A stretch of DNA of 64,000 nucleotides from Acidaminococcus fermentans (lineage in GTDB: Bacteria > Bacillota_I > Bacilli_A > RF39 > UBA660). Position 1 is the stretch's first letter; each line of letters opens with the position of its first letter. The notes beneath the pieces were generated by a model, which made no database searches, was not told where the DNA came from, and worked only from the letters and a program-made list of their open reading frames with translations. The stretch spans positions 1,810 to 65,809 of the forward strand of contig CAVKYO010000006.1 of NCBI GenBank assembly GCA_963660495.1, read 5' to 3'. Made by a program: the position numbers and the translations under genes. This document shows, piece after piece, positions 1 through 64,000 of this stretch.

Positions 1-779
1 AATGTTTTTGTAAATTCCTTACCTTCAAGTTTTTCAACAGCAACATACATAAGACATCCAATGCCAAGATTACAAAACATATCTATCATTGCTAGATTAA
101 GTTTGAAATAACCAAGACTAGCAAAGTTATGCCAGAATGGCATTGTTACACCATTTAAATACATACTACCATAAAACACTAATGAAACCATTGGAATAAT
201 AATTCCTAATGTCCTCTTTTCGTTTTTACATATTAGATAATATAGTAAATAACTAGTTATAAATAATCCAGATATAAACCATAAAGGTCCATTAATTAAC
301 ATATATTCAGAAGATGCTGAACCATATGGCGTAGCTGCAGTACCATAGTTAAATCCAGTTAACATTAAACCGAAAAATTCACCCAAATGATTTAAAAACG
401 CATCAAACCAATTACCTAATGGTACTTTCGTAAATAACATTAATCCTATAAAACCACCAATGTTACCTACTAGAAACCAAACACCTAAAGTTCTAATACG
501 ACTCTTTAAATAAGTCCAAGCAAGAGCAACAGCATTCTCACTAGAATCTTTATCTTTACAAGCACGTCGTATACTTCTCATCATAAAATAACCAGCTATA
601 CATATAAATACTGCTAATGTATCTAATGCATATAAACTTTTAGTAGCATTTTCTCTACCAGGTAATCTACCTAAAATAATAGATAAATGACCAAAAACAA
701 ATCCTATAGAAAATATAAATCTAAATAAATCAATAGTATAATTTCTACTAGATTTTTTTAACTCCTTTTTTTCTTCCAT
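1..779 (-). CDS. Acyltransferase-3 family-like polytopic membrane protein. Partial: the N-terminus (MEEKKELKK...) lies in the window and the gene continues past the window start.
   Basis: Reverse-strand translation gives SRNYTIDLFRFIFSIGFVFGHL followed by many hydrophobic segments. This pattern is typical of the Acyl_transf_3 N-terminus. The ATG at 779 (complement) directly precedes the next gene. Confidence 0.4.
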   Translation of the reverse strand, partial: MEEKKELKKSSRNYTIDLFRFIFSIGFVFGHLSIILGRLPGRENATKSLYALDTLAVFICIAGYFMMRSIRRACKDKDSSENAVALAWTYLKSRIRTLGVWFLVGNIGGFIGLMLFTKVPLGNWFDAFLNHLGEFFGLMLTGFNYGTAATPYGSASSEYMLINGPLWFISGLFITSYLLYYLICKNEKRTLGIIIPMVSLVFYGSMYLNGVTMPFWHNFASLGYFKLNLAMIDMFCNLGIGCLMYVAVEKLEGKEFTKT

Positions 780-789
780 ATTTTTCTCC

Positions 790-2358
790 CTACTTCAATT
801 TTAAATTCATCTTTTCTTCTTTAAATAATGCTTCATCCATTACTTTTAAAGTATCACTTATTAAAGGTTCAAATTCCATCTTAGCTAAGATATCTTTTTC
901 CAAATCAACACCAGGTGCTATTTCAATTAACATTAAGCCTTCTTTAGTAAGTTCAAATACACCACGTTCTGTAATATATTTAACCTTTTTACCAGTTTTT
1001 ATCGCATCTTTTCCCGAAAAAGAAACTTGTTCTACCTTTTTTACAAATTTTAAAGTATTACTATCTTTTACAATATTTACTTTTCCATTTTCAATTCTAA
1101 TGTCGTTTTTACCAGCAGTAAAAATATTAGAAAAACAAATCTTTTTAGTATTTTGCGTTATATTAATAAAACCACCCGGCCCATTAACTAAACCAGAAAA
1201 CTTTGATACATTAACATTACCTTCTTCATCAACTTCAGCAGCACTTAAAAAACATTGATCTAAGCCACCACCATTGTATAAATCAAAAGTATCAGTCATT
1301 TTGTAATAAGCATCAGCATTCATTCCAGCACCAACCATACCACCAGATAAAGTTAAGCCTCCTAATATACCAGTTTCAATACTAAGAGTAAATTTATCTA
1401 AAATATTCTCTTCCATCGCAACGTAAGATATACCCTCTGAAATTCCAAGTCCTAAATTAACCAAGGCACCAGATTTTATTTCCATACAAGCTCTCCTTGA
1501 AATAACTTTCTTTGGTGACAACTTATATTCAGGAACAATAAAATCTTTAACTTTTATTTCACCAGTTAACTCTGGCATGAATTCACCGATAGCATAGCTT
1601 TGTAAATGCTCACCAGGATTAGCTAAAACTACATAATCAACTTCTGATTTATGAACAACTACATTTCTAGGATCAATAGAACCAGCCTTTACTATTTTTT
1701 CAACCTGAAATATAACTTTACCAGCATTATTATGAACAGCTGTAGCCATTTCTAATGTTTCTGGATGAATAGCCTCATGATCACAAGAAATATTACCATC
1801 TTCATCAGCATATGTTCCTCGTAATAAAGCATAATCAATTTTTATTGTTGGATAAAATAAATAATCTTTATTATCTACACTAGCTAGTTCTACAATTCGT
1901 AAGTTCTTATCTTTAGCCTTTTGATTCATTGCACATCCTTCTAATCTCGGATCACAATAAGTATTTAATCCAACATGAGTAATGTACCCAGGATCTTTAC
2001 ACGCTAAAGTTCTAAACATATGTCCAAAATATCCTAACGGTGGTGCATAACAAGCAATTTCATTATTGTTAATAGCGTCCAGTACAACTCTAGGTAACAT
2101 AATAACAGAAGTAATTACGGTATCTATAAGACCAGGTGCACCAATGGCATTAATTCCCCAGTCATCCTTCATACCAGTACCTGCCGCAGCCGGAGTAATT
2201 ACCATTAATTTTTTAGGATGCTTGCTCTCTTCATATCTTTTACCGATAGCTCGTAAAACCGAGTCAGGCGCTCCAAAACCACAAAAGCCACCAACGCCAA
2301 TTACTTTTTCATCATCAATTAAATTTGCAACCTCTTCCAAACTCACAAATTTTGTCAT
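790..2358 (-). CDS. Family I CoA-transferase (propionate/acetate CoA-transferase-like, YdiF/Pct family)
   Basis: 522 aa with a glycine-rich N-terminus (VIGVGGFCGFGAPD). Overall length and motifs match the Pct/YdiF acyl-CoA:acetate CoA-transferases. The ORF is long and uninterrupted. Confidence 0.75.
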   Translation of the reverse strand: MTKFVSLEEVANLIDDEKVIGVGGFCGFGAPDSVLRAIGKRYEESKHPKKLMVITPAAAGTGMKDDWGINAIGAPGLIDTVITSVIMLPRVVLDAINNNEIACYAPPLGYFGHMFRTLACKDPGYITHVGLNTYCDPRLEGCAMNQKAKDKNLRIVELASVDNKDYLFYPTIKIDYALLRGTYADEDGNISCDHEAIHPETLEMATAVHNNAGKVIFQVEKIVKAGSIDPRNVVVHKSEVDYVVLANPGEHLQSYAIGEFMPELTGEIKVKDFIVPEYKLSPKKVISRRACMEIKSGALVNLGLGISEGISYVAMEENILDKFTLSIETGILGGLTLSGGMVGAGMNADAYYKMTDTFDLYNGGGLDQCFLSAAEVDEEGNVNVSKFSGLVNGPGGFINITQNTKKICFSNIFTAGKNDIRIENGKVNIVKDSNTLKFVKKVEQVSFSGKDAIKTGKKVKYITERGVFELTKEGLMLIEIAPGVDLEKDILAKMEFEPLISDTLKVMDEALFKEEKMNLKLK

Positions 2359-2464
2359 ATTTCACCTCCTTATCCTATCTTTACTACATTATACCATGTA
2401 ACAAAGATTTAATAATTATTTAGAAGCAAAAAAAGATGAACATTTTTCATCTTTTTGAACACCT

Positions 2465-3226
2465 TCAACTACATATTACTTCATTTTTTCTTAAACTTAA
2501 CTCATCAGTTTTATCAATATTTTCTCTCAAGGCATTTAAATATTTTTCTAAATAATAATCTTTGTTTTTAGAGTTATATTGCATTATAAATCTTGGATGT
2601 TCTAATGGAATTATTCTATCAAAAAAATTAAACTCCTCATTTATTTTACATAAAAATTTGTAATTTTCACCAGAACCAATACAATAACATATTGACCTAT
2701 CTATATTAAATTCCATTTGCATCTTTAGTGTTTCTACAATAAAATCATATAAACTCATCATTAACTTCTTATTTTCATAATAATTGCAATTTACCTCATT
2801 ATCTTTTGAATTAACTCTTACAATTCCCAATGGACAAACAAAGTTCATATAAAAATCATTATAAAATTTTTTACATCCACCATAACTTTCTATAACATCA
2901 TATAAAAAATTAGATGAAGCCTTATTAACATAAAAGTCATCAATATATATTCCAGTTTCTTTTTGTAAATGTGCTGCATCTTCAAACGGAATCCCTGTTA
3001 CAGCTGTACCTCTTCTTGCTGGAGAACTTCCTAAAACAATACGTCTTTTTTTATTATCACTATAAAACTTATGATAAAAAGTTTCTACAACTTGATTAGT
3101 TTTATATTTAGAATCACTATTAAATGGATTAATTATTTTAAAACCTTCCGGTACATCTATTTTAACATTCGCCAAGTACTTATCAAATTCAATAATTTTA
3201 TCACAAACAAACTGTTTCTTATTCAT
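2465..3226 (-). CDS. Uracil-DNA-glycosylase-superfamily protein (DUF4918-like)
   Basis: Motif LGSSPARRGTAVTGIPFED resembles the UDG-superfamily GxxPxxxG...F active-site region. The start was chosen at the internal ATG at 3226, which has an AGGAG RBS 7 nt upstream. Confidence 0.45.
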   Translation of the reverse strand: MNKKQFVCDKIIEFDKYLANVKIDVPEGFKIINPFNSDSKYKTNQVVETFYHKFYSDNKKRRIVLGSSPARRGTAVTGIPFEDAAHLQKETGIYIDDFYVNKASSNFLYDVIESYGGCKKFYNDFYMNFVCPLGIVRVNSKDNEVNCNYYENKKLMMSLYDFIVETLKMQMEFNIDRSICYCIGSGENYKFLCKINEEFNFFDRIIPLEHPRFIMQYNSKNKDYYLEKYLNALRENIDKTDELSLRKNEVICS

Positions 3227-3621
3227 CACGTCACTCCTACTTTTTACTTTGCACATTAATAAACAATTCAACAATATTACTTTTAAATATTTTCTTAAAG
3301 ATAGACCAAGAAACTTCTTTTTCTGTTAAGCCTTCATAATTACTATTTACCATTTTTATTATTTCATCTTAGTAATTAAATAACACTCATTAATTCTATT
3401 TTTCCATTCATATTCTACCCTCAACTCTTCAATATCCAATTCCAATATAACACATTATTTTACTATTAAAAACAAATTTTATTACACTAATTGATATTTT
3501 TATTTTATTCCATCCAAACATTACCTAAACTTTTTGTCTACATCATACATTTTTCATGTAAAGAACTACAAAATTATACATAAATAATCAACTTAATGAT
3601 ATTATATTATTAGGTGAGAAT

Positions 3622-4518
3622 ATGAAAAGAAAGAAAAAGTTAAAAACAAAAAACTTCCTAATATTTATCATCATAATAATACTAATAATAACTAGTATAA
3701 TTTATGGAATAAATAAAAGTAAAAATAATAACACAAGTTCAAAGGAGAAAAACAAAATAGAAAATAAAGATAAAGTAGATAATACAAAAGAACTAACTGA
3801 ATTAGAAAAAGCAAAAAAAGATTTAGATTATTATATAGATGAATATGAAAATGACTACAAAGAATATCGCGAAAAAAACCAAGACCTATCAATAGAAAAA
3901 GTAATAACAAACGTAAACATCGGTCTAAATTATGACTATTATACACATACTAAAGCTACAAAAGATCTAAATACAAATACTATTCTAGTAAACAAATATA
4001 ATTATTTAACAGAAGATTATGTACCAGAAAATCTTCAAACAGTTGATAAAAAATATTCTTCTAAAACATTACAACTAGTAGACTATGCTAAAGAAGCTTT
4101 TGAAGAATTATCAGAAGCTGCCTCAAAAGAAAATTACACAGTTCTAGCTATGTCAAGTTATAGAAGTTATCAATATCAATATAATTTATATAATAGATAT
4201 GTTAGTACTGATGGAGTTGAAGCAGCCGATACCTATTCAGCAAGACCTGGATACTCAGAACATCAAACCGGTCTAGCCGTAGATGTATATAATGGTAAAG
4301 AAGACTTTACAAATTTTGAAAAAACAAAAGAATACAATTGGATGCAAGATAATGCTTATAAATTTGGTTTCATCTTAAGATTTCCTAAAGATAAAGTATT
4401 AGAAACTGGCTATCAATATGAATCTTGGCATTATAGATATGTAGGTAAAGAAATAGCTAAATACATTCATGATAACAACTTATGTTTTGAAGAGTACTAT
4501 GCAACTCATCTAAATTAA
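3622..4518 (+). CDS. VanY-type D-alanyl-D-alanine carboxypeptidase (peptidase M15B), membrane-anchored
   Basis: N-terminal TM segment, then the motifs SSYRSYQYQ, SEHQTGLAVD and ESWHYRYVG characteristic of VanY/M15B carboxypeptidases. Confidence 0.8.
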   Translation: MKRKKKLKTKNFLIFIIIIILIITSIIYGINKSKNNNTSSKEKNKIENKDKVDNTKELTELEKAKKDLDYYIDEYENDYKEYREKNQDLSIEKVITNVNIGLNYDYYTHTKATKDLNTNTILVNKYNYLTEDYVPENLQTVDKKYSSKTLQLVDYAKEAFEELSEAASKENYTVLAMSSYRSYQYQYNLYNRYVSTDGVEAADTYSARPGYSEHQTGLAVDVYNGKEDFTNFEKTKEYNWMQDNAYKFGFILRFPKDKVLETGYQYESWHYRYVGKEIAKYIHDNNLCFEEYYATHLN

Positions 4519-4530
4519 ATAAACTTAAAA

Positions 4531-4570
4531 GTGTAGTGAATCAAATCGCTACACTTCTTTTTGTTTTTGA
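4531..4570. terminator. Bidirectional rho-independent terminator between the convergent VanY-like and HD-domain genes
   Basis: Hairpin AGTGTAGTGA-atcaaa-TCGCTACACT followed by TTTTTGTTTTTG. It overlaps the 3' end of the minus-strand gene. Confidence 0.5.
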
Positions 4571-5082
4571 ACTTCATTTTCTAACATAGAATAAATTTTT
4601 TCATTATCAATATATTGTTTAGACATTTCTAAAAACACATCATATTTTTTAAACAAATTATTTTTAACATCAACATCAGCAACTAAATTAACATATTTAA
4701 TATTATCCAATAAATCAGCACATTTAACAATCAAAGCCTTATTCCCAAACTTGATACAATTTAAAAACATCTTTCTAGCCTGCACTAACTTATCACTTAT
4801 TTTAGAATCAAAAGTTACTGCCAAAACACATCTAGCAATCTCCTCATCAAATGAATCACAAATATCTTCATAAGTAATATCAGTATCTTCTAATAAATCA
4901 TGTAATATTCCTGAAATAACAATATCCTTAGAATAATCAAGTTCATAAAGTATTGTACCAACTTTAAAACTGTGAAATAACACAGGTTTAAAATTATGAC
5001 CGGATTCATCTAAACTTTTAGAAACAAAATGTAAAGCTATATCCATTTCTTTTTCCAAATTAACATCCTTCAAACTAAACAA
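4549..5082 (-). CDS. HD-domain (p)ppGpp-hydrolase-like protein (small alarmone hydrolase / RelA-SpoT HD domain only)
   Basis: HSFKVG...ILHDLLEDT matches the RelA/SpoT hydrolase HD signature (H...HD...DxxED). At 177 aa it has no synthetase domain. Confidence 0.6.
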   Translation of the reverse strand: MFSLKDVNLEKEMDIALHFVSKSLDESGHNFKPVLFHSFKVGTILYELDYSKDIVISGILHDLLEDTDITYEDICDSFDEEIARCVLAVTFDSKISDKLVQARKMFLNCIKFGNKALIVKCADLLDNIKYVNLVADVDVKNNLFKKYDVFLEMSKQYIDNEKIYSMLENEVQKQKEV

Positions 5083-5121
5083 ATTAAAACCTCCAACAAA
5101 ATAAGAGATACAAAATATCTC

Positions 5122-5712
5122 TTACTCTAAAATTTCTACTTTTTCATCATACTTATTCTTAAAATAATTATATAGCTTATAAAACAAAATAACTATTATC
5201 CAAATAACAAAAACTAAATTACTTATCTGTACAATTGAAAGAACAAGATTATTACTATATAAAGAAACCTTATCAGCTAAATCCAACTTGTACTCATCAA
5301 TAGCAGCAATAAAGTTAAAGAATAAAAAGTATATTATTGAAAAAAAGCTAATATCTAAAACTCTCTTATAATATGGCATCTTACTAAAATTAGATATCAA
5401 AATAAATACTAATGATAAAACAACAATCAAAAAATACACTACAGTAGATGGAAAATAAATATATTTCATTATAGCCTTAAGTAAATAATCAATTGAATAA
5501 GTAGCATAGTCAAAATTCATAACTACAATTACTGTCATAAAAACAATAAACCCAATAACAAAAGACCATAGAACAATTTTATTATTTCTTTTAATATTCA
5601 ATACTAAAAATAAAAATAGTAGAAGTATAATCAAAAATATTTCTATTCCCATAAAAGAAGAAAAAGCATTTTTAATAACTAATCCTATCTTTTCTATTAG
5701 AGATAAAAACAA
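5122..5712 (-). CDS. Hypothetical polytopic membrane protein
   Basis: 196 aa with at least 5 hydrophobic helices. No recognisable motif. Confidence 0.35.
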   Translation of the reverse strand: MFLSLIEKIGLVIKNAFSSFMGIEIFLIILLLFLFLVLNIKRNNKIVLWSFVIGFIVFMTVIVVMNFDYATYSIDYLLKAIMKYIYFPSTVVYFLIVVLSLVFILISNFSKMPYYKRVLDISFFSIIYFLFFNFIAAIDEYKLDLADKVSLYSNNLVLSIVQISNLVFVIWIIVILFYKLYNYFKNKYDEKVEILE

Positions 5713-5733
5713 AGACTACCACCTCCACACTAA

Positions 5734-6405
5734 CTAAACCAACTCTAAAATATAAACAGACTGACTTGTAGAATCATTATTTGTACAAGTAATTAAAGTT
5801 AACGTAGTCTTATCATAGTTTCTAACAATTGTAACAGATCCAACTTTAGGAACAGTATAAACATTAACTAGTTTATATTGATATTTCTTACCTTTATAAG
5901 TAACATAAGCACTATTACCTATATTTAATCGATACAAATAATTAAAATAACTATTATAAGCATCACCTGAATGTGCCATTAAAATTAAATTCCCATTAGG
6001 AACATCTGGCATTGTAGAACCTTTAACTAATGTAACATTATACTGAATATCATTATATTTAGAATCAGTACCATAAAACCCTCTTTTTAATCCTATTCTA
6101 GGTATTTCTAAAACTCCCAAATATTTACTATAATTAATAACTTGAGACTGTTCTTGTACTTGCGTATTCTGAGTATTATCATTAATAATAATTTCAGCAT
6201 CTTTCTCAACTTCAACAGTCTCATCTGTTTTATCAGGAATACTATCAGAAATAGCTATTTGCATATCTGAAAAAACACTATTTTTAATTGCTTTCAAATG
6301 ATTAAAAGATAAAACAAATATTCCCAAAAATATAAGGAAAGAGCCAATTATAAGTAACTGACTCTTTCTAAAACTCTTTTTACTTACTTTCTGATGGTTT
6401 AACAT
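5734..6405 (-). CDS. Sortase (class B-like cysteine transpeptidase)
   Basis: N-terminal membrane anchor. Active-site His in ILMAHSG and Cys in TLITC (TLxTC). Its start overlaps the end of the adjacent surface-protein gene. Confidence 0.75.
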   Translation of the reverse strand: MLNHQKVSKKSFRKSQLLIIGSFLIFLGIFVLSFNHLKAIKNSVFSDMQIAISDSIPDKTDETVEVEKDAEIIINDNTQNTQVQEQSQVINYSKYLGVLEIPRIGLKRGFYGTDSKYNDIQYNVTLVKGSTMPDVPNGNLILMAHSGDAYNSYFNYLYRLNIGNSAYVTYKGKKYQYKLVNVYTVPKVGSVTIVRNYDKTTLTLITCTNNDSTSQSVYILELV

Positions 6406-7618
6406 TTGCATAGATAATACCAATACCAGATAATAGAACTATTAATCCAATAAAGTAAACAGTTTGAGCAGTAGATAAACCAGTATCAGGAACATTTGGA
6501 GTATAATTTAAAGGAATCTCTAAATCAGTTTGAACATTATTTGTAACCGTTTGAACAGCCGCTACGGTTTGATATTGTCCTGCAGTATCAAGATAATAGT
6601 TACCTTCAAGTGTTGTAAATGAACCAGTTACACCAATTTCAATCTTTTTATTATTTTCATTTACCTTATTAACAGGAACTCTTACATAAAATTTATCAGT
6701 ACTAGCCATATTAGAAAGTTGATTATCACTTATCTTATTACCGTTTTCATCTACTATAAATGATCCTTCTGGAGCAGATTTTAATTCAACCGAGTAACCA
6801 TTAAAGTTAGCTGAAGGTGTTGCAGTAACAGATATTTGTGAAGTTTGATAATATTTATCATCAGAAGTTAAAGAAATATTATTAGTTGCGGTATTAATCT
6901 TTAAAAATTTATTAGGAGTACCTTTATTAGCAATAGCTTCTTCTACTAAGTTTTTAACATATTTATCATAGAATGTAGAATCAGACTCACTAGGAAGACC
7001 TACACTACCATCAACTTTATAATAAACATTTTCATTTGCTCCTAGAATTAATGCTTTAGCATTCATTAAATTTTCCTGATCACCATCCGCAAACTTATAA
7101 TTTCCAATAACTGACTCAGGAGTTACTCTTGAATCATTTAAATACATCCAAATAGAAACTTGCGAAACCCAAGTCTTAACAGCGCTTTTTAAATTCTCAT
7201 CAGTATACACAGCAAAAGTTTCATCAAATTCATCACTAGATAATTTAGCAAGTAAATATAATAATCCATAATCTTCTATGGCTGCATCCTTCATATATGT
7301 TTTTCCACCAGCAAAATCTTTATTAGCTTGCATACAGAACAATTGAAGACTACCATACTCAGCAGTAGTTCTAAAAGGATTAACTGGATGAGCAGTAGGA
7401 TACGTATTAATTGTTTCATTACCATCAACATCAGCAGTAGTAAATGTATCTGGCAACTTATTAGTCACCTCAGGAATAGCATAAGAAGTTTGATTCAAAC
7501 CTACTATTACAATAGCAACAACTGCAATAATTGCTAAAGCAAATGTACCAACTATAGACTTAGATTGTAAAAAGTTTTTATTATTTTGTTTATTATTTTC
7601 AATATAAATTTTTTCCAT
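6380..7618 (-). CDS. Sortase-substrate cell-wall surface protein (pilin/adhesin-like) with a VPDTG sorting signal
   Basis: N-terminal signal/TM. The C-terminus is NVPDTG + 24 hydrophobic residues + a KPSESK tail, i.e. a tripartite cell-wall sorting signal. It lies immediately upstream of the sortase. Confidence 0.6.
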   Translation of the reverse strand: MEKIYIENNKQNNKNFLQSKSIVGTFALAIIAVVAIVIVGLNQTSYAIPEVTNKLPDTFTTADVDGNETINTYPTAHPVNPFRTTAEYGSLQLFCMQANKDFAGGKTYMKDAAIEDYGLLYLLAKLSSDEFDETFAVYTDENLKSAVKTWVSQVSIWMYLNDSRVTPESVIGNYKFADGDQENLMNAKALILGANENVYYKVDGSVGLPSESDSTFYDKYVKNLVEEAIANKGTPNKFLKINTATNNISLTSDDKYYQTSQISVTATPSANFNGYSVELKSAPEGSFIVDENGNKISDNQLSNMASTDKFYVRVPVNKVNENNKKIEIGVTGSFTTLEGNYYLDTAGQYQTVAAVQTVTNNVQTDLEIPLNYTPNVPDTGLSTAQTVYFIGLIVLLSGIGIIYANVKPSESK

Positions 7619-7691
7619 AAATTCTCCCTACCTTTATATAAATTATTATACCATAATTTTAATATTTTCAAACTGTTTTCAAATTATTTTT

Positions 7692-8918
7692 CTATTTTAT
7701 AGTAAAAATCTTATCAAAGCAACTTAAATCGACCTTCTTATTTAAATAAACTGTTGCCAAAACGTTGCCTTTCTTTACAGTATCACCAACTAATTTATTT
7801 AAATAAATTCCAACTTCATAATCTATTTTGTCCTCTTTATTAACTCTACCAGCACCAAGTTTAACTGATAACTTTCCTAATTCTAAAGCATCTATTTTTT
7901 TAACAATACCAGATTCAGTAGCCTTTATTTCAACAACATTATCAGCTAAAGATAAAGAATCAATTTTACCATGTTGTTCTTTAACAAATTCCAAGAACTT
8001 TTCATATGCACTGCCAGACTTAATACTATTAATAACTTCTTTATAAGCATCGTCATAACAAATATTTTTACCCATACTTACCATTTCACTAGCAAGTTCA
8101 ATACATAAATCAACTAAATTGGTATTCTTTTCCTTACCTTTAAGCACATCCATAGCTTCCATTACTTCAATACTATTTCCTACTGCGTGACCTAAAGGTA
8201 CATTCATATCACTAATTATAGTTCTTACTTCTCTACCATAAAACTTACCAATTTTCTTCATTAAATCACTTAATTTATTAGCATCAGTTTTTTTCTGTAA
8301 TAAAGCCCCAGATCCTACTTTTATATCTATTAAAATCTTATCAGCACCAGAGGCTATCTTTTTACTCATAATACTTGAAGCAATTAATGGAATTGATGAA
8401 ACAGTACCAGTAACATCTCTTAATGCATAAATTGCTTTATCCATAGGCGCCAAGTCAGCAGTTTGACCAGTAACAACCATACCTATTTTTTTAACTTGAT
8501 TAAATACTTGGTTATCATCTAAGGCTATATTAAAACCTTTAATACTTTCCAATTTATCAATAGTGCCACCTGTATACCCTAATCCTCTACCAGACATCTT
8601 AATAACTGGAACTCCTAAAGAAGCAACTATAGGAGCAATAATCAAAGTAGTTTTATCACCAACACCACCAGTAGAATGTTTATCAACTTTTATCCCTGGT
8701 ATCTCTGAAAAATCAAGTATATCCCCAGAATCAATAAATATCTTAGTTAAAGAAAATATTTCTTCATCAGTCATACCATTAATACAAATAGCCATAAGTA
8801 AACTAGACATTTGATAATCCTTAACATCTCCCTTTAAATATCCATTAAAGAAAAATGAAAGTTCCTTATAAGTCAATTCTAATCCTAATCTCTTTTTATT
8901 AATAATATCTACTATCAT
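7692..8918 (-). CDS. pdp: Pyrimidine-nucleoside (thymidine) phosphorylase
   Basis: The HSTGGVGDKTTL glycosyltransferase-family-3 motif and the N-terminal DYQMSSLLMAI are typical of Pdp/DeoA. Confidence 0.85.
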   Translation of the reverse strand: MIVDIINKKRLGLELTYKELSFFFNGYLKGDVKDYQMSSLLMAICINGMTDEEIFSLTKIFIDSGDILDFSEIPGIKVDKHSTGGVGDKTTLIIAPIVASLGVPVIKMSGRGLGYTGGTIDKLESIKGFNIALDDNQVFNQVKKIGMVVTGQTADLAPMDKAIYALRDVTGTVSSIPLIASSIMSKKIASGADKILIDIKVGSGALLQKKTDANKLSDLMKKIGKFYGREVRTIISDMNVPLGHAVGNSIEVMEAMDVLKGKEKNTNLVDLCIELASEMVSMGKNICYDDAYKEVINSIKSGSAYEKFLEFVKEQHGKIDSLSLADNVVEIKATESGIVKKIDALELGKLSVKLGAGRVNKEDKIDYEVGIYLNKLVGDTVKKGNVLATVYLNKKVDLSCFDKIFTIK

Positions 8919-9322
8919 TGTAAAGTCCTCCTATAAATATAAGAATCACGTTTTTCAAAACCAACTTTTTCATACAAATGATGCGCAGCTACTCTATCTT
9001 TTCTAGAAGTTAATTCTACATATAAAGCCTTATCTTTTCTAGCAACTTCTAATGCTCTTTCCATAAGTAATTGACCAAGTCCAAGATTTCTATAAAATTT
9101 AGCAACACAAACATAGTCAACTAAATAATAAGGTCTACCTTTAACTAAGTCTAAAACTCTAGTAAGAACTAAATATCCAGCCACAACATCATTAACAACT
9201 GCAACATATTCTTTATAGTTTTTATCAGGATTAACATTAGCTTTAGTAACATCAAAAGCTTCTTCCAAAATTCTACTAACATCAAAATAATCAGTCATTC
9301 TATATTCTCTAACGCCTATCAC
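8915..9322 (-). CDS. GNAT family N-acetyltransferase
   Basis: 135 aa. The RNLGLGQLLMERAL acetyl-CoA binding motif (R/Q-x-x-G-x-G/A) is present. Confidence 0.7.
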   Translation of the reverse strand: MIGVREYRMTDYFDVSRILEEAFDVTKANVNPDKNYKEYVAVVNDVVAGYLVLTRVLDLVKGRPYYLVDYVCVAKFYRNLGLGQLLMERALEVARKDKALYVELTSRKDRVAAHHLYEKVGFEKRDSYIYRRTLQ

Positions 9323-9392
9323 ACTATCACCCTATCATAAATATAGCACAAATAAGAAAAAAATACTAGTTTTGAAAAATCAAAATCATAAT

Positions 9393-9425
9393 AAAAAGAA
9401 GGTAGAAGATTCTACCTTTATTTTA
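9393..9425 (-). terminator. Rho-independent terminator downstream of ssb
   Basis: Hairpin GGTAGAA-gat-TCTACC flanked by A/T runs, so it can act bidirectionally. Confidence 0.5.
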
Positions 9426-9433
9426 CTTATATA

Positions 9434-9772
9434 TTATTTTTCTTCTTCCTCTTTTTTTCTACTAGATAAAAACGTTACTTTTTCTGCAACTATATCCATC
9501 AAATATTCTTTCTTTCCATCCTTTTCAACTACTCTAGACTGTACTCTTCCTTTAACACCAATGATATCACCTTTAGAGCAATAAGAAGCTGTATTCTCAG
9601 CAATACTTTCAAAAGCAACACAGTCTATAAAATCAGTATCGTAAGTTCCCTCCATATTCTTAAAACTTCTAGGTATAGCCAAACTTATATTAGCAATTTT
9701 TTTACCATTTTCAGACTTATTAACCTTAATATTTCTAGTAAGTCTTCCAACTAAAATTATTTGATTTAGCAT
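9434..9772 (-). CDS. ssb: Single-stranded DNA-binding protein
   Basis: MLNQIILVGRLTR start and OB-fold pattern. 112 aa with an acidic C-terminal tail. Confidence 0.8.
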   Translation of the reverse strand: MLNQIILVGRLTRNIKVNKSENGKKIANISLAIPRSFKNMEGTYDTDFIDCVAFESIAENTASYCSKGDIIGVKGRVQSRVVEKDGKKEYLMDIVAEKVTFLSSRKKEEEEK

Positions 9773-9934
9773 ACTTCACCTCCCTTCAAGTGTTATATTA
9801 TTAAAAGAAAATAAAAAAGACAAATCACCAAAATTAACATTTCACATACTAAAACCATATAAAAAAAGAGATTCAACCATAGAAAATCTCTTTTTATAAA
9901 CAACACATATATCGAAATAACAACTTTATAAGTA

Positions 9935-11248
9935 TTATAAATTTCTTTTAATTAGTTGATTTAATTCAACAGCATATTCCATCGGTAACTCTTCCCTAAA
10001 CTTTTCTAAGAAACCTAAAACAATTAATTCCATAGCTCTCTCTTCAGAAATACCTTTACTCATCATATAAAACAAATTATCATCACTTATTTTAGAAACA
10101 GTTGCTTCATGTTCAATACTACTACTCAAATTAAAACAAGAATTAACAGGTATTGTATCACTCTTAGAGACTTCATCTAAAATCAAAGTATCACATTTAA
10201 CATTACCAATACTATTACTAGCTGAAGAATTAATTAAAACTTTACCTCTATAAGTAGCATTTCCAGAATTTCTAGCAATACTCTTAGAAATAATATTACT
10301 CTTCGTATTTTTACCGAGATGAATCATTCTAGCACCAGAATCTTGTTCTTGACCTTTTGAGGCTACACTAATAGTAATACAAGTACCATTAGAATTATCA
10401 CCCTTAAGTACACAACATGGATACTTCATTGTAACCTTACTCCCAATATTACCATCTATCCATTCCATAGTACCATTATCATCGACTAAAGCCCTTTTAG
10501 TAACTAAATTATAAACATTAGGAGCCCAGTTTTGAATAGTTGAATAACGACACCTGCTATTCTTACCAACATATATTTCAACAACCGCAGCATGTAAAGA
10601 GGATTCACTATAAGTAGGAGCAGTACATCCTTCTATATAATGTAAATCACTATTATCATCAACAATTATCAAAGTTCTTTCAAACTGACCCATGTTCTTA
10701 CTATTAATTCTAAAATAACTTTGTAACGGTCTATCTAATTTAGTATTCTTAGGTACATAGATGAAACTTCCTCCTGAAAATACTGCTCCATTTAAAGCTG
10801 CAAACTTATTTTCTGAAGCATTAACTATCTTACCAAAATACTTTTTAACTAAGTCTGGATAATTTTTCATAGCCATTTCAATAGAAGTAAAAATAACCTT
10901 TTTCTTTTCAAGTTCCTCTAACATACTATGATATATTACTTCGCTTTCATATTGAACACCCATACCGCCAAGATGTTTTTCACTTTCTAAGACACCAAGT
11001 GAATCAAGCTCATCAACGACCGGTTTCAATACATTATTCCAATCACTCTTAATAGCTTCATCTTGTTCATTAGCTTTATAGTAAATAATAGAAGAAAAAT
11101 CCAAATCAATCTTAGGTCCAAACTCTGGCATTCCTAATTCTTCAAACTTTTCATAACTATCAAGTCTAATTTTTTTTATCCAAGAATCTTCTTTCTTTAT
11201 ATTAGAAATTAACTCTACTTTTTTTCTATCTATTCCTTTAATTTCCAT
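9935..11248 (-). CDS. sufB: Fe-S cluster assembly protein SufB
   Basis: The C-terminal FYMMSKGISEERAMELIVLGFL SufB/D signature and its position at the end of the suf operon. Confidence 0.8.
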   Translation of the reverse strand: MEIKGIDRKKVELISNIKKEDSWIKKIRLDSYEKFEELGMPEFGPKIDLDFSSIIYYKANEQDEAIKSDWNNVLKPVVDELDSLGVLESEKHLGGMGVQYESEVIYHSMLEELEKKKVIFTSIEMAMKNYPDLVKKYFGKIVNASENKFAALNGAVFSGGSFIYVPKNTKLDRPLQSYFRINSKNMGQFERTLIIVDDNSDLHYIEGCTAPTYSESSLHAAVVEIYVGKNSRCRYSTIQNWAPNVYNLVTKRALVDDNGTMEWIDGNIGSKVTMKYPCCVLKGDNSNGTCITISVASKGQEQDSGARMIHLGKNTKSNIISKSIARNSGNATYRGKVLINSSASNSIGNVKCDTLILDEVSKSDTIPVNSCFNLSSSIEHEATVSKISDDNLFYMMSKGISEERAMELIVLGFLEKFREELPMEYAVELNQLIKRNL

Positions 11249-11255
11249 ATTATCA

Positions 11256-11786
11256 TCAACCTTTTTTTACTTTTCGCATACCTCTTTCATTAAAAAACTC
11301 TTTTACTATAGCAGCTGACTTCTTATCCTTTTCTAATAATTTTCTCATTTTAACTGGACCTCTCATAGCAAGTAGTCTTTCTCTAGCAACATTTTCACGT
11401 CCTAAAAAATAATGATCAGATCTTAAAACGTAATTTTCTAAAGCCTCATAACTAACATAAGAACCATAAACATCTGAAAAATCATCATCAGTTAAAACTA
11501 AACAAGGTCCAGACTCTATTTCTCCAAAAACATGTTCCATTTTTGTACCATAGTCAAATCCATATGTATCGCAACAACTATAGAATCTACTTCTTTTAAA
11601 AACTAAATCAAAGTCTTCCAATCCAAATATATTAACATATTTAGTACCCTTAAAAGTAGGAATATCTTTATCATCAACTTCATATAAAATTGCATAAGCT
11701 CTTGGTCCAAATACTTCTACTCCATTATGCTCTTTATCAAAATATCTAACTTCTGCTAACTTAAGTTTTTTAGTGTCTATTTTCAT
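11256..11786 (-). CDS. Hypothetical protein embedded in the suf operon between sufU and sufB
   Basis: 176 aa from the ATG at 11786, with a GGAGGT RBS 7 nt upstream. No recognisable motif. It contains a CC dyad (FYSCCDTYGF). Confidence 0.45.
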   Translation of the reverse strand: MKIDTKKLKLAEVRYFDKEHNGVEVFGPRAYAILYEVDDKDIPTFKGTKYVNIFGLEDFDLVFKRSRFYSCCDTYGFDYGTKMEHVFGEIESGPCLVLTDDDFSDVYGSYVSYEALENYVLRSDHYFLGRENVARERLLAMRGPVKMRKLLEKDKKSAAIVKEFFNERGMRKVKKG

Positions 11787-12207
11787 TATCCAATACCTCC
11801 CAAATCTTATCCATTGCTTTATAAGGAATAAGAGCACAACCTTTTCTATTAGGTTGCTTACAAACTTCATCATACACTATAAGTTCACCTAACAAATCCT
11901 TATCATATTCTTTTTCATTAATCATATTTTGATAATTAACTAAAATCTTTTTAGCCTCTTCAACACTTTTTCCCAGTAATGTCCTAATCATAATAGAAGT
12001 TGCTGAAGTACTAATAGCACAAGCTTCTCCATCAAAACAAATATCTTCTAGTTTTCCATCAACAATTTTTACCATTACATCCAAATCATCAATGCAACTT
12101 TCACTATTAGTATTAACCTTAATATAACTATCATCTTCAACTAATCCTTTATTCATAGGATCTTGATAATTATCTAAAATTATTTCTCTTTTTAAATTAT
12201 TATCCAT
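11770..12207 (-). CDS. sufU: SufU/IscU-type sulfur-transfer scaffold protein
   Basis: Conserved Cys/Asp ligands CIDDLDV...CFDGEACAISTSATS are typical of SufU (NifU-like). Confidence 0.8.
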   Translation of the reverse strand: MDNNLKREIILDNYQDPMNKGLVEDDSYIKVNTNSESCIDDLDVMVKIVDGKLEDICFDGEACAISTSATSIMIRTLLGKSVEEAKKILVNYQNMINEKEYDKDLLGELIVYDEVCKQPNRKGCALIPYKAMDKIWEVLDNENRH

Positions 12208-12222
12208 ATAAAGCCCCCTATA

Positions 12223-13419
12223 CTATAGTACTATTTTAAATATATCATGACTATTTTTTAAAGCCTCAACTAATTTTAAAACATCTTCTTTAGTATTATA
12301 TAAATACATACTAACTCTAACTGTATTCTTTATATTAATTTCATCTTTAAGCATCTTAGCACAATGATTACCTGCTCTAACATAGATATGATAATGATTT
12401 AAATATATAGAACTTTCTTGAGCAAAAACTCCATCTATATTAAATGCTAATATACCAGACTTTGAATTTCTATTATATAAAACTATATTAGGTATCTTTT
12501 CTAATTCACTAACTAAGAACTCTTTTAATTCTTGTTCATGTTTCTCAATTTTTTCCATACCTATACTCATCAAATACTCAATAGCTCTTTTTAAACCTAT
12601 TACTTCAGCAATTGCTGGAGTTCCTGCTTCTAACTTAGTAGGTGCATTTTTTAATTCATAACTATTATCTGTTTCAAAGTACTGATTCATTCCACCTCCG
12701 TAGCATAAAGGTTCCATCTCCTGCAACAAATCATACTTTCCTACCAACACTCCAACACCTGTAGGACCAAGCATTTTATGTCCAGAAAAACTCAAGAAAT
12801 CCATATTTGCTTTTTTAAAATCAACTTTTAAATGTGGAACACTTTGAGCTCCATCTACACAAAAGTAAATATTTTTATCCCTACAAATTTCACCTATAGC
12901 ATAAACGTCTCTAACATCACCAATAACATTAGTAACATGAGCAATTGATATAACCTTTGTCATATCAGTAACACTATTTAAAACACTAGAGACAGGTAAT
13001 GAATAATCATCATCTAAATCCATATATTTAATAACTATCCCAATTTCTTCACTTAACTTTATCCAAGGTAAAACATTAGATGCATGCTCTGACTTAGTAA
13101 GTAAAACTTCATCTCCTGCTTTTAAATGTTTTCTCATAAAACCAAAGACAACCATATTAATAGACATAGTAGTACCAGACGTAAAAACAACTTCATCAGA
13201 CGAATTACAATTAATAAATTCTTTCACTACATCTCTTGTCCCATCATACAATTTATTAGTAATAACAGCGGCATCATAATCACCTCTATGAATATTAGAA
13301 GTATGTTCTTGATAATACTTAATCATACTATCAACTACACATTTAGGTTTTAATGTCGTAGCTCCATTATCAAAATAAACAATATCTTCCTTTAACATTG
13401 GAAAATCTTCTCTATTCAA
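12223..13419 (-). CDS. sufS: Cysteine desulfurase SufS (class V aminotransferase)
   Basis: PLP-lysine motif SFSGHKMLGPTG and active-site Cys in RAGNHCA. 398 aa. Confidence 0.85.
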   Translation of the reverse strand: MNREDFPMLKEDIVYFDNGATTLKPKCVVDSMIKYYQEHTSNIHRGDYDAAVITNKLYDGTRDVVKEFINCNSSDEVVFTSGTTMSINMVVFGFMRKHLKAGDEVLLTKSEHASNVLPWIKLSEEIGIVIKYMDLDDDYSLPVSSVLNSVTDMTKVISIAHVTNVIGDVRDVYAIGEICRDKNIYFCVDGAQSVPHLKVDFKKANMDFLSFSGHKMLGPTGVGVLVGKYDLLQEMEPLCYGGGMNQYFETDNSYELKNAPTKLEAGTPAIAEVIGLKRAIEYLMSIGMEKIEKHEQELKEFLVSELEKIPNIVLYNRNSKSGILAFNIDGVFAQESSIYLNHYHIYVRAGNHCAKMLKDEINIKNTVRVSMYLYNTKEDVLKLVEALKNSHDIFKIVL

Positions 13420-13430
13420 AATATCACCTC

Positions 13431-14009
13431 CTAAATATTTTCTATTTCTTTTACAAATTCATCTATTCTAGATAAATCAATACTATCAGAATTAATTAAA
13501 AATCCATTTAACAATAATCTATAAGCTACATCTAAAGAAATACCTCTACTCATCATATAAAACATAACTTCATCCTTAAATTTACCAATGTAAGCTGCAT
13601 GATTACTTAAAACATCATAATTATCAATAAGCAAATTAGGACATATTGTACTTTTACCATTATTCATATTAATAATTTGATTTTCTTGGTTACAAATACA
13701 TTTACTACTTTTCTTTGGTACAACTCCATCAACAAGATAAGAAAGTTTGTTATTTAAAACATTAACACCATGATTAAATACCTCACTATGTGTATTACAA
13801 GCATTATGATTAATTCTAATTTTAAAAGTATTATCATCATAATTAATATTATTGTAATAGTAATAAATACTAACTCCATAAACATCTAAATCAATAGTAA
13901 CATCACTACTACTATTTATTGAAAAATGATATATAACAGTATCTTCTTTTATATTATATTTATAATTACTATTCTTGTTATTATCTACAATATATAATAT
14001 CTTACTCAT
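13431..14009 (-). CDS. sufD: Minimal SufD-like protein (beta-helix plus C-terminal domain only)
   Basis: 192 aa carrying only the C-terminal SufB/D signature FYMMSRGISLDVAYRLLLNGFL. A typical SufD is ~430 aa. Confidence 0.55.
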   Translation of the reverse strand: MSKILYIVDNNKNSNYKYNIKEDTVIYHFSINSSSDVTIDLDVYGVSIYYYYNNINYDDNTFKIRINHNACNTHSEVFNHGVNVLNNKLSYLVDGVVPKKSSKCICNQENQIINMNNGKSTICPNLLIDNYDVLSNHAAYIGKFKDEVMFYMMSRGISLDVAYRLLLNGFLINSDSIDLSRIDEFVKEIENI

Positions 14010-14766
14010 TTTCTTCGTTTCCTATCATAGCATTAATACCATTATAACCAGTTTTTTCTATTTCATAAGCTAAATCCATAGTACCAGTTTTAACAATTTT
14101 ACCATCTCTCATAACATGTACATAACTTGGCTTAATATAATTTAATACTCTTGTATAATGTGTAATAATTAAAACTGATGTATCCGGATTTTCTTTTAAA
14201 TATTCATTAATATTTTCACAAACTATTCTTAAACTATCTACGTCTAATCCAGAATCTAACTCATCTAAAATAATGAATTTAGGTTTCAAAAGAATCATCT
14301 GTAATATCTCATTTTTCTTTTTTTCTCCGCCAGAAAATCCTTTATTTAAAGATCTATGTAACATACTACTATCAAGTTCTACTTTTTTCATAGTATCTTC
14401 CATATTTTTTATAAATGTATATAAATTAACTTTTTCTCCATTAACTTCTCCTAAAGCGGTTCTTAAAAACTCACTATTAGAAACACCATCTATAACTGTT
14501 GGATCCTGCATACATAAAAATATCCCTTTTCTTGCTCTTTCATAAACTGGTAATTTTAATATACTTTCTCCTGAAAATAAAATATCTCCATCTGTAACTT
14601 CATACATGTAGTTACCAAGTATAACTTTTGAAAGCGTACTTTTTCCAGTACCATTAGGACCCATGATAGCGTGTATTTCACCAGGCTTAATATTTAATGA
14701 AACACCATTAAGTATTTCTTTATCTGTATCTTTTATTTTTGCACATAAATTATTAATTTCTATCAT
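14002..14766 (-). CDS. sufC: Fe-S cluster assembly ATPase SufC
   Basis: Walker A GPNGTGKST, ABC signature LNKGFSGGEKK, Walker B ILDELDSGLD. Confidence 0.85.
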   Translation of the reverse strand: MIEINNLCAKIKDTDKEILNGVSLNIKPGEIHAIMGPNGTGKSTLSKVILGNYMYEVTDGDILFSGESILKLPVYERARKGIFLCMQDPTVIDGVSNSEFLRTALGEVNGEKVNLYTFIKNMEDTMKKVELDSSMLHRSLNKGFSGGEKKKNEILQMILLKPKFIILDELDSGLDVDSLRIVCENINEYLKENPDTSVLIITHYTRVLNYIKPSYVHVMRDGKIVKTGTMDLAYEIEKTGYNGINAMIGNEENE

Positions 14767-14883
14767 AAATGCATCTCTCCAGTCAACACCATATATTATA
14801 CCAAAAAATCTAAAAATTTGTTGAAAAATAAGTAAAAAAGAAAAAAAATTAAAAAAGAGCTTATACTGCTCTTCCCAAAATAA

Positions 14884-16284
14884 TTATTTAATATTAATAC
14901 TATTGTCATCGCCTAACAAGTTTTTAGCATCAGCTATTAATTTAGCTAAATCACCTTTACCAGCAACCTGTCCTTTTAAAGTACTAATCTCACTTTCCAA
15001 TTTTGAAATAGTATCATTAAGTCTACTATTTTCTTTTTCTAAAGCTCTAACTTTCTTTCTAAGAATTTCACCAGCTTCAACTAAAGTTCTATTTTCCTCA
15101 AAGGCTTTTCTCTTAAATTTCATTAAACTTTCAATTTGTTCTTCCTGACTAGAAATTAATTCTTTTTGTTCTTTATTTTGGCTTATTAAACTAGCCATAA
15201 CTTCAGCTGTATCTTCAATAATATTATCACTTAATCCGCGATTTTCATCATTATTCAAAGACATACCAGAAAATAGTGAATGATTATTAACAATATCTTC
15301 ATCTTCATCGTCTTCTTCTTTTTCTTCGCTTATATTTTCTTTTTCTACTTCACTAGCTTTATCTTTAAATAATGAAACTCTCTTAGCCGTAGCAGTAGGA
15401 ACTATAGGTGTAGGAATAATTATTTTTTCTTTTTCATCAATTGTTTCTTCTTTATCATCATTTTCTACAGTAAGTTCTTCTTTATCTTCAACTTCATTTT
15501 CATTATCTACAACAGTATCAGGAAACTCATCACTCTCAACTAAAGTATCTTTAAAACTAATTTCATGAAGCTCTTCTTCATTATTTTCTTCTTCTACCTT
15601 GCTCATAGCTTTATCTATTTCTTCTTTAGGAACAACTAAAGACTGAACATCTAATTCATCTTCAACATTCTTTTCTTCTTCAACAACTTTTTCCTCAATT
15701 TTTTCTTCTTTTTCTTTTTTTAATGAATAAGTAACAACATCAGTATCAGCAGTATTACCTGCTAAATATAAAATATCATTATTATATCCAATAAAACTAT
15801 ATAATTTATTATCTAACAAATTATTACCATCTAAATCATAAACACTAGCTTCTGAAAACTGATCATTAAAAAGGAATCTTCCATTAGGACCCATTTTCGC
15901 ATTAATCTTTTCTTTAATTGCGGCAGGTGTTGTAACTAATTTAGTAGCTGCTAAAGGATCTCTTCTCATACCAGCAGCCTCAATAACACTTTTAGTAACA
16001 GGCTTAGAAACCTCGACTAACATCGCCTCATCACCAACTGGTTTAACAGCTTTATTTTTAAATGGAACAATAATTTTTCCATCACTATCAATAACACCAA
16101 TATTAGATGCCAAAACCAATGGATCAATAGCTTCTACTAACGCAGTAGACGCAACAATACGACCTTTACCCAATTTTTCTCCATCCAAGAAATAATATTG
16201 TTTACCATCTTCTAAACATCCATATGTACAAACAATATCACTACGATCTTTATATTTAACTTGACCCTTTTGAACTTGCATCAT
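14884..16284 (-). CDS. Hypothetical acidic coiled-coil protein: globular N-domain, D/E-rich linker, C-terminal coiled coil
   Basis: The start was chosen at MMQVQKGQ, where a GGTGGTG RBS lies upstream. Residues ~200-380 are extremely D/E-rich. The C-terminus has heptad-like repeats (LESEISTLKGQ). Confidence 0.45.
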   Translation of the reverse strand: MMQVQKGQVKYKDRSDIVCTYGCLEDGKQYYFLDGEKLGKGRIVASTALVEAIDPLVLASNIGVIDSDGKIIVPFKNKAVKPVGDEAMLVEVSKPVTKSVIEAAGMRRDPLAATKLVTTPAAIKEKINAKMGPNGRFLFNDQFSEASVYDLDGNNLLDNKLYSFIGYNNDILYLAGNTADTDVVTYSLKKEKEEKIEEKVVEEEKNVEDELDVQSLVVPKEEIDKAMSKVEEENNEEELHEISFKDTLVESDEFPDTVVDNENEVEDKEELTVENDDKEETIDEKEKIIIPTPIVPTATAKRVSLFKDKASEVEKENISEEKEEDDEDEDIVNNHSLFSGMSLNNDENRGLSDNIIEDTAEVMASLISQNKEQKELISSQEEQIESLMKFKRKAFEENRTLVEAGEILRKKVRALEKENSRLNDTISKLESEISTLKGQVAGKGDLAKLIADAKNLLGDDNSINIK

Positions 16285-16429
16285 AATTACACCACCTATT
16301 TTATTCTCATCATAATAATAGCATAAATAAGCACTCAAAACAATACTTAAGAACAAAATATCACAAAATTTTAAAAGATGAATAATTGAATTTTAATCAA
16401 TTTTAATATAAAATATACTTGGTGATAAG

Positions 16430-17185
16430 ATGAAAGAACAAAAAAAACTAACCATAAAAATGGCTATTTTCACATTTATAATTTTTGTATCATTTGGAAT
16501 TATAATATTAAATGAAAAATCAGCCCCATACTACGCATCAAGAATACATAAAAAAGTCTTAACTTATTTAAATGAAACATATAAAGAAGAAATAGAAACC
16601 TTTTCAATTGATGATACAAAATATAAAAACACAAAATACACAACAAAAGTAAAGTCAAAAAAAAATAAAAATTTATACTTCATAGTAACCTACAACAGTA
16701 AAAAGACAACTGATACATATAAAAAAGATTATTTAGAAGGCAAAACACTAATAAACACATTAGAAAAAAATCTAGAAAAAGACTTAAATAATAAATATAA
16801 AAAAGACTTTAAAATTACGTTTTATAAAACTCTAAATGCCCATTCCGGTCAAGTAAAAGAACACATCATAACAAAGAATACTTTTAAAGACCTAAAAGTA
16901 TATACACTAGAAACTACTATAAATAGTAAATGGAATACTAATGCTATTGGCAAAAGTCTTATTGATTTAAATACTAAACTAAAAGAAGAAAATATTACTC
17001 CTAAAAATTATCAAATAACCCTAACAAACACAAATAACTTAACTAAAAGTGTCAAAGTAAATAATATAACTTCAGAACAAATAGAAAATATAACATTACT
17101 AAATGATATAATTAGTGCTATAATAAAAGATGAAAACAGTGATATTTTAAAAGAAAATAATATTACTTATAAATATTTAAATTAA
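16430..17185 (+). CDS. Hypothetical membrane-anchored/secreted lysine-rich protein
   Basis: N-terminal TM/signal-anchor (IFTFIIFVSFGIIIL). Lysine-rich with no recognised motif. Confidence 0.4.
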   Translation: MKEQKKLTIKMAIFTFIIFVSFGIIILNEKSAPYYASRIHKKVLTYLNETYKEEIETFSIDDTKYKNTKYTTKVKSKKNKNLYFIVTYNSKKTTDTYKKDYLEGKTLINTLEKNLEKDLNNKYKKDFKITFYKTLNAHSGQVKEHIITKNTFKDLKVYTLETTINSKWNTNAIGKSLIDLNTKLKEENITPKNYQITLTNTNNLTKSVKVNNITSEQIENITLLNDIISAIIKDENSDILKENNITYKYLN

Positions 17186-17196
17186 GGAGGAAGAAA

Positions 17197-17595
17197 ATGA
17201 CTGATTGCTTATTTTGTAAAATAATTGCTGGTGAAATACCATCAAAAACTGTATATGAAGATGATTTAATAAAAGTAATAATGAACATTAACCCAAATAC
17301 TAATGGACATTTATTAATAATACCTAAAAAACATTATATTAATATCATGGACATCGACGAAAAAATTGTAACTCATAGTTTAGAAGTAACAAGAAATACC
17401 TTATATGACTTATTAAAAGAACGTCTTAATTGTGAAGGTCTAACTATTGCTGAAAACAATTTTCTAGGACAGGAAATAAAACATTTTCACATTCATCTAA
17501 TACCAAGGTATAAAGATGATAATGCTGACTTTGTTTATGATGAAAATAAAATATTACCTGTAGAAGAAGTATTTTCTAAATTAGAAAACAAGTAA
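17197..17595 (+). CDS. HIT-family (histidine triad) nucleotide hydrolase
   Basis: The HxHxH motif HFHIHLIP and the N-terminal DCLFCKI are typical of Hint/HIT proteins. A GGAGG RBS is present. Confidence 0.8.
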   Translation: MTDCLFCKIIAGEIPSKTVYEDDLIKVIMNINPNTNGHLLIIPKKHYINIMDIDEKIVTHSLEVTRNTLYDLLKERLNCEGLTIAENNFLGQEIKHFHIHLIPRYKDDNADFVYDENKILPVEEVFSKLENK

Positions 17596-18082
17596 TAATA
17601 ATATCAATAATAAACAAGATCAATACCAAAACTCCTAACCAGTTTGGTATTTTTTTTATAAGTTTATCTATTAAAGGTCTAATAACATACATAAATATAA
17701 AGATAAAAATAAGCCAAACTAAACTAATTTCTAATGCTATATAATGTCCAAAATTAAATTTAAGTCTACTATAATCCCAAAATATTTTACCAGTTAAAAC
17801 TTCAATTAAATTACCCGCTACCCATTCCATAAAAGTTAATACGATAACACAAAGAATTACTGTTAAAACTATTTTAATCCATCTCTTATACTTAGTTTCT
17901 TTAAAAATATAATCTGTAATAAAAACTATAATTACAGCACCAAGTCCATAAATAGGTATCCAAGGTCCAAAAAGTATTCCATTATTCATCCCATGAGAAA
18001 CAAATATTTTTAAAAGTGTCTCCATTATATATCCAAGGAAAGAACAAATAAAGAATATATCTAAATAATACATTAATATCAC
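17576..18082 (-). CDS. Hypothetical small polytopic membrane protein
   Basis: 168 aa with 4-5 TM helices. Family assignment is uncertain. Confidence 0.35.
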   Translation of the reverse strand: MILMYYLDIFFICSFLGYIMETLLKIFVSHGMNNGILFGPWIPIYGLGAVIIVFITDYIFKETKYKRWIKIVLTVILCVIVLTFMEWVAGNLIEVLTGKIFWDYSRLKFNFGHYIALEISLVWLIFIFIFMYVIRPLIDKLIKKIPNWLGVLVLILFIIDIIITCFLI

Positions 18083-18152
18083 CAGTATTATTATGAGTAA
18101 AAAATAAAAATATATGAAAAAAGATAAGAATATGAATTCTTACCTCTAAAAA

Positions 18153-18272
18153 TTAATAACTGACTATTCCTCCCAATACAATAACAAGTAAAATATAAAG
18201 AATTATAACTATTAAATAACCATTATTACTTTTTCTACAACCGCTTACTGTTTTATTATCAGAACAAGACAT
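18153..18272 (-). CDS. Tiny TM peptide (39 aa), YjcZ-like
   Basis: MSCSDNKTVSGCRKSNNGYLIVIILYILLVIVLGGIVSY. The sequence GGAGGTGTTTTG lies upstream of the ATG. It resembles the YjcZ/tiny_TM_bacill peptides, which have a G/C-rich head and an ILLII-type TM. Confidence 0.45.
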   Translation of the reverse strand: MSCSDNKTVSGCRKSNNGYLIVIILYILLVIVLGGIVSY

Positions 18273-18284
18273 CAAAACACCTCC

Positions 18285-18365
18285 TTAAATATAAGCACCT
18301 AATATAATGATTAAAAGAATAAATAATACTAAAATGATAGCTGATGAAGATACACAATTGTTCAT
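18285..18365 (-). CDS. Tiny TM peptide (26 aa), YjcZ-like
   Basis: MNNCVSSSAIILVLFILLIIILGAYI, with AAAGGAGG 7 nt upstream. Its TM core closely resembles the FALIVVLFILLIIVG core of YjcZ-family peptides. Confidence 0.5.
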   Translation of the reverse strand: MNNCVSSSAIILVLFILLIIILGAYI

Positions 18366-18498
18366 GTTTTTTCCTCCTTTTTTTATGCTTTCATCTTATT
18401 TTATGGTAAAACTCTAATTTGTGTGATTATATCCATCATATTTATTGCACGAATTTATTTTTTTTGCTATTATAAATAAGTGTATAGGGAGGAAAAAT

Positions 18499-19497
18499 AT
18501 GAAAAACAACAAATTATTTTTAGCGTTAAGTTCTCTTGCTGCTATTTCATTAGTCCTAACAGGATGTGGAAAAAAAGTTGAGCTTAAGGATGGAGAAAAT
18601 ACTGCAGTATCAATAAAAGGTGCCAAAATAACATCAAATCAATATTATGAAGAAATTAAAGAAGACAATATCGCAACACTAATTGATATGATTGATCACA
18701 AGTTATTAGACAAAACTTATAAGTCAGATGATGAAGAAGACGAATCTGTTGAAAAACAATTATCACAAATGAAAAAGAGCTATGGTTCTGATGAAGAAAC
18801 TTATATTAAAATTCTTCAACAATACTTTGGTGTAAATTCTGAAGACGAATTAGAAGAAATGTTAAGACTAGAATATAAAAGAAATAAAGCTGTTAAAGAA
18901 TATATTAGTGATAATTTAACTGACAAAGAAATTAAAAAATATTATGAAGATAATATCTATGGTGAAATTAAAGCCAGTCATATATTAATTTCAGTTGACG
19001 TTGAAGATGATGCTACTGATGAAGAAAAAGAAGAAGCTGATGAAGTAGCTTTAAAGAAAGCAAATGAAGTAATTAAAAAATTAAATAAAGGTAAAGACTT
19101 CGCAAAGCTTGCTAAAGAGTATTCAACAGATGAAGCTACTAAAGAAAAAGGCGGAGACTTAGGATACTTCCAACCAAGTGATATGTTAGATGAATTTTCA
19201 GCTGCCGTTAGAGAATTAAAAAAAGGTGAATATACTACTGAACCAGTTAAAACTCAATATGGATATCATATAATTTTAAAAGTAGACGAAAAAGAAAAAG
19301 CTGAATTAAAAGAAGTAAAATCTGAGATTAAAGAAAAATTAACAGCTCAAAAGTTACAAGAAGACAATTCACTATATTATCAAACTCTAGTTAAATATAG
19401 AGAAAGCAAAAAAATAACTTGGAAAGATGATTCATTAAAGAAACAATATAATGAATACATGGATAAGTTAATTGAAAATTCTAAATCATCAAGCTAA
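18499..19497 (+). CDS. prsA: Foldase lipoprotein PrsA (parvulin-type PPIase)
   Basis: Lipobox LTGCG after a signal peptide. The parvulin domain runs IKASHILISV...GGDLGYF...YGYHIILKV. The start at 18499 has a GGGAGG RBS. Confidence 0.8.
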   Translation: MKNNKLFLALSSLAAISLVLTGCGKKVELKDGENTAVSIKGAKITSNQYYEEIKEDNIATLIDMIDHKLLDKTYKSDDEEDESVEKQLSQMKKSYGSDEETYIKILQQYFGVNSEDELEEMLRLEYKRNKAVKEYISDNLTDKEIKKYYEDNIYGEIKASHILISVDVEDDATDEEKEEADEVALKKANEVIKKLNKGKDFAKLAKEYSTDEATKEKGGDLGYFQPSDMLDEFSAAVRELKKGEYTTEPVKTQYGYHIILKVDEKEKAELKEVKSEIKEKLTAQKLQEDNSLYYQTLVKYRESKKITWKDDSLKKQYNEYMDKLIENSKSSS

Positions 19498-19498
19498 A

Positions 19499-19535
19499 AA
19501 GCGCTAATTAATTAGCACTTTTTTCTTTATATAAC
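19499..19535. terminator. Bidirectional terminator between the convergent prsA and membrane-protein genes
   Basis: AAAAAGCGCTAATTAATTAGCACTTTTTTCTTT: a palindromic stem flanked by A-run and T-run. Confidence 0.55.
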
Positions 19536-20932
19536 CTAAAATTTCTTTCTTTATTTTCATAAATAACTTCATACTTATCTGAATACTTTAAATAAGTATT
19601 AATAGGATAATTAGTAGAAACCAAGAAATAATCGAAACTATATTTTTCAATCAATTTAGGATAATCACCATTTAACTTAGAAATATCTAAATAATCTTTA
19701 AAATTATATTTAGAATATAAGTCTGCCCTACCATCTATAAATACTAAAATATCATTGTAAATAAGAACACCACCATAATCATACATATTATATAAACGTT
19801 CTGGCTTTTCTTCTTTTAAAACATTAATTACTTCATCATCTAAAAAGTAATCATCCGTTTCATAGTTTCGATAAAGATTACCAATAGAAAATAACACAAG
19901 TAAAATTGATATAAATCCAATGCTTAAATTTGTACCAGCATCTATTTTTCTTTTACCAATATAATTAAAGATAACAAAACTCATAATTATATATGTATAT
20001 GGCCAAAACCTAATACTCTTAAGTCCTAAAAACAAGGATATTCCAAATAAAACAAAATCCATTAACTCTATCTTCTTCTTACTGAAAATGAATACAAATA
20101 ATATCAAAACTGCCAAAATAAAATATGGATAATTACTTATATTATTAAGCGTAGTCGGTCTCCATTCAGCAATATTAGAAATCATTAAACTATCCAGTAT
20201 ATTTTGATATGGATATAAAAACATCTTAAAACCATGAATATTTATACATACAGCAAACATTGGCAATATACCAATAAATAAATATTTAAATAACTGTTTT
20301 TTACTAATTCTATTAGCTTCAATCTTTGAAAACTTAAATGAAAATAAACCTATTATCAAAAAGATAAAACAAAATAAATACCCTAAATTACTAGAACCAC
20401 CATGAACATTAGACCAAAGAACAGATAGTACTGGTAAAAAATATATTTTTCTAGAATCTTCATTCTTATATAAATCATATAAAAACCAGATAGTTAAAGC
20501 TAAGAAAATATAGCTAACTAAATGAGGTCTAATTTGTACATAAAAGACTAAAATAAAACCGAAAATAATCCAAACTAAACTAAACACAACATTTTTCAAA
20601 AACTTATCTTTATTATATACAAACAAAATTAATTCTAAAATACCAATACAAATAAAACTAAATATTACATAAAAACTCTTACCTAACAAATTACTCAAAT
20701 TATAAATAATTATTTCAAATAACCATTCATGTGACATCCAACTTTTCCCATACATATACCAAGAAAATACATCAGTATTTAAAATACCGTGTTTCATCAT
20801 ATATTCTCCAGCTTTTATATGCCATAAAAAATCAGTATCAATTTTAACACAACTAGCTAAAGCTAAAGTAAAAGCAAAAACTAAAATTCCAAATAAAATA
20901 ATAGTAAAATTTTTCTTAACAATCCTTTTCAT
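19508..20932 (-). CDS. Large polytopic membrane protein (GT-C-like glycosyltransferase fold suspected)
   Basis: 474 aa with more than 10 TM helices. The N-terminal loop carries FLWHIKAGEYM...SHEWLFEI. The assignment is weak. Confidence 0.35.
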   Translation of the reverse strand: MKRIVKKNFTIILFGILVFAFTLALASCVKIDTDFLWHIKAGEYMMKHGILNTDVFSWYMYGKSWMSHEWLFEIIIYNLSNLLGKSFYVIFSFICIGILELILFVYNKDKFLKNVVFSLVWIIFGFILVFYVQIRPHLVSYIFLALTIWFLYDLYKNEDSRKIYFLPVLSVLWSNVHGGSSNLGYLFCFIFLIIGLFSFKFSKIEANRISKKQLFKYLFIGILPMFAVCINIHGFKMFLYPYQNILDSLMISNIAEWRPTTLNNISNYPYFILAVLILFVFIFSKKKIELMDFVLFGISLFLGLKSIRFWPYTYIIMSFVIFNYIGKRKIDAGTNLSIGFISILLVLFSIGNLYRNYETDDYFLDDEVINVLKEEKPERLYNMYDYGGVLIYNDILVFIDGRADLYSKYNFKDYLDISKLNGDYPKLIEKYSFDYFLVSTNYPINTYLKYSDKYEVIYENKERNFRLYKEKSAN

Positions 20933-21668
20933 AACTAAGTCCTTTTTGATATAATTTTTCTTTAATTTTATATTCTAATTCCTTACCAGAATATTTTTTA
21001 TTTAATCTTTTATACAATTTTTCATACTCCCTCTTCGCAATATCAGAGGTATCATTAAAATTATAACTATCTATTACTTTAGAAATAACTTCATAAGAAT
21101 AACCCGACATAACTAAATCATTTACAATTTTATTTTTTAAAACATTTCCCCCTTTATTTCTATTACTCTTAATAGCCATCCTAATAATCTTATTAATTTT
21201 CTCAATTTGTATATTCTCTTCAAAAACACCTATCTCATTTGAAATAATACTCATATCAATTCCTTTACTAGATAAATCTTTAATTATCTTATTAGGTCCT
21301 TTAGAAGAAGTAATTATTTGATTATTAATATATGCCCTCGCAAAACTACGATCATTTAAATATCCTTGCTTTTCTAATTTTTCTATAGCTATATCAACAA
21401 AAGAACTAGGATAATCCTTAGAAAGTAACATTTTTCTTAATTCCCAAGAACTCTTAAATCTAGACTTAAGCGACTTTAAAGCGGTATAATAAACATCACA
21501 CTCATTATTATAAGCCTCTATTTCCGGAAAAATATCATTCGTAATATCTTTCTTTAACAATAATTCATACTTTAAAATTACATCTTCATACAATTTTAAT
21601 TCTCGATTATCATCTAAAGTAACTAAATATTTACCAGAACTTATTTTTTTATATTTTAAAATTTTCAT
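20916..21668 (-). CDS. recX: Recombination regulator RecX
   Basis: Three-repeat helical architecture. RSFARAYINNQ and LSKKGY-like segments match the RecX family. Confidence 0.65.
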   Translation of the reverse strand: MKILKYKKISSGKYLVTLDDNRELKLYEDVILKYELLLKKDITNDIFPEIEAYNNECDVYYTALKSLKSRFKSSWELRKMLLSKDYPSSFVDIAIEKLEKQGYLNDRSFARAYINNQIITSSKGPNKIIKDLSSKGIDMSIISNEIGVFEENIQIEKINKIIRMAIKSNRNKGGNVLKNKIVNDLVMSGYSYEVISKVIDSYNFNDTSDIAKREYEKLYKRLNKKYSGKELEYKIKEKLYQKGLSYEKDC

Positions 21669-21786
21669 GTATACCTCCTATCAACATCATTAATCATATA
21701 TTGCACATCAAGTACTTGTCTTACTATAATAAAATACAAACGTGTGTTTGTCAATAGATAAAAATGTATTTAAAAAAAGAAAGATA

Positions 21787-21993
21787 CTATTCACTCTTTC
21801 TTTTTACTTCAATCAATCCCTCAGAAACCTCTTCAAGAGCTCTTCCTATATTTTTGACACATTTATAATTTTTTTCAGGTAATTGTAAATATCCGTCTTT
21901 AGAAATTTGTTTACTTCTTCTTGCTGCTATATGAACAAGCTCATATTTAGAGTCAACTATATTAAGTAGTTTATCAATAGATGGATAAATCAT
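21787..21993 (-). CDS. rpoZ: DNA-directed RNA polymerase omega subunit
   Basis: MIYPSIDKLLNIVDSKYELVHIAARRSKQI matches the Firmicute RpoZ N-terminus. The ATG at 21993 has a GGGAG RBS, and the longer upstream extension of the ORF is spurious. Confidence 0.7.
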   Translation of the reverse strand: MIYPSIDKLLNIVDSKYELVHIAARRSKQISKDGYLQLPEKNYKCVKNIGRALEEVSEGLIEVKRKSE

Positions 21994-22091
21994 GTGTATC
22001 ACACTCCCTACTATTAGCATAACCAAAAGACATAAATTAATCAAGGAAAGCGACATAATTAGACACTTTTCTTGACAAAACATTTTACTTA

Positions 22092-23021
22092 TTATTTTAC
22101 ATCAAACATACCCAATATTGCCTCAGTATAAATATCCTTAGCTATGCCATAACCATTATCCTTCAAAGACATTAAATGTTTCATCATTACTCCAGAATTA
22201 ACTTCCATAACTAAATATTCATTTTCAATAGTCTTAATAATATCAATACTACAAAATCCTATATCAATACTATCAGTAATTTTAGAAACTATATCAAGTA
22301 TATTCTTTTTATCTAATTTATCTATATCAAAAGAAGCTACAGAACCAAGAGATAAATTAAATTTCCAATCATAGCAAAACTTCTCATCTCTCTTTAAAAT
22401 AACATTTAAAGAGTTATCATCAATATTCTTAAAGTACTCATAATTAAGCTTTAATAACAATTCCCTAATAGTAGAATACCCATCACCCAATACTTCAGGC
22501 AATATTTTCTTATAAATAACTTTAACTTTATTATTTAAAACAATAACTCGAAACTCATTACTAATATTATAAAAAGGACATATACTAAAAGAAGCATCAC
22601 TAAAAAAAGTATTATTATAAAACTTTTCCAATTCTATGAACTCTTTAAAATGACTAACTTCATTTCCACAGGTACCAGTATTTTTCTTTACAACAACATC
22701 CCCCATATACTCATCAAATTTTTCTTTCAAATATTCCAAACTATTATACTTTCCAACATGACTATTAGTATTATTTTTACAATAAAATATACTATATTCA
22801 CACACTGGCACATTAAAATACTTTAACAATTCATATGTAGCATATTTATCATCAAATACCTTACCTAAAGAATAACTATTATTATCAAACTTATAGCCAG
22901 AGATAGTTTTAACTACCCTATTCTTTTCTAAAACAAGTAAATAACCCAAAGATAAAACCTGGCACTCTATATTATTTTCTAAACATATAAGTTGAATTAA
23001 TTTTATAAAATTTCTATCCAT
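22092..23021 (-). CDS. ATP-grasp family ligase (possibly YheC/YheD-like spore-coat-associated)
   Basis: VKKNTGTCGNEV and the downstream E/N-rich catalytic region fit the ATP-grasp fold. It is next to other coat-like genes. Confidence 0.45.
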   Translation of the reverse strand: MDRNFIKLIQLICLENNIECQVLSLGYLLVLEKNRVVKTISGYKFDNNSYSLGKVFDDKYATYELLKYFNVPVCEYSIFYCKNNTNSHVGKYNSLEYLKEKFDEYMGDVVVKKNTGTCGNEVSHFKEFIELEKFYNNTFFSDASFSICPFYNISNEFRVIVLNNKVKVIYKKILPEVLGDGYSTIRELLLKLNYEYFKNIDDNSLNVILKRDEKFCYDWKFNLSLGSVASFDIDKLDKKNILDIVSKITDSIDIGFCSIDIIKTIENEYLVMEVNSGVMMKHLMSLKDNGYGIAKDIYTEAILGMFDVK

Positions 23022-23069
23022 GTAATCTAATCAACTCCATCCTGTACAAATATCAACTTAAATAAATAA

Positions 23070-23339
23070 CTAAATAGTATAAAATTCCTCTAAAATGTCC
23101 ATATTGTAACTAGCTTTTTTTAAAAACTTACCATTATACTTAACATCAAGCTTATAGTACTTATTAACAAATTCATCATAATCAAAAACAAACAAATCTA
23201 AATAATTTTCAACAATATCATCAACAAAATCACAACCAGACTTTCTCAAAAACAATACAATTCTAGAAAAATTTTCTATATTAAGTTTATTAACAATACT
23301 TTTATCATATTTATTAATAATATCATTAATGTCTTGCAT
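23070..23339 (-). CDS. Hypothetical small acidic protein
   Basis: 89 aa. An AAGGAG lies 12 nt upstream. No motif recognised. Confidence 0.3.
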   Translation of the reverse strand: MQDINDIINKYDKSIVNKLNIENFSRIVLFLRKSGCDFVDDIVENYLDLFVFDYDEFVNKYYKLDVKYNGKFLKKASYNMDILEEFYTI

Positions 23340-24678
23340 AAAAAGAATCGACTCCTTTCATAGTTTTAACATCTATACCATAATCTTCTCTTAATCTTTT
23401 ACTAGTAGCACTTAAAATAGGATTTAATCGATGCCTATGATCACCAGAAGTATTCATAACTGTTAATGAATAATTATTATTTTTTAAATATTCCAAAAGT
23501 TTTCCTAAATAAATAGAACCTTTTCTTAAACAACCATTAGTAGCATACTCATCAATACCATATTTACTTAACAATGTCATACCAGCAGTAATATTATCCA
23601 GTGATAAAGAAAAAATACTAGGTTTCAATAATCCATCATATTTATGAGAATTCCAATATGGCAATGATAATATATCTTTCACAGCTTTATAACTACTATT
23701 CCAAATACTTGGTGTTAATAAATGACTAAATCTTTCATCATCCCATTCACTCATAGATAAAATATTCTTTATTTCCAAAGCATTACTTTTCCATAAACTA
23801 GAAGTTAGAAGATGGCTGAATTTCTCATTATTCCATTCTTCCATACGTAATGTATCAATAATATTACCGATATTACTATTCCAAATATTAGAAGTAAGTA
23901 AATTACTAAATCTTGGATTATCCCAGTCTTTTAAATTTAAAACGCCTTTAACTGTTTCAAAATTACTTTGCCAAATCGTAGGAGTAAGTAAATTACTAAA
24001 TCTTTCATCATCCCACTCCCTTAAACTTAAAATTTTATCTATCATCGAAGGATCTGAACAGCTCCAAATATTACTAGTAAGAAGCCTCTCAAACTTTGGA
24101 TCATCCCAATAATTAGAAGATAATACTTTTTTTACGACTTCTATATTACTATTCCAAATATTAGGAGTAAGTAAATTACTAAATCTTGGATTATCCCATT
24201 CTGATAATTCTAAAACACTCTGTACCATTTCAGGCGTACTATTCCATATAGTTGAAGTAAGTAATGAACTAAATTTTGGATCTCTTAATTCTGAAATATC
24301 TAAAATTCTTGAAACTTTATCACTAGTACTAGCCCAAATTGACGAAGTAAATACCTTATCAAATCTTGAATCATACCATTCCGGTCTTTTCAAAATATTC
24401 TTAATATTGTCTAAGTCAGCCTTCCAAATTGAAGAAGACAAAGCTCTACAAAATCTCTCATCAGTCCAAGCCGGTAACTGTAAAACGCCTTTTATTGTAT
24501 CTAAATCACAATACCAAATATTACTAGTAAGAAGTCCCTTAAATTTTGGATTATCCCATTCTTCCATCTCTAAAACAGTTTTTACAAATTCATAATCCCT
24601 ATTATACATATATTCTGTAGCAAGTACTCTTCTCCCAGCTAATAACTCATCTACTAATTTTCTCTCAATACTATTCAT
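23326..24678 (-). CDS. Tandem-repeat protein: ~11 copies of a ~36-aa repeat with core [KR]F-S-x-LLT-[SP]-x-IW-N-S ... L-x-L-x-EWD-[DN]-[PE], plus a unique C-terminal domain
   Basis: The repeats are obvious in the translation (RFSNLLTPNIWNSNIEVVKKVLSSNYWDDPKF and similar). The DNA also shows ~105-bp periodic repeats (ttggattatcccattc recurs). The start was chosen at MNSIERK, where an AGAGGGA RBS is present. Confidence 0.6.
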   Translation of the reverse strand: MNSIERKLVDELLAGRRVLATEYMYNRDYEFVKTVLEMEEWDNPKFKGLLTSNIWYCDLDTIKGVLQLPAWTDERFCRALSSSIWKADLDNIKNILKRPEWYDSRFDKVFTSSIWASTSDKVSRILDISELRDPKFSSLLTSTIWNSTPEMVQSVLELSEWDNPRFSNLLTPNIWNSNIEVVKKVLSSNYWDDPKFERLLTSNIWSCSDPSMIDKILSLREWDDERFSNLLTPTIWQSNFETVKGVLNLKDWDNPRFSNLLTSNIWNSNIGNIIDTLRMEEWNNEKFSHLLTSSLWKSNALEIKNILSMSEWDDERFSHLLTPSIWNSSYKAVKDILSLPYWNSHKYDGLLKPSIFSLSLDNITAGMTLLSKYGIDEYATNGCLRKGSIYLGKLLEYLKNNNYSLTVMNTSGDHRHRLNPILSATSKRLREDYGIDVKTMKGVDSFYARH

Positions 24679-24743
24679 TAAAAAGTCCCTCTCTAAAAAA
24701 ATTATATCATAAAAAGAAAAAAAGAGACAAAAGTCTCTCATAA

Positions 24744-25085
24744 TTATCTAAATTTACAACAAGAACCTGCTTGAACATTACTTACAGTGTTTTCCTCAGA
24801 GCAAGAATAAGCTGGTCTATAAGTATGTTTATATATATGATGATTTATAATTCTTGTATGTATTGGACAAACATGTGGTACTTCATGTACTATAGTTCTA
24901 TGAATACATTTTTCTTGAACTGCCTCATTTATCGGATTAGAATAACCGTCATTAGAAGCATACGGCATATTTTGATAACCAGACATATTAATATCAACAT
25001 TCATATCATTATCAACTACATTATTATTACCAACAACATTACTATCAAAATCGAAATTTGGCATATTCATATTTTGATCAAACAT
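24744..25085 (-). CDS. cotD: CotD-family inner spore coat protein
   Basis: The His/Pro/Thr-rich block HRTIVHEVPHVCPIHTRIINHHIYKHTYRP matches the CotD family signature. A GGAGG RBS is present. Confidence 0.5.
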   Translation of the reverse strand: MFDQNMNMPNFDFDSNVVGNNNVVDNDMNVDINMSGYQNMPYASNDGYSNPINEAVQEKCIHRTIVHEVPHVCPIHTRIINHHIYKHTYRPAYSCSEENTVSNVQAGSCCKFR

Positions 25086-25147
25086 AATAAAATACCTCCT
25101 CTAATCTATAATATGATAAAAGGAGTATTTAGCTACTAATAAAACAT

Positions 25148-26455
25148 TTAAAATGGCAACTTCATATTACCATTAGACATCTGTTTCATCATTTTTTTCA
25201 TTTGATCAAACTGTTGAAGTAATCTATTAACTTCTTGTACAGAAGTACCAGATCCTGAAGCAATTCTTGTTTTACGACTTGCCTTAATTATATCTGGATT
25301 TCTTCTTTCTTTAGGAGTCATAGATAAAACAATTGCTTCAATATGAGCCATTTGTTTTGGATCTATTTTTATATCATTAAGTCCCATCTTCTTAGCACCA
25401 GGAATTAATTTCAACAAATTTTCCAATGGTCCTAATTTTTTAATTTGTTTCATAGTAGATAAAAAGTCTTCCAAGTCAAACTTACCTTGTTGCATTCTTT
25501 TAGCTGTCTTTTCTGCTTCTTTTTCATCAATAGCTTCTGTTGCCTTTTCAACTAAAGAAACTATATCACCCATACCAAGAATTCTACCAGCAGCTCTTTC
25601 TGGATCAAAGAAATCAAGACCATCTAATTTTTCAGAAACACCAATAAACTTAATTGGAACATTAGTTAAATGTCTAACAGATAAAGCAACTCCACCTTTA
25701 GTATCACCATCTAATTTAGTAAGAACTACTCCAGATAAAGGTAAAGTATCATTAAAACCAGTAATAACATTAATAGCGTCCTGCCCCATCATAGAATCAA
25801 TTACTAAAAGTATTTCATCAGGTTTAACTGTATCTTTGATTCTAACGAGTTCATCCATTAATTCTTCATCAATATGTAATCTACCTGCAGTATCAATTAA
25901 TACATAATCATACCCATTTTCTTTAGCGTACTTAAAAGCATTACTAGCTATCTCAACAGGATCTTGTTTACCCTCTTCATAAACTTCAATATTCAATTGT
26001 TTACCAAGCTGCTTTAATTGATCTATTGCGGCTGGTCTATAAACATCACAAGCTACTAGTAAAGGTTTTTTAGAATGCTTCTTACGCAAAAAATTAGCTA
26101 ACTTAGCAATTGTCGTAGTTTTACCAGAACCTTGTAAACCAACAAGCATCAAACTAGCTGGATTGCCATTTAAATTTAAAGATTTACTTTCACCACCTAA
26201 TAATTCAACTAATTCATCTTTTACAATTTTAACAAATAAGTCACCAGGATTAATGCTACTAGCAACCTCTTCTCCTAATGCTTTTTCTTTAACAGAATTT
26301 GTAAACTCTTTAACAACCTTATAATTAACATCAGCTTCAAGTAAAGCTAATCTAATCTCTCTCATCATATCAGAAATATTATCTTCTGTTATTTTCCCAT
26401 AACCTTTTACCTTGTGTAAAACGTTTTGTAATCTATCTCCTAAACTTTCAAACAT
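25148..26455 (-). CDS. ffh: Signal recognition particle protein Ffh
   Basis: MFESLGDRLQNV start, SRP54 GTPase motifs GLQGSGKTTT and DTAGR, and a Met-rich M domain. Confidence 0.9.
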   Translation of the reverse strand: MFESLGDRLQNVLHKVKGYGKITEDNISDMMREIRLALLEADVNYKVVKEFTNSVKEKALGEEVASSINPGDLFVKIVKDELVELLGGESKSLNLNGNPASLMLVGLQGSGKTTTIAKLANFLRKKHSKKPLLVACDVYRPAAIDQLKQLGKQLNIEVYEEGKQDPVEIASNAFKYAKENGYDYVLIDTAGRLHIDEELMDELVRIKDTVKPDEILLVIDSMMGQDAINVITGFNDTLPLSGVVLTKLDGDTKGGVALSVRHLTNVPIKFIGVSEKLDGLDFFDPERAAGRILGMGDIVSLVEKATEAIDEKEAEKTAKRMQQGKFDLEDFLSTMKQIKKLGPLENLLKLIPGAKKMGLNDIKIDPKQMAHIEAIVLSMTPKERRNPDIIKASRKTRIASGSGTSVQEVNRLLQQFDQMKKMMKQMSNGNMKLPF

Positions 26456-26484
26456 AAATATCACCAATACTATTATAAATAATT

Positions 26485-27225
26485 TTAAAAGCTTTTGTCA
26501 AAAAAATAACTTACTTTTAACCCATTTTTATAAAATAGAAAAATTAATCCTATGAAAATAAACAAAATACTTACTAACTGATTAATCGAAAGCAAAGAAG
26601 ACATAGTATTAAATCTAAAATATTCAAGCAAGAACTTAGCTACACCAGATATTACAAAAGTTTGTCCAATAACAATTATTTTATCAACTTTTTTGTTCTT
26701 ACTTTTATTATTTATATATATAAAAATCGATATAAAGATGACTGCTTCCAATAATTGAACCGGAAAAAGTTCAACACCTTTAATAACAGAATTAGAATAA
26801 TTATATACAACACTAAAAGGTCCAGAATATTTCATTCCATAGCAACACCCAGCAAAAAAGCAGCCAAGTTTACCTATTCCATACATTAAAGGAATACTTG
26901 GAGAAAAAATATAAATCAAATCAAAAAATTTTTTCTTAAACTGTCTAGAATATATAAAAAGCATAAGTAAAATTCCAATAACAGCACCATAAGAAGATAG
27001 ACCAACTTTCCAAAAGTCAAACACTCCATCATATTTTTGATAATTACTTAAAAATGAAAAGTACTTAGCTCCATAAACTATACCTAAAAGAATATAAACA
27101 AATAATACTATACTCCCTTCTTTATTTAAATTCAAAGATTTACTATTTTTATATGCCACAAATAAACCAGCTGATACAGCAAACAATATAAATATCCCAT
27201 ATAATGGTATCATCGTATAAAACAT
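26485..27225 (-). CDS. Polytopic membrane protein with a degenerate Lgt-like motif
   Basis: GKLGCFFAGCCYG has the same spacing as the Lgt signature G-R-x-G-N-F-x-N-x-E-x-x-G. The catalytic N/N/E positions are replaced by C/A/C, so an Lgt function is doubtful. Confidence 0.35.
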   Translation of the reverse strand: MFYTMIPLYGIFILFAVSAGLFVAYKNSKSLNLNKEGSIVLFVYILLGIVYGAKYFSFLSNYQKYDGVFDFWKVGLSSYGAVIGILLMLFIYSRQFKKKFFDLIYIFSPSIPLMYGIGKLGCFFAGCCYGMKYSGPFSVVYNYSNSVIKGVELFPVQLLEAVIFISIFIYINNKSKNKKVDKIIVIGQTFVISGVAKFLLEYFRFNTMSSLLSINQLVSILFIFIGLIFLFYKNGLKVSYFFDKSF

Positions 27226-27258
27226 AATGCACTCCCTAATAAAATTTATTAATCAGTT

Positions 27259-27474
27259 TCACAAAATAAATATTTTATTTAAAAAAGAAAGACAAAATAA
27301 AAAGAAAAAGTTTTCAAGCTTAGCCCAAGAGACATAATACAAAAAAATCAAAGAGATAATAATTATAATATATCGTCTTTCTCTTTTCTTATATTCAGCC
27401 GTATTAACTATATTATCATTTTTTTCCTCGAAAAAACGTTTACCACATTTAGAACACACACTAGAACCAGGCAA
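27259..27474 (-). CDS. Hypothetical small protein (zinc-ribbon-like CxxC N-terminus plus TM)
   Basis: 71 aa: CSKCGKRFF followed by a hydrophobic tail. Weakly supported. Confidence 0.2.
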   Translation of the reverse strand: MPGSSVCSKCGKRFFEEKNDNIVNTAEYKKRERRYIIIIISLIFLYYVSWAKLENFFFLFCLSFLNKIFIL

Positions 27475-27630
27475 TATCTGTTCGCCATACCAAAAAAATT
27501 ATTCACCAAATCTTTTCTGTTAGATTTATTAAAAGAACTATCCATAATACCATCACCTACTATATCCAATATACATTAAAATTTTATAAATTTCAAACTT
27601 AAAAGAAAAAAGATAATGAAAGTCATATCT

Positions 27631-30171
27631 TTATTCAACAATATTAATTAATGGGACACCTCTATCAGTAGTAGGCACCATTGATGAATTATTATTAGTC
27701 ATATTCATATTTGTATTTTGAACAAATCCATTATTAGCTGGTCCAATCTGACTAAAACTATCATTCATATTTGAATTATTTCCAAGTCCAAAGCTACTAC
27801 CTAAATTATTATCAGTACTATCCTCAGTTGGAGGTACAATTCTTACAGTACCATAATCATTAACACGTTCCTCTAATTTAACAGTAGGACTAACTGTACT
27901 ATTATTAGAAACCATATCCAATGTACTAGGTACACTCAAAAATTGATTAGGATCAAAATTAGATTCATTATTATTTTGCTGATTAACCGCTGAAAAATCA
28001 GGCAAAGCTGACTGAACCATACTATTATCAAGCGTATATCCAGCAATAGTAGGAACTGCACTATTATTACTATTATCAATCATATTATCAGTCATATTAC
28101 TACTAGAAGTATTTAAATTCATCATATTATTTTGATTAAAATTACTATTTTCCTGATTCATACTTGGCTGCTCAACACTTGTTTCATTAGAAACACTAGG
28201 AACAGCCAAAGAATTATTACTTTGCTCTGTTGTCATAGAATTCTGTTCTAAAAATGGATTAACCGGTACATTATTACTTACAAATTGCATAGGTTGTGGA
28301 TTCATAGAAATCTCTTTAACTTCACTAACCGTATTATTAACAGGAGCACTTGTATTAATTGAAGCAGTACCATTACCATTCCAAATAGTAACAACATCAC
28401 AGTTACCAGACCAGGGTGCCGGATTTGGCATTTCCATTTTAACAATTAAAGGAATTCTAAAAGCCATACCAAAACCTAAACAAGTACCAGCTTGTAAAGT
28501 CTTTTGCTTTTCAACTATTTCATCACTAATATTTGGAACCATTTTTCTAATATAGTCAACATCAACAGGATGGTTCATTTTAAATATTAAGAAATTAGAA
28601 CATTGTGAAATAACAGTATCAGAAAGTTCCACCGGTCTTTGCGATATAAGTCCTAAAATAACAGCGTATTTTCTACCTTCCTTAGCAATTCTTTCGAATA
28701 TATTATATCCAATTAAGAATCTATCTGTATCATTTTGAATATATCTGTGAGCCTCTTCAACAACAATATGAAAAGGTATACTTGCTCTTTCTTTTAATCC
28801 TTTAGCAAACTCAAAAATTAATCTAGAGTAAATTTTTGTAATAACTTTAGCAAAATCATCATCAACGTCGTCTAAATTGATATTAACAATTTGATATTTA
28901 TTACCATTATTAATTAACATAGAAGACAAGAATGTCTCTAAAGAAACAAAATCAGGATAATCAAAGAACTTAGAATTAGGTCCTACTATTAAAGCATGTA
29001 ATCTTACTTTTATAGTAACCGCATCACCATAAGTATTCTCATTACGTAACCAACCTTCACTAATCAAAGTAAAATTAAGAGCTTTCTCCAAAGTATCTAA
29101 TGAATAATAAACACCCTTCTGTGGCTCATAATTGTCATAATCATTCTTAATAAATGAAGAAACATACTCTGTAAGTAAAACACTTTCAGAAAATTGTCCC
29201 TGACTATCAATTAAGAAACATTCCCTAAACTTTCTAGTATAGCCAACACCTTGTACAACAGCTTCTAAATTAAATTCTGGTGTAGAACAACTAGCCAAAA
29301 TTGAAAATATTTCATTTCTCTTGTTAGGAGATGTTTCATTAGTATATAAAATTGTCATAATAGCCTTAGCGATTAAATGGTTCTTATAATTATTGGCATC
29401 CATATCAGTTTGTGAAAAAACTAAAGCTAATTTTAACATTCTTTCAATAATTGGTAATTGTGAATGACTAGTAGCTTGTAATAACAAAGCTAAGTCACTT
29501 TCATTAAGTAAAAATACTGGTATTCTAAGTTTCTCGCCTTTACCATCAACCTCATTAGTACTATAAAAACGATAATGATAATTAGAGTTAATACTATTGA
29601 TATCTTTAAATGCGTTATAGTACTCACCAGATGAATCAAATAAAACTATATTTGCTTTGTACGGAAATAACCTCTGATCATGAAACATGTTCTGAAATAA
29701 TCTTGAAATACCGCAACTCTTACCTGAACCAGAATTACCAAATATAGCAAAATGATTACTAAAGAAATTATTAACATCTAAGAAGACAGGATAGTCATTG
29801 TAAAAAGGACTAACTCCAAGACGTAGATATCCTTGAGCATCAGTACCACAGATCATGGGAATTTCATTTTGTTCAATAACACGAATCTTAGCATCTAAAG
29901 ATGGTTTACGTATAACACCACCTAATAATTTACCATTAACAATTTCACCTAAAAATCTAACTCTAACAAGATTTCCATCTAAGTCATCTACCTCACCAAG
30001 TATTTTTTTCATATTATCCTCAAAAATAATATGTAAATTCATTAGATTCATAGTTACGTTATAACCATCAGCCAACTTAACATTAGCAGAATGATCACTA
30101 ATATAAACAATTCGTTCAAACATATTAGTCAACTCCCATCTTATTCCTTTTACCCTATATAAATTATACAA
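27631..30171 (-). CDS. HerA/DUF87-family (FtsK-HerA superfamily) ATPase with a ~250-aa C-terminal N/S/Q/M-rich low-complexity tail
   Basis: Walker A FGNSGSGKS. HerA-type Walker B HIVVEEAHRY, the DEAH-like variant. The LISQRPVELSDTVISQCSNFLIFKMN motif is typical of HerA/DUF87. The N-terminal region is HAS-barrel-like. The last ~250 aa have almost no charged residues and are rich in N/S/Q/M. Confidence 0.7.
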   Translation of the reverse strand: MYNLYRVKGIRWELTNMFERIVYISDHSANVKLADGYNVTMNLMNLHIIFEDNMKKILGEVDDLDGNLVRVRFLGEIVNGKLLGGVIRKPSLDAKIRVIEQNEIPMICGTDAQGYLRLGVSPFYNDYPVFLDVNNFFSNHFAIFGNSGSGKSCGISRLFQNMFHDQRLFPYKANIVLFDSSGEYYNAFKDINSINSNYHYRFYSTNEVDGKGEKLRIPVFLLNESDLALLLQATSHSQLPIIERMLKLALVFSQTDMDANNYKNHLIAKAIMTILYTNETSPNKRNEIFSILASCSTPEFNLEAVVQGVGYTRKFRECFLIDSQGQFSESVLLTEYVSSFIKNDYDNYEPQKGVYYSLDTLEKALNFTLISEGWLRNENTYGDAVTIKVRLHALIVGPNSKFFDYPDFVSLETFLSSMLINNGNKYQIVNINLDDVDDDFAKVITKIYSRLIFEFAKGLKERASIPFHIVVEEAHRYIQNDTDRFLIGYNIFERIAKEGRKYAVILGLISQRPVELSDTVISQCSNFLIFKMNHPVDVDYIRKMVPNISDEIVEKQKTLQAGTCLGFGMAFRIPLIVKMEMPNPAPWSGNCDVVTIWNGNGTASINTSAPVNNTVSEVKEISMNPQPMQFVSNNVPVNPFLEQNSMTTEQSNNSLAVPSVSNETSVEQPSMNQENSNFNQNNMMNLNTSSSNMTDNMIDNSNNSAVPTIAGYTLDNSMVQSALPDFSAVNQQNNNESNFDPNQFLSVPSTLDMVSNNSTVSPTVKLEERVNDYGTVRIVPPTEDSTDNNLGSSFGLGNNSNMNDSFSQIGPANNGFVQNTNMNMTNNNSSMVPTTDRGVPLINIVE

Positions 30172-30189
30172 ATAAATTATTAAATTTAC

Positions 30190-30218
30190 AAGAAAAAAAA
30201 GAAGAATAACTCTTCTTA
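30190..30218 (-). terminator. Rho-independent terminator downstream of ylxM, upstream of the HerA-like gene
   Basis: Minus-strand AAGAAGAGTTATTCTTCTT hairpin followed by TTTTTTTT. Confidence 0.55.
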
Positions 30219-30219
30219 A

Positions 30220-30513
30220 TTAAAATAACTCTAAAATTTCATCACGTAGTTTTAGATCATTTATTTTTTTAACTAACTCTATAGCCTTTTTAGACTTTTT
30301 CACCAGTTCTAAATTCTCTTCATAATATTTTAATTTTTCCTCAACAATTTTTAATTGCTTATGAATAGCATTTCTACTAACATTATAGTTCTCAGCCATT
30401 TCTCCAAGACTTAAATTATTAAAATAATAGTTTTCAAAATAATCTCTTTGTTTATCAGTTAATAAAGAGCCATAAAAATCATACAATTCATTTAAATAAA
30501 TAACTTCTTCCAT
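30220..30513 (-). CDS. ylxM: UPF0122 protein YlxM (putative SRP-operon HTH protein)
   Basis: 97 aa. LTDKQRDYFENYYFNNLSLGEMAE matches the sigma-70 region-4-like HTH of YlxM. It lies immediately downstream of ftsY. Confidence 0.8.
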   Translation of the reverse strand: MEEVIYLNELYDFYGSLLTDKQRDYFENYYFNNLSLGEMAENYNVSRNAIHKQLKIVEEKLKYYEENLELVKKSKKAIELVKKINDLKLRDEILELF

Positions 30514-30521
30514 GTCATCAC

Positions 30522-31583
30522 CTACATTAAATCCTTGAATAATCCATAAATATACTTCTCAATATCAAATACCTGTAAGTCTTCTTTTCTTTCTCCAAGA
30601 CCAATAAATTTAACTGGTATTCCAACAGTTTCTTTTATTGCTAAAACAATTCCACCCTTTGCGGTACCATCAAGTTTAGTAAGTACTATTCCTGTAATAT
30701 TAGTAATTTCCTTAAATGCATTAGCTTGACTAATCCCGTTTTGACCAGTAGTAGCGTCAATTACAAGCAAAGTTTCACTAGCACCAGATGGAACTAAATT
30801 AGAAATTACTTTATTCATTTTCTCTAATTCTTTCATTAAATTAACTTTATTTTGAAGTCTACCAGCAGTATCAATAAGAACAACATCAAAATCCTCATCT
30901 ATTGCTTTTTCTACACCATCGTAAACAACACTAGCTGGATCGGCTCCTTCATCTTTTCCATAAAAAGAAACTCCAACTTTATCAGCCCATTCCTTAAGCT
31001 GTTCAACAGCACCAGCTCTAAAAGTATCAGCACCAACAAGTAATACTTTATGTCCTTCATTTTTTAATTTCCATCCAACTTTAGCGATACTAGTCGTTTT
31101 ACCAACTCCATTAACACCAACAAACAATATAACAGTAGGGCCAGATTCATTATAATTAATTTTATTTACTAAGACACTATCATTAACATAAATAATAAAT
31201 AACTCATCAACTATAATTTCTTTAAGTAATTCCGGATTTTCTATCTTTTCACTATATACACGTTTCTTCAACCTATCTATAAAATCCATTACTGTATTAA
31301 CACCAATATCAGCCATTATAAGTATTTCTTCTAACTCATCAAAATACTCATCATCTACATTTTTATGTCTTTTAGTAAGTTCAGCCAGTTTTGAAACAAA
31401 TCCCTCCCGAGACTTAGTCAAACCTTTTTCATATACTTTTACTTCCTTTTTTACTTCATCCTTTACATCATCATTAACTACTTCATTAAATGAATCAGAA
31501 ACTAAATTATCTTCTTTTTCAACTGAAATCTCATTATTTTTAAACATATTTTTAATTTTATTAAATAATCCCATTAAAATCAC
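30522..31583 (-). CDS. ftsY: Signal recognition particle receptor FtsY
   Basis: SRP GTPase motifs VGVNGVGKTTS, DTAGR and TKLDG. 353 aa. Confidence 0.9.
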   Translation of the reverse strand: MILMGLFNKIKNMFKNNEISVEKEDNLVSDSFNEVVNDDVKDEVKKEVKVYEKGLTKSREGFVSKLAELTKRHKNVDDEYFDELEEILIMADIGVNTVMDFIDRLKKRVYSEKIENPELLKEIIVDELFIIYVNDSVLVNKINYNESGPTVILFVGVNGVGKTTSIAKVGWKLKNEGHKVLLVGADTFRAGAVEQLKEWADKVGVSFYGKDEGADPASVVYDGVEKAIDEDFDVVLIDTAGRLQNKVNLMKELEKMNKVISNLVPSGASETLLVIDATTGQNGISQANAFKEITNITGIVLTKLDGTAKGGIVLAIKETVGIPVKFIGLGERKEDLQVFDIEKYIYGLFKDLM

Positions 31584-31712
31584 CTACTAAAAATTATATC
31601 AAAGAAAATGTAAAAAGGAAACACACTTGACGCTGTAAACTAGACAAAAATAGAAAATTATAGTATAATTTCATAGTTAGTTCTTTACAAATAAAAAAAG
31701 AAAGGAGTTTAT

Positions 31713-33389
31713 ATGAACAAAAAACAAACCAATGAAACAAAAATAATTGTTTTAGGCGGTTTAGGAGAAGTCGGAAAAAATATGTATTGTGTAATGCATA
31801 AAGACTCAATTGTTATTATTGATGCCGGAGTTAGTTTTCCAGAAAGTGAACTCATGGGAATTGACTATGTTTTACCTGATTTTACATTTTTAAAAGAAAA
31901 TGAAGATAAAATTAAAGCTCTTTTAATTACTCATGGTCATGAAGATCATATTGGAAGTATACCATTTTTACTACAAAGTATTAATATACCAGCCATTTAT
32001 GCTCCAAATCATGCCAAAGAATTAATAGCCGTAAAATTGCAAGATAAAAATATCAGATATAACAATTTATTTGTCTATACCGAAAATACTAAATTAAAAT
32101 TTCAAGAAATAGAAGTTGAATTTTTCAGAACAACACACTCTATACCAGATTCACATGGAATCAGTATAACAACACCAGATGGTACAATTGTTACAACGGG
32201 AGACTATAAGTTTGATTTAACACCAATTGGACCAATGGCAGACTTATATAAAATGGCATCTATTGGAGAAAAAGGTGTTGATATCTTAATTGGTGATTCT
32301 ACAAATGCTCTAAATGAAGGATTTTCTAATAGTGAATCTGTAGTAGATGAACAATTAGGCGAAATGTTTGACAAATGGAAGACAAATAGAATCATAATCG
32401 CAACTTTTGCTTCAAATATATACCGAGTAAAACATATTTTTGAAACATGTTATAAACACAATAGAAAAATCTGTATCTTTGGTAGAAGTATGGAAAATAA
32501 TATTAATATTTCAATTAATGGTGGATATATAGATCATAAAGAATTATTAGTAACACCAGAAGAAGCCAATAATTTAAAGCCAGGAGAAGTAACAATTTTG
32601 TGTACTGGTAGTCAAGGTGAACCTTTAGCGGCACTATCAAGAATATCAAATGGTACTCATAAACAAATTAAATTAAGACCCGATGATGTTGTTATATTCT
32701 CATCTAGTGCAATACCTGGTAATGCTTTAAGTATTTCAAAAACTATTAACAAATTATATCTAAAAGGTGTAAAAGTATATACCAATAATGTCTTAACAGA
32801 TTTACATACATCAGGTCATGCTAACGAAGAAGAAATAAAATTAATGATTCGTTTAATAAAACCAAAATACTTAATGCCATTCCATGGTGATTACAGAATG
32901 TTAAAAAAACAAGCTGATATTGGTATAAACTGTGGAATACCTAAAGAAAATACTTTCATATTGAAAAATGGTGATTCTTTAATTTTAAAAAACCATGTTG
33001 TAACAAGAGGCGAAAGTATGCCTGGTGCTGATATATATGTTGATGGTAACAGAATTGGCGAAGTTGGAAGTGCCGTCATAAAAGATCGTAAAATAATGGC
33101 TAATGATGGAATACTTGTAGTTATTGCAAATATTGATATGAAAAATAAAGAATTATTAATTAAACCAAACATTACAACAAGAGGCTTTATACTAGTAAAT
33201 GAAAATGAAGAACTAATAAAGAAAATTGAAAATAAAGCCGAACAAATAATTAAAACTGGTTTATCAGAACAAAAATTGAATTACAATAATTTAAAATCAA
33301 GCATTTCTGAACAATTATATCCATATATAAATGAATTAACAGGTAGAAAACCATTAATTTTACCAATAATATTAGAAATTAAGAGATAG
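31713..33389 (+). CDS. rnj: Ribonuclease J (metallo-beta-lactamase / beta-CASP family)
   Basis: HGHEDHIG zinc motif. The KIIVLGGLGEVGKNMY N-terminus is typical of RNase J1/J2. 558 aa. Confidence 0.9.
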   Translation: MNKKQTNETKIIVLGGLGEVGKNMYCVMHKDSIVIIDAGVSFPESELMGIDYVLPDFTFLKENEDKIKALLITHGHEDHIGSIPFLLQSINIPAIYAPNHAKELIAVKLQDKNIRYNNLFVYTENTKLKFQEIEVEFFRTTHSIPDSHGISITTPDGTIVTTGDYKFDLTPIGPMADLYKMASIGEKGVDILIGDSTNALNEGFSNSESVVDEQLGEMFDKWKTNRIIIATFASNIYRVKHIFETCYKHNRKICIFGRSMENNINISINGGYIDHKELLVTPEEANNLKPGEVTILCTGSQGEPLAALSRISNGTHKQIKLRPDDVVIFSSSAIPGNALSISKTINKLYLKGVKVYTNNVLTDLHTSGHANEEEIKLMIRLIKPKYLMPFHGDYRMLKKQADIGINCGIPKENTFILKNGDSLILKNHVVTRGESMPGADIYVDGNRIGEVGSAVIKDRKIMANDGILVVIANIDMKNKELLIKPNITTRGFILVNENEELIKKIENKAEQIIKTGLSEQKLNYNNLKSSISEQLYPYINELTGRKPLILPIILEIKR

Positions 33390-33404
33390 CAGAGTTATCT
33401 CTTT

Positions 33405-33764
33405 TTATATTCTTTCAACTAATTTATTAGAAATAGCAGTTTCAAATTCTAAAAAATCACAACTCGAAAAAATTGCTAATCGAAAATATAACATTCTATA
33501 ATCAGCATCATTAAGTGAAAGTAATTTTTTATAAAAATCCCAATCTAGTTTTTCATGAACCAATGTAAAAATTGGAAAGCAAACATAAAATTTTTCCATT
33601 GCTTTAATACCAGATATCGAAAACATCTCCGTAAAACCAAAGTAATATTTTAAAGTGTTTGACATTGATTTATAACTTTTACATTTACTTTTTCGGTTCT
33701 GATAAACATATTTACCAATGTTCCAAAATAAAATAAGTCGATTTTTTTTATAATAATATTTCAA
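33405..33764 (-). pseudogene. Truncated N-terminal fragment of a DUF1016/YhcG-family PDDEXK nuclease
   Basis: Only ~119 aa remain of a ~340-aa family. GFTEMFSISGIKAMEKFY...LDWDFYKKLLSLNDADYRMLYF matches the N-terminal domain. There is no nuclease domain, and the fragment abuts the convergent rnj. Confidence 0.35.
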
Positions 33765-33774
33765 TAATCATCAT

Positions 33775-33815
33775 CTCCTATTTATATTATTATAAAAAAA
33801 AGAAGAAGTCCTATT
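33775..33815 (-). terminator. Rho-independent terminator at the 3' end of rny
   Basis: Minus-strand AAGAAGAAG-caaaatagga-CTTCTTCTT hairpin followed by TTTTTTTT. Confidence 0.5.
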
Positions 33816-35367
33816 TTGCTTCTTCTTGTGCCCTTGTTTCACGAACAACCGTAATTTTTATTGTACCAGGATATTTCATATTTGCTTCAATCTGCTCTTT
33901 AACTTCTCTAGCAATTTTATGAGCACCTAAATCGTCAACTTCTTCAGGTTTAACAACAACACGTAATTCCCTACCAGCTTGTACAGCAAATGTTTTTTCA
34001 ACTCCAGGAATATTGTTACCAACTTCTTCAAGTTGTGATAATCGTTTAATATAATTTTCTAAAGAATCATTTCTGGCTCCAGGACGTGATGCCGATAAAG
34101 CATCAGCTATTGCAACAATAATTGAAATAACACTAGTAGCCTCTATATCACCATGATGAGAAGCAATAGCATTAATAACAACAGGATCTTCATCATACTT
34201 TTTAGCTAAGTCAACTCCAATTTCAACGTGACTTCCTTCAATTTCATGATCAATTGCTTTACCTATATCATGTAATAATCCAGCTCTTTTAGCTAGTGTA
34301 ACATTCTCACCTAATTCAGCAGCTAAAAGTCCAGATAAATGTGCAACTTCTATAGAATGTTGTAAAGCATTTTGACCATAACTAGTTCTAAAATGTAATT
34401 TACCAATTATTTCAATTAATGCTGGATCAAATTTTGTAAGTCCTAATTCAAATGTTGCTTCTTGACCATATTCAATAATTTTTTGTCTCATATCTTTACA
34501 AACTTTATCGTATAACTCTTCAATCCTTGTAGGATGAATACGTCCATCTTTAATTAAATTTTCTAAAGTAACACGAGCAATTTCTCTACGTAAAGGATCA
34601 AAACTAGAAATAACAACAGCTTCAGGAGTATCATCAATAATTAAATCAACACCAGTTATTGCCTCAATAGTTCGAATATTTCTACCCTCACGACCTATTA
34701 TTCTACCTTTCATTTCATCTGTAGGCAAATCAATTACAGTAACAGTTTGATCATTAGCTATATCAGCAGCATACTTTTGCATAGAAGTGACAATAAGATC
34801 TCTTGCAATTTTATCAGCATTTAATTTAGCTTCATTCTCAGATTCTTTTATGTACTCTATAATTTCTTTACTCATACTATCTTTTACTTGACTCATAACT
34901 AAGTCTTTAGCTTTTTCCTTGCTAAAACCGGAAATTTTTTCTAACAATTCTAATTGTTCTTTTTTTATTTCCTCCACTTTACTCTTCTCATTTTGGATTT
35001 CAACTTGTTTTTCAGAAAGTTTTTCATCACGTTCATCTAAACCTGCTTCACGCTTTTGTAATATTTCATCTCTTTTATCTATACTAGCTTCACGTTGAAG
35101 CAAACGTTTTTCAGAATCCTTTAACTCTTCTTTCTTTTCACGAATTTCTTTATCCAAATCCATTTTTAATTTATGAGCTTCTTCTTTTTGTTCAATAGCT
35201 GCATCTCTTTTAATCTTTTCTACATCTTTTTTTGCTTGACTAATAAGAGCTTCAGCCTTCTTAGTTGCCTTATTTACTTTTAAACTATTTATAACAAACG
35301 CTACAATAAATCCAATTAGCAATCCAAGTGCTACAAGTAAAATGGAGAATAATGTACTATCATTCAT
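33811..35367 (-). CDS. rny: Ribonuclease Y
   Basis: N-terminal TM, coiled coil, KH domain ([12 protein letters not shown]) and HD domain (LLHDIGKA). Confidence 0.9.
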
Positions 35368-35490
35368 AACATTCCTCCATCTAGACCATATACATAATAA
35401 TCTATCTCTATTGTAGAGTCATTTTAAAAGCTTGTCAAGACAAACAAAATAAAAGCTCACCGGAATAATAGTGAGCTTAGAAGGACTAAA

Positions 35491-36891
35491 TCAATTAAAA
35501 TAATCACAAATTACATCATAATCACAATAAGGAACTTTTCCCTCAGCTAAGGCCATATAGTCATCTCTACCCTTACCAATAACTAAAACCACATCTCCTT
35601 CAAGAGCCATATCAAAAGCTTTATAAATAGCTTTAACACGATCAACTTCACGAATGTAATTTGTTTTAGTAGAATTTCCTATCATATCATCAATAATAGA
35701 ATTAACATCCTCATGCCTAGGATCATCCATTGTAAATATAACAATATCTGATTTATTTAATACTAAGTCACCAATTTTAGAACGTTTTTCTTTCTCTCTA
35801 CCACCAGCAGCACCAGTAACAGTAATAATTCTTTTATATTTATTTTCAACAGAATTTAATAAATTATTAATTGAATTATAAGTATGTGCATAATCTAAAA
35901 TAATATCATAGTCTTGACCAAATCTAAGTACCTCACCACGCCCAGCAACAAAATCAACATTTGCTAATGTCTTAATTAAATATTCAACTGGTATCTTCAT
36001 ACATAGACCAATGATAAATCCTAAACAAATATTATAAGCATTATACTTTCCAAAAAAAGAACTGCAAATGTTATAAATATTATCATTATTTTTAACTTTA
36101 AACTTCATACCATTTTTATCTTCTTCAAAATCAAAAATTACATAATCATTATCATTGTTAAAGCCAAATGTAATTAAATTACTAGCTTGTAAACATTTAC
36201 AATTCTCATCATCACCATTGACAATAGCAACACCATTTTCTTTTAAATAGTTAACTATAGATAATTTACACTTTCTATAATTTTCAATTGTTTTATGTAC
36301 ATTCAAATGATCCTCAGTAATATTAGTAATTGCAACAACATCGTATTTCAAACCATTTACTCTTCCATGTAAAAGAGCCTCACTTGACACTTCCATAGAA
36401 AGAGCTTTACAGTTATTTTTTTCAACTGTTGACAACGAACTATACAACTCAGATATACATGGAGTAGTATTATTAGTATGATAAACTTTGCCATCAATGA
36501 AAAGACCATTAGTACCTAAACAAGCACATTTCATATAATTATTTAAAACCTTTTGTACAATAGTAGCACTAGTTGTCTTTCCATCAGTACCTGTAATACC
36601 AATTAAAGAAAGATTATCTAATTTAACATCATAGAACTTTTTACACAATTCTAAATAAGTATTATTAATGTCATCAACAATAACAACTGGTAACTTTGTA
36701 TCATATTCTCTATCAGTTATTAAAGCTACAGCTCCTTTTTCAATAGCAGCATCTATATAATCATAATGATCAACATTAAAGCCTTTAGTAGCAACAAATA
36801 AATATCCAAGTTTTATATCACGAGAATCTTCATTTATACCTATAATTTCTACATCAAAATCACAATCTATTATATCCTTAAGTCTTTTCAT
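35491..36891 (-). CDS. murE: UDP-N-acetylmuramoyl-L-alanyl-D-glutamate--2,6-diaminopimelate/L-lysine ligase MurE
   Basis: Mur ligase P-loop GITGTDGKTT and central and C-terminal Mur domains. The start at 36891 has a GGGAGG RBS. Confidence 0.8.
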   Translation of the reverse strand: MKRLKDIIDCDFDVEIIGINEDSRDIKLGYLFVATKGFNVDHYDYIDAAIEKGAVALITDREYDTKLPVVIVDDINNTYLELCKKFYDVKLDNLSLIGITGTDGKTTSATIVQKVLNNYMKCACLGTNGLFIDGKVYHTNNTTPCISELYSSLSTVEKNNCKALSMEVSSEALLHGRVNGLKYDVVAITNITEDHLNVHKTIENYRKCKLSIVNYLKENGVAIVNGDDENCKCLQASNLITFGFNNDNDYVIFDFEEDKNGMKFKVKNNDNIYNICSSFFGKYNAYNICLGFIIGLCMKIPVEYLIKTLANVDFVAGRGEVLRFGQDYDIILDYAHTYNSINNLLNSVENKYKRIITVTGAAGGREKEKRSKIGDLVLNKSDIVIFTMDDPRHEDVNSIIDDMIGNSTKTNYIREVDRVKAIYKAFDMALEGDVVLVIGKGRDDYMALAEGKVPYCDYDVICDYFN

Positions 36892-36947
36892 AAAGCCTCC
36901 CAACAAGTTACATATTAATATATATCTTTTTTCAACTAAAAATATAT

Positions 36948-37985
36948 CTACTTTTTAGAAGTATTATCTTCATTCTTTTTTAAAGATATATCATAATATT
37001 CACGTACTTTTTGTTCTATTTCATCACGTAATTCAACATTTTCTTTCAATAAAAGTTTAACATTTTCTTTACCTTGACCAAGTTTTTCACCATTATAAGC
37101 ATACCAAGCTCCTGTTTTATCAACAATTGAAGCCTCTACTGCCAAATCAATAATTTCTCCTTCCCTAGAAACACCTTCGCCATACATAATATCAACAACA
37201 GCAGTCTTAAATGGTGGAGCAACTTTATTTTTAACAACCTTAACAGTAGTCTTATTTCCAACAACTCCGTCGCCCATTTTTAATTGTTCATTACGACGTA
37301 TATCAAGTCTAACAGAAGAATAAAATTTTAATGCTCTTCCACCAGGTGTAGTCTCGGGATTTCCAAACATAACACCAACTTTTTCACGTAATTGATTTAT
37401 AAAAATACAAGTTGTATTAGTCTTATTAATAGTTCCAGATAGTTTTCTTAATGCTTGAGACATAAGTCTTGCTTGAAGACCAACATGTGAATCTCCCATT
37501 TCCCCATCAATTTCAGCCTGTGGTACTAGTGCAGCAACAGAATCAATTACAATAATACTTACAGCTTCACTTCTAACTAAAGCATCACATATTTCAAGTG
37601 CCTGTTCACCAGTATCAGGTTGAGATAGCAACAACTCATCTATATCTACACCCAAACGTTCAGCATAAACTGGATCAAGAGCATGTTCAGCATCGATAAA
37701 TGCTGCTCTACCACCTAATTTTTGATGTTCAGCAATTGCCTGTAAAGCAAAAGTAGTTTTACCAGATGACTCAGGACCATAAATTTCAATTATTCTCCCT
37801 CTTGGATATCCTCCTACGCCTAAAGCTATATCTAATGATAGGCATCCAGAAGAACATACGTCTACTTTCATATGCTCTTTATCACCCAACTTCATAATAG
37901 AACCTTTTCCAAATTGTTTTTCAATATCATTTAATACTTGTTCTAAAGCTTTATCTTTAGAAACTTCTTTATTAACCGCTTTCAT
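36948..37985 (-). CDS. recA: Recombinase RecA
   Basis: GPESSGKTT Walker A, and [22 protein letters not shown] as the L2 region. 345 aa. Confidence 0.95.
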
Positions 37986-38144
37986 ATTTCCTCCTAGTTA
38001 AATAACTTACAACACTATTGTATAATAACAAAAAATAAAATGCAAGCCTTTTGCGAACAATTGTTTTGCAAAATTTACCATTAATTTTCAATCAAAAACA
38101 AAAAATCCTTATACGAAAAAGGATTTTTCAACTATTTTTATCTA

Positions 38145-38765
38145 TTAATCTAAATTTTTTTGTTCTGGAAAAATTATTTTTTTATTCATATTAAAATATT
38201 GAACAGCTGATATTATTGACATAACACAAGCAAAATATAAAAGCAATTCATTAACATTTATATTAATAAGTTCAAATGGCCAGTTATAAAAAAATGTTAA
38301 GGCAACACCAGTCATTAAAGCAGCAGTTTTAATTTTACCTGCACCAATAGCAGCTACTACTTTACCTTTTCCAGCAGCCTCCATCTTAATCGCATTAACA
38401 ACAATATCTCTCAAAACAATAATTACTGGAATAATCTCATTAATAAAACCATGAGCGGCTAAAATAATTAAAACTGAGTTTACTAAAACTTTATCAGCAA
38501 TAGCATCCAACATTTTTCCTGTATCAGTAATCAAATTATATTTACGTGCTATCTTGCCATCCAAAAAATCCGTAAAACTAGCAATTATAAATATTATACC
38601 AGCTATAACATATTGAGACTCCACTGGTGAAGATATTCCAGAAATATCAAACTTTGGAAATTGAATTCCAACAGCATAAAATGGAAAAACCAACAAAACA
38701 ATAACAACAACAGATAAAATTAAACGTAAAACCGTAAGCTTATTAGGCAAATTCATAATTAACAT
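38145..38765 (-). CDS. pgsA: CDP-diacylglycerol--glycerol-3-phosphate 3-phosphatidyltransferase
   Basis: CDP-alcohol phosphotransferase motif DFLDGKIARK...DAIADK. It is positioned between rodZ and recA as in Bacillus. Confidence 0.85.
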   Translation of the reverse strand: MLIMNLPNKLTVLRLILSVVVIVLLVFPFYAVGIQFPKFDISGISSPVESQYVIAGIIFIIASFTDFLDGKIARKYNLITDTGKMLDAIADKVLVNSVLIILAAHGFINEIIPVIIVLRDIVVNAIKMEAAGKGKVVAAIGAGKIKTAALMTGVALTFFYNWPFELININVNELLLYFACVMSIISAVQYFNMNKKIIFPEQKNLD

Positions 38766-39231
38766 TCCTCTCTTTTGACAATAATTCAGTAGTTCTTTCT
38801 GGTGCTTTATTAATTGAGCTAATAATCAAATATAATATACCAAAAATAACAATTATAAAAACAATAGCCATAACAAAAGGCCAAGGTCCAATTTTCTTCT
38901 TATATTCCTTAGTATAAGGAGAAACTGCCTTTTTTTCCTCTTCTTCCATCTTCTTTTGAGCCATTTTTATATCTTCTAATGAAATTTTAGAAGTGTGTTC
39001 AAATAAAAAACCATTAAATTCATCAATAACTTTTTCTGGATTAAGGCCTAAATATTTAGCATATTGTCTTACATCTTCTTTTAAAGCATACACATCTTTA
39101 AAAGCTTTAACATTACCAGATTCTATATTTTCGAGTTGTACTGTCGAAAGATCTAAATCCTCAGCTGCCTCAGCTATACTAACACCATTACTGATACGAG
39201 TTCGCTTCAAATAATCGCCTAACTCTTTCAC
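38743..39231 (-). CDS. rodZ: RodZ/YmfM-like HTH membrane protein
   Basis: N-terminal XRE-type HTH (LGDYLKRTRISNGVSIAEAAEDL) followed by a single TM segment. It sits upstream of pgsA. Confidence 0.6.
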   Translation of the reverse strand: MKELGDYLKRTRISNGVSIAEAAEDLDLSTVQLENIESGNVKAFKDVYALKEDVRQYAKYLGLNPEKVIDEFNGFLFEHTSKISLEDIKMAQKKMEEEEKKAVSPYTKEYKKKIGPWPFVMAIVFIIVIFGILYLIISSINKAPERTTELLSKERNVNYEFA

Positions 39232-39257
39232 ATTAACACCTCACATAATAAACAAAT

Positions 39258-39622
39258 AATATAAATAAGCCATGTTCTGTTCTTAGTTACCTAAGCGACA
39301 AACATTTATCTACCAGCTATTAACTAGTCTCTAATCAGATTCAATTCTCTTCATAGAACTCCCCTACCAATTAATTTGGGTTTCTCGCTCGTTGGGTTTA
39401 CCGCGTTTCACTTTCTTTGTTTCCAAAAAAATTCGTCACTGTGGCACTTTATGGTTTTGTATCATATCAACGACTTAGATACAAATTCCGCCGTTAGCAA
39501 AGCTACCCTAGGTTATTTATTCCCTAGGAACGATCACTACAGTCATCGCAGACTGTGCGAGCATGGACTTTCCTCAAGGACCTCAAGAGTCCCAGCGTTT
39601 GTCTATATATTAATTGTTTTCC
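39258..39622 (-). ncRNA. rnpB: RNase P RNA, type B (Bacillus-type)
   Basis: The reverse complement contains GAGGAAAGTCCATGCTCGCAC (P4), AAAGTGCCACAGTGACGAA, GGAACGCGGTAAACCC...GAGCGAGAAACCCAAAT...GGTAGGGGA and ACAGAACATGGCTTA. These are near-identical to conserved B. subtilis RNase P RNA blocks. This region has a locally elevated GC. The ends given are approximate. Confidence 0.85.
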
Positions 39623-39960
39623 CTTTCTTCTTTTTCTCTCATATTAGCATAAACCAATTTTTCAAGTTGAGATAATCTTCGAATAACATCAACATTACTA
39701 ACTTCTACATTTTCATTATTACGAACAACTTCCATACTCAACTTAGAATTACGAAGTTCCTGCTTTAAATTGACAATTTCTGCCATCAAATCAGTTTTTT
39801 CTTTTTCCAAGTTGTTTATTATATCATAAAACTGCTCATAATCACCAATAATTACATCTAAAAATTGATCCACTTCTTTTAATCTATAACCACGGGTATC
39901 AATTTTGAATTCCTTTTCCAAAATATCCTGTGGTTTAAGTGTAATTCTATTTTGATACAT
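39610..39960 (-). CDS. gpsB: Cell-cycle protein GpsB (DivIVA-domain)
   Basis: The N-terminal DivIVA domain ILEKEFKIDTRGYRLKEVDQFLD is typical of GpsB. It is adjacent to rnpB as in B. subtilis. Confidence 0.75.
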   Translation of the reverse strand: MYQNRITLKPQDILEKEFKIDTRGYRLKEVDQFLDVIIGDYEQFYDIINNLEKEKTDLMAEIVNLKQELRNSKLSMEVVRNNENVEVSNVDVIRRLSQLEKLVYANMREKEERENN

Positions 39961-39994
39961 TAAATCACCAATCCCTTACAGTAATATTATGTCA

Positions 39995-40183
39995 TTAATG
40001 CTTACTTTTGTCAATTGCTAACCTATTTAAAGCATAAGTTAATTTTGTATTAATTTTTACATATTCTGTTTTATCTATCATCTTATTAAGTATTCTAATA
40101 ATTTCAAAGTTATTCATCAATATCACCAAAAACATAATACTACAAAAAAAATAAGTAATCATAAATTCGACAATAAAAGTCAA
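39995..40183 (-). CDS. Hypothetical small hydrophobic protein
   Basis: 62 aa with no motif. Weak. Confidence 0.2.
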   Translation of the reverse strand: MTFIVEFMITYFFCSIMFLVILMNNFEIIRILNKMIDKTEYVKINTKLTYALNRLAIDKSKH

Positions 40184-40254
40184 AAGAACTCATAAAAATA
40201 AATATAAATTATAGAAAAATTCATCATATTATAGTATAATGAACAATAGGTGAT

Positions 40255-40824
40255 GTGATGAACTATCCAAATGGTATTACTAAAAATAGTAATCATGAAA
40301 TTATATTTGGTAACAGAGGAATGGCTTTAGAAAATGATCTAAATGCAACCAATGAATATTATCGAAGTATTGATAAAGCATACATATATAAAAAGCCAAC
40401 ACCTGTAAAAATAACAAAAGTAAATTATCCATCCAGAGATAAAGCTGTCATAACACAAGCTTTCTTCACCGTACCATCGACAACAGATTACAATGGTATA
40501 TATGATGGAAAATATATTGATTTTGAAGCCAAAGAAACAAAAAATAAAACTTCATTTTCATTAAGAAATATTCATCCTCATCAAATACAACATTTAAAAA
40601 ATATATATAACCATAAAGGAATTGCTTTTTTAATTGTCCGTTTTACTAGTTTAAATGAAACATATATATTAATGGCAAATGACTTAATTGAGTTTATAGA
40701 AAGTAATAAAAGAGAATCAATACCAATATCTTACTTCAAGGAAAAAGCTCATCAAGTAAAAGAAGGTTATATACCAAGGATTGATTATTTAAAAGTAATT
40801 GATCAAATTATTGGAGGTATTTAA
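40255..40824 (+). CDS. recU: Holliday junction resolvase RecU
   Basis: GMALENDLNATNEYY and the downstream catalytic D/E/K residues match RecU. It lies upstream of ponA as in Bacilli. Confidence 0.85.
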   Translation: MMNYPNGITKNSNHEIIFGNRGMALENDLNATNEYYRSIDKAYIYKKPTPVKITKVNYPSRDKAVITQAFFTVPSTTDYNGIYDGKYIDFEAKETKNKTSFSLRNIHPHQIQHLKNIYNHKGIAFLIVRFTSLNETYILMANDLIEFIESNKRESIPISYFKEKAHQVKEGYIPRIDYLKVIDQIIGGI

Positions 40825-40825
40825 A

Positions 40826-43747
40826 ATGCAAAAAAAAGAAATAAAAAGACGAAGACCTAATAGTAAAAAACAAAGTATGCCAAGGCGTAGTACAAATAGT
40901 ACAAAAAACATAAAAAAACGTATAACTCCGGTATCCTCTAAAGAAGAAAAACAAGCAAAACTAATTTTTGCAATAGTTTTTGTAGTTATAGTCCTATTAT
41001 GTTATTTTACACTAGGAACATTTTTTGCACTACTAACTGGAGTTGGTATTGCTATAATCATTGGTGTTGCTAAAATATTAGAGAAATGCAAGTCTGGTAA
41101 AAAAACAAAGAAAGCAGTAAAAATAATTTTAATGATTATTTTAGGATTAGGAATTCTATTACTATGTGCTTTCACAGCATTCTTAATATACATAAAAATA
41201 GATGCTGATCCTAAGTATGTTACATCCAAACTTGAAACACAAGAAAACACATCTTTCCTAGATATTAATAATAATGAATATGCAAAACTAGGAAGTGAAA
41301 TGCGTGAAAAAGTCAAATATGAAGAACTACCAGAAGTATTAATAGATGCTATCATCGCAACAGAAGATTCAAGATTCTTTCAACATAATGGATTTGACGC
41401 ACCAAGATTTTTAAAAGCATCTATTGGGCAAGTTGCTGCTAAGCTTCTACATAGAAGTACAAACGCCGGTGGAGCTTCCACTCTAACAATGCAAGTTGTA
41501 AAAAATAGTTTAACAAATGCCTACGCTACAGAAGGAATTACTGGTATTGTTCGTAAATTTGAAGATATCTATCTAGCAATATTTAAACTAGAAAAGAATT
41601 GTAGTAAAGAACAAATAATTGAATATTATGTAAATAACCATTACCTATCTGGAAATGTATACGGAGTTCAAGAAGCTGCTCAAACTTACTTTGGAAAATC
41701 CGTTAGTGAATTGAATTTAAGTGAAGCGGCAACTCTAGCTGGTATGTTTAAATCTCCTAACTACTACAATCCAGAAGAACATCCAGATAGAGCTGAAGAA
41801 AGAAGAAAAACCGTCTTATACTTAATGAAAAGACATGGCTACATCACAGCTGAAGAAGAAAAAATTGCCAATAGTATTCCAGTTTCATCATTAATCGCAA
41901 CATCAACAGAGAGTACTTACAATAGTCAATACGGAGGATATATTGATACAGTTGTTGATGAAATCAAAGAAAAATATGGAGTTAATCCATATACCACACC
42001 ATTAATTGTCTATACAAACTTAGATCCAACTAAACAAGACGCTGTAAACAGTGTTATGAATGGTGAAAGTTATACTTGGATAAATGATAAAGTACAAGCT
42101 GGTGTTTCAGTACTAGATACAGAAACAGGTAAAATACTAGCAATAGGAAATGGTCGTAACATTGGAGACCGTTCTGCAAACAAAGCTGGTCAATGGAATT
42201 ACGCAACAAAAAACAAAAGACAGCCAGGTTCAACTGCAAAACCATTATTTGACTATGGACCGGGAATAGAATACAACAACTGGTCAACGTATACAATATT
42301 TGAAGATGCACCATATACCTACTCTGATGGAAGAAAAATTAACAACTGGGATGGAGGCTACTATGGAGCAATAACATTACGTCGTGCACTATCAACATCG
42401 CGTAACATTCCAGCACTAAAAGCATTCCAACAAGTAGATAATAAAAAAATACTAGAATTTGTTTCAAACTTAGGAATAAGTCCAGAAGTATGTACAACAG
42501 GATATACATATGATACTAATACTTTAAAATGTGTAAATAAAAATGGTGATACTGAAGAACCATCAAAAGTACATGAAGCTCACTCAATCGGAGCCTTCTC
42601 TGGTACAAATCCATTACAAATGAGTGCTGCATATGCTGCTTTCTCAAACGGTGGATATTATAATGAACCATATAGTGTTAGTAAAATAGTATTTAAAAAT
42701 ACAAATGAAGTAAAAGAACATAATAGTGATAATTATGTAATAAAAAGAAAAGCAATGTCTGATTCAACAGCATTCATGATTACGAGTGTATTACAAGATG
42801 TTAACTTAAATGGTGGTAATCCAACTAACGTAGCCAGAAAAACAGGAACAACAAACTACGATAGTGCCACAATGGAAAACAAGAACTTACCGTGGGACGC
42901 AATTAGAGATTCCTGGGTAGTTGGATATTCAACCAAGACAGCAATTGCACTTTGGTATGGATATGACTTTATTGATAGCGAATACTGTTTACACAACATT
43001 CCTGCAACAGTACAAAAAGATAAAATATTCAATGCCCTAATAAACTCAGGTGCTATGGAATCCAATAGAGAAGCATTTAAACAACCGGATAGTGTTGTTA
43101 AAGTGGGAGTAGTATCAGGTACAAATCCTCCAAAACTAGCAGGAAGCTACACAGGCTCAGTAGTATATGAATACTTCAAAAAAGGATATGAACCAGATGA
43201 AACATATACAGAAGAAAAACTTGCTGCTCCAGAAGACTTTAATGCAAAATACAGTAAAATAACTAAAAAAGTTACGCTAAGTTGGAAATCAGTAAGCACA
43301 TCAGGAATTGATGATGATGACTATGGAACTTTCGGATATAATGTCTACTATAACAATACACTGATAGGTTTCACCGATAAAACATCATTTACATATACAC
43401 CTACTTCAAGTCCATACGGTACCTATAAAGTTATGGCAACATATAAAAGCTATTCAGGTATTCAAAGTCAAGCCGCAACTTATACCCTAGAAGAAGATGA
43501 AGATGAAGACTTAGAACTAGAATATACAGGTCCAACAACAATTCCAGCATCATCTACACTATCACTTAACACTACAGACTTTATAGTTAAAAGTAACGGT
43601 TCAGCAGTAACAGCGACAGTCGAATCATGTACGCCAAGTACAATCATTCTATCAGGAAAACATATAGTTACATGTACCGTAAAATATAAAGATAAAACCA
43701 AATATTTAACTACAACAATATCAACAACAAAAGAATCAACAGAATAA
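40826..43747 (+). CDS. ponA: Penicillin-binding protein 1A (bifunctional glycosyltransferase/transpeptidase) with a long C-terminal extension
   Basis: Basic N-terminus plus TM. GT51 motifs EDSRFFQHNGFD and GASTLTMQ. Transpeptidase motifs STAKP, SRN and KTGT. ~975 aa from the ATG at 40826, which has a GGAGGT RBS. Confidence 0.85.
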   Translation: MQKKEIKRRRPNSKKQSMPRRSTNSTKNIKKRITPVSSKEEKQAKLIFAIVFVVIVLLCYFTLGTFFALLTGVGIAIIIGVAKILEKCKSGKKTKKAVKIILMIILGLGILLLCAFTAFLIYIKIDADPKYVTSKLETQENTSFLDINNNEYAKLGSEMREKVKYEELPEVLIDAIIATEDSRFFQHNGFDAPRFLKASIGQVAAKLLHRSTNAGGASTLTMQVVKNSLTNAYATEGITGIVRKFEDIYLAIFKLEKNCSKEQIIEYYVNNHYLSGNVYGVQEAAQTYFGKSVSELNLSEAATLAGMFKSPNYYNPEEHPDRAEERRKTVLYLMKRHGYITAEEEKIANSIPVSSLIATSTESTYNSQYGGYIDTVVDEIKEKYGVNPYTTPLIVYTNLDPTKQDAVNSVMNGESYTWINDKVQAGVSVLDTETGKILAIGNGRNIGDRSANKAGQWNYATKNKRQPGSTAKPLFDYGPGIEYNNWSTYTIFEDAPYTYSDGRKINNWDGGYYGAITLRRALSTSRNIPALKAFQQVDNKKILEFVSNLGISPEVCTTGYTYDTNTLKCVNKNGDTEEPSKVHEAHSIGAFSGTNPLQMSAAYAAFSNGGYYNEPYSVSKIVFKNTNEVKEHNSDNYVIKRKAMSDSTAFMITSVLQDVNLNGGNPTNVARKTGTTNYDSATMENKNLPWDAIRDSWVVGYSTKTAIALWYGYDFIDSEYCLHNIPATVQKDKIFNALINSGAMESNREAFKQPDSVVKVGVVSGTNPPKLAGSYTGSVVYEYFKKGYEPDETYTEEKLAAPEDFNAKYSKITKKVTLSWKSVSTSGIDDDDYGTFGYNVYYNNTLIGFTDKTSFTYTPTSSPYGTYKVMATYKSYSGIQSQAATYTLEEDEDEDLELEYTGPTTIPASSTLSLNTTDFIVKSNGSAVTATVESCTPSTIILSGKHIVTCTVKYKDKTKYLTTTISTTKESTE

Positions 43748-43775
43748 CGGTTCTTCGAAATTCAGTGGACCTGAA

Positions 43776-43810
43776 AAATCACATCTAAATATTAGGTGTG
43801 ATTTTTATTG
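43776..43810 (+). terminator. Rho-independent terminator after ponA
   Basis: AAATCACATCT-aaatatt-AGGTGTGATTT hairpin followed by TTATTG. Confidence 0.5.
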
Positions 43811-43954
43811 CATTTTATTCTTTTAAAATTCCTAAAGAATATAAAAACTAAACTACTTTTTATAAAGAGTCTGTAAATAAATTTATAACATTTTTTTTGC
43901 TAGGTCCATCGAATTTCAAAGAACCAGAATAACAAAAATACTAGCAAATATTAG

Positions 43955-44566
43955 CTAGTATTTTTTTCTACATATATCTTTTAGTTTACATTCCTCACAT
44001 AAAGGTTTAACTGCCTTACAATAATATCTTCCAAATAAAACCATTTGTAAATGCCTTTTAGACCAAGACCCTTTAGGAAACTTTTTCATAAGTTTCTTTT
44101 CTATTGTAAGAACATTATCCTTAGCATAAACCAGTTTTAACCTTTTAGACACTCTTTCAACATGTGTATCAACAGCAATAGCCGGTTCATTATAAAATTC
44201 ACTCAAAAAAACATTAACAGTCTTTCTACCAACTCCAGGAAAACTCTCCAAAACTTCCCTATTCCTTGGAACTATACCATTATATTCATCACATAACTTT
44301 TCAGCAATATTTAAAACATATAAAGACTTTTTATGATAAGATCCCACTGGTCTAATAATTAACTCCAATTCATCAATAGAAGCATTCCTCAAATCTTCCA
44401 AAGAAGAATACTTTGAAAATAATATTGAAGTAACAGAATTAACTCGTTTATCAGTAGACTGAGCACTCAAAACAACAGCAATAAGTAACTCATAGTCTTT
44501 AGTATAATTAAGTTCACACTTAGGATCAGGAAATAAATAATCAAGATACGCCTCAATCCTATTCAT
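43955..44566 (-). CDS. nth: Endonuclease III
   Basis: HhH-GPD motif, the FPGVGRKTVNV hairpin and a C-terminal 4Fe-4S cluster CxxxxxxCxxCxxxxxC (CKAVKPLCEECKLKDIC). The start was chosen at MNRIEAYL. Confidence 0.85.
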   Translation of the reverse strand: MNRIEAYLDYLFPDPKCELNYTKDYELLIAVVLSAQSTDKRVNSVTSILFSKYSSLEDLRNASIDELELIIRPVGSYHKKSLYVLNIAEKLCDEYNGIVPRNREVLESFPGVGRKTVNVFLSEFYNEPAIAVDTHVERVSKRLKLVYAKDNVLTIEKKLMKKFPKGSWSKRHLQMVLFGRYYCKAVKPLCEECKLKDICRKKY

Positions 44567-45233
44567 CATCATCAAACCAATCCCAATCCATAATATCCAT
44601 ATCGACATCACTAGAAGTTTCTTCTTTAGCCTTAGCCCTTTTCTTTCGATTATCAGAAACATCTTTAGCAGTCTTTATACCAAGCTTAGACCATTCATAT
44701 AAAATCTTATCTATATATCTCAAATTAGAAACTCCATTATAAGTAGCCTCTTTAATAGCCTCCTGAATAAGCTCCTCACTCATATCATTATCCAACCAAG
44801 CCCTAATAATTTCATATTCCATAGGACTAAGAGTTCTACCAAACTCCTTTTCTATAACTTCATAAATATTAGAATTATCAGCAGAAGAAACACTATTAAC
44901 TTCACCCATAGTAATAAGAGATAACTTACTATAAAAGTCATCCATCAAAACCATTTCTTCCATAAGACCCTTTTCATTTTTCATAACCTCTACTCTAATA
45001 AAATGTTTATCAGAAAGAGTTCCTATATAATTCATAACATCTTTAATATCTAAATTTAAATCACTAGCAAACTTACTAGGATCAAATATAAACTTATTAC
45101 CCAAATTATATAAATACATTAAAAATAGAAACTCACCTACTTCTAACTTTAAATCTTTATAATGTTGTAACATAAAAAGAGGAATAACAACATGTCCCTG
45201 CTTAAAAATATCTATCAATTTAGCACTTTTCAC
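44559..45233 (-). CDS. dnaD: DNA replication protein DnaD
   Basis: Winged-helix N-domain, then the DnaD-like C-domain LSPMEYEIIRAWLD and an acidic tail. It is adjacent to nth as in B. subtilis. Confidence 0.7.
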   Translation of the reverse strand: MKSAKLIDIFKQGHVVIPLFMLQHYKDLKLEVGEFLFLMYLYNLGNKFIFDPSKFASDLNLDIKDVMNYIGTLSDKHFIRVEVMKNEKGLMEEMVLMDDFYSKLSLITMGEVNSVSSADNSNIYEVIEKEFGRTLSPMEYEIIRAWLDNDMSEELIQEAIKEATYNGVSNLRYIDKILYEWSKLGIKTAKDVSDNRKKRAKAKEETSSDVDMDIMDWDWFDDDE

Positions 45234-45268
45234 TTATATCACCTCTTTTAATTATATATAATATCATA

Positions 45269-46363
45269 TTAATTAGTATATTTACCAACAATATATTTTA
45301 ATATATCTTCTTCTTCATTCTTAACTCTTCTATATAATACAGCATGAATCAAATCATCATACACCTCTTTTAAATAGCTCCCTGGCTCCATTTTCAAAGC
45401 TTTTAATATCTCATCACAAGAAATATTTAAATCCTTCTTAGAATGAATAGCTAAGTTAGCATAAGACTCTGTAATATTTTTCTTATCAAGTCCCTTTATC
45501 CCACCAGCAACACTATTAACATAAAGACCATATTTATATAAAGCCATAGGATCTAAATTATTTAGTTTTAATGCTTCATTAACATTACCAATAAGTTCTC
45601 TTTCATTACTAGTAAAAGGATATTTATCAACAACATTTAAAATACTCCATACAGCTATCAAATCATCAGTATTTTTAACTTCCCTTAACTTAGGAAGTTC
45701 TAATTCTACATCAAGTCCAAAATCCAATAAAAGTTTAATACCTTTCATACTATTACTACAAGTAAATATCTTATCTAATTCTTCTTTTTTTCTATAATAG
45801 GACAAATTCTTAAGTAAATATTTATATGAATAAATTGCTTTAACAACATCATCATCCAAATCAAAATCCAATATAGTAGCAAATCTAACAGCTCTTAATA
45901 TTCTAAGACAATCCTCTTCAAACTTATGATTGGCATCTCCTATAGTTCTAATAACTTTTTTTTCTATATCATCTTTACCAGATAATAAATCTATTATTTG
46001 ACCAGACTCATCCATACAAATAGCGTTAATAGTAAAATCTCTTCTCAATAAATCATCTTTTAAATTATCTATATATTTAACCTCTGCTGGTCTTCTATTA
46101 TTAATGTAACTAATATCTTTTCTAAAAGTAGTTATTTCAAAACGAACACCTTTACTTATAACAGTAACAGAACCATAATCTTCTGCTGGTAAACAACTAT
46201 TTTCAAATATTTCTTTTATTTCTTTAGGTGTAGCATTTGTTGCTATATCGATATCATGTGATTCAATACCAAGTAAATAGTCTCTAACAAAACCACCTAC
46301 TATATATGACTCATAACCATGTGAGTTTATTTCTTTAATAAATTTTAAAGCTGCTTCTTGCAT
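45269..46363 (-). CDS. cca: CCA-adding tRNA nucleotidyltransferase
   Basis: The polymerase-beta-type head motif GGFVRDYLLG...DIDIAT is present. Confidence 0.8.
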   Translation of the reverse strand: MQEAALKFIKEINSHGYESYIVGGFVRDYLLGIESHDIDIATNATPKEIKEIFENSCLPAEDYGSVTVISKGVRFEITTFRKDISYINNRRPAEVKYIDNLKDDLLRRDFTINAICMDESGQIIDLLSGKDDIEKKVIRTIGDANHKFEEDCLRILRAVRFATILDFDLDDDVVKAIYSYKYLLKNLSYYRKKEELDKIFTCSNSMKGIKLLLDFGLDVELELPKLREVKNTDDLIAVWSILNVVDKYPFTSNERELIGNVNEALKLNNLDPMALYKYGLYVNSVAGGIKGLDKKNITESYANLAIHSKKDLNISCDEILKALKMEPGSYLKEVYDDLIHAVLYRRVKNEEEDILKYIVGKYTN

Positions 46364-46454
46364 ATTATCACCATCTCATAAATATTATACCAAATAACTT
46401 ATTATCTAACAATAAAACATTCCGACAAAAACAAAAGGTAAGTATCAAAAACTC

Positions 46455-46495
46455 TAAAAAAAAGAACCATATATGATAAATCATATGGCTCTAAA
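46455..46495 (-). terminator. Rho-independent terminator downstream of hup
   Basis: Minus-strand GAGCCATATGAT-ttatc-ATATATGGTTC hairpin followed by TTTTT. Confidence 0.55.
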
Positions 46496-46505
46496 CTACT
46501 TATAA

Positions 46506-46778
46506 TTAGTTTACTGCGTCTTTTAATGCAGTTCCTGCTTTGAAAGTAACAGCTTTTCTAGCAGCAATTTTAACTGTTTCACCAGTTCTAGGATTACGTC
46601 CTTCACGAGCAGCTCTTTCAGATACAGCAAAAGTACCAAATCCAACTAATGGAACTTTATCTCCTTTTACTAATGCTTCAGTAATTGTAGCAAAAGTAGC
46701 ATCAATTGCTCTAGTAGCATCTGCTTTAGTTAATCCTGTAGCAGCAACAACAGCTTCTACTAATTCAACTTTTTTCAT
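46506..46778 (-). CDS. hup: DNA-binding protein HU
   Basis: MKKVELVEAV...GFGTF...RNPRTGE are canonical HU motifs. The local GC is clearly above its surroundings, which is typical of a highly conserved and highly expressed gene. Confidence 0.9.
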   Translation of the reverse strand: MKKVELVEAVVAATGLTKADATRAIDATFATITEALVKGDKVPLVGFGTFAVSERAAREGRNPRTGETVKIAARKAVTFKAGTALKDAVN

Positions 46779-46885
46779 AAAATTTATACCTCCCAATTGT
46801 TAATTAAGCATAACTTATGCTTACATATAAAACTTACCATGTTTTAATATAAAAAGCAAGAAATATCAAAGAAATTTACAAAGTT

Positions 46886-47218
46886 TTACTTCATCTTTTC
46901 ATTAATAGAAGCAAGTAATGAAATGATATGTCCAATAGCAAAGAAGAATAAACAGAATAAAAAACTTATAAACCAGAATAAAATCATCAAGAAAAAGTTA
47001 AATTCTGTCGCAACACAAGTATCACTATATAAAGTTGCTGTTGAGCTACAAGCAGGAAACAAATTGCCAAGTATTATACCAAAGGCAAAACAAAGGATAT
47101 ATGTAACAATAGCGAACTTTTGATAACCATTAAATTGATATTTACCAACTTCTTTTTCAATACTATTTAATCTAGGAAGATCTTTTTTACTATCATTAAT
47201 CTCATCAAACATATTCAT
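46886..47218 (-). CDS. Hypothetical small membrane protein
   Basis: 110 aa with 2 TM segments and no motif. Confidence 0.3.
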   Translation of the reverse strand: MNMFDEINDSKKDLPRLNSIEKEVGKYQFNGYQKFAIVTYILCFAFGIILGNLFPACSSTATLYSDTCVATEFNFFLMILFWFISFLFCLFFFAIGHIISLLASINEKMK

Positions 47219-47220
47219 AA

Positions 47221-48069
47221 CTATTTACTTCCTTTCTTTTCGGACTTCTTATTAGACTTATCGCCCTCTTTTTCTTTATTTTGAAGCTTATCATTAACAC
47301 TCTTTTCCAATGTATTTTCAGTTTTATTAGAAGTAACATCACTTATTGTATCAGTGACTTGTTCACATACATCTTCTATCTTTTCACCAATATCAGAAGC
47401 AATATCATTTACTTTTTCTTTATACTTATCAAAATTACCAGTATTCTTAGTATTTACCTTTTTAAAATCTAAATAAGTACCATATAAGTAGATATATCGT
47501 GCAAATAATATTACATATATACAATCAAATGTTGCTAAAACAGTACCATTAAATGTAGCTGTAGAAATAAGATTAACTGTAAACAATATAACTTCTATTA
47601 TCACTACTGCATAAAAGAACCATTCATTAGTAAGTTCATTAAATGGTGACTTACTTAAATCAAATTCTTTCCAAAGTCTTGTCCCTCTCATAAATATATG
47701 AAAGAAATAAATAAGTATTAACATATGAATAGCTAAAGATAACAATGTAACTAAACCAAAACTTTGAAAAACAGTTAAAATAGCTGTAATAAATGTAATA
47801 AAAAATACAACAATCATAAATATATTAGAATAATCAAAGTATTTTTTACCAAGTTTAGTCTTTAATGAAACAAAATAAACTAAAGCTATCATATAAGTAA
47901 TATTATGATTAAGTATGTCTTGAAACATTCTAATAGGATCTATATTACTATTAATTGAAAAAGACTGACTACTTAAAATAATAACTGAAATAATTAAAAT
48001 AATTAACCAAGTAATAATTGATGGATTATCGTACCATTCTATATTATTCTTTTTTTCTTCTAAATTCAT
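47221..48069 (-). CDS. Hypothetical polytopic membrane protein with a lysine-rich C-terminal tail
   Basis: 282 aa with about 6 TM helices. The C-terminus is KEKEGDKSNKKSEKKGSK. Confidence 0.35.
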   Translation of the reverse strand: MNLEEKKNNIEWYDNPSIITWLIILIISVIILSSQSFSINSNIDPIRMFQDILNHNITYMIALVYFVSLKTKLGKKYFDYSNIFMIVVFFITFITAILTVFQSFGLVTLLSLAIHMLILIYFFHIFMRGTRLWKEFDLSKSPFNELTNEWFFYAVVIIEVILFTVNLISTATFNGTVLATFDCIYVILFARYIYLYGTYLDFKKVNTKNTGNFDKYKEKVNDIASDIGEKIEDVCEQVTDTISDVTSNKTENTLEKSVNDKLQNKEKEGDKSNKKSEKKGSK

Positions 48070-48190
48070 TAAATCACCTTCCTTAAAATAAGTATATCAC
48101 AAAACAAAACTGTTAATATAAATAAAGTGAAATTTCTTTGAAAGTTTACAAATGTATGCTATAATTAATGCTGAATTAAGGAGGGATACT

Positions 48191-49498
48191 ATGTCACTAC
48201 CTACAGTAGCATTAGTTGGGAGACCAAACGTTGGTAAATCAACTCTATTTAATAAGATTGTTGGTAAAAAGATTTCTATAATAGAAGATACCCCAGGAGT
48301 AACAAGAGATCGTATTTATCAAGAAGCAATATATAATCAAAAAAAATTCTATTTAGTAGATACCGGTGGAATAGATACTAGTAAAGAAAAATTTAATGAT
48401 GAAATTAAAATACAGGCTGAAATAGCCATCAAAGAAGCTGACATTGTTATTTTCATGGTAGATGGTAAAGAAGGTCTAACTAATAATGACTTAATCATCA
48501 AAGAGATATTAAGAAAGAGTCAAAAGAAAGTAATTGTTGCTATAAACAAAATGGATGTTAAAGAAGCTGAAAATAACATTTATGACTTTTATGAACTAGG
48601 TTTTGATATTTATATACCAATTAGTAGCATTCATAACATTGGTTATGTAGAATTAATGGATATGGTTACAAACGATTTTAAAGAAAAGGAAGATAAAGAG
48701 GATAATAGATTACGTTTTTCAATCATTGGTAGACCAAACGTTGGCAAAAGTAGTCTTATGAATGCCCTTTTAAATGAAGAAAGAGTTGTTGTATCTGATA
48801 TAGCTGGAACAACAAGAGACTCAATAGATTCTGTTTTAAAGTATCATAATGAAGAATACATCTTAGTAGATACAGCTGGTATGAGAAAAAAAGGTAAAGT
48901 ATTTGAAAGTATTGAAAAATATAGTTTAATAAGATCTTTAAAATCAATTGATAATAGTGACATTTGCCTAGTAGTAATAAATGCTGAAGAAGGTATAACA
49001 GAACACGATAAGCACATTGCTGGATATGCTATAGAAAAAGGTAAAGGCTTAATATTTGTCGTTAATAAATGGGACACAGTAAAAGACACAACAATTCAAG
49101 AATTTGAAAAACTAATGCGTGCCGAATTTCAATTCGCAACGTATGCTCCTATTGTTTACTTATCAGCTTTAACTAAAAAAAGAATTCATACCCTAATGCC
49201 AGAGGTAATAAAAGTTGCCGAAAACATTAAAAAGGAAATTAAAACAAGTCTTATAAATGAAGTCATTTTAGACGCCTACCAATTAAATATACCACCATCA
49301 TATAAAGGAAAACGTTTAAAAATATATTTCACTTCTCAAACTGGAACAAAACCTCCAAAGTTTACTTTTAGAGTAAACAGTAAAGGTTTAGTACACTTCT
49401 CATATGAAAGATACTTAGAAAATAAAATTAGAGAAAACTTCGACTTTACTGGAACACCAATTGTCTTACAATTTAAAAATAGAAACGATGAAAATTAG
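48191..49498 (+). CDS. der: Ribosome-biogenesis GTPase Der (EngA), tandem GTPase domains
   Basis: Two G domains (GRPNVGKST repeated twice) plus a C-terminal KH-like domain. The start at MSLPTV has an AAGGAGG RBS. Confidence 0.9.
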   Translation: MSLPTVALVGRPNVGKSTLFNKIVGKKISIIEDTPGVTRDRIYQEAIYNQKKFYLVDTGGIDTSKEKFNDEIKIQAEIAIKEADIVIFMVDGKEGLTNNDLIIKEILRKSQKKVIVAINKMDVKEAENNIYDFYELGFDIYIPISSIHNIGYVELMDMVTNDFKEKEDKEDNRLRFSIIGRPNVGKSSLMNALLNEERVVVSDIAGTTRDSIDSVLKYHNEEYILVDTAGMRKKGKVFESIEKYSLIRSLKSIDNSDICLVVINAEEGITEHDKHIAGYAIEKGKGLIFVVNKWDTVKDTTIQEFEKLMRAEFQFATYAPIVYLSALTKKRIHTLMPEVIKVAENIKKEIKTSLINEVILDAYQLNIPPSYKGKRLKIYFTSQTGTKPPKFTFRVNSKGLVHFSYERYLENKIRENFDFTGTPIVLQFKNRNDEN

Positions 49499-49507
49499 AG
49501 GTAAATT

Positions 49508-49825
49508 ATGATAATAGGAAATAATTTTAATCAAGATCCCAGAAAAAATTTTGAAAACTCAAACTTTAATAGAAATCAAAAACAACAAGGAGTAACACCA
49601 GAAAATAAATCATTAAAAAATCCTAACATAAATAATAATTTTTCTAACAACATGTTAACTAAAGATATTTCAACATTTAAATATACAAATATTGAAAACA
49701 ATAATGAAGTATATGATAAATCTTTAGCCATTCTACACAACAGATTAAAAAATAACACTATAACATTAGAAGAATTCAATAAACAATGTCAAGCCCTAGC
49801 AAACAAAAGAAATAAAGGACAATAA
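49508..49825 (+). CDS. Hypothetical Asn-rich small protein
   Basis: 105 aa, N-rich, with a GAGGT RBS. No motif. Confidence 0.3.
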   Translation: MIIGNNFNQDPRKNFENSNFNRNQKQQGVTPENKSLKNPNINNNFSNNMLTKDISTFKYTNIENNNEVYDKSLAILHNRLKNNTITLEEFNKQCQALANKRNKGQ

Positions 49826-49869
49826 GAACAAAATATAAACCTCAACATATAATTATGTAGGAGGTTTTT

Positions 49870-50109
49870 ATGTTTGGAGATAGTTTTTTCAAAAGAGTTG
49901 AAAAAAAGACAAATATAAATAAAGAAACTATATTATCTTTAGCCGACAAATTACAAAGAAGTAATATGAAAGATGAAAATACCTTAAGAGAAGTCATAAA
50001 AGATATAAGTAATATGACTGGAAAAGAAGTTTCAAAAGAAAAAGAACAAAGAATAATTAACGCTATAAAAAAAGACAATATCCCAAAAGATATTGACAAT
50101 ATGTTTTAA
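49870..50109 (+). CDS. Stage VI sporulation protein F (SpoVIF/YjcC)-like small protein
   Basis: 79 aa. FFKRVEKKTNI...LADKLQ...KDENTLREVIKDISNMTGKEVSKEKEQRI recalls the SpoVIF family pattern. A strong AGGAGG RBS is present. Confidence 0.4.
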   Translation: MFGDSFFKRVEKKTNINKETILSLADKLQRSNMKDENTLREVIKDISNMTGKEVSKEKEQRIINAIKKDNIPKDIDNMF

Positions 50110-50128
50110 AGAGAACGCTTCTCTTTTT

Positions 50129-51139
50129 TTATTTTACTTCGATTTTGTCTCTATTAAAAACTATAGCAGTTGCAAAAATTAAAACTAGAAACAAAGACCC
50201 AAGTACATAAGCTATTGATGCACCAGTTTCAGGATTATCACCAGGAGTACTTTTAGCAGTAACAGCAGTAACACTATAAGCTTCACTTAATTTATTACTA
50301 CCAACAACACTAGCTTTATAAAAATATTTTTTACCCTTAACAACATCTTCATCATATAAATAATTAGAACCATCACAAGCAACAGTACCTATAAGAGTAT
50401 ATTCTCCATTTTCACTTTCAGATCTATAAATACTACATTTTTTAATTTCATCTGAATCATAAATTTCAAAAACATTAGCAGCTATCGTAATATAATCAGC
50501 TGAAATTGTACCAAACGAAATATCAGGTATAAATTCTTCATTAAAATCATCATAACCGTAATTAGGATTTTCAGCATTACCAAAATCTTTAATAGCATTT
50601 TGAATTTTTTCTTTATCGAAAGACATTTTTAAATAAGTTAAATAAGTACCAGAGCAACTTGAATCATCCTCTTTAAGTTCAAAATCTTTTTTTTCAACAA
50701 AGATACCATATTTATCATAATCATTAAATTTCTCATCAGAAATCCAAGTAATTATATTATAAAACTGCTCATCAGTACATCCAGCAGCATTATAAGCACC
50801 AGCCATAATTAAAGTTAAAGAAAAAGTATTATAAAATATATCATTAAAATCAGCACAAGTATTAGGAATATCTTCGCTTTCATATTCTAAATAATCATCC
50901 TCATAAGGATAAGAAAAAATAGTATCATCACTATAAGTAACTATAAATTGCTTATTAACAGAATCATTACTTAAAGGAAGAAAAGTAGCATCTGAAACAT
51001 TAAAAACATTTTTAAAATACTCATTACCATTTGTCACAACATCATCAGGATCAACTAATTCTCCAGCCGCTAAAACATTAGTAATCATAAATTGACAGAC
51101 CAATATTCCAGTCATTAAAAAATAAATAACCTTTTTCAT
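50129..51139 (-). CDS. Secreted cell-wall-anchored surface protein with an NPETG sorting signal
   Basis: N-terminal signal peptide (ITNVLAAGE). The C-terminus is NPETG + 22 hydrophobic residues + NRDKIEVK. Confidence 0.55.
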   Translation of the reverse strand: MKKVIYFLMTGILVCQFMITNVLAAGELVDPDDVVTNGNEYFKNVFNVSDATFLPLSNDSVNKQFIVTYSDDTIFSYPYEDDYLEYESEDIPNTCADFNDIFYNTFSLTLIMAGAYNAAGCTDEQFYNIITWISDEKFNDYDKYGIFVEKKDFELKEDDSSCSGTYLTYLKMSFDKEKIQNAIKDFGNAENPNYGYDDFNEEFIPDISFGTISADYITIAANVFEIYDSDEIKKCSIYRSESENGEYTLIGTVACDGSNYLYDEDVVKGKKYFYKASVVGSNKLSEAYSVTAVTAKSTPGDNPETGASIAYVLGSLFLVLIFATAIVFNRDKIEVK

Positions 51140-51259
51140 ATAAACACCTCTTTACTATACCAAATATATCATAACATCTATTAAAAGTAAAATTATAAAT
51201 ATTAAAAGTTCTTTTTTTACAAAAAACATCATAATCTTTACTGTATAAGGAGAATGTAT

Positions 51260-51640
51260 ATGGATAAACAAGAAATAATAAAAAATATTGCGAAAAGAAC
51301 AAATGGTGATATCTACTTAGGCGTTGTTGGAGCAGTAAGAACTGGTAAATCAACTTTTATAAAACGTATGGTAGAAACATTAATTGTTCCTAATATTGAA
51401 AATGAATATGAAAGAAAAAGAGCCTTAGATGAAATTCCCCAAAGTGCTGCCGGTAAAACGATTATGACTACAGAGCCAAAATTTGTTCCTAATAATGCTG
51501 CCAATATTAAAATAGATGACTTTACATGTAATATTAGATTAATAGACTGTGTAGGATACATGATTGATAAAGCTCAAGGAGCAACAGATGAAAATGGACC
51601 TAGAATGGTTAAAACTCCCTGGGTAAAGCTCTCTAAGTGA
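51260..51640 (+). CDS. spoIVA: Stage IV sporulation protein A, N-terminal portion (gene interrupted; as read the ORF ends at a stop inside the insertion)
   Basis: MDKQEIIKNIAKRTNGDIYLGVVGAVRTGKSTFIK...GPRMVKTPW is essentially collinear with the SpoIVA N-terminus up to TPW. The frame then diverges (VKLSK-stop). AAGGAG lies 7 nt upstream of the ATG at 51260. Confidence 0.85.
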   Translation: MDKQEIIKNIAKRTNGDIYLGVVGAVRTGKSTFIKRMVETLIVPNIENEYERKRALDEIPQSAAGKTIMTTEPKFVPNNAANIKIDDFTCNIRLIDCVGYMIDKAQGATDENGPRMVKTPWVKLSK

Positions 51641-51740
51641 TACCAAAATAAAAATAAATAAATGCCGATAAAATAAGGGCAAAAGACAATATTTCACTTT
51701 ATTAGTTAAAAACTAATTTATAGAAAGTGAGATATTTTTT

Positions 51741-51965
51741 ATGAAAAATGAGCAAATTGTGGGAATTGATGACTTAATACATTTGCCCTTAAAATATGTC
51801 AAGATAAATAAAGTAGTATTCCCTATTGAGAAAGTTAAGTATTTATCTAATGACGAAGTTACAGAAATATTAAAAGATTGCATTGATAATCAAATAATAT
51901 ATAATCCTAATTATGAAATGGTTAAGAATATTACTTTATTAGATGATACAGGTCCAAAAATATAG
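51741..51965 (+). CDS. Hypothetical protein (element cargo)
   Basis: 74 aa ORF inside the intervening element. No motif. Confidence 0.3.
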   Translation: MKNEQIVGIDDLIHLPLKYVKINKVVFPIEKVKYLSNDEVTEILKDCIDNQIIYNPNYEMVKNITLLDDTGPKI

Positions 51966-52016
51966 TATAATTTAATTAACAGTTTAACAAAAAAATTAAA
52001 ACAAGGAGGCAAAAAA

Positions 52017-53012
52017 ATGGAAGAACATGGAAATATAATTATTTATAAAGATAAGAATGGTAATGATAATATTGAAGTAAAAATGCAAGATAATACTGTT
52101 TGGCTAAATCAAGAACAATTAGTTAAATTATATAATTCAAGCAAATCTAATATATCTGAACACATTAAACACATATTTGAAGACGGAGAATTAGAAGAAT
52201 CGTCAACTGTTCGGAATTTCCGAACAGTTGCCTCTAATGGCAAAATTTATAACATGATGTATTATAATCTTGATATGATTGTTGCTGTTGGATTTAGAGT
52301 TAGATCTAATATAGGAACTAATTTTAGAAGATGGGCAAATGAAAGATTGACTGAATATATGACAAAAGGATTTACAATGAATGATGATTTACTTAAACGA
52401 GCTGGTGGTGGATTATATTTTGATGAACTACTTTCTAGAATTCGTGATATTAGATCATCTGAAAAAGTTTTTTGGAGAAAAATACTTGATATTTATGCTA
52501 CTTCTATTGATTATGATCCTAAAGCAGAAATTACACAAGAATTTTTTAAAACAGTTCAAAATAAAATGCACTGGGCTGCACATGGACACACAGCTGCAGA
52601 AGTTATTGTAGAAAGAGCCGATGGAAATAAGGATTTTATGGGATTAACTTCATTTAATGGAGATAGACCTACTTTACTAGATGCTCAAATTGCTAAAAAC
52701 TATTTAAATGATAAAGAATTAGATATTTTAAATAGGATTGTTTCTATGTATTTAGATTATGCAGAATTACAAGCTATTGAGCAAAGAACCATGACAATGA
52801 GTGATTGGGTTAAAGAATTAAATTACTTTTTAACTATGAATAGAAAAGACATTTTAAAAGATTCTGGCAAAATCAATCATAAAGAAGCAATGAATCACGC
52901 AAAAAAAGAATATGATAAGTATAAAGACAGAATTGCTTTAAAACCTAGTGAAGTTGAACTTCATTATTTAGAAAGTATTAAAGATTTAGAAAAATTAGAA
53001 AATAAAGATTAA
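52017..53012 (+). CDS. RhuM-family (Virulence_RhuM) protein
   Basis: WLNQEQLVKLYNSSKSNISEHIKHIFEDGELEE and YNLDMIVAVGFRVRS match the conserved RhuM-family N-terminal block. A GGAGG RBS is present. Confidence 0.65.
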   Translation: MEEHGNIIIYKDKNGNDNIEVKMQDNTVWLNQEQLVKLYNSSKSNISEHIKHIFEDGELEESSTVRNFRTVASNGKIYNMMYYNLDMIVAVGFRVRSNIGTNFRRWANERLTEYMTKGFTMNDDLLKRAGGGLYFDELLSRIRDIRSSEKVFWRKILDIYATSIDYDPKAEITQEFFKTVQNKMHWAAHGHTAAEVIVERADGNKDFMGLTSFNGDRPTLLDAQIAKNYLNDKELDILNRIVSMYLDYAELQAIEQRTMTMSDWVKELNYFLTMNRKDILKDSGKINHKEAMNHAKKEYDKYKDRIALKPSEVELHYLESIKDLEKLENKD

Positions 53013-53091
53013 TATTTCAGTATGTAAGCATTTCTTACATACTGATTTTTTAAAGGCATGTTTAACCAAATATCTTTTTTGTTGTGTAAAA

Positions 53092-53346
53092 ATGGAAATT
53101 GATTTAAATGAAATAATAATATCTGAAACTATTAATAGTATCACAGATAACAACAACGATTATATTAAGTTTGGTTTAATCACTCTCAATTATGATAAAA
53201 GAAAAGTATATACTAGTTTTAATATTAACCGAAATCTTTATGAAATATATAAAGATTTTTTTGTTAAAGGAACAAAAGTATTTATTAAAGGTTATCTTAA
53301 CTATTATATTACCAATAATAAAATCCAATCTTTTATAAACGTATGA
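53092..53346 (+). CDS. Hypothetical protein (element cargo)
   Basis: 84 aa ORF with no motif. Confidence 0.25.
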   Translation: MEIDLNEIIISETINSITDNNNDYIKFGLITLNYDKRKVYTSFNINRNLYEIYKDFFVKGTKVFIKGYLNYYITNNKIQSFINV

Positions 53347-53411
53347 TAATTTATGAAGAACAGTAATTTTTATAGACTATTACACATAGAATTCACTGTG
53401 GAGGAATAATC

Positions 53412-53594
53412 ATGTATGACACATTAGAATTTTATGATAATACGGGTTGTGATTTAAAAGACGTTTTAAAAAGTTGTATATATAAATATTATATAGCTAA
53501 TAAAAATTCATTAAAAGCATTCAAAACAGACGAAAAAAATAACATAATTGATTCAACCAATAAAGTGAAAATGTTGCCAAGTGAAAGGAGTTAA
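53412..53594 (+). CDS. Hypothetical protein (element cargo)
   Basis: 60 aa ORF with a GGAGG RBS. It ends 2 nt before the recombinase start. Confidence 0.3.
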   Translation: MYDTLEFYDNTGCDLKDVLKSCIYKYYIANKNSLKAFKTDEKNNIIDSTNKVKMLPSERS

Positions 53595-53596
53595 AA

Positions 53597-55183
53597 GTGT
53601 ATAATAGATATACGATAGACAATACAATTTTTAAAATAGCCATTTATATAAGACTATCTCGTGAAGATGGTGACGATATGGAATCAGAAAGTGTCACTAA
53701 TCAAAGAAGTTTATTAACTAGTTATTTAAAAGCGCAAGAATTAGTTGCAGTTGATATTTATGTTGATGATGGTTATACAGGAACAAATTTTGAGCGTCCA
53801 GAGTTTAAAAGAATGTTAAATGACATTGAAAACGGAAAAATTAATATGGTTATAACAAAAGACTTATCAAGATTAGGTCGTGACCATGTTATGACAGGTT
53901 TCTATGTTGAAACCTTTTTTCCCAAAAATGATGTCAGATATATTGCTATAAATGACGATATAGATACTTTTTTTGAAACCATTGGCTCAGATATGATGCC
54001 ATTTAAATTAAGTATGAATGATATGTATGCAAAAGACATTTCCAAAAAAGTTCGTTCAAACTTACTACAAATGAAAAAAGACGGAAAGTTTTGTGGAAGT
54101 GCACCATCTTATGGTTATATGAGAGATCCAAATGATAAACACAAATTAATACCAGATCCAAATACTGCTCCTATTGTAAAAAGAATATTTGATTTATATG
54201 TCGCTGGTTATGGTAGTTCACAAATTGCCGAAATATTAACAAGAGAAGAATTACCAACACCTATTATGTATAAATACTCTGGTGCTAAATTAAATAACTT
54301 TGACCATCCTGAAATATGGAAACACACATCTGTTAGTAATATCATTAAAAATAGAGTTTATATTGGCGATTTAATCCAACACAGAGTTCAAAAAGTAAAC
54401 TATAAAATTAAGAAAATGAAAAATGTTCCAGAAAGTGAATGGTGTATTAAGGAAAATGCACACGAGCCAGTTGTTGATAGAAGAACATTTGAAATAGCAC
54501 AATCTATTAAAGATTCGCGGGATACTTATAATTCTGAACGAAGAAATATTAATTATGTATTATCTGATTTAGTTTATTGTAAAGATTGTGGTGCTAGAAT
54601 GAGTATTAGCTATGATAAAAAAAGAGATAGAGTTACAATGAATTGTAATAACTATCGTAAGTTTAGTAAGTATGATATATGTTTTTCTCATTATATTAAC
54701 TATACTAAATTAGAAAAAACTGTCTATAACAAATTAAGCACTATGGCTAGATGGTATATTAATGATAAAGATGAATTTGAAAGTATCATCAAAAATCAAT
54801 ATGTTGATCCTAAACAAGATAAACTTAAAAAGATTGATGAACTTAATTTAAAGATAGCTGAATTAAAAAGAAAACAAGACTCTTTATATGATGATAAATT
54901 TAATAATATTATAAATGTAGAAACTTATCAAAGATTATTTAAAACTACTGAAGAAGATATTAAAACTGCAAACGAAAAATTAGAAAAATTAAAAGAAGAA
55001 ATTTCCAGTATAAACGAAAATTCCTCTTGTTATGTTGAATATTTAGATATAATTAAAAACTTTTTAGATATGAAAAATCCAACAAGAGAAATTATGAATA
55101 GATTAATTGATAAGATATATGTAACGAAAGATAAAAAACTAGAAATTCATTATAGAATTAAAAAAAGTGAAGTATTAGTATAA
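53597..55183 (+). CDS. Large serine recombinase (SpoIVCA/CisA-like), GTG start
   Basis: Resolvase catalytic domain IAIYIRLSREDGDD with the Ser nucleophile in RLS. A recombinase domain follows, then a zinc ribbon (CKDCGARMS...CNNYRK) and a C-terminal coiled coil. 528 aa. AAAGGAG lies 7 nt upstream of the GTG. Confidence 0.85.
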   Translation: MYNRYTIDNTIFKIAIYIRLSREDGDDMESESVTNQRSLLTSYLKAQELVAVDIYVDDGYTGTNFERPEFKRMLNDIENGKINMVITKDLSRLGRDHVMTGFYVETFFPKNDVRYIAINDDIDTFFETIGSDMMPFKLSMNDMYAKDISKKVRSNLLQMKKDGKFCGSAPSYGYMRDPNDKHKLIPDPNTAPIVKRIFDLYVAGYGSSQIAEILTREELPTPIMYKYSGAKLNNFDHPEIWKHTSVSNIIKNRVYIGDLIQHRVQKVNYKIKKMKNVPESEWCIKENAHEPVVDRRTFEIAQSIKDSRDTYNSERRNINYVLSDLVYCKDCGARMSISYDKKRDRVTMNCNNYRKFSKYDICFSHYINYTKLEKTVYNKLSTMARWYINDKDEFESIIKNQYVDPKQDKLKKIDELNLKIAELKRKQDSLYDDKFNNIINVETYQRLFKTTEEDIKTANEKLEKLKEEISSINENSSCYVEYLDIIKNFLDMKNPTREIMNRLIDKIYVTKDKKLEIHYRIKKSEVLV

Positions 55184-55253
55184 GAAAAATACAGGTTGCT
55201 TTTGAGCAATTTTTAAAAAGACTTATGGGTATCACTAAACATACTCAGACTGG

Positions 55254-56366
55254 TACACAGAGGAAATACCATTTGTAGAAGCTGCCGAAATAGGCACTGA
55301 AAAAGTTATAAAAGACCATTCTACCATTGGTATCGTTGTAACAACAGATGGCTCTATCGGTGAATTTGAAAGGAATGACTACATAGAATCTGAATCAAGA
55401 GTAATAGAAGAATTAAAAAATATAGGTAAACCATTCATAATAGTTCTAAATACAACTCATCCAACGCTTCCAGAAACAGAAAAATTAGCTGACAAGTTAA
55501 AAGAAGAATACAATGTTCCAGTACTACCAATTAGTGTAGAAGCAATGAACGAAAAAGACATGTACAATATTTTAAAAGAAGCATTATATGAATTCCCAGT
55601 CTTAGAAGTAAAAGTAAATATGCCTGAATGGATAGCAATTCTAAATCCAGAACATGAAGTTAAAAAAAGTTATATTGACTCAATAAAAGAAAGTGTTATA
55701 GAAATAGATAAATTAAGAGATATAGATAACATAATAAGTCATTTTTTAACTAATCCTATGATTGAGAAAAGTTATTTAGCTGACGTTGATCCTTCAACTG
55801 GAATAATTACCGTAAATCTAACTGCCAGTGCCGAACTTTATAATAAAACATTAACCGACATTATTAAAATAGATGTCAAAAATAAAGCAGACTTATTATC
55901 ACTATTCCAAGACTATAACATTGCTAAAAAAGAATATGACCAGATAAAATATGCTTTAAAAATGGTCAAGCAAACTGGTTATGGTGTCGCAACTCCATCT
56001 ATTGAAGATATGAAATTAGATAAACCAGAAATAATAAAACAAGGTCCAAGATATGGTGTTAAATTAAAAGCCGTTGCACCATCAATTCATATGATAAGAG
56101 TCGATGTTGAGTCAACCTTTGAGCCAATAATAGGTAGTGAAGTACAATGTAAAGAACTAATAGATTATCTAATGAAAGATCATGATAATAATCCAAATGA
56201 AATATGGAAAAGCGAAATTTTTGGTAGAAGTCTAGATTCAATAGTACAAGAAGGAATCCAATCAAAAATAAGTCTAATGCCAGATAACATACGTTTTAAA
56301 CTTCAAACTACTTTAACAAAAGTTGTAAATAAAGGCTCAAATAACATGATTGCAATAGTAATTTAA
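55254..56366 (+). CDS. spoIVA: Stage IV sporulation protein A, C-terminal portion (in frame with the 51260..51622 segment after precise excision)
   Basis: EIPFVEAAEIGTEKVIKDHSTIGIVVTTDGSIGE...ALYEFPVLEVKVNMPEW...MVKQTGYGVA...KAVAPSIHMI...GRSL is collinear with B. subtilis SpoIVA residues ~122-492. There is no start codon or RBS at this position. Confidence 0.85.
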   Translation, partial: YTEEIPFVEAAEIGTEKVIKDHSTIGIVVTTDGSIGEFERNDYIESESRVIEELKNIGKPFIIVLNTTHPTLPETEKLADKLKEEYNVPVLPISVEAMNEKDMYNILKEALYEFPVLEVKVNMPEWIAILNPEHEVKKSYIDSIKESVIEIDKLRDIDNIISHFLTNPMIEKSYLADVDPSTGIITVNLTASAELYNKTLTDIIKIDVKNKADLLSLFQDYNIAKKEYDQIKYALKMVKQTGYGVATPSIEDMKLDKPEIIKQGPRYGVKLKAVAPSIHMIRVDVESTFEPIIGSEVQCKELIDYLMKDHDNNPNEIWKSEIFGRSLDSIVQEGIQSKISLMPDNIRFKLQTTLTKVVNKGSNNMIAIVI

Positions 56367-56409
56367 AGAATCAAAAGATTCTATAAATGAAAAAGACTAG
56401 TAAGTTTAC

Positions 56410-56994
56410 TTAACCTACTAAGTCTTCTATTTTTTTCAACACTTCTTTTACACCAAGTCTAGTTACACTAGAAAATACTACCAAGTCATCACCTACAACT
56501 AAATCTAAAGTATCAAGTATTACCTTAAGACTCTTTTCTTTCTTACTACCGCCTACTTTATCAGCCTTAGTCGCAATAACTGTAACTGGTAAATTATAAT
56601 ACTTTAAAAAATTATACATAAGTAAATCATCTTCTGTAGGCTTCATTCTAAAGTCTATCAACATAAATACTCTTTTTAAAGTATCTCTTTTTTCCAAATA
56701 CTCTTCTATCATCATTCCAAATTTAGCTTGTGTCTTTTTATCAGTTGCTGCATATCCATAACCTGGAACATCAATTAAATAAAATTTATCATTTACCTTA
56801 TAAAAATTAAGAGTTTGTGTCTTACCAGGTTTAGAAGAAGTATGAGCTAAATTCTTTCTAGAAAGTATTGAATTAATAAAACTACTTTTACCAACATTAC
56901 TACGACCAACTAATAGAATTTCAGCCTTACCATCTTCAGGATACTGACTTCTCCTCGTCGCAATAATATCTAATTTTGCCTCTTTAATCACCAT
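56410..56994 (-). CDS. engB: Ribosome-biogenesis GTP-binding protein EngB (YsxC/YihA)
   Basis: G1 GRSNVGKSS, G3 DVPGYG, G4 TKADK. 194 aa. Confidence 0.85.
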   Translation of the reverse strand: MVIKEAKLDIIATRRSQYPEDGKAEILLVGRSNVGKSSFINSILSRKNLAHTSSKPGKTQTLNFYKVNDKFYLIDVPGYGYAATDKKTQAKFGMMIEEYLEKRDTLKRVFMLIDFRMKPTEDDLLMYNFLKYYNLPVTVIATKADKVGGSKKEKSLKVILDTLDLVVGDDLVVFSSVTRLGVKEVLKKIEDLVG

Positions 56995-57949
56995 TTTCCA
57001 ACGTCTCCTCTTTACTATTATATTCTAATAAGAACTGATCTAAGTCATTCATTAATTCCATAGCCTCATCAAATGTCTTTAACTTAACACCAGAAGCTTG
57101 TTTATGTCCACCACCATGATACTTCTCAGCTATATGATTTATTCCTGGACCACGGGACCTAATAGAAACTCTAATCTGATCATTTTTTAAATCCTCAGTA
57201 ATAGTAGCCCAAACCAAAACTTCATTGATAAAGTTAAAATTATTAACTAAGTTACCAGCAGAAGCACTATCAACACCAAACTTATTAATAATTTCATCTG
57301 TTATCTTAATATATCCCAGTTTATTTTCTGTAACAGTCATATTAAGTGATATATATCCTTCTAATCTAACCTCATTCAAAGGTCTAGAATAAAGTTGTTG
57401 ATACAAAGGAGAAATGTCAAATTTATATTCATCTAAATATTCAGAAACTAAATTAAATGTTTCTGCTGTACAACTACTAAATAAGAAACGATTAGAATCA
57501 GATACAAGTCCCATAAATAATACTTCAGCAATCTCTTTATTGCATTTTAATCCCGTATTTTTTATTAATTTCATAATAACTTCACAAGCAGATGTTGCTG
57601 TATCTTCAATTAATTCTAAATCACAGAACTTTTCAATAAAAGGATGATGATCAATTTTAATAGTGTAATCAAAATCATCTACATTAGGTCCATCAACACG
57701 TCTTCTATCAGGTGTATCAGTAACTATAAGTAAAGCATTATTAAATTTTTCCAACTTATCTAACTTTCCTAAAAAAGTAAACTTTGCACTACCAGTACCA
57801 ACTGCAAATACCTTCTTATCTGGAAAAGTAAGCTTAATTGAATCCCTTAAAGCTATTTGACTAGCCATAGCATCAGGATCAACACCTATATGTCTAGCAA
57901 TTACAATTGTATTATATTTTTTTATTTCCTTAAATATTTTCTTATACAT
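56984..57949 (-). CDS. nrnA: DHH/DHHA1 phosphoesterase NrnA-like (bifunctional oligoribonuclease/pAp phosphatase)
   Basis: DHH motifs (ARHIGVDPDAMAS, DHH) and DHHA1 GGGH. 321 aa. Confidence 0.75.
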   Translation of the reverse strand: MYKKIFKEIKKYNTIVIARHIGVDPDAMASQIALRDSIKLTFPDKKVFAVGTGSAKFTFLGKLDKLEKFNNALLIVTDTPDRRRVDGPNVDDFDYTIKIDHHPFIEKFCDLELIEDTATSACEVIMKLIKNTGLKCNKEIAEVLFMGLVSDSNRFLFSSCTAETFNLVSEYLDEYKFDISPLYQQLYSRPLNEVRLEGYISLNMTVTENKLGYIKITDEIINKFGVDSASAGNLVNNFNFINEVLVWATITEDLKNDQIRVSIRSRGPGINHIAEKYHGGGHKQASGVKLKTFDEAMELMNDLDQFLLEYNSKEETLENGD

Positions 57950-57959
57950 TACACATTTC

Positions 57960-59144
57960 CTATCTATTAATTAAATTATAAGTATCTTTAGCGATAACAG
58001 TCTCCTCATCAACAGGAACAACATATACCAAAACTTTAGATTTCTTACTACTAATCTTTTCTATAGAATTACCAAGCTCTACTATATTACTATCAATTTC
58101 TACTCCTAAACAAGATAATCTATTGCAAATATCCTTAAGTATATCAAAATTATTAACTAAAACATCAGAAGTAAAAGTAATAATATCAACACCATTTAAC
58201 AAAACATAATATTGTGCTATATAATCAACTATTCTTCTAATAAACTTATCTATCGCAACACTTGCTTTATGATTAGAAGAATTACTTTCCCTAACAATAT
58301 CATTTATATTATCAGATATCTCACTCATTCCAAATAATCCAGATTTATTATTCAAGTCATCTATAACTTCAGAAGCATTTTTACCTTCACGTTCCATTAT
58401 ATATGGAATTATAGAAGTATCAACATCACCAGATTTAGTACTCATTATTAAACCAGATAAAGGAGTAAATCCCATTGAGTTATCAACACATTTACCATTC
58501 TTAATAGCAGAAATAGAGCCAGTTGCATCATTAATACGACAACTTATTAATTTATACTCATCACTACCAACAATCTTTTTAACTTCTTTAGAAACATATT
58601 TATGGCTTATAGCATGAAATCCATATTTTCTTAAACCATATTCACTATACCAAGAATAAGGAACAGGATATAAATAATTACTTTCTTCCATATCACTAGC
58701 AAAAGAAGTATCAAAAAAAGCTACCTGCATAGTATCTGGCATTACCTTTTTAAAAGCTTTAATAGTACTAACACTACTACCATCATACATTGGAAATTCA
58801 TCTTTTAACACTTCCAACTTCTCCATTACATTTTCACCAAGTAAAACACCATTATCAAACAAATCCCTACCATGAATTACTTTATGACCAATGGCACTTA
58901 TCTCAAATGAAGACTTAATAATATCCAAACTAATTAATTTATCTAATAAAATATTCGCAACATCTAAAAAAGAAGTACATTCTATTTCTTGTACAAATTT
59001 ATCCTCTTTATATATAATTGAACAAGTACTACCTTCCATACCTATTCTTTCAAACAAACCCTTAGCAAATACAGAATTACTATCTATATCAAATAAACAA
59101 AATTTTAAATAATCATTAACGGCATTAATAGATAGAATTTTCAT
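57960..59144 (-). CDS. Acetate/propionate kinase family protein (divergent paralog)
   Basis: The ASKHA fold is recognisable. ILSINAVNDYLKF, AFFDTSFASDME and YGFHAISH correspond to the AckA motifs ILVxNCGSSSxKY, AFFDTAFHxTMP and YGFHGTSH, each with substitutions. Confidence 0.55.
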   Translation of the reverse strand: MKILSINAVNDYLKFCLFDIDSNSVFAKGLFERIGMEGSTCSIIYKEDKFVQEIECTSFLDVANILLDKLISLDIIKSSFEISAIGHKVIHGRDLFDNGVLLGENVMEKLEVLKDEFPMYDGSSVSTIKAFKKVMPDTMQVAFFDTSFASDMEESNYLYPVPYSWYSEYGLRKYGFHAISHKYVSKEVKKIVGSDEYKLISCRINDATGSISAIKNGKCVDNSMGFTPLSGLIMSTKSGDVDTSIIPYIMEREGKNASEVIDDLNNKSGLFGMSEISDNINDIVRESNSSNHKASVAIDKFIRRIVDYIAQYYVLLNGVDIITFTSDVLVNNFDILKDICNRLSCLGVEIDSNIVELGNSIEKISSKKSKVLVYVVPVDEETVIAKDTYNLINR

Positions 59145-59255
59145 AATAAGTCCCTCATTTCTAAATCTATTAATATTATACTACAGCATATCAAAAATTA
59201 CAAAACAAAAGATAGACTAGAAAAAGCCTATCTTTTAAGCTATAAATTATTTAAC

Positions 59256-59471
59256 TTATTTATTTGTATTATAGCTTCCAGAAACTTGATTTAAACCGTT
59301 TTGTACTAAACGTCTAGTAATTTCACCACCAACTGAACCATTTGCACGGCTAGTAGCATCAGCACCTAAGTTTACACCAAATTCATTAGCTATTTCATAT
59401 TTCATTTTATCAATAGCTTGTTTAGCACCTGGAACTCTCATTTTCATAGAAGAATTCTTTGTATTATTCAT
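59256..59471 (-). CDS. sspA: Alpha/beta-type small acid-soluble spore protein
   Basis: [38 protein letters not shown] matches the SASP alpha/beta signatures almost exactly. A GGAGG RBS is present. Confidence 0.85.
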
Positions 59472-59540
59472 TGTTTCACCTCCTATACACTAATAGGTTG
59501 TGAACTTTTTCACAAATAATACGTAATTTTTTTTGGTAAA

Positions 59541-60728
59541 TTATAACAATTTTTCAAACTCTTCTTCAACTTTATCAAAAACTTTAATAGTTGTTATAGT
59601 ATCAACTGCTTCATTAATCATATTTTCATAATCAAACTTAGTCTCTTCTTTTATAGAAACATCTATTCTAGGATTAATAACAGGATGAGCTGGTACAAAA
59701 ACAGTACAACAGTCTTCATATGGTAAAATACTAGTTTCATATGTATCTATTTTTTTAGCAATATCAATTATTTCTAATTTATCCAAACAAGCAACTGGTC
59801 TAATAACAGGAACATTAGTAACACTATTAATAACAGCCATACTCGTTAATGTTTGACTAGCGACTTGTCCAACACTTTCCCCATTAATTATTACATAGCC
59901 ATTATGACTCTTAACAATTCTTTCCATAATACGATACATCATTCTACGCATAATAGTAATACAATAATCAGCTCTACAATTTTTATAAATTGCTTCTTGA
60001 ATAGGCGTAAAATTAACAATATGTAAATTAATATAATTAGTATAATTACTAAGTTTTTTAGTAAGAGAAATAACTTTATTTCTAGCTTCCAAACTAGTAT
60101 GAGGAATAGCCTCAAAATAAACAGCTTCTAATTTTATACCTCTCTTCATTGCTAAATATCCCGCAACAGGAGAATCTATTCCTCCAGATAACATTAACAT
60201 ACCTTTAGGTTGCGTACCAACTGGATATCCACCAGCACCAGAGTAACTATTTAAATAAATATAAGAATTTTTTTCTCTAATTTCAACTTGAACTAAAACT
60301 TCAGGATTATGAACATCTACTTTAATATCATCTATATTTTTAAGAATTACTCCACCCAATTTTTTACTAAATTCCACACTATCTAAAGGAAAAGCTTTAA
60401 AACTTCTCTTAGTTTCCACTTTAAAACTAGAAAATGACATATCTTTTAAAATATCCACAGCTTTATTACAAATATCCTCAGTATTAGTATCAACAATATA
60501 AGCAATATGATACATATGAATACCAAAGATACCATCAATACATTTTTTTATATCATCAAGTTCACTATCTTTAAATTCAATATACATTCTAGCTCTATCT
60601 TTACTTATTTTAACATCATATTTACTTAACTTATTTCTAACATTATTATACAAAGTATTTATAAAGAAATTTCTATTTCCTTTTTTAGTACTAAGTTCAC
60701 CATATTTAATTAATATAACTCTCTCCAT
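59541..60728 (-). CDS. thiI: tRNA 4-thiouridine synthase ThiI
   Basis: THUMP domain followed by the PP-loop SGGIDSPVAG. 395 aa. It is adjacent to sspA and ezrA as in B. subtilis. Confidence 0.85.
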   Translation of the reverse strand: MERVILIKYGELSTKKGNRNFFINTLYNNVRNKLSKYDVKISKDRARMYIEFKDSELDDIKKCIDGIFGIHMYHIAYIVDTNTEDICNKAVDILKDMSFSSFKVETKRSFKAFPLDSVEFSKKLGGVILKNIDDIKVDVHNPEVLVQVEIREKNSYIYLNSYSGAGGYPVGTQPKGMLMLSGGIDSPVAGYLAMKRGIKLEAVYFEAIPHTSLEARNKVISLTKKLSNYTNYINLHIVNFTPIQEAIYKNCRADYCITIMRRMMYRIMERIVKSHNGYVIINGESVGQVASQTLTSMAVINSVTNVPVIRPVACLDKLEIIDIAKKIDTYETSILPYEDCCTVFVPAHPVINPRIDVSIKEETKFDYENMINEAVDTITTIKVFDKVEEEFEKLL

Positions 60729-60789
60729 TTACATCACCAGCGCTATTTTATCACAGAAAGACATAAAAAAACAAGAACAAAAGTCCTTG

Positions 60790-62499
60790 TTAATAACCTT
60801 CACTATTAAATAGCTTTTTAGATATTTCATTATCTATTAAAGAAATAGTTCTAATCGCTATATCCAATGACTTTTTATAATCACCCATAAAGAATTTATC
60901 TCTAGCATCATTAAGTCCAGCATCTACTTCTTCATAATCACGATATCTATTTCCATATACAATAGCAATCTCCGCACATTGTGCCATTCTAATCATTTCA
61001 TTGGTAGTATTATATAGTTTTAAAACTAAATCTCTTGCTGTATCAACTCTTGTATTTAAAGTTTTAATAACAATAGGTTTTTTCTCTAATTCTTTAATAA
61101 CTTCATATATTGCCTCATTTGCTTCTGATAATTGTACAAAATAATTATCTGTAATAACTGGCAATTTATAAGTTCTCATTCTATATTTACATTGTTTTAA
61201 GAATTCTTGAATTTCATTTAATTGCTCTCTGGCTCTAACTTCATCATCATACATATTACCAAGTGATTTTAAAGACTTATCCAACTCCTCTTCCATATTT
61301 TTTAAACGTACAGTTAAATCTTCTATCTCTTTATTTAACATAGTATAAGGTGTAGAATTAGCTTCTACTTTAGCAATTAATTTCTTATAATCATCATTAA
61401 TTACAACTAAACTCTTATTAACTTTATGAATTATATCAACATCTTCATCATTTAAATCATATAAGTTTTTAATATCATCAAGTTGTAAATACACATCATT
61501 TACTAATTTATTAGTCTTTTCAATCTTCTTAGAAAAATCATTTTCAATCTCCTCATATACTTTTCTAGCTAATCTCTCTTTTTCAAAATCAATAAATAAT
61601 GAGTCTAAGTATTCTAACATAGTCTTTAAATCAAACATACATCCTTCAAGATTTAAAACATTTACTTTATCTAAAACACCTTCTACATTCTTATTAATTT
61701 CATCTAAATTATAGTCAATATTTAAATAATCTAATGGAAATCCTTGACTAATTAATTCATCATAATTATCTTTAACTTCTTTTACTCTTTTTGGAATAAT
61801 TTGATTAGCCATTAGTAAAACATCTGGAACTTCTTTGACTATAATATCGATATGTTCTATCATAGTATCCAATGCTTTAACAACATGAACAACTTCTGCA
61901 TAATCATTATCTTCCATTACTTTTTCAAAGTCCAAAAATCTTCTTTCAATATTCTCTAGCTGCAAAGTAATAGGTTCTTGCATTTGTTCATATAATTGTT
62001 TATGATCTTGAAATTCTTTATTAAGAACTCTATATTTTGTTTTTAATTTTGTAACTATAGCCCTATATTTTTCTTCACTCAAAGTAATATCTTTAATTTC
62101 TTCTAATAAATTATCAGCAGCTTCTCTAACTTTATAGATTTCCATTTCTATTTTAGCCATAGAATAACTGCAAGACTTATAGTCTCTTTTATCAACATAA
62201 ATATCTAAGTCTATTAACATATCATCAATTAATGTTAATCTGTTTTCTTTAAGAGAAATAAACTCATCATGCCATTTATTATATTTTTCTTCCATCTTAT
62301 CATTCTTGATAATTGGCTCTACTTTAGATAATTCTAAAAGAACAGGAGTTGACGCTACTACATTTCTTTGTTTTTCTAGCTCTTTAATCTTATCTCGATA
62401 ATACTTCATTTCAAATTGCTTAATAAAGTGAAGAATAATAATAACAATAACAAGCGCAATAACAACAGCTGAGCCGATAATTAAATATTGTCCTTGCAT
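60790..62499 (-). CDS. ezrA: Septation ring formation regulator EzrA
   Basis: N-terminal TM, then ~540 aa of spectrin-like coiled-coil repeats. The start at MQGQYLIIG has an AAGAGGTGAGG RBS. Confidence 0.7.
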   Translation of the reverse strand: MQGQYLIIGSAVVIALVIVIIILHFIKQFEMKYYRDKIKELEKQRNVVASTPVLLELSKVEPIIKNDKMEEKYNKWHDEFISLKENRLTLIDDMLIDLDIYVDKRDYKSCSYSMAKIEMEIYKVREAADNLLEEIKDITLSEEKYRAIVTKLKTKYRVLNKEFQDHKQLYEQMQEPITLQLENIERRFLDFEKVMEDNDYAEVVHVVKALDTMIEHIDIIVKEVPDVLLMANQIIPKRVKEVKDNYDELISQGFPLDYLNIDYNLDEINKNVEGVLDKVNVLNLEGCMFDLKTMLEYLDSLFIDFEKERLARKVYEEIENDFSKKIEKTNKLVNDVYLQLDDIKNLYDLNDEDVDIIHKVNKSLVVINDDYKKLIAKVEANSTPYTMLNKEIEDLTVRLKNMEEELDKSLKSLGNMYDDEVRAREQLNEIQEFLKQCKYRMRTYKLPVITDNYFVQLSEANEAIYEVIKELEKKPIVIKTLNTRVDTARDLVLKLYNTTNEMIRMAQCAEIAIVYGNRYRDYEEVDAGLNDARDKFFMGDYKKSLDIAIRTISLIDNEISKKLFNSEGY

Positions 62500-62680
62500 A
62501 TCCTCACCTCTTATTCTAGTATAAGAATATTTTAACACAAGAATACACTTTTTATCTACAATTTTATAAAAGATTTGTCGAAAACATACACTTCTAAACA
62601 AGCAAAATATGTAAAGTAATAAATTTATTAATTTTATAAATTGCTAATAAAAGAAAAAAATAATACAATGAATATAAAGT

Positions 62681-63493
62681 ATGGAGGAAGCTATGAGTAA
62701 AAAGAAAAAAATTATTGCTGCAATATTAATTATTATTGGAATTATTTTAATCAGTGTTGGTGGATATACAATTATTCAAGGAAAAGATATTAAACAAAGT
62801 GAAAAAAGTGAAAAAACAGAAGAAACAACAACAAGTATAAATACTGAAATTAAAAAATTGAATGAAAATGAAGACTGGATATATGAAGCCCAATATGAAA
62901 AAAATATAGTAGAGCATGAAAAAAAATTAATAAGTGCCGATCAGATTAAAGCTCCATATATTAATATCGATTCAGAATATGCAAAAGAAGCAAATGAGGA
63001 AATAAAAGCCACATTTAATGAAGCAATAAAAACTTATAATGAAGAAGTTAATGAAGCATCGCCAATATTAGATGAATGTAATTACAATCAATACATAGGA
63101 GAAAATATAGCATCATTAATAACAACATATTCATACCATTATTCAGATTTACCAAGACCAAAATACAAAACATATAACATAAGTTTAAAAACAGGTAAAA
63201 AATTAACTTATGAAGAAGTATATAAAGAATTAGGATATAGTGAAGACAATATAGAACAATTTGTAGAAAATGCAGTAGCAAATAAACTAAAAGAATATCT
63301 AATTGAAATGAGCTATGTAACTAAAGAAGACTACAATACCTATAAAAATGAAAGTATAAATAATTACAAAAATTCATTAAAAGATAATACACTACAATAC
63401 TTTGTAAATGAAGATGGAAAATTATCAATCATTGTAAAACTAATCATCCCAGCTGGTGCAGGCGAATTTAATAAAATAGTAACCATAAATTAG
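62681..63493 (+). CDS. Hypothetical membrane-anchored protein
   Basis: 270 aa with an N-terminal TM (IIAAILIIIGIILISVGG) and a GGAGG RBS. No motif. Confidence 0.4.
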   Translation: MEEAMSKKKKIIAAILIIIGIILISVGGYTIIQGKDIKQSEKSEKTEETTTSINTEIKKLNENEDWIYEAQYEKNIVEHEKKLISADQIKAPYINIDSEYAKEANEEIKATFNEAIKTYNEEVNEASPILDECNYNQYIGENIASLITTYSYHYSDLPRPKYKTYNISLKTGKKLTYEEVYKELGYSEDNIEQFVENAVANKLKEYLIEMSYVTKEDYNTYKNESINNYKNSLKDNTLQYFVNEDGKLSIIVKLIIPAGAGEFNKIVTIN

Positions 63494-63514
63494 ACAAAAA
63501 TATAGAGGTAAGAA

Positions 63515-64000
63515 ATGAATAAAAATAAAAAAGCTAATTATTGTATCACTAATAATAATTGGAGTTTTACTAACTACCATTGGTGAATATATAAATATAC
63601 AAAGAAAAAACACAAAGACAAATGAAAATAACAGTACAACAGAAGAAACAAACAAAGAAGATGATAGTTTATTAAGACTAATCGAAAAAGTAAAAATAAA
63701 TAATTTTATAGATATAGCCATAGCATATGGAAGTGCAGGACAAACACTCTGGATAGCCGACGGCTTAATATGTAATGGAATAGAATCATCAAAAATAACT
63801 AATGGAGAAACTATATTGAAATCAATACATCAGGCACAAAACTCAATCCAGCAACCAATACTTTTACTACTGAAAAAATAACAGTTCCACAATTGATTGA
63901 AATACAAGATGCAGGAAGATCTCCATGGGATAAACGCAAAATAATCAGCTATATTAAAATTAATGTAACAGCAAACAATCCAACTTTTTCGATAAAACTA
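63515..64000 (+). pseudogene. Paralog of the preceding gene with apparent frameshifts (possible pseudogene or homopolymer errors); runs to the window end
   Basis: ATG AAT AAA AAT AAA AAA GCT... shifts frame after an A6 run. Removing one A restores MNKNKKLIIVSLIIIGVLLTTIGEY, which parallels the N-terminus of 62681..63493. A second frame change occurs near 63870 at an A7 run. Confidence 0.3.

Follow-up and report, generated by a model that had tools for sequence, protein, structure and literature searches.

mTERF-like proteins were long held to be eukaryotic and organellar. Their helical motifs of about 30 residues stack into a superhelix (PF02536; MTERF1, 3MVA; MTERF3, 3M66), and some bind RNA: MTERF4 and several plant mTERFs act on rRNA, tRNA or an mRNA leader, and NSUN4 binds the C-terminal end of MTERF4. 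PUF repeats, another class of modular alpha-helical reader, engage single strands through a residue pair that combines an edge contact with stacking. More recently, pTERF1 (MBQ3414883.1) and pTERF2 were described as tandem-repeat mTERF-like proteins of 3-11 units, encoded in MAGs mostly of Bacillota (Hu et al. 2024, PMC11417379). pTERF1 comes from a ruminant-gut MAG and is catalogued with a period of 35 aa (ID TR_35_C32_2); both proteins recognise particular dsDNA motifs, with Kd values in the nanomolar range, and may be reprogrammable (PMC11417379). The mTERF motif signature, given there after Roberti et al., combines Pro in position 8 with hydrophobic side chains in positions 11, 18 and 25.

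Here we describe a gene pair within a 64-kb stretch of DNA (the window) that encodes a tandem-repeat protein and a small acidic partner. The DNA-binding pTERF proteins appear to be the closest published kind, likened by description and not by sequence. As far as the parts of PMC11417379 covered here extend, both groups consist of strictly tandem helical repeats (3-11 units reported, 11 in the window protein), both are small (tens of homologues in the paper, 262 clusters here), and the exclusive origin of pTERFs from MAGs, most of them Bacillota, is matched by the Bacillota MAGs that carry the window relatives. The pTERF units are mTERF-like in AF2 models although their sequences have very little identity with those of eukaryotic mTERFs, and the arrangement of units alters the DNA motif, which would fit the repeat-specific residues of the window family. 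The period, catalogued as 35 aa for pTERF1, is 30 aa in the window protein and about 29-38 aa in its relatives, and mTERF motifs are reported as annotated within the pTERF repeats, whereas the Pfam mTERF model misses the window repeats.

Anatomy of the repeat gene

The repeat protein is encoded on the minus strand at 23326..24678 (450 aa plus stop codon), as defined from the ORF list, the ribosome-binding site and orthologue gene calls. The ATG at 24678 is the likely true start, since a ribosome-binding site (AGAGAGGGA) lies 8 nt 5' of it, and 450 aa is also the length of independent gene calls at two further loci (L009, L010). Read from its first ATG, the single minus-strand ORF spans 23326..24741 (471 aa); the start at 24741 was rejected as an artefact because this longer frame extends into the upstream terminator hairpin and promoter. 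Orthologues with 98% and 83% identity are all 450 aa long with zero indels, dN/dS against the 83%-identical orthologue (locus L001) is 0.21, and the array of the window lineage is, by these sequence comparisons, under purifying selection. The gene is syntenic across species and single-copy in the window, where neither a second copy nor flanking mobile-element genes were found. With a pI of 5.7 and a net charge of -6 the protein is weakly acidic, whereas DNA binders are typically basic, an observation that runs against a DNA-binding reading; its homologues range from pI 5.7 to 9.3.

Three parts can be distinguished. The N-terminal cap (aa 1-44; 24547..24678, minus strand), delimited by the family alignment and an AF2 model, comprises a helix and a half-repeat whose last residues are EMEEWDNP. 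The family alignment shows the cap to be conserved (consensus MxxxExxxIxxLLKGRxxL...), and the model of the homologue P0007 places helices at residues 4-11, 21-25 and 28-35. The canonical array (aa 45-345; 23644..24546, minus strand), defined by TRF, autocorrelation and unit alignment, holds 10 units of 30 aa, one of which has 31 aa, with the consensus [KR]FxxLLT[SP]xIWxSxxxx[VI]kxiLxxxEWxDP. A degenerate 11th unit (KYDGLLKPSIF...) and a C-terminal domain follow (aa 346-450; 23329..23643, minus strand; family alignment and homologue model). The count of about 11 tandem repeats in the preliminary description holds, as 10 canonical units and one degenerate terminal unit in addition to the N-terminal half-unit, and so does its distinct C-terminal domain, which is non-repetitive, approximately 105 aa long and conserved across the family. 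In the AF2 model of the homologue this domain is predicted to consist of helices and a beta-hairpin (strands E224-227 and E231-234). A winged-helix identity is not claimed for it, matches to DtxR/IdeR having a probability of at most 0.08.

The unit length and DNA period had been put at about 36 aa and 105 bp, and both have to be revised. Self-identity of the protein at a lag of 30 residues is 0.31, well beyond chance, since none of 1000 shuffles exceeded 0.12; the TRF period is 90, and the autocorrelation of the DNA has its maxima at 90, 180 and 270. The 16-mer ttggattatcccattc, said to recur every 105 bp or so, occurs just twice, 360 bp apart. Repetition of the DNA itself is modest, as between-unit identity in this array averages 56% and its longest exact direct repeat is 33 nt. 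Among the positions named earlier as invariant, F2 and W11 are indeed invariant across units, whereas LLT and the second Trp are only nearly so. Each unit is predicted from the homologue model to form one 8-residue helix and three short helices.

The partner gene and its surroundings

Directly downstream, at 23070..23339 on the minus strand, lies a gene for an acidic, all-alpha protein of 89 aa (pI 4.7), taken from the ORF list and supported by homologues at the same place in all loci checked. Its start codon lies within the 3' end of the repeat gene, the overlap being 14 nt, and at all loci examined (L001-L017) the repeat gene is immediately followed by one for a homologous acidic protein of 86-95 aa. 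The partner family comprises 368 relatives, of which 0 carry a Pfam domain. The AF2 model (pLDDT 89.7) gave no PDB match by fold in Foldseek, the PDB sequence search with the partner profile (A4) returned noise only, and the Pfam, PDB profile and Foldseek searches detected no DNA-binding motif. In hhalign comparisons the partner had no link to the repeat family; against the mTERF-like N-terminal domain of long relatives described below it reached a probability of 15%, a non-significant value and a weak lead.

The repeat gene had been placed between a CotD-like and an ATP-grasp gene, from which a structural or scaffolding role at the spore surface was proposed. Upstream, the neighbour is CotD-like but sub-threshold (E 0.004; 18 bits, with the cut-off at 22); downstream, the 89-aa gene precedes the ATP-grasp gene, and the latter was not counted as part of the module, since only in the window lineage does it come after the pair. 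An intrinsic-terminator-like hairpin (GAGAGAC-TTTT-GTCTCTT followed by a T-run; 24722..24739, minus strand) stands right after the CotD-like stop codon. No other site of this kind occurs in 21500-25300, a region for which shuffled sequences yield 0.4, and the hairpin is kept in L001 and L010. A promoter-like site with a TG extension was also recognised from the sequence (TTGTCT-18-TATAAT; 24701..24730, minus strand; TGATATAAT at 24709..24701), whose -10 element and TG are kept in L001 at an overall nucleotide identity of 87%. Terminator and promoter thus part the repeat gene from the CotD-like gene and leave a coat role unsupported. No coat gene adjoins the pair in other lineages at the loci examined, relatives lie in unrelated housekeeping contexts, and the family is linked to mTERF and HNH domains. 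A spore-coat protein is consequently an exceedingly improbable identity for the repeat protein, even though the organisms possess sporulation genes (e.g. SpoVS in L004).

Neighbourhoods of the pair are inconsistent between lineages. Translation and RNA genes are frequent among the neighbours (ffh, rpoZ, ileS, pheST, nusB, frr), and the chromosomal location of the two-gene cassette varies, being once between xseA and xseB and once beside a Y2 transposase.

Relatives, fold and domain fusions

An exhaustive HMMER search of 1.84 billion cluster representatives identified 262 relatives of the repeat protein. The family stems from Bacillota and almost wholly from metagenomes or MAGs, several of them gut-derived; the named relatives are Bacilli and Clostridia MAGs, and those of L012 belong to assembly XIEF21-1, apparently from the same ruminant data set as the MAG of pTERF1. 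Sub-families have periods of about 29-31, 34 and 38 aa. Searches with the repeat protein and the partner produced no meaningful match in Pfam, NCBIfam, PADLOC or PHROGs, and the two constitute families without a Pfam match, the definition of which is a gain for annotation. The PDB sequence search with the repeat-family profile (A1) produced noise only, Foldseek found no viral fold in BFVD matching the repeat model, and the window protein matched none of the Pfam models for TPR, PPR, Sel1, PUF or HEAT repeats; the lone match of a repeat model among the relatives, PPR_3 in P0008 (E 0.018), is spurious. An unassigned alpha-solenoid distinct from TPR, PPR and Sel1, as suggested at the outset, agrees with the absence of the family from Pfam and NCBIfam and with the all-alpha repeat solenoid modelled for P0007 (45% identity to the window protein; AF2 pLDDT 93.4). 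In Foldseek this model came closest, among PDB entries, to human MTERF3, to complexes of MTERF1 with DNA and to TAL effectors, but no match reached significance (lowest E 0.86, TM 0.39-0.47).

Long relatives carry an additional N-terminal domain of approximately 165 aa, and the best PDB match of its profile is human MTERF3 (3M66, E 2.5e-4). The Pfam mTERF model also scores in N-terminal regions below its cut-off of 23.1 bits (P0199, E 3e-4, 20.2 bits; P0218, E 2.7e-3, 17.1 bits), giving the relatives a marginal sequence link to mTERF. The window protein itself does not possess this domain and had no Pfam mTERF match even at E 1, nor had eight relatives scanned at E 10; alignment of the repeat family with the mTERF-like domain was negative (hhalign probability 7%). 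With the K/R taken as position 1, an arbitrary register, the window units have, at the positions of the mTERF signature, P at 8 in 3/10, W at 11 in 10/10 and I/V/M at 18 in 10/10, and position 25 is not hydrophobic. Compared with eukaryotic mTERFs, whose motifs are interspersed and mutually dissimilar, the units of the window family are strictly tandem, near-identical in many members and Trp-rich, with two Trp per unit. The family further differs in its C-terminal domain of helices and a beta-hairpin, in its obligatory small partner gene and in being bacterial and presumably cytoplasmic.

Two relatives, P0199 and P0283, have N-terminal HNH domains above the Pfam thresholds. They have the terminal repeat and the C-terminal domain in common with the window protein, and P0199 aligns to family profile positions 31-258. 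Together, the mTERF-like and HNH nuclease domains of the relatives point to nucleic-acid binding.

Variable sites and a candidate mode of recognition

Copy-number variation by recombination, which had been anticipated from the DNA-level repeats, does not apply to the window lineage, where the diverged array is fixed at 11 units, but is clear in relatives whose repeats are near-identical (88% at the DNA level). Arrays of relatives span 2 to at least 17 units, duplicated or truncated paralogues of the repeat gene occur, and a single partner sequence, P0044, is found, depending on the strain, beside a repeat protein of 209, 269, 299 or 449 aa, corresponding to 2, 4, 5 and 10 units. In arrays of near-identical repeats, position 12, which follows the invariant Trp, is the most variable in 4/6 and ranks second or third in 2/6, followed by positions 13, 9 and 15. 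The effect is most pronounced in the L014 array, in which position 12 reaches 2.65 bits and every other position at most 1.3.

These patterns bear on whether the solenoid serves as a protein-protein scaffold, binding a protein ligand or its partner in the manner of TPR or HEAT repeats and having no nucleic-acid role. The acidic to neutral character of both proteins, the invariable co-encoding of the partner, its lack of a detectable DNA-binding motif and the absence of a significant match to any DNA-binding fold would suit such a scaffold. However, P0044 remains constant across array sizes, so that the array as a whole cannot be what reads the partner; code-type nucleic-acid binders typically show one hypervariable residue in each near-identical unit, as here, and mTERF-like N-terminal domains and HNH fusions occur within the family. 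We regard a scaffold as unlikely.

Strain-level variation of the arrays, the paralogues, the HNH-fused members and the varied chromosomal sites of the cassette could also be taken to indicate a selfish or defence module, in which the array directs, or senses for, a nuclease and its variation reflects an arms race. Against this very unlikely alternative stand the searches of PADLOC and PHROGs, which gave no match, the absence of a nuclease domain from the window protein and of mobile-element genes from its flanks in the window, and the constancy of the window-lineage gene in copy, synteny, length and selection.

Hypervariable sites at positions 12/13, where one helix ends and the loop leads to the next, are reminiscent of TALE and TALE-like proteins (RipTAL, Bat/BurrH, MOrTL, STAR), as are near-identical tandem helical repeats, recombination-prone arrays of variable copy number and a weak structural match (TM 0.46, Foldseek E >5). 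The window family was nevertheless not assigned to the TALE or TALE-like proteins: its period is 30 aa instead of 33-35 aa, its units have four short helices instead of two, sequence or Pfam similarity to TALE repeats is absent, its members are not secreted effectors, and the likeness at the 12/13 site is one of pattern, an analogy. With PUF and PPR proteins the family shares modular alpha-helical repeats with few specificity positions per unit; it differs in period and helix pattern and, apart from the spurious PPR_3 hit, in Pfam matches. One group, the F-type relatives, has two variable sites, T/Q/E and F/Y/H/R, at x in FTS-x-VLA-x-S, a polar plus aromatic or basic pair resembling the PUF residue pair, which we note as a lead only.

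This resemblance, the near-neutral pI, which suits single-strand stacking better than phosphate-driven binding of a duplex, and the translation and RNA genes among the neighbours would fit an mTERF-like factor acting on rRNA, tRNA or an mRNA leader, with the partner as an NSUN4-like adaptor, and the fold and mTERF evidence serves RNA and DNA equally. RNA binding is nonetheless a rather unlikely reading, given that neighbourhoods differ between lineages, that HNH fusions suggest a DNA substrate and that, in the parts of PMC11417379 covered here, the sole experimental data on the closest published kind concern dsDNA.

The explanation we prefer is that the family represents a distant prokaryotic branch of mTERF-like helical-repeat nucleic-acid binders of the pTERF kind, and we consider the chances of this account as a whole, including a cytoplasmic, superhelical alpha-solenoid, to be about even. 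The repeat protein would probably bind DNA modularly: its 11 units would stack into a solenoid in which a short helix bearing S8-x9-I-W11-x12 (plus x13 and x14) presents repeat-specific side chains, and these putative recognition positions could read a nucleic-acid target of defined but irregular sequence, dsDNA being the likeliest, at about one unit per short step. The conserved C-terminal domain and the co-translated acidic partner of 89 aa would form a constant module, with a possible role in capping, dimerising or regulating the array. Within the window lineage the protein may act as a regulator or terminator-like factor on a fixed chromosomal target, which an old, diverged array of fixed copy number under purifying selection would fit. 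A bolder and more doubtful possibility is that the family constitutes a natural programmable nucleic-acid reader apart from TALE, PUF, PPR and zinc fingers, in which each Trp-rich unit of 30 aa reads a fixed target step through residues 9, 12 and 13 on one short helix, strain-level recombination reshapes the arrays, HNH fusions are TALEN-like, the partner gates or caps, and the window protein reads a single chromosomal site with 11 units that have long been fixed.

The main text of PMC11417379, as far as covered here, holds nothing relevant on operons or gene neighbours of pTERF, and its pTERF section mentions neither a partner gene nor HNH fusions nor strain-level copy-number variation. Relative to those parts, the present family adds four features: linkage to a small partner gene at every locus, HNH nucleases fused to the arrays in nature, hypervariability at a defined position of each unit, and the gain and loss of repeats between strains. 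Jointly, these four additions would make a recognition code directly testable on natural variants and indicate a two-component mode of action. If such a code exists, no helical module known to read DNA would be more compact than these units of 30 aa, which could be of use in engineering. In the window protein, positions 9, 12, 13 and 14 vary between units by 1.2-2.3 bits; between the 83%-identity orthologues, these positions show 0, 1, 0 and 0 changes, respectively, in 10 units, and position 28 has changed in 7/10.

Gene limits and repeat architecture

The repeat gene was placed at 24678..23326 on the minus strand, where it encodes 450 amino acids from an ATG preceded by a AGAGAGGGA ribosome-binding site. 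The longest open reading frame over the gene runs from 24741 to 23326 on the same strand (471 aa), and its start was rejected because the first 21 codons fall within a terminator-like hairpin (24739..24722), which covers part of them, and an overlapping promoter-like site of the extended -10 type (24730..24701; TTGTCT-18-TATAAT, with TG before it). Since, in addition, the gene was independently called as 450 aa on each of two near-identical metagenomic contigs (L009, L010), the gene coordinates of the preliminary description were retained.

The tandem array itself is real, as self-identity of the protein at lag 30 is 0.31, whereas 1000 shuffles never exceeded 0.12. The unit had been described as about 36 aa or 105 bp, which proved wrong: Tandem Repeats Finder (TRF) gave a period of 90 bp, and the DNA matches itself best at offsets of 90, 180 and 270 bp (self-identity 0.50 at the first, against a background of 0.32), corresponding to 30 aa, with one unit of 31 aa. 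A 16-mer said to recur about every 105 bp occurs only twice, 360 bp apart; at the DNA level mean identity between units is only 56%, and exact direct repeats reach 33 nt at most. An N-terminal cap closing with a half-unit (aa 1-44) is followed by ten canonical units (aa 45-345); residues 346-450 comprise an eleventh, degenerate unit and a C-terminal domain without repeats. The unit consensus is [KR]-F-x-x-L-L-T-[SP]-x-I-W-x-S-x-x-x-x-[VI]-x-x-[IV]-L-x-x-x-E-W-x-D-P, with F2 and W11 invariant across the units.

No matching model was found for the protein in Pfam, NCBIfam, PADLOC or PHROG, and the family profile had no match among PDB sequences. A word-indexed search identified 32 relatives, most of about 265-270 aa with four to five units between the cap and C-terminal domain seen in the window protein; exhaustive HMMER against 1.84 billion cluster representatives returned only 262 proteins at E <=1e-3, many of them fragments. 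The AlphaFold2 model of a 45% identical homologue (P0007; 20-sequence alignment, pLDDT 93.4, pTM 0.83) predicts one 8-residue helix and three short helices per unit and a C-terminal domain of helices with a beta-hairpin. The earlier idea of a solenoid of unrecognised family is thus borne out by the Pfam and NCBIfam searches and the helical repeat in this model. Two further family members, P0161 (704 aa) and P0185 (402 aa), apparently hold two to four complete modules of cap, repeats and C-terminal domain in one polypeptide.

A two-gene cassette with variable arrays

An 89-aa open reading frame overlooked in the preliminary description (23339..23070) starts with a 14-nt overlap with the repeat gene stop codon. 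A homologous ORF of 86-95 aa lies directly downstream of the repeat gene at every locus examined (L001-L010, L012-L015, L016 and L017), including L016 and L017 with HNH-fused and N-domain members (hmmsearch E about 1e-17). At least 368 proteins belong to this partner family, which lacks any Pfam domain. The window partner is acidic (pI 4.7) and is predicted by AlphaFold2 to form eight short helices (pLDDT 89.7); neither a sequence search nor a Foldseek search of the model at E up to 10 matched the PDB.

In the window the pair is flanked by ffh and the CotD-like gene on the upstream side and by ATP-grasp, rpoZ and recX on the other. The neighbours change between lineages (xseA and xseB on either side; DivIVA ... 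ileS; recA ... RecX-like / scpA; U32 peptidase ... SDR), and the conserved unit is therefore the cassette of repeat gene and partner. The RimK-like ATP-grasp ligase gene (22092-23021, minus strand), 48 nt beyond the partner gene, is kept in the window-lineage loci L001 and L009 and is absent from this position in all other lineages. Downstream of it, the rpoZ ORF (21787-22083, minus strand) was mechanically called as 98 aa and is probably overlong: the L009 gene call gives 68 aa, and the omega-subunit match begins at about residue 31. A RecX gene (20916-21668) also lies downstream of the pair, as does a weakly RecX-like 147-aa gene at L004:7157-7600 (sub-threshold RecX_HTH1, with recA close by); its occurrence in two different lineages could be coincidence.

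A spore-surface role had been proposed from the position beside the CotD-like gene. This ORF (24744-25085, minus strand, 113 aa) matches Pfam CotD below threshold only; the hairpin and promoter separate it from the repeat gene, both are conserved in L001, and no coat genes adjoin the pair in other lineages, which makes a coat function highly improbable. The N-terminal half of the CotD-like ORF is Asn-rich and of low complexity, partly from 18-bp tandem repeats at 24983-25045. In the 98%-identical strain, sequence 5' of the terminator and promoter at the contig start (L009:1-45) is unlike the CotD-like gene, owing to a rearrangement or to an artefact at the assembly end. Elsewhere in the window, 27631-30171 (minus strand) encodes an 846-aa protein with a HerA/DUF87 ATPase domain and, after it, a tail of some 250 aa that is of low complexity and rich in Asn and Ser.

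The suggestion that copy number changes by recombination held for relatives. At least 109 blocks of the contig collection contain one identical partner, P0044, and the array in front of it differs across strains: a single 449-aa copy with 10 canonical units (L014:3621-4970); a 269-aa copy with 4 canonical units plus a truncated 143-aa paralogue (L004, 4803-5234); and a 299-aa paralogue (2675-3574) plus a 209-aa copy with 2 canonical units (4341-4970) in L015. Copy number thus does change by recombination within the family, a change not seen in the window lineage, where orthologues at 98% and 83% identity are all 450 aa without indels and dN/dS is 0.21. In two-copy P0044 strains a DUF2798 gene lies on the opposite strand between the copies. 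A relative in the XIEF21-1 assembly, which apparently comes from ruminant gut data, has 17 or more 30-aa units (L012:3066-5020) in a gene broken by a scaffold gap of Ns; that such arrays break assemblies explains the many fragmentary family matches.

Variable positions and proposed relation to mTERF-like proteins

In the long members of the family an extra domain of some 165 aa sits at the N-terminus, and a profile of 13 such domains found human MTERF3 (3M66) as its best match among 177,635 PDB sequences (E 2.5e-4). Pfam mTERF matches in P0199 and P0218 were below threshold. HNH endonuclease domains above Pfam thresholds open P0199 (648 aa) and P0283 (478 aa), ahead of the N-terminal-domain linker, a repeat array and the C-terminal domain typical of the family. 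These three observations place the family near mTERF-like nucleic-acid binders. The window protein has neither the extra domain nor any Pfam mTERF match, and hhalign found no connection between its Trp-type repeats and the N-terminal mTERF-like domain. Foldseek of the P0007 model against the PDB placed human MTERF3 first (E 0.86, TM 0.39), followed by MTERF1-DNA complexes and TAL effectors (TM up to 0.47); that none of these fold matches is significant is a weakness of the mTERF-like reading.

Prokaryotic mTERF-like tandem-repeat proteins, termed pTERF, are described by Hu et al. (Nucleic Acids Res 2024, PMC11417379) as having 3-11 units and coming from metagenome-assembled genomes, mostly of Bacillota; pTERF1, from a ruminant-gut genome, binds ACTNNNAGTC with a Kd of 1.87 nM, and pTERF2 recognises another motif. 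The window protein is probably best filed with this mTERF-like kind, in pTERF itself or in a sister family. Its units are 30 aa, whereas the identifier of pTERF1 (MBQ3414883.1), TR_35_C32_2, indicates a 35-aa period. Neither a partner gene nor HNH fusions nor variation in copy number come up in the pTERF section of that paper, and a word search of its main text gave nothing relevant on operons or gene neighbours.

Variability in near-identical arrays is focused on the residue that directly follows the invariant Trp: position 12 reaches 2.65 bits in L014, whose 10 units share 88% nucleotide identity, and position 13 comes next at 1.3 bits. Among six such arrays position 12 ranks first in four and second or third in the remainder, with positions 13, 9 and 15 next. 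In the P0007 model one short helix spans positions 8-12, and 13-14 make up the loop ahead of the long helix. In F-type repeats, those of HNH-fused and N-domain members, both x of FTS-x-VLA-x-S vary (T/Q/E; F/Y/H/R). Positions 9, 12, 13 and 14 of the window protein differ from unit to unit, yet between 83%-identical orthologues they have changed 0, 1, 0 and 0 times over the 10 units, while position 28 changed in 7 of 10. Such variability between units with conservation between orthologues would be expected if these residues recognise a fixed target unit by unit.

The leading reading, to which we give roughly even probability, is a pTERF-like, mTERF-related solenoid in which unit-specific residues on the short helix would contact a specific nucleic-acid target, probably dsDNA, with its C-terminal domain and the partner protein making up a putative constant module. 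The slightly acidic character of the protein (pI 5.7) is a weakness of this reading. RNA as the target is a less probable variant, a pure protein scaffold is rather unlikely, and a selfish or defence targeting module is improbable. The two-gene architecture and the variable-site pattern merit experimental test.

At L017:2167-5839, tandem F-type paralogues of 604 and 514 aa with the N-terminal mTERF-like domain precede one partner gene, and genes for an HTH regulator and a Y2 transposase lie nearby.

Follow-up and report, generated by a model that had tools for sequence, protein, structure and literature searches.

A stand-alone HerA-clade ATPase with a predicted disordered tail at the SRP locus of uncultured gut Bacilli

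Why does a gene for a HerA-type ATPase with a long low-complexity tail interrupt the ftsY-ylxM-ffh order of an SRP locus, and what would its product do there? We addressed this question for herA, a minus-strand gene in a 64,000-nucleotide stretch of DNA (hereafter, the window) from a genome with a GC content of 27%. The original prediction described a frame of 846 amino acids. This frame is present (27631..30171, minus strand) and is open upstream as far as a TTG at 30171, but the likely start is an internal ATG, which would give a product of 830 residues. The Met encoded by this ATG was the alignment start for all 80 related loci, GGAG/GAGGG-type ribosome-binding sites were found upstream of herA in all relatives, and a public protein, P0001, has 830 aa and is 99% identical to the window product.

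27631..30123, minus strand: herA-like coding sequence, 830 aa plus stop, likely start ATG at 30123
30133..30137, minus strand: predicted ribosome-binding site GGGAG, 9 nt upstream of that ATG

The gene encodes a HerA/DUF87 ATPase with a low-complexity C-terminal tail of ~246 residues. In the tail region, no in-frame stops were observed, compared with 8-69 in the other five frames, and its DNA showed GC periodicity of the coding type. The same tail architecture recurs in about 70 species, each assembled independently. The tail is genuine coding sequence; frameshift or misassembly, raised beforehand as a possible source of it, is contradicted by the reading frame and the GC periodicity.

The ATPase core was then compared with known families. 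The product matched Pfam DUF87 (PF01935) with 70.5 bits against a cutoff of 23.2 (2.9e-19) and the best PADLOC HerA model (PDLC04102) with 367.5 bits (2.9e-110). All PDB sequence matches were HerA proteins (9c1m, 7e-44; 4d2i, 1e-27), as were the best 50 Foldseek matches against the PDB, in which the TM-score normalised to the target reached 0.76. The AF2 model of residues 1-584 had a pLDDT of about 85-90, and we are confident that these residues adopt the HerA fold predicted by the model. The core domain set, consisting of the HAS barrel, RecA-like core, and helical bundle, was shown to be complete.

29839..30123, minus strand: N-terminal HAS-type beta-barrel, about residues 1-95 (AF2 strands E2-E82, pLDDT about 85)
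29716..29739, minus strand: Walker A GNSGSGKS, residues 129-136; G129, G132, G134, K135, and S136 invariant in 51 sequences
28915..29502, minus strand: helical-bundle insertion in the RecA-like domain, about residues 208-403 (AF2 helices H208-H403)
28747..28773, minus strand: Walker B FHIVVEEAH, residues 451-459; H452, I453, E456, E457, A458, and H459 invariant
28561..28650, minus strand: nearly invariant ATPase-core block LISQRPVELSDTVISQCSNFLIFKMNHPVD (LISQRP...SQCSNF...HP.D), residues 492-521
28381..28431, minus strand: end of the folded core, MPNPAPWSGNCDVVTIW, residues 565-581; P566, P568, P570, and W581 invariant

Both the Walker A (GxxGxGKS) and the Walker B motif (hhhhEE; HIVVEE, 452-457) are intact, and R460, which adjoins Walker B, is also invariant in the 51 family members. 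Thus, the HerA-clade assignment made from the sequence, the three ATPase motifs on which it relied, and the HAS-barrel-like N-terminal region were all confirmed, the last as a beta-barrel in the AF2 model that aligned to the N-domains of HerA proteins in the Foldseek matches. The block at residues 492-521 aligned to the same block of the solved anti-phage HerA 9c1m. The alignment with 4d2i extended up to chain residue 479 and covered its brace (D461-E467); from these alignment ranges, residues 565-581 probably correspond to the HerA C-terminal brace region. By homology with the solved HerA proteins, the herA product would form a hexameric ring for ATP-driven dsDNA translocation. A VirB4/TraC or coupling-protein ATPase with conjugative neighbours, the outcome named in advance as contrary to HerA, was also considered and rejected: the TrwB_AAD_bind match (16.6 bits) was below its cutoff of 20.5, and the neighbours in the window are housekeeping genes, with no conjugative genes near herA.

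The remainder of the protein is the tail.

27634..28371, minus strand: acidic, K/R-depleted, N/S-rich tail, residues 585-830 (pLDDT 24-37, no secondary structure in the AF2 model)

As anticipated, composition analysis showed that it is rich in N (20.2%), S (14.2%), T (8.1%), M (5.7%), and Q (5.3%), the window background being 6.7% N and 9.7% K. It had also been described as almost devoid of charged residues, which holds for K+R (2.0%) but not for D+E (9.3%); the net charge is about -18. Among 72 related tails, the median K+R content was 2.8%, and the net charge was negative in all. K is the most frequent residue of the genome, yet K and R were excluded from 72/72 tails, implying selection on charge. 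A tail-only AF2 model, whose input alignment comprised island-sharing relatives only, had a pTM of 0.13, and the two AF2 runs both predicted that the tail is intrinsically disordered.

Identity to the nearest species is 99% in the core but 64-69%, with numerous indels, in the tail, the last 12 residues of which nevertheless reach 75-100%. Across relatives, all of about 70 species in the tail-bearing clade keep the tail, whereas relatives at 57-62% core identity have none. As these tail-less relatives demonstrate, core function does not require the tail, and the distribution suggests that about 250 residues were gained at the C-terminus solely in this sub-lineage. Disordered extensions unrelated to this tail are found at the N- or C-terminus of other members of the family. 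Within the tail, five or six short conserved peptides are separated by hypervariable N/S-rich spacers.

28246..28269, minus strand: tail island 1, VPVNPFLE, residues 619-626, kept in the 12 nearest species, with a local rise in pLDDT
27991..28056, minus strand: tail island 3, VPTIAGYTLDNSMVQSALPDFS, residues 690-711; P, D, and F of ALPDF invariant in 27 proteins
27871..27945, minus strand: tail island 4, QFLSVPSTLDMVSNNSTVSPTVKLE, residues 727-751, conserved among related tails
27820..27858, minus strand: tail island 5, DYGTVRIVPPTED, residues 756-768, conserved among related tails
27634..27678, minus strand: putative docking peptide at the C-terminus, VPTTDRGVPLINIVE, residues 816-830 (tail-only AF2 model, pLDDT 73-80)

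The terminal peptide has the consensus TDxGxPL(I/V)x(I/L)V, and 27 proteins share its P, T, D, G, P, and L without exception. Its core motif, P-L-[IV]-x-[ILF]-[VTSA], occurred within the last 30 residues of 39/71 tails, with 9 matches upstream in 12,648 tail residues, giving a roughly 25-fold C-terminal enrichment per residue. In other subclades, the terminal motif is repeated within the tails. Tail motifs were found in no other ORFs in roughly 1 Mb of sequence scanned. The conserved traits of the tail are near-absent K/R, net negative charge, hypervariable spacers, and short islands.

We next considered whether the tail is largely non-functional, that is, a low-complexity expansion by replication slippage at a permissive C-terminus in an AT-rich genome. 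Because most of its length evolves at a relaxed rate, much of the tail may be selectively neutral: its length ranges from 80 to 422 aa among relatives, large indels separate species with 99%-identical cores, and its dN/dS of 0.31-0.38 climbs to 0.5-0.85 at slightly greater divergence. The tail-less relatives, which work without one, and the unrelated extensions elsewhere in the family fit the same explanation. Nevertheless, no species of the clade has lost the tail, the islands and the terminal peptide retain invariant residues, and the exclusion of K and R runs against the commonest residue of the genome. The tail DNA contains one short tandem repeat only, showing no sign of ongoing simple slippage. 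We therefore consider it unlikely that the tail is largely non-functional.

Alternatively, the N/Q/S-rich sequence may be prion-like or phase-separating and drive the ATPase into aggregates or condensates, as the original prediction proposed. The classic prion-like criterion is at least 30 Q/N in 80 consecutive residues. The window tail, with 25.5% N+Q, contains at most 28 Q/N in any 80 residues, and at least 30 were reached by 4/72 related tails, across which Q+N varies from 5.8% to 30%. This variation and the few tails that reach the criterion indicate that N/Q richness reflects local composition in a genome of 27% GC, where unconstrained coding sequence is expected to be N-rich anyway, and is not the selected property of the tail. 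Moreover, conservation lies in discrete peptides rather than overall composition, all tails are net-acidic, and many have long D/E runs, which disfavours amyloid; relatives without any tail are known as well. On the other hand, the scattering of Phe-containing islands in polar spacers resembles a stickers-and-spacers layout, and repeats of the docking motif in some tails would provide multivalency. A precedent is also known from the low-GC Firmicute C. botulinum, whose ring ATPase Rho carries an N-rich prion-like insertion in its N-terminal domain with demonstrated amyloid propensity (PMC4703818, PMC6400439). The likeness extends to a hexameric RecA-type nucleic-acid motor with an N-rich low-complexity region; however, the region of Rho is internal, whereas the herA tail is C-terminal and acidic, and its N/Q richness is unconserved. 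With such precedents (PMC4703818), a low-complexity extension is not as unusual for a bacterial ATPase as had been assumed. Overall, prion-like behaviour is doubtful, and no evidence was found to support the surface or coat association that had been suggested along with it, or a role in sporulation.

The surroundings of herA were analyzed in the window and in related genomes.

30522..31583, minus strand: ftsY, SRP receptor (translation; named by sequence and paralogy to ffh; syntenic in all loci)
30220..30513, minus strand: ylxM, upstream neighbour (Pfam UPF0122, 1.1e-27; NCBIfam YlxM, 96.2 bits against a cutoff of 80)
27259..27474, minus strand: degraded remnant of a zinc-ribbon membrane-protein gene, split over two frames
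26485..27225, minus strand: lgt paralogue, inserted locally between herA and ffh (Pfam LGT, 4.6e-35; otherwise in L003 alone)
25148..26467, minus strand: ffh, downstream SRP GTPase (translation; 72-97% identical in related loci where found)

As predicted, herA interrupts ftsY-ylxM-ffh in the window and in related loci. It does lie between ylxM and ffh, but the lgt paralogue and the zinc-ribbon remnant lie there too; this insertion is common to the window and L003 only, and L003 holds intact 139/140-aa versions of the zinc-ribbon membrane protein. Other neighbours of herA are pgsA, recA, murE, rny, RNase J, rpoZ, and recX. Relatives were sought in a species-representative genome set, in which 144 were detected, and 80 species loci were fetched. 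The order ftsY-ylxM-herA-ffh was observed in nearly all 80 loci, with herA single-copy at the SRP locus and syntenic across an order-level clade of uncultured gut Bacilli. The family tree comprised ylxM-linked, yqeH-linked, and sepF-divIVA-linked clades, and gene position tracked the tree. In the sister clades, herA is located after yqeH or before sepF-divIVA(-ftsK), with no SRP genes near, indicating that the SRP-locus position, conserved as it is within the clade, is lineage-specific. The place of herA in the SRP operon is historical and not functional, and the gene is vertically inherited with a lineage-specific locus. Among the nearest species, core dN/dS was 0.012-0.014, compared with 0.031-0.044 for ffh, 0.05-0.11 for ftsY, and 0.07-0.10 for ylxM, so that purifying selection on the core is stronger than on ffh. 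The conserved order in the 80 loci and the very low core dN/dS therefore indicate a housekeeping gene rather than a defence gene, and the role, as judged by homology, would be chromosome maintenance rather than phage defence.

Bacterial HerA is currently known as the motor of SIR2-HerA/DUF4297-HerA anti-phage pairs or as a NurA-coupled resection helicase. An anti-phage HerA whose effector (SIR2, DUF4297, or other) is encoded elsewhere or recruited by the tail was accordingly weighed. The closest solved and profile-defined relatives are indeed defence HerAs: those of DUF4297-HerA and SIR2-HerA (Nezha) (PDB 9c1m, 8xau, 8zit, 8wld, 8sub, and 8j4u) share the three-part fold and the ATPase blocks and gave the best sequence and structure matches. 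The best PADLOC HerA model scored 367 bits, and a recruiting tail could in principle substitute for genetic linkage. Yet these proteins are about 20-30% identical to the herA product, real plasmid-borne SIR2-HerA pairs just 28-31%, and the NCBIfam anti-phage cutoffs were missed more than fivefold (NF042944, 158 against 850; NF042943, 142 against 800). The solved anti-phage HerAs also lack a 250-aa disordered tail. In Listeria pLIS28, SIR2 directly precedes the DUF87 gene, but no such pair exists at the window herA, which has neither an adjacent effector nor a defence island. As originally stated, no NurA or defence partner is adjacent; a NurA, SIR2, or DUF4297 partner adjoining herA was found neither among the window ORFs scanned nor in the 80 related loci. 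A partner would have no room, because the spacers to ylxM and ffh are about 97 and 65 nt and are at most 110 nt on either side in most of the 80 loci; NurA or another partner may be encoded elsewhere in these genomes. Instead of a patchy, island-like distribution with rapid turnover, we observed a fixed place among housekeeping genes in 80 species, a position that tracks the tree, and extreme conservation of the core, whose dN/dS is below that of ffh and atypically low for a defence gene. A search for phage-borne relatives found none. A defence role is hence very unlikely. The HerA-NurA end-resection motor (archaeal and Deinococcus-type; PDB 4d2i and 9x1m) resembles the window protein in its fold and brace-containing C-terminal core, and both are encoded by chromosomal housekeeping genes. 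It differs in that no nurA, mre11, or rad50 was found beside herA in the 80 loci, and the NCBIfam repair models scored 86 bits against a cutoff of 970 (NF040819, helicase_HerA) and 105 against 800 (NF040937).

Transcription signals were identified on both sides of herA.

30192..30217, minus strand: terminator-like hairpin AAGAAGA-gttat-TCTTCTT and T-run that immediately follow the ylxM stop (read from the sequence)
30163..30191, minus strand: predicted sigma-70-like promoter TTGTAA-N17-TATAAT upstream of herA (10/12 positions match)
27601..27630, minus strand: terminator-like hairpin and T-run that immediately follow the herA stop (read from the sequence)

A T-run is found at the equivalent place after ylxM in 42/50 tail-bearing loci; a simple hairpin scan missed the post-ylxM hairpin because its stem has just 2 G-C pairs. 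A promoter-like site occupies the same place in 47/50 tail-bearing loci, with TATAAT kept in most and the spacer sequence variable, and a hairpin plus T-run follows herA in 60/60 short herA-ffh spacers. These consensus matches, supported by their conservation, suggest that herA is its own transcription unit in the tail-bearing clade. That the herA product works with the SRP machinery (FtsY, YlxM, and Ffh) is extremely unlikely, given that these terminator-like and promoter-like elements insulate the gene on both sides in that clade, that sister-clade herA lies away from SRP genes, and that no HerA is known to act on proteins or RNA, even though the ylxM/ffh position is kept across 80 species and herA begins 11-18 nt after ylxM in tail-less relatives, suggesting co-translation with the HTH-like YlxM.

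We thus regard the stand-alone HerA-clade P-loop ATPase as somewhat probably a housekeeping motor with a flexible recruiting tail. The HerA ring would serve as a solo dsDNA-translocase motor in chromosome maintenance. Each ring would bear six long flexible tethers arranged as beads on a string, in which the N/S-rich spacers could expand and contract freely between short peptides, which are probably beta-strand-forming. The peptides may dock to a partner or to further HerA rings and would thereby recruit the motor, concentrate it, or regulate it; in addition, the polyanionic tail may be a competitor of DNA for the basic pore. In known HerA proteins, a C-terminal hook or brace docks onto the neighbouring protomer (PMC11291478, PMC5715905, PMC11514289), and in anti-phage HerA the flexible C-terminal element docks in this manner onto the neighbouring subunit (PMC11291478). 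Similarly, the folded NTPase core of FtsZ is followed by a disordered linker, which is poorly conserved and varies in length, and by a short, well-conserved C-terminal docking peptide, CT17 (PMC9586301). The herA tail, too, is predicted to be disordered, is hypervariable in both length and sequence, and ends in a conserved peptide; the likeness is of architecture only, as the families are unrelated, and the herA tail differs in its several internal conserved peptides and strong K/R depletion.

The locus represents a third setting for bacterial HerA, stand-alone, vertically inherited, in housekeeping loci, and, among the nearest species, under tighter constraint than the essential SRP protein Ffh, so that HerA matches should not all be annotated as defence. 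The gene spans a large, medically relevant, uncultured gut-bacterial group with reduced genomes, and its constraint points to a core DNA transaction not yet described in these organisms. The tail would be a natural example of a bacterial disordered region made of neutral spacers and selected short linear motifs, for which the tail-less sister lineages offer a ready comparative test. More tentatively, and with rather little confidence, the protein may be a hitherto unrecognised, near-essential solo DNA pump of Mollicutes-related gut Bacilli (RF39-like, Acholeplasma-like, and allied) that segregates chromosomes, clears DNA from the division site, or takes part in replication-coupled repair, with the six multivalent acidic tails of the RF39-like ring docking to a division or replisome hub or cross-linking rings. 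If true, a role once proposed for archaeal HerA would extend to bacteria. Hints in this direction include the gene order herA-sepF-divIVA-ftsK of a sister clade and the tighter constraint on the core than on ffh.

In FtsK, too, a long low-complexity linker connects the motor with a targeting module. FtsK/SpoIIIE belongs to the same ATPase superfamily as HerA, and herA of sister clade C adjoins sepF-divIVA-ftsK. However, the herA product has no alpha, gamma, or membrane domain, and its match to Pfam FtsK_SpoIIIE is faint. A full-length ftsK coexists with herA in L091, indicating that herA is not simply an FtsK substitute there.

The start of herA was placed at an ATG at 30123, where GGGAG lies 9 nt upstream in the DNA read directly, whereas the TTG at 30171 falls within a promoter-like element. 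P0001, a public protein 99% identical to window HerA, has 830 aa, and the related loci all align starting at the Met of ATG 30123. For these reasons, we take window HerA to be a protein of 830 aa and number its residues accordingly; the reading frame of the original prediction (27631..30171, minus strand, 846 aa) is present with its start corrected. Its placement between ylxM and ffh was confirmed, an lgt paralogue and a zinc-ribbon remnant lying there as well in the window. The features of the locus and of the core are as follows.

Features of the herA locus and of the HerA core
30522-31583, ftsY, upstream of herA
30220-30513, ylxM, upstream of herA (Pfam UPF0122, 1.1e-27; NCBIfam YlxM over cutoff)
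30163-30191, TTGTAA-N17-TATAAT-type promoter-like site upstream of herA
27631-30123, minus strand, herA
27259-27474, degraded zinc-ribbon membrane-protein remnant, between herA and ffh
26485-27225, lgt paralogue, between herA and ffh
25148-26467, ffh, downstream of herA
Residues 129-136, Walker A, GNSGSGKS
Residues 452-459, Walker B, HIVVEE(AH)
Residues 492-521, LISQRP...SQCSNF...HP.D block

The insertion between herA and ffh (window 26485-27474) was observed only in the window and in the related locus L003 (10747-12380). The L003 version holds, besides an lgt paralogue, a membrane protein with a zinc ribbon (139 aa) and a second zinc-ribbon protein paralogous to it (140 aa); the first zinc-ribbon gene of the window is degraded, its sequence being split over two frames at a T-run, with a 71-aa ORF left.

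Profile search of window HerA matched Pfam DUF87 at 70.5 bits (cutoff, 23.2), and the top PADLOC HerA model scored 367 bits across residues 110-602. The PDB sequence matches were all HerA or close kin (9c1m, 7e-44; 8xau, 8ziq, 8wiv and 8j4u; Sulfolobus 4d2i, 1e-27). The AlphaFold2 model, built from a 51-sequence alignment, reached a pLDDT of about 85-90 over residues 1-584 and showed an N-terminal beta-barrel, a RecA-like core and a helical insertion. The best 50 Foldseek matches against the PDB were HerA chains only (DUF4297-HerA, SIR2-HerA, HerA-NurA and the Sulfolobus hexamer). A VirB4/TraC identity, to which the profile search could have moved the core, was rejected, as TrwB_AAD_bind stayed under threshold and no conjugative genes are nearby. 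The Walker A, Walker B and SQRP-type sequences quoted in the original prediction were all located in the protein; with its HerA fold and with the catalytic motifs intact, it bears out the earlier HerA assignment.

The last 246-247 residues form a tail of 20.2% N, 14.2% S, 8.1% T, 5.7% M and 5.3% Q (window background, 6.7% N and 9.7% K), in agreement with the N/S/Q/M/T-richness described before. The description "almost devoid of charged residues" holds for basic residues (K+R, 2.0%) but not for acidic ones (D+E, 9.3%), and the net charge is about -18. No stop interrupts the reading frame across the tail, compared with 8-69 in the other five frames; codon-position GC retains the coding pattern, and the core-plus-tail architecture was found in about 70 independently assembled species. 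A frameshift or misassembly origin, the doubt raised with the original prediction, is thereby excluded. DNA tandem repeats as a driving force were also rejected, just one 12-nt repeat of 2.4 copies being present. In the full-length AlphaFold2 model, residues 585-815 showed a pLDDT of 24-37 and no secondary structure; a tail-only model, aligned solely with island-sharing relatives, gave a pTM of 0.13 without secondary structure, which speaks against a folded domain concealed in I3-I5, three of the short conserved peptides (islands) of the tail. The tail is thus predicted to be disordered. The only other stretch of the 64-kb window with at least 50% N/S/Q/T over 60 residues is a 105-aa ORF (49508-49825, plus strand) with an N/Q/K-rich low-complexity N-terminal half, which is rich in lysine, unlike the herA tail.

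The alignment of the 12 nearest species resolved the tail into islands parted by spacers with indels of 0-150 aa.

Conserved peptides of the tail in the alignment of the 12 nearest species
PVNPFLE, island
NMTDxM, island
PTIxGYSLDNxxVQSALPDF, island
QFLxVPSTLDMVxNxSxVxPTVxLE, island
DYGxVRIxPPxEN, island
(V/I)PxTDxGxPLIN(I/L)V, terminus

PDF and P-TD-G-PL are among the elements invariant over 27 proteins. The tail-only model gave a pLDDT of 50-62 over the islands and 73-80 on the last 16 residues, a rise typical of peptides folding upon binding. A candidate docking peptide of the herA tail is TDRGVPLINIVE. In 39 of 71 tails, the terminal core motif P-L-[IV]-x-[ILF]-[VTSA] falls among the final 30 residues, compared with 9 matches in the 12,648 residues upstream in the tails. 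Most of the remaining tails end in (V/L)xL(T/S/N)LDD-(acidic run)-...DF(S/A/E/D), and the tail of locus L069 (APLIDLTLDDDDDDDDNSFD) combines both forms; in other subclades, a PL(I/V)x(I/L)T(D/E) peptide is present in two or three copies per tail. Docking peptides of this kind were found in no other protein of the window or of any fetched locus.

In species whose cores match that of the window at 99% identity, tail identity falls to 64-69% and indels are numerous, although the last 12 residues are 75-100% identical; the tail dN/dS was 0.31-0.38. Across 72 tails, length ranged over 80-422 aa and Q+N over 5.8-30%, the net charge was negative in all 72, and the median K+R was 2.8% compared with 10.3% in the cores. 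Neutral junk sequence would be a plausible account of the spacers, but it explains neither the islands and terminal peptide nor the charge rule, and as an explanation of the tail we regard it as unlikely. The prion-like or condensate-forming tail of the original prediction found no support and is, in our estimate, quite unlikely: its defining composition is not conserved, and 30 Q/N per 80 residues were reached by 4 of 72 tails, although the window tail comes to 28. The accompanying ideas of a coat or surface association and of a role in sporulation were likewise unsupported.

We describe the tail as acidic, composed of variable spacers and conserved short peptides. From solved homologues, window HerA would form a hexameric ring that translocates on dsDNA by ATP hydrolysis; from its architecture, the tail could be a flexible multivalent tether whose peptides dock on a partner or on other HerA rings. 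HerA proteins grip the neighbouring protomer by a short "brace" or "hook", which a flexible loop carries at the C-terminus (PMC11291478, PMC5715905, PMC11514289). By alignment position, the equivalent of this element lies inside the conserved core (MPNPAPW...W, residues 565-581), so the tail peptides are additional to it. The closest architectural analogue of the tail is the disordered linker of FtsZ with its CT17 peptide (PMC9586301). The alternating-hydrophobic, acid-flanked tail motif looks like a beta-strand-addition peptide. Tail endings with an acidic run plus DF recall the C-terminal tails of SSB and T7 gp4, which offers a lead. The exclusion of K/R and the negative charge in every tail suggest that the tail must not stick to DNA, and the chain may be in competition with DNA for the basic pore.

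Conservation was followed through a species-representative genome collection, in which 144 stretches encode a relative and the best 80 of the 144 were fetched. The exhaustive search separated three tiers: tail-bearing proteins (at least 70% identity), collinear proteins of ~590 aa (41-45%) and a general HerA pool (36% or less); a profile search from the middle tier led to a large protein family. The genomes closest to the window, which we suspect to be of the order RF39, are those of uncultured gut "Bacilli", "Tenericutes", "Mycoplasma sp. CAG:877" and Candidatus Faecimonas MAGs. GC of the window is about 27%, and the organism is walled and has division genes of the Firmicute kind (class A PBP, MurE, EzrA). 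An RNase P RNA of class B (39261-39611, minus strand; 281.9 bits) agrees with a lineage of the Firmicute/Mollicute type.

The order ftsY-ylxM-herA-ffh(-cotD-like) is kept in nearly all of the 80 loci, down to 57% core identity, but not in sister clades, so that the earlier question of a conserved position receives a divided answer. There, herA lies in a yqeG-yqeH-herA context (proteins P0320, P0273 and P0329), in herA-sepF-divIVA (P0128 and P0291) or herA-sepF-divIVA-ftsK (P0379), or in an era/recO-side locus (P0381). Each placement is one clade in the neighbour-joining tree; the simplest reading is therefore one ancestral, vertically inherited herA that settled in a different housekeeping neighbourhood per lineage, and its position at the SRP locus is lineage-specific. 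Linkage to sepF-divIVA(-ftsK) hints at division or segregation and counts as one evolutionary event; none of sepF, divIVA and ftsK is in the 64-kb window. A general replacement of FtsK by HerA was rejected, because ftsK is present in full in the related locus L091, where it lies three genes downstream of herA.

The tail is likewise conserved in part: present in about 70 species, it is absent at 57-62% core identity, where the proteins stop at residues 584-588. Other family clades carry unrelated disordered extensions, one of them N-terminal (P0126). In the tail-less loci L075 (9764-10723), L077 (9764-10693) and L080 (9740-11059), a membrane-protein gene directly follows herA with a 5-nt gap or overlap. 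In L075 and L077, the protein is single-pass and has a basic cytoplasmic N-terminus of about 60 aa; in L080, it is polytopic, with a long acidic disordered tail. These proteins could be alternative partners or anchors for tail-less HerA; they gave no tblastn match in the window, and an origin of the tail as a fused downstream gene was rejected. Tail-less relatives also have an ORF of ~81-88 aa between ftsY and ylxM, with hydrophobic stretches that possibly span the membrane (L074, 7452-7706; L075, 7442-7690; L077, 7447-7692; L078, 7431-7697), which is missing in the window.

As originally remarked, herA has no partner gene beside it, and there is no room for one in most loci, because only short spacers flank herA. 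The wider window genes are pgsA, recA, murE, rny, RNase J, rpoZ and recX. When the window was compared with the four species nearest to it (dS of about 0.4-0.5), the HerA core gave a dN/dS of 0.012-0.014; the other values were 0.031-0.044 (ffh), 0.05-0.11 (ftsY), 0.07-0.10 (ylxM) and 0.13-0.17 (cotD-like gene). As the HerA core is more constrained than Ffh, the role of a dispensable immune module is very unlikely. The NCBIfam anti-phage and repair HerA equivalogs missed their cutoffs by large margins, and true SIR2-HerA pairs (e.g. Listeria pLIS28) are 28-31% identical to window HerA. A mobile-element origin was rejected, since plasmid matches were at most 31% identical and came from SIR2-HerA pairs, and phage matches were irrelevant. 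A defence HerA acting with an unlinked effector is disfavoured by synteny and core constraint, and we consider it highly improbable. Window HerA is a solo, housekeeping protein under strong constraint, a vertically inherited variant on the known HerA theme with a lineage-specific linker-and-peptide tail. This challenges the current view of bacterial HerA as a protein of defence or of NurA-coupled repair, and the family, with and without tail, is a tractable comparative system. Our literature search found no paper describing this HerA family or its locus and none joining HerA with ylxM; the papers retrieved for HerA together with RF39, with sepF plus divIVA, or with Acholeplasma/Mollicutes/DUF87 were all irrelevant. 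About 25 kb from herA, a large serine recombinase (53597-55183, plus strand; Resolvase, Recombinase and Zn_ribbon_recom domains) points to the integration of a mobile element, which appears unrelated to herA.

The ylxM-herA spacer of the tail-bearing clade has a median of about 97 nt, with a T-run in 42 of 50 loci and a TTGTAA-N17-TATAAT-type site in 47 of 50, TATAAT being mostly kept while the spacer sequence varies; in tail-less relatives, herA begins 11-18 nt past ylxM. The herA-ffh spacer of about 65 nt carries a hairpin and T-run in 60 of 60 cases; beyond these come a TATAAT-like box and AGGTGAT, where the ribosome would bind for ffh. Both terminator-like hairpins flanking herA were recognised by direct sequence reading and conservation, as a simple terminator scan missed their stems of fewer than 3 G-C pairs. 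Judged from these conserved consensus matches, herA appears to be a monocistronic unit, insulated from its SRP neighbours upstream and downstream. With this insulation and the other loci in sister clades, an SRP-related function of HerA is extremely improbable. A perfect TTGACA-N18-TATAAT lies at 26472-26501 (minus strand), at the lgt 3′ end and about 5 nt ahead of the annotated ffh start, and relatives without the lgt insertion have an equivalent promoter-like box ahead of ffh; ffh thus seems to retain a promoter of its own, irrespective of where herA or lgt sits.

Firmicutes usually carry rpsP directly downstream of ffh. In the window, this position is taken by a 113-aa protein (24744-25085, minus strand) with an N/M/D-rich N-terminal and a His/Cys-rich C-terminal half, whose Pfam match to spore-coat CotD is weak (0.0042, under cutoff); the gene is conserved past ffh in most related loci. 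A 471-aa protein (23326-24741, minus strand) contains about 12 tandem repeats of ~37 aa of the W(D/N)(D/N)P(K/R)F..LLT(S/P).IW type, with no significant Pfam match and a 90-nt DNA period of 3.6 copies. Two minus-strand ORFs of 490 aa (14884-16356) and 474 aa (19508-20932) had no Pfam match at E<=1e-5, and the latter overlaps the end of recX in the same orientation.

What the first reader, a model, noticed from the sequence alone, without database searches (positions are those of the whole stretch)
51260..56366. spoIVA is split by a ~3.6-kb skin-like intervening element carrying a large serine recombinase
In the sequence, SpoIVA homology runs from the ATG at 51260 to ...GPRMVKTPW (codon TGG ending at 51622). 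It resumes at 55254 with YTEEIPFVEAAEIGT... and continues to the C-terminus at 56366. Joining ...ACT CCC TGG to TAC ACA GAG... restores one continuous 492-codon SpoIVA, which is also the length of B. subtilis SpoIVA. The intervening 3.63 kb encodes a 528-aa large serine recombinase directly adjacent to the right junction, plus RhuM-like and small hypothetical cargo ORFs. This is the arrangement seen in the B. subtilis skin element in sigK and in other developmentally excised intervening elements of sporulation genes, where a mother-cell-expressed serine recombinase reconstitutes the gene. SpoIVA is expressed in the mother cell, so irreversible excision there would be tolerated. I cannot verify from here whether a spoIVA-interrupting element has been reported.
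Basis: partly seen in the sequence, partly recalled or inferred. Interest (0 to 1): 0.9.

Follow-up and report, generated by a model that had tools for sequence, protein, structure and literature searches.

The report
Mobile element splitting sporulation gene spoIVA
The spore-coat gene spoIVA is cut in two by a 3.6-kb mobile element that carries its own cut-and-paste enzyme and what looks like a sporulation-timed switch, and related elements sit at the same codon in about 30 uncultured gut bacterial species, so this adds a new gene to the short list of sporulation genes thought to be repaired by DNA excision during spore formation.

Summary
spoIVA codons 1-121 (51260-51622) and 122-491 (55254-56366) are separated by 3,631 bp. 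Joined, they give a gap-free 491-aa SpoIVA (TIGR02836, 701 bits). A syntenic relative (L109) has the empty site, and the two junctions share only TGG.

The insert carries an intact 528-aa large serine recombinase of the TnpX/TndX type. A conserved 60-aa gene lies directly upstream of it. There is also a truncated ORF, a RhuM/PDC-S05 cargo gene and a 74-aa ORF.

This is not a one-off. Every recombinase at least 52% identical whose contig reaches downstream, from about 30 species-level MAGs, is followed by spoIVA resuming at the same codon. All have conserved attP arms (GGTATCAC...TGG...GTGATACC). Longer relatives carry a MobV relaxase, so the family consists of mobilizable elements and the window copy is a minimal derivative. 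Near-identical recombinases sit in hosts whose spoIVA has diverged to synonymous saturation, which indicates recent horizontal spread.

A conserved promoter-like motif with a mother-cell-type -10 box (CATAnnAT) precedes the 60-aa gene and the recombinase. It resembles the host spoIVA promoter. This supports mother-cell excision but does not prove it.

I found no published report of a split spoIVA. I file it as a new member of the known class of sporulation-gene intervening elements.

The parts
51208..51237 (+). Promoter-like site of the host spoIVA gene. GTTCTTTTT, 13 nt, then the -10 box CATAATCT. The ribosome-binding site AAGGAG is at 51248-51253.
   Evidence: The same GTTCTTTTT-N13-CATA geometry lies upstream of intact or split spoIVA in L001 and L022.
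51260..51622 (+). spoIVA 5' part, codons 1-121, ending at Trp121. The open frame runs 5 codons further into the element (VKLSK) to the stop at 51638-51640.
   Evidence: SpoIVA_ATPase profile 1-122, E 2.5e-58; the flank aligns to the empty-site locus L109 up to 51622.
51620..51644 (.). attL. Shared core TGG (51620-51622), 14 nt, then the element-side arm GTGATACC (51637-51644).
   Evidence: The same TGG|g-N13/14-GTGATACC is seen in all 5 loci where the left junction is available.
51741..51965 (+). 74-aa ORF of unknown function (cargo).
   Evidence: No match in Pfam, PHROGs or PADLOC.
52017..53012 (+). RhuM-family cargo gene. It belongs to the candidate phage-defence family PDC-S05.
   Evidence: PF13310, E 8e-107. 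(PADLOC PDC-S05, E 2e-150). A 95% identical copy lies next to a related recombinase in L011.
53017..53045 (+). Intrinsic-terminator-like hairpin after the RhuM gene (12-bp stem followed by a T run).
53092..53346 (+). 84-aa ORF. It is a 3'-truncated copy of a 139-158-aa gene that sits at this position in longer family members.
   Evidence: No known family.
53363..53392 (+). Promoter-like site of the recombination module. GTAATTTTT, 13 nt, then the -10 box CATAGAAT. GGAGG is at 53400-53404.
   Evidence: The site is conserved across most element subfamilies whose intergenic DNA is otherwise unalignable (no such box was evident in L034 or L035). In the window the pattern matches only here and at the spoIVA promoter (expected 0.09), but the pattern was derived from these sites.
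53412..53594 (+). 60-aa gene. It is a candidate recombination directionality factor or recombinase partner. Its stop lies 2 nt before the recombinase start codon.
   Evidence: The core MYExxEFYxxxGxDLKxVLKSCIYxYY is conserved wherever the recombinase clade occurs. It is an orphan family of 38 clusters. It is predicted as one long helix.
53597..55183 (+). Large serine recombinase, 528 aa, with a GTG start. It is of the TnpX/TndX type.
   Evidence: Resolvase, Recombinase and Zn_ribbon_recom above cutoff; DUF4368 borderline. (TndX, 34.6% identity over 96%). (TnpX catalytic domain 2MHC, E 6e-27; SprA 9DXH, E 8e-18).
55196..55214 (+). Weak hairpin (TTGCT-TTTG-AGCAA) followed by a T run, between the recombinase stop and attR. 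It may be a terminator.
   Evidence: Read. The TTGCT...AGCAA stem recurs in the closer relatives. It was not called by the scan because it has fewer than 3 G-C pairs.
55228..55253 (.). attR. Element-side arm GGTATCAC (55228-55235), 15 nt, then the shared core TGG (55251-55253).
   Evidence: GGTATC[AGT][CT]-N15-TGG, followed by T, is present in 27 of the 28 right junctions examined; in L032 the arm is displaced by about one base.
55254..56366 (+). spoIVA 3' part, codons 122-491 plus the stop codon.
   Evidence: SpoIVA_ATPase 124-237, SpoIVA_middle, SpoIVA_C; aligns to L109 from 55251.

Best explanation
The 3,631-bp block (about 51623-55253) is an integrated site-specific element that has split the mother-cell gene spoIVA at codon Trp121/Tyr122. 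It is a cut-down member of a family of mobilizable integrative elements. The elements in this family insert into this one site using a TnpX/TndX-type large serine recombinase. The recombinase recognises an attP made of two inverted arms (GGTATCAC ... GTGATACC) around a central TGG, and an attB formed by the conserved ...KTPW|Y.EEIPF... coding DNA.

Proposed mechanism: during sporulation, the mother-cell RNA polymerase that transcribes spoIVA (sigma-E type) also fires the element's promoter at 53363-53392. This makes the 60-aa protein and the recombinase from one operon. The recombinase, probably helped by the 60-aa protein acting as a directionality factor, recombines attL with attR and releases a 3.6-kb circle. 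That leaves an intact 491-codon spoIVA behind its own promoter. The forespore chromosome keeps the element, so it is inherited.

Shown here: the split, the empty site, the intact recombination module, the conserved att arms, the family-wide site specificity, the horizontal spread, and the conserved promoter-like motif. Inferred: which sigma factor uses that promoter, the role of the 60-aa protein, and the timing and cell specificity of excision.
For: Precise in-frame split and syntenic empty site.

The recombinase has all the domains of a large serine recombinase.

Identical insertion codon in 27 loci from different species-level MAGs. This covers every recombinase at least 52% identical whose contig extends downstream.

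The att arms and the TGG core are conserved, while the spacer between them varies.

Complete 10.5-kb relatives carry a MobV relaxase.

Recombinase Ks is at most 0.02 between hosts whose spoIVA Ks is 0.3-1.2. The element therefore moves between species and still always lands at this site.

A promoter-like motif with a mother-cell-type -10 box is conserved upstream of the 60-aa gene in most subfamilies. It has the same geometry as host spoIVA promoters. PMC3789822 describes CATAnnnT as the canonical -10 box of mother-cell sigma factors. PMC3789822 and PMC517825 show that spoIVA is sigma-E dependent.

The order promoter, small gene, recombinase, attR matches the 'rdf-int-attR' recombination unit of phi3T in kamA (PMC6957869).

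The split allele is common. The exact window fragments occur on 10 contigs, and sister C-terminal fragments occur on 50 and 35 contigs, alongside intact alleles in the same 90%-identity cluster.

Other sporulation genes nearby are intact: SpoVIF and an alpha/beta-type SASP.
Against: There is no direct evidence of excision. The attP circle junction was not found in viral or metagenome contigs. The exact rejoined protein of this strain is not in the 15-billion-protein collection.

The insertions look recent. The intactness of the two spoIVA halves therefore cannot be read as selection for function after insertion.

The promoter assignment rests on a short consensus in 27% GC DNA. Its -35 part (GTWMTTTTT) is not the textbook sigma-E -35. 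At least one distant family member (L034) seems to have a TATAAT-like box instead.

TnpX and TndX are known, from my own recollection of the literature, to excise without a partner protein and outside sporulation.

If the 60-aa gene and the recombinase share a single sporulation promoter, it is unclear how the recombinase would be made for integration after transfer.
Confidence: 0.62

Rival explanations
1. A selfish mobilizable element with no developmental control. It targets spoIVA simply because the site is conserved. The carrier is asporogenous unless the element excises stochastically in vegetative cells. Sporulation then becomes a phase-variable trait, or is just impaired.
For: The family is mobilizable (MobV relaxase) and spreads between species. 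The recombinase is closest to TnpX/TndX of transposon-like elements. The insertions look recent, so intact halves prove nothing. The yabG element of C. botulinum was found excised at all growth stages (PMC10747680).
Against: The promoter upstream of the recombination module has a mother-cell-type -10 box and copies the geometry of the spoIVA promoter. It is conserved across most subfamilies that share no other intergenic similarity. The split allele is frequent across many samples and about 30 species. That is hard to reconcile with a sporulation knock-out in anaerobes that keep other sporulation genes. The window copy has lost its mobilization genes but kept the promoter, the 60-aa gene, the recombinase and both att sites intact.
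Confidence: 0.27
2. A decayed, immobile remnant. spoIVA is a pseudogene and the lineage has lost sporulation.
For: The window copy lacks a relaxase, and one of its ORFs (53092-53346) is truncated relative to its homologues. No rejoined allele of this strain is on record.
Against: The recombinase is full length with all domains, and the 60-aa gene is intact. Both att arms match the family consensus exactly. Neither spoIVA half has a frameshift or a stop, and the joined protein is 98.4% identical to intact relatives. The neighbouring SpoVIF and SASP genes are intact.
Confidence: 0.08
3. An assembly or binning chimera that falsely joins an element to spoIVA.
For: The sequences come from metagenome assemblies. 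One related contig (L011) is binned to Bacteroidaceae, which is probably a binning error.
Against: The same two junctions, to the nucleotide, recur in dozens of independent assemblies from different projects and hosts. The exact window alleles occur on 10 contigs.
Confidence: 0.01

Closest known systems
skin element in sigK (B. subtilis SpoIVCA; C. difficile CD1231 with its directionality factor CD1234)
   Same: Both are insertions inside a mother-cell sporulation gene. Both carry their own large serine recombinase next to one att site. Precise excision would restore the reading frame. In both, a small gene lies near the recombinase and a sporulation-type promoter is present (PMC4191935, PMC5025042).
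   Different: The target is spoIVA, a structural morphogenetic ATPase of the early sigma-E regulon, not a sigma factor. There are no phage genes. The family carries a MobV relaxase. The recombinase belongs to the TnpX/TndX branch. Excision has not been demonstrated.
gin element in gerE (B. cereus ATCC 10987; PMC5595907)
   Same: Both are small, non-prophage elements that interrupt a sporulation gene and rely on serine-type recombinase(s).
   Different: gin has three recombinase genes and has been shown to rearrange during sporulation. Here there is one recombinase plus a 60-aa partner gene, a different target, and no experiment.
phi3T/kamA and SPbeta/spsM recombination units (attL-rdf-int-attR; PMC6957869, PMC5499854)
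   Same: The order small gene, integrase, attR is the same, with a sporulation-type promoter in front of the small gene. kamA, like spoIVA, belongs to the sigma-E regulon. SprA is a detectable homologue (PDB 9DXH, E 8e-18, residues 11-476).
   Different: Those are 130-kb active phages with separate promoters for int and rdf. Here the two genes look like a single operon in a 3.6-kb element. The 60-aa protein has no detectable similarity to any known family.
Tn4451/Tn4453 (TnpX plus the Mob/Pre-type TnpZ) and Tn5397 (TndX)
   Same: These hold the closest characterised recombinases: the TnpX catalytic domain at E 6e-27 and TndX at 34.6% identity over 96%. Both also show the borderline DUF4368 tail. 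Longer family members pair the recombinase with a MobV/Mob_Pre relaxase, as Tn4451 does (the Tn4451 gene content is from my own knowledge).
   Different: Identity is only about 35%. Those elements insert at many loosely defined sites and carry resistance genes. This clade uses one fixed codon of spoIVA in every case seen.
yin element in yabG (C. botulinum V73; PMC10747680)
   Same: Both are recently found large-serine-recombinase elements in a conserved sporulation gene, with a putative small directionality factor and a predicted sporulation promoter.
   Different: yin is a prophage unique to one strain. This family is non-phage and is present in about 30 species.

Membership tests
SpoIVA (stage IV sporulation protein A, TIGR02836) | A full-length collinear match to the equivalog model above its cutoff | tested here: met
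   The joined 491-aa product matches model positions 1-492 at 701 bits (cutoff 460). Pfam finds the ATPase, middle and C domains in order.
SpoIVA (stage IV sporulation protein A, TIGR02836) | A single uninterrupted gene | tested here: not met
   The gene is split after codon 121 by 3,631 bp.
Large serine recombinase | An N-terminal resolvase catalytic domain, a recombinase domain and a zinc-ribbon domain in one polypeptide of about 450-700 aa | tested here: met
   PF00239 78.8 bits, PF07508 84.1 bits and PF13408 41.3 bits, all above their cutoffs. The protein is 528 aa. The motif YIRLSRED, with the presumed nucleophile Ser, can be read. The catalytic domain matches TnpX 2MHC.
Large serine recombinase | Catalyses attP x attB and attL x attR recombination with a 2-bp crossover | not testable with these tools
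   Only indirect support. The junctions share TGG, and the centre of symmetry of the attP arms falls on the TG.
Sporulation-gene intervening element (skin, vfbin, vrin, gin, SPbeta, phi3T, yin) | [quoted passage not shown] | tested here: met
   The gene is spoIVA. spoIVA is sigma-E dependent in B. subtilis and C. difficile (PMC517825, PMC3789822). This has not been tested in this organism.
Sporulation-gene intervening element (skin, vfbin, vrin, gin, SPbeta, phi3T, yin) | Carries its own site-specific recombinase and is bounded by att sites, so that deletion restores the gene exactly | tested here: met
   (empty site L109, 3-nt overlap).
Sporulation-gene intervening element (skin, vfbin, vrin, gin, SPbeta, phi3T, yin) | Excision is induced during sporulation, in the mother cell | not testable with these tools
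   The only evidence is a conserved promoter-like site with a mother-cell-type -10 box. No circle junction was found.
Sporulation-gene intervening element (skin, vfbin, vrin, gin, SPbeta, phi3T, yin) | Prophage or prophage-like gene content (true of most members, but not of gin) | tested here: not met
   PHROGs finds no phage structural or lysis genes in the ORFs scanned from the window copy, L002 and L101. No close relative of the recombinase occurs in viral contigs.
Integrative mobilizable element | An integrase plus a relaxase, and no conjugation machinery | tested here: not met
   The window copy has no relaxase. Complete relatives L101 and L102 have a Mob_Pre-family relaxase; only L101's was scored against NF041497 MobV (106.6 bits, cutoff 100). 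The window copy is therefore a derivative of such elements rather than a functional one.
Tn4451/Tn5397-type elements (TnpX/TndX) | A recombinase orthologous to TnpX or TndX, with insertion at multiple GA-centred target sites | tested here: not met
   Identity to TndX is only 34.6%. A single fixed target with a TGG core is used in 28 of 28 junctions. The target preference of TnpX and TndX is recalled from the literature, not tested here.

The most novel reading that the evidence does not exclude
spoIVA, the universal basement-layer coat ATPase, is a recurrent landing site for at least two unrelated families of excisable elements in a large clade of uncultured gut Bacilli. The family described here spreads horizontally by mobilization. 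It appears to have acquired a copy of its target gene's own sigma-E-type promoter, so that it removes itself just in time. In effect it would be a transmissible 'developmental DNA intron' in an early, essential sporulation gene. It could also set the fraction or timing of cells that complete sporulation.
Probability: 0.3. Interest if true: 0.8.

Novelty: new member of a known kind. Interest (0 to 1): 0.62.

Why it matters
The split sporulation genes reported so far are sigK, spsM, spoVFB, spoVR, gerE, kamA and yabG. They are mostly late or accessory genes, and most cases come from cultured Bacillus or Clostridium.

spoIVA is the one coat morphogenetic protein conserved in all endospore formers (bioRxiv 10.1101/2022.02.25.481979). 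It acts early in the mother cell. An element here would have to excise promptly and reliably.

The family is abundant in uncultured gut and rumen Bacilli. This has three consequences:

- Genome-based calls of 'sporulation lost' in these MAGs can be wrong when spoIVA is merely split.
- The family offers a natural set of orthogonal large serine recombinases with a defined 3-bp core and known attB/attP pairs.
- It gives a testable case of a mobile element apparently borrowing its target's promoter logic.

Tried and rejected
1. Search for the excised circle (attP pattern GGTATCAY-N15-TGGG-N13/14-GTGATACC). There were 0 hits in viral contigs. There were 3 hits in metagenome contigs, all in 44-56% GC DNA, which I take to be chance.

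2. Search for a phage form. The recombinase has no relative above 43% identity in IMG/VR or in GenBank phages, and PHROGs finds no phage genes. I therefore dropped the prophage origin.

3. Ka/Ks test for purifying selection on spoIVA after insertion. It was uninformative, because no pair of loci shows co-divergence of element and host. The recombinases are far younger than the hosts.

4. Function of the 60-aa protein. It has no match in Pfam, PHROGs or PADLOC. It forms an orphan family of 38 clusters. AlphaFold gives one long helix at mean pLDDT 70, which is too simple for a fold search.

5. Group II intron, ribozyme or tRNA target. There are no Rfam hits at E up to 0.1 and no tRNAs.

6. Literature. 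Six full-text searches and nine papers gave no report of an interrupted spoIVA. The supplementary files held as text for Mageeney 2020 contain no match to SpoIVA, PF09547 or 'sporulation'. The subscription-only paper Abe et al. 2013 (Mol Microbiol) could not be read.

7. Exact rejoined protein of this strain. It is not in the collection.


Full report
**1.

The + strand frame from ATG 51260 reads a SpoIVA N-terminus up to ...GPRMVKTPW (TGG at 51620-51622). It then runs 5 codons into foreign DNA and stops. SpoIVA sequence resumes at 55254 (YTEEIPFVEAAEIGT...) and runs to the stop at 56364-56366.

Pfam places the first piece on SpoIVA_ATPase profile positions 1-122. It places the second on positions 124-237, followed by SpoIVA_middle and SpoIVA_C. 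The joined protein is 491 aa. It matches the NCBIfam equivalog TIGR02836 end to end at 701 bits against a cutoff of 460. It aligns without gaps to intact 491-aa SpoIVA proteins at 87-91% identity and, within its own 90% cluster, at 98.4%. The window holds no second spoIVA copy.

**2. Empty site**

L109 is a 92.8-kb metagenome scaffold with the same gene order: CCA-adding enzyme, HU, Der, SpoVIF, spoIVA, EngB, a DHH protein, AckA, SASP, ThiI, EzrA. Its spoIVA is intact.

- Window 45213-51622 aligns to L109 1-6363 at 90.9% identity.
- Window 55251-56382 aligns to L109 6361-7494 at 93.4% identity.
- The two alignments overlap by the three bases TGG.

The 3,631-bp block is therefore an insertion, and TGG is the only sequence shared by the two junctions.

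**3. What the insert contains**

All genes are on the + strand.

- A 74-aa ORF with no known family.
- A 331-aa RhuM-family gene (Pfam E 8e-107). It also matches the PADLOC candidate defence family PDC-S05 at E 2e-150 and is followed by a strong terminator hairpin.
- An 84-aa ORF. It is a 3'-truncated copy of a 139-158-aa gene found in longer relatives.
- A 60-aa ORF.
- Two bases after its stop, a 528-aa large serine recombinase with Resolvase, Recombinase and Zn_ribbon_recom domains, plus a borderline DUF4368 tail.

The closest characterised relatives of the recombinase are the TnpX catalytic domain (PDB 2MHC, E 6e-27), TndX of Tn5397 (34.6% identity over 96% of the length) and, more distantly, SprA of SPbeta. 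No Rfam family or tRNA is present. GC content is 25.7%, against 27.5% for the window.

**4. It is a family with one fixed target**

A scan of one genome per species returned 80 loci. In every locus where the recombinase is at least 52% identical and the contig continues downstream, spoIVA resumes about 60-75 nt after the recombinase stop. It resumes exactly at the residue equivalent to Tyr122. This is 27 loci, labelled Bacilli, Tenericutes, Mollicutes, Erysipelotrichaceae or Tissierellia MAGs from human, rabbit, goat, deer and other guts. Recombinases at 37-44% identity are not next to spoIVA.

The junctions show a clear attP architecture. The element side of attR is GGTATCAC-N15-TGG. The element side of attL is TGG-G-N13/14-GTGATACC. 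The arms and the TGG are conserved across the clade, apart from a roughly one-base displacement of the arm in L032, while the spacer varies. The centre of symmetry falls on the TG of the Trp codon. This is what a large serine recombinase site looks like. It argues that the system is functional and site-specific.

**5. The family is mobilizable and on the move**

L101 holds a complete 10.5-kb copy between the two spoIVA halves. It has a Mob_Pre/MobV relaxase (NF041497, 106.6 bits against a cutoff of 100), Xre-type regulators, an HTH_36/DnaD-like protein, the 158-aa gene, the small gene and the recombinase. L102 is similar, with Fic, CAAX-protease and VanZ cargo. L002 carries an IS110, a CAAX protease and a nitrilase-family gene. 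The ORFs scanned from the window copy, L002 and L101 gave no match to phage structural or lysis genes, and no close relative of the recombinase is present in viral collections. The window copy is thus a minimal derivative that has lost its relaxase.

Pairwise Ka/Ks shows near-identical recombinases (Ks 0.003-0.02) in hosts whose spoIVA differs at Ks 0.3-1.2. Examples are L028/L033, L008/L024, L008/L020 and L002/L005. This indicates recent transfer between species. A side effect is that the intact state of the spoIVA halves cannot be read as post-insertion selection.

Within the window's own 90% SpoIVA cluster, intact and split alleles coexist:

- The exact window fragments occur on 10 contigs.
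- Sister 273-aa C-terminal ORFs occur on 50 and 35 contigs.
- Intact alleles occur on 67, 10, 6 and fewer contigs.

**6. Evidence on timing**

The intergenic DNA upstream of the 60-aa gene is unalignable between subfamilies, except for one motif. This motif is GT(A/T)(A/C)TTTTT, 13 nt (12 in one subfamily), then CATA(N)(A/C)AT, followed by a GGAGG ribosome-binding site. The distant member L034 may lack it.

CATAnnnT is the canonical -10 box of the mother-cell sigma factors E and K. A T-rich or TTA-type -35 at this spacing was accepted as sigma-E-like for C. difficile sigK P1 (PMC3789822). Host spoIVA promoters in the window, L001 and L022 have the same GTTCTTTTT-N13-CATA geometry.

In the 64-kb window the pattern matches only these two places, against 0.09 expected. 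In more than 1 Mb of fetched loci it matches only upstream of the small gene or of spoIVA. The pattern was derived from these sites, so the count shows rarity rather than independent significance.

spoIVA is sigma-E dependent in both B. subtilis and C. difficile (PMC517825, PMC3789822). The order promoter, small gene, integrase, attR is that of the phi3T recombination unit in kamA, where the small gene is the sporulation-induced directionality factor (PMC6957869).

The 60-aa protein has a conserved 27-residue core. It occurs only with this recombinase clade and is predicted as a single long helix. A role as a directionality factor is plausible but untested. TnpX and TndX are recalled to work without a partner protein.

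**7. What is missing**

No excised circle junction was found in viral or metagenome contigs. The exact rejoined protein of this strain is absent from the protein collection. Both results are expected if excision is confined to terminal mother cells. They are equally expected if excision never happens.

**8. Verdict**

The structural claim is certain. The most likely mechanism is recombinase-mediated excision timed by a sigma-E-type promoter, which restores spoIVA in the mother cell (confidence about 0.6). The main rival is a selfish mobilizable element without developmental control (about 0.27).

Reported split sporulation genes are sigK, spsM, spoVFB, spoVR, gerE, kamA and yabG (PMC4191935, PMC5595907, PMC6957869, PMC10747680). 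I found no report for spoIVA, although one subscription paper could not be read.

I classify it as a new member of a known kind. It has several unusual features: an early, universally conserved structural target; a non-phage, mobilizable backbone; a TnpX/TndX-type recombinase; wide spread in uncultured gut Bacilli; and a promoter that mirrors that of its target.

Noticed in passing
L007 about 8240; L009 about 9500; L111 about 5210; L112 about 2845 (equivalent to window about 56096, codon about 402-403...APSIH|M...): There is a second break point in spoIVA. Homology stops after TCAATTCAyAT(A) in four loci from different MAGs. In L111 and L112 the first site is intact. In L007 and L009 both sites are occupied. 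The inserted DNA of L111 and L007 shares genes at 60-79% aa identity and includes HTH_36-like and Xre-like ORFs. This looks like a second, unrelated family of elements at another fixed position in spoIVA. Its far end and its recombinase are not on the contigs held.
   Followed up: partly
L046, L048, L056, L064 (Eubacterium sp. CAG:180), L069, L074, L077, L078, L081: immediately downstream of the recombinase: A paralogous recombinase clade, about 41% identical, is followed within a few dozen bases by an open frame starting (C)YIKxVSGD(S/T)LW/YSIA. That is a gene of 2-4 LysM repeats entered in the middle of its first LysM motif. The junction is the same in many species. This may be another split gene, perhaps a spore coat or cortex gene. 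The N-terminal half was not located.
   Followed up: partly
window 52017-53012: The RhuM-family cargo gene matches the PADLOC candidate phage-defence family PDC-S05 at E 2e-150. A 95% identical copy accompanies a related recombinase in L011. The minimal element may therefore persist partly as a carrier of a defence gene.
   Followed up: partly
window 51208-51237 and 53363-53392: The element's promoter-like site and the host spoIVA promoter-like site share an unusual -35-region motif (GTWMTTTTT) at identical spacing from a CATA box. In L022 the two copies are GTTCTTTTT-N13-CATA in both places. This suggests either promoter capture or convergence.
   Followed up: yes
window 56383, compared with L109 7495-7954: A stretch of about 460 bp carrying a 141-aa ORF lies between spoIVA and engB in the empty-site relatives L109 and L110. 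It is absent from the window.
   Followed up: no
window 59256-59471 (- strand) and 49870-50109 (+ strand): Other sporulation genes near the split spoIVA are intact. One is an alpha/beta-type small acid-soluble spore protein with the motif ...[16 protein letters not shown].... The other is SpoVIF (Pfam E 1e-22). Both are consistent with a spore-forming host.
   Followed up: partly
L011 (CAVCAD010000108.1): A 3.2-kb contig carries the RhuM gene, the small gene and the recombinase of this family. It is deposited in a bin named Bacteroidaceae bacterium, which is almost certainly a binning error.
   Followed up: no
window 50129-51139 (- strand): A 336-aa ORF lies directly upstream of spoIVA and diverges from it. 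It has an N-terminal signal-like segment and a C-terminal hydrophobic tail, and it matches no Pfam or PADLOC family. Its position is conserved in L109 as a 331-aa gene.
   Followed up: no
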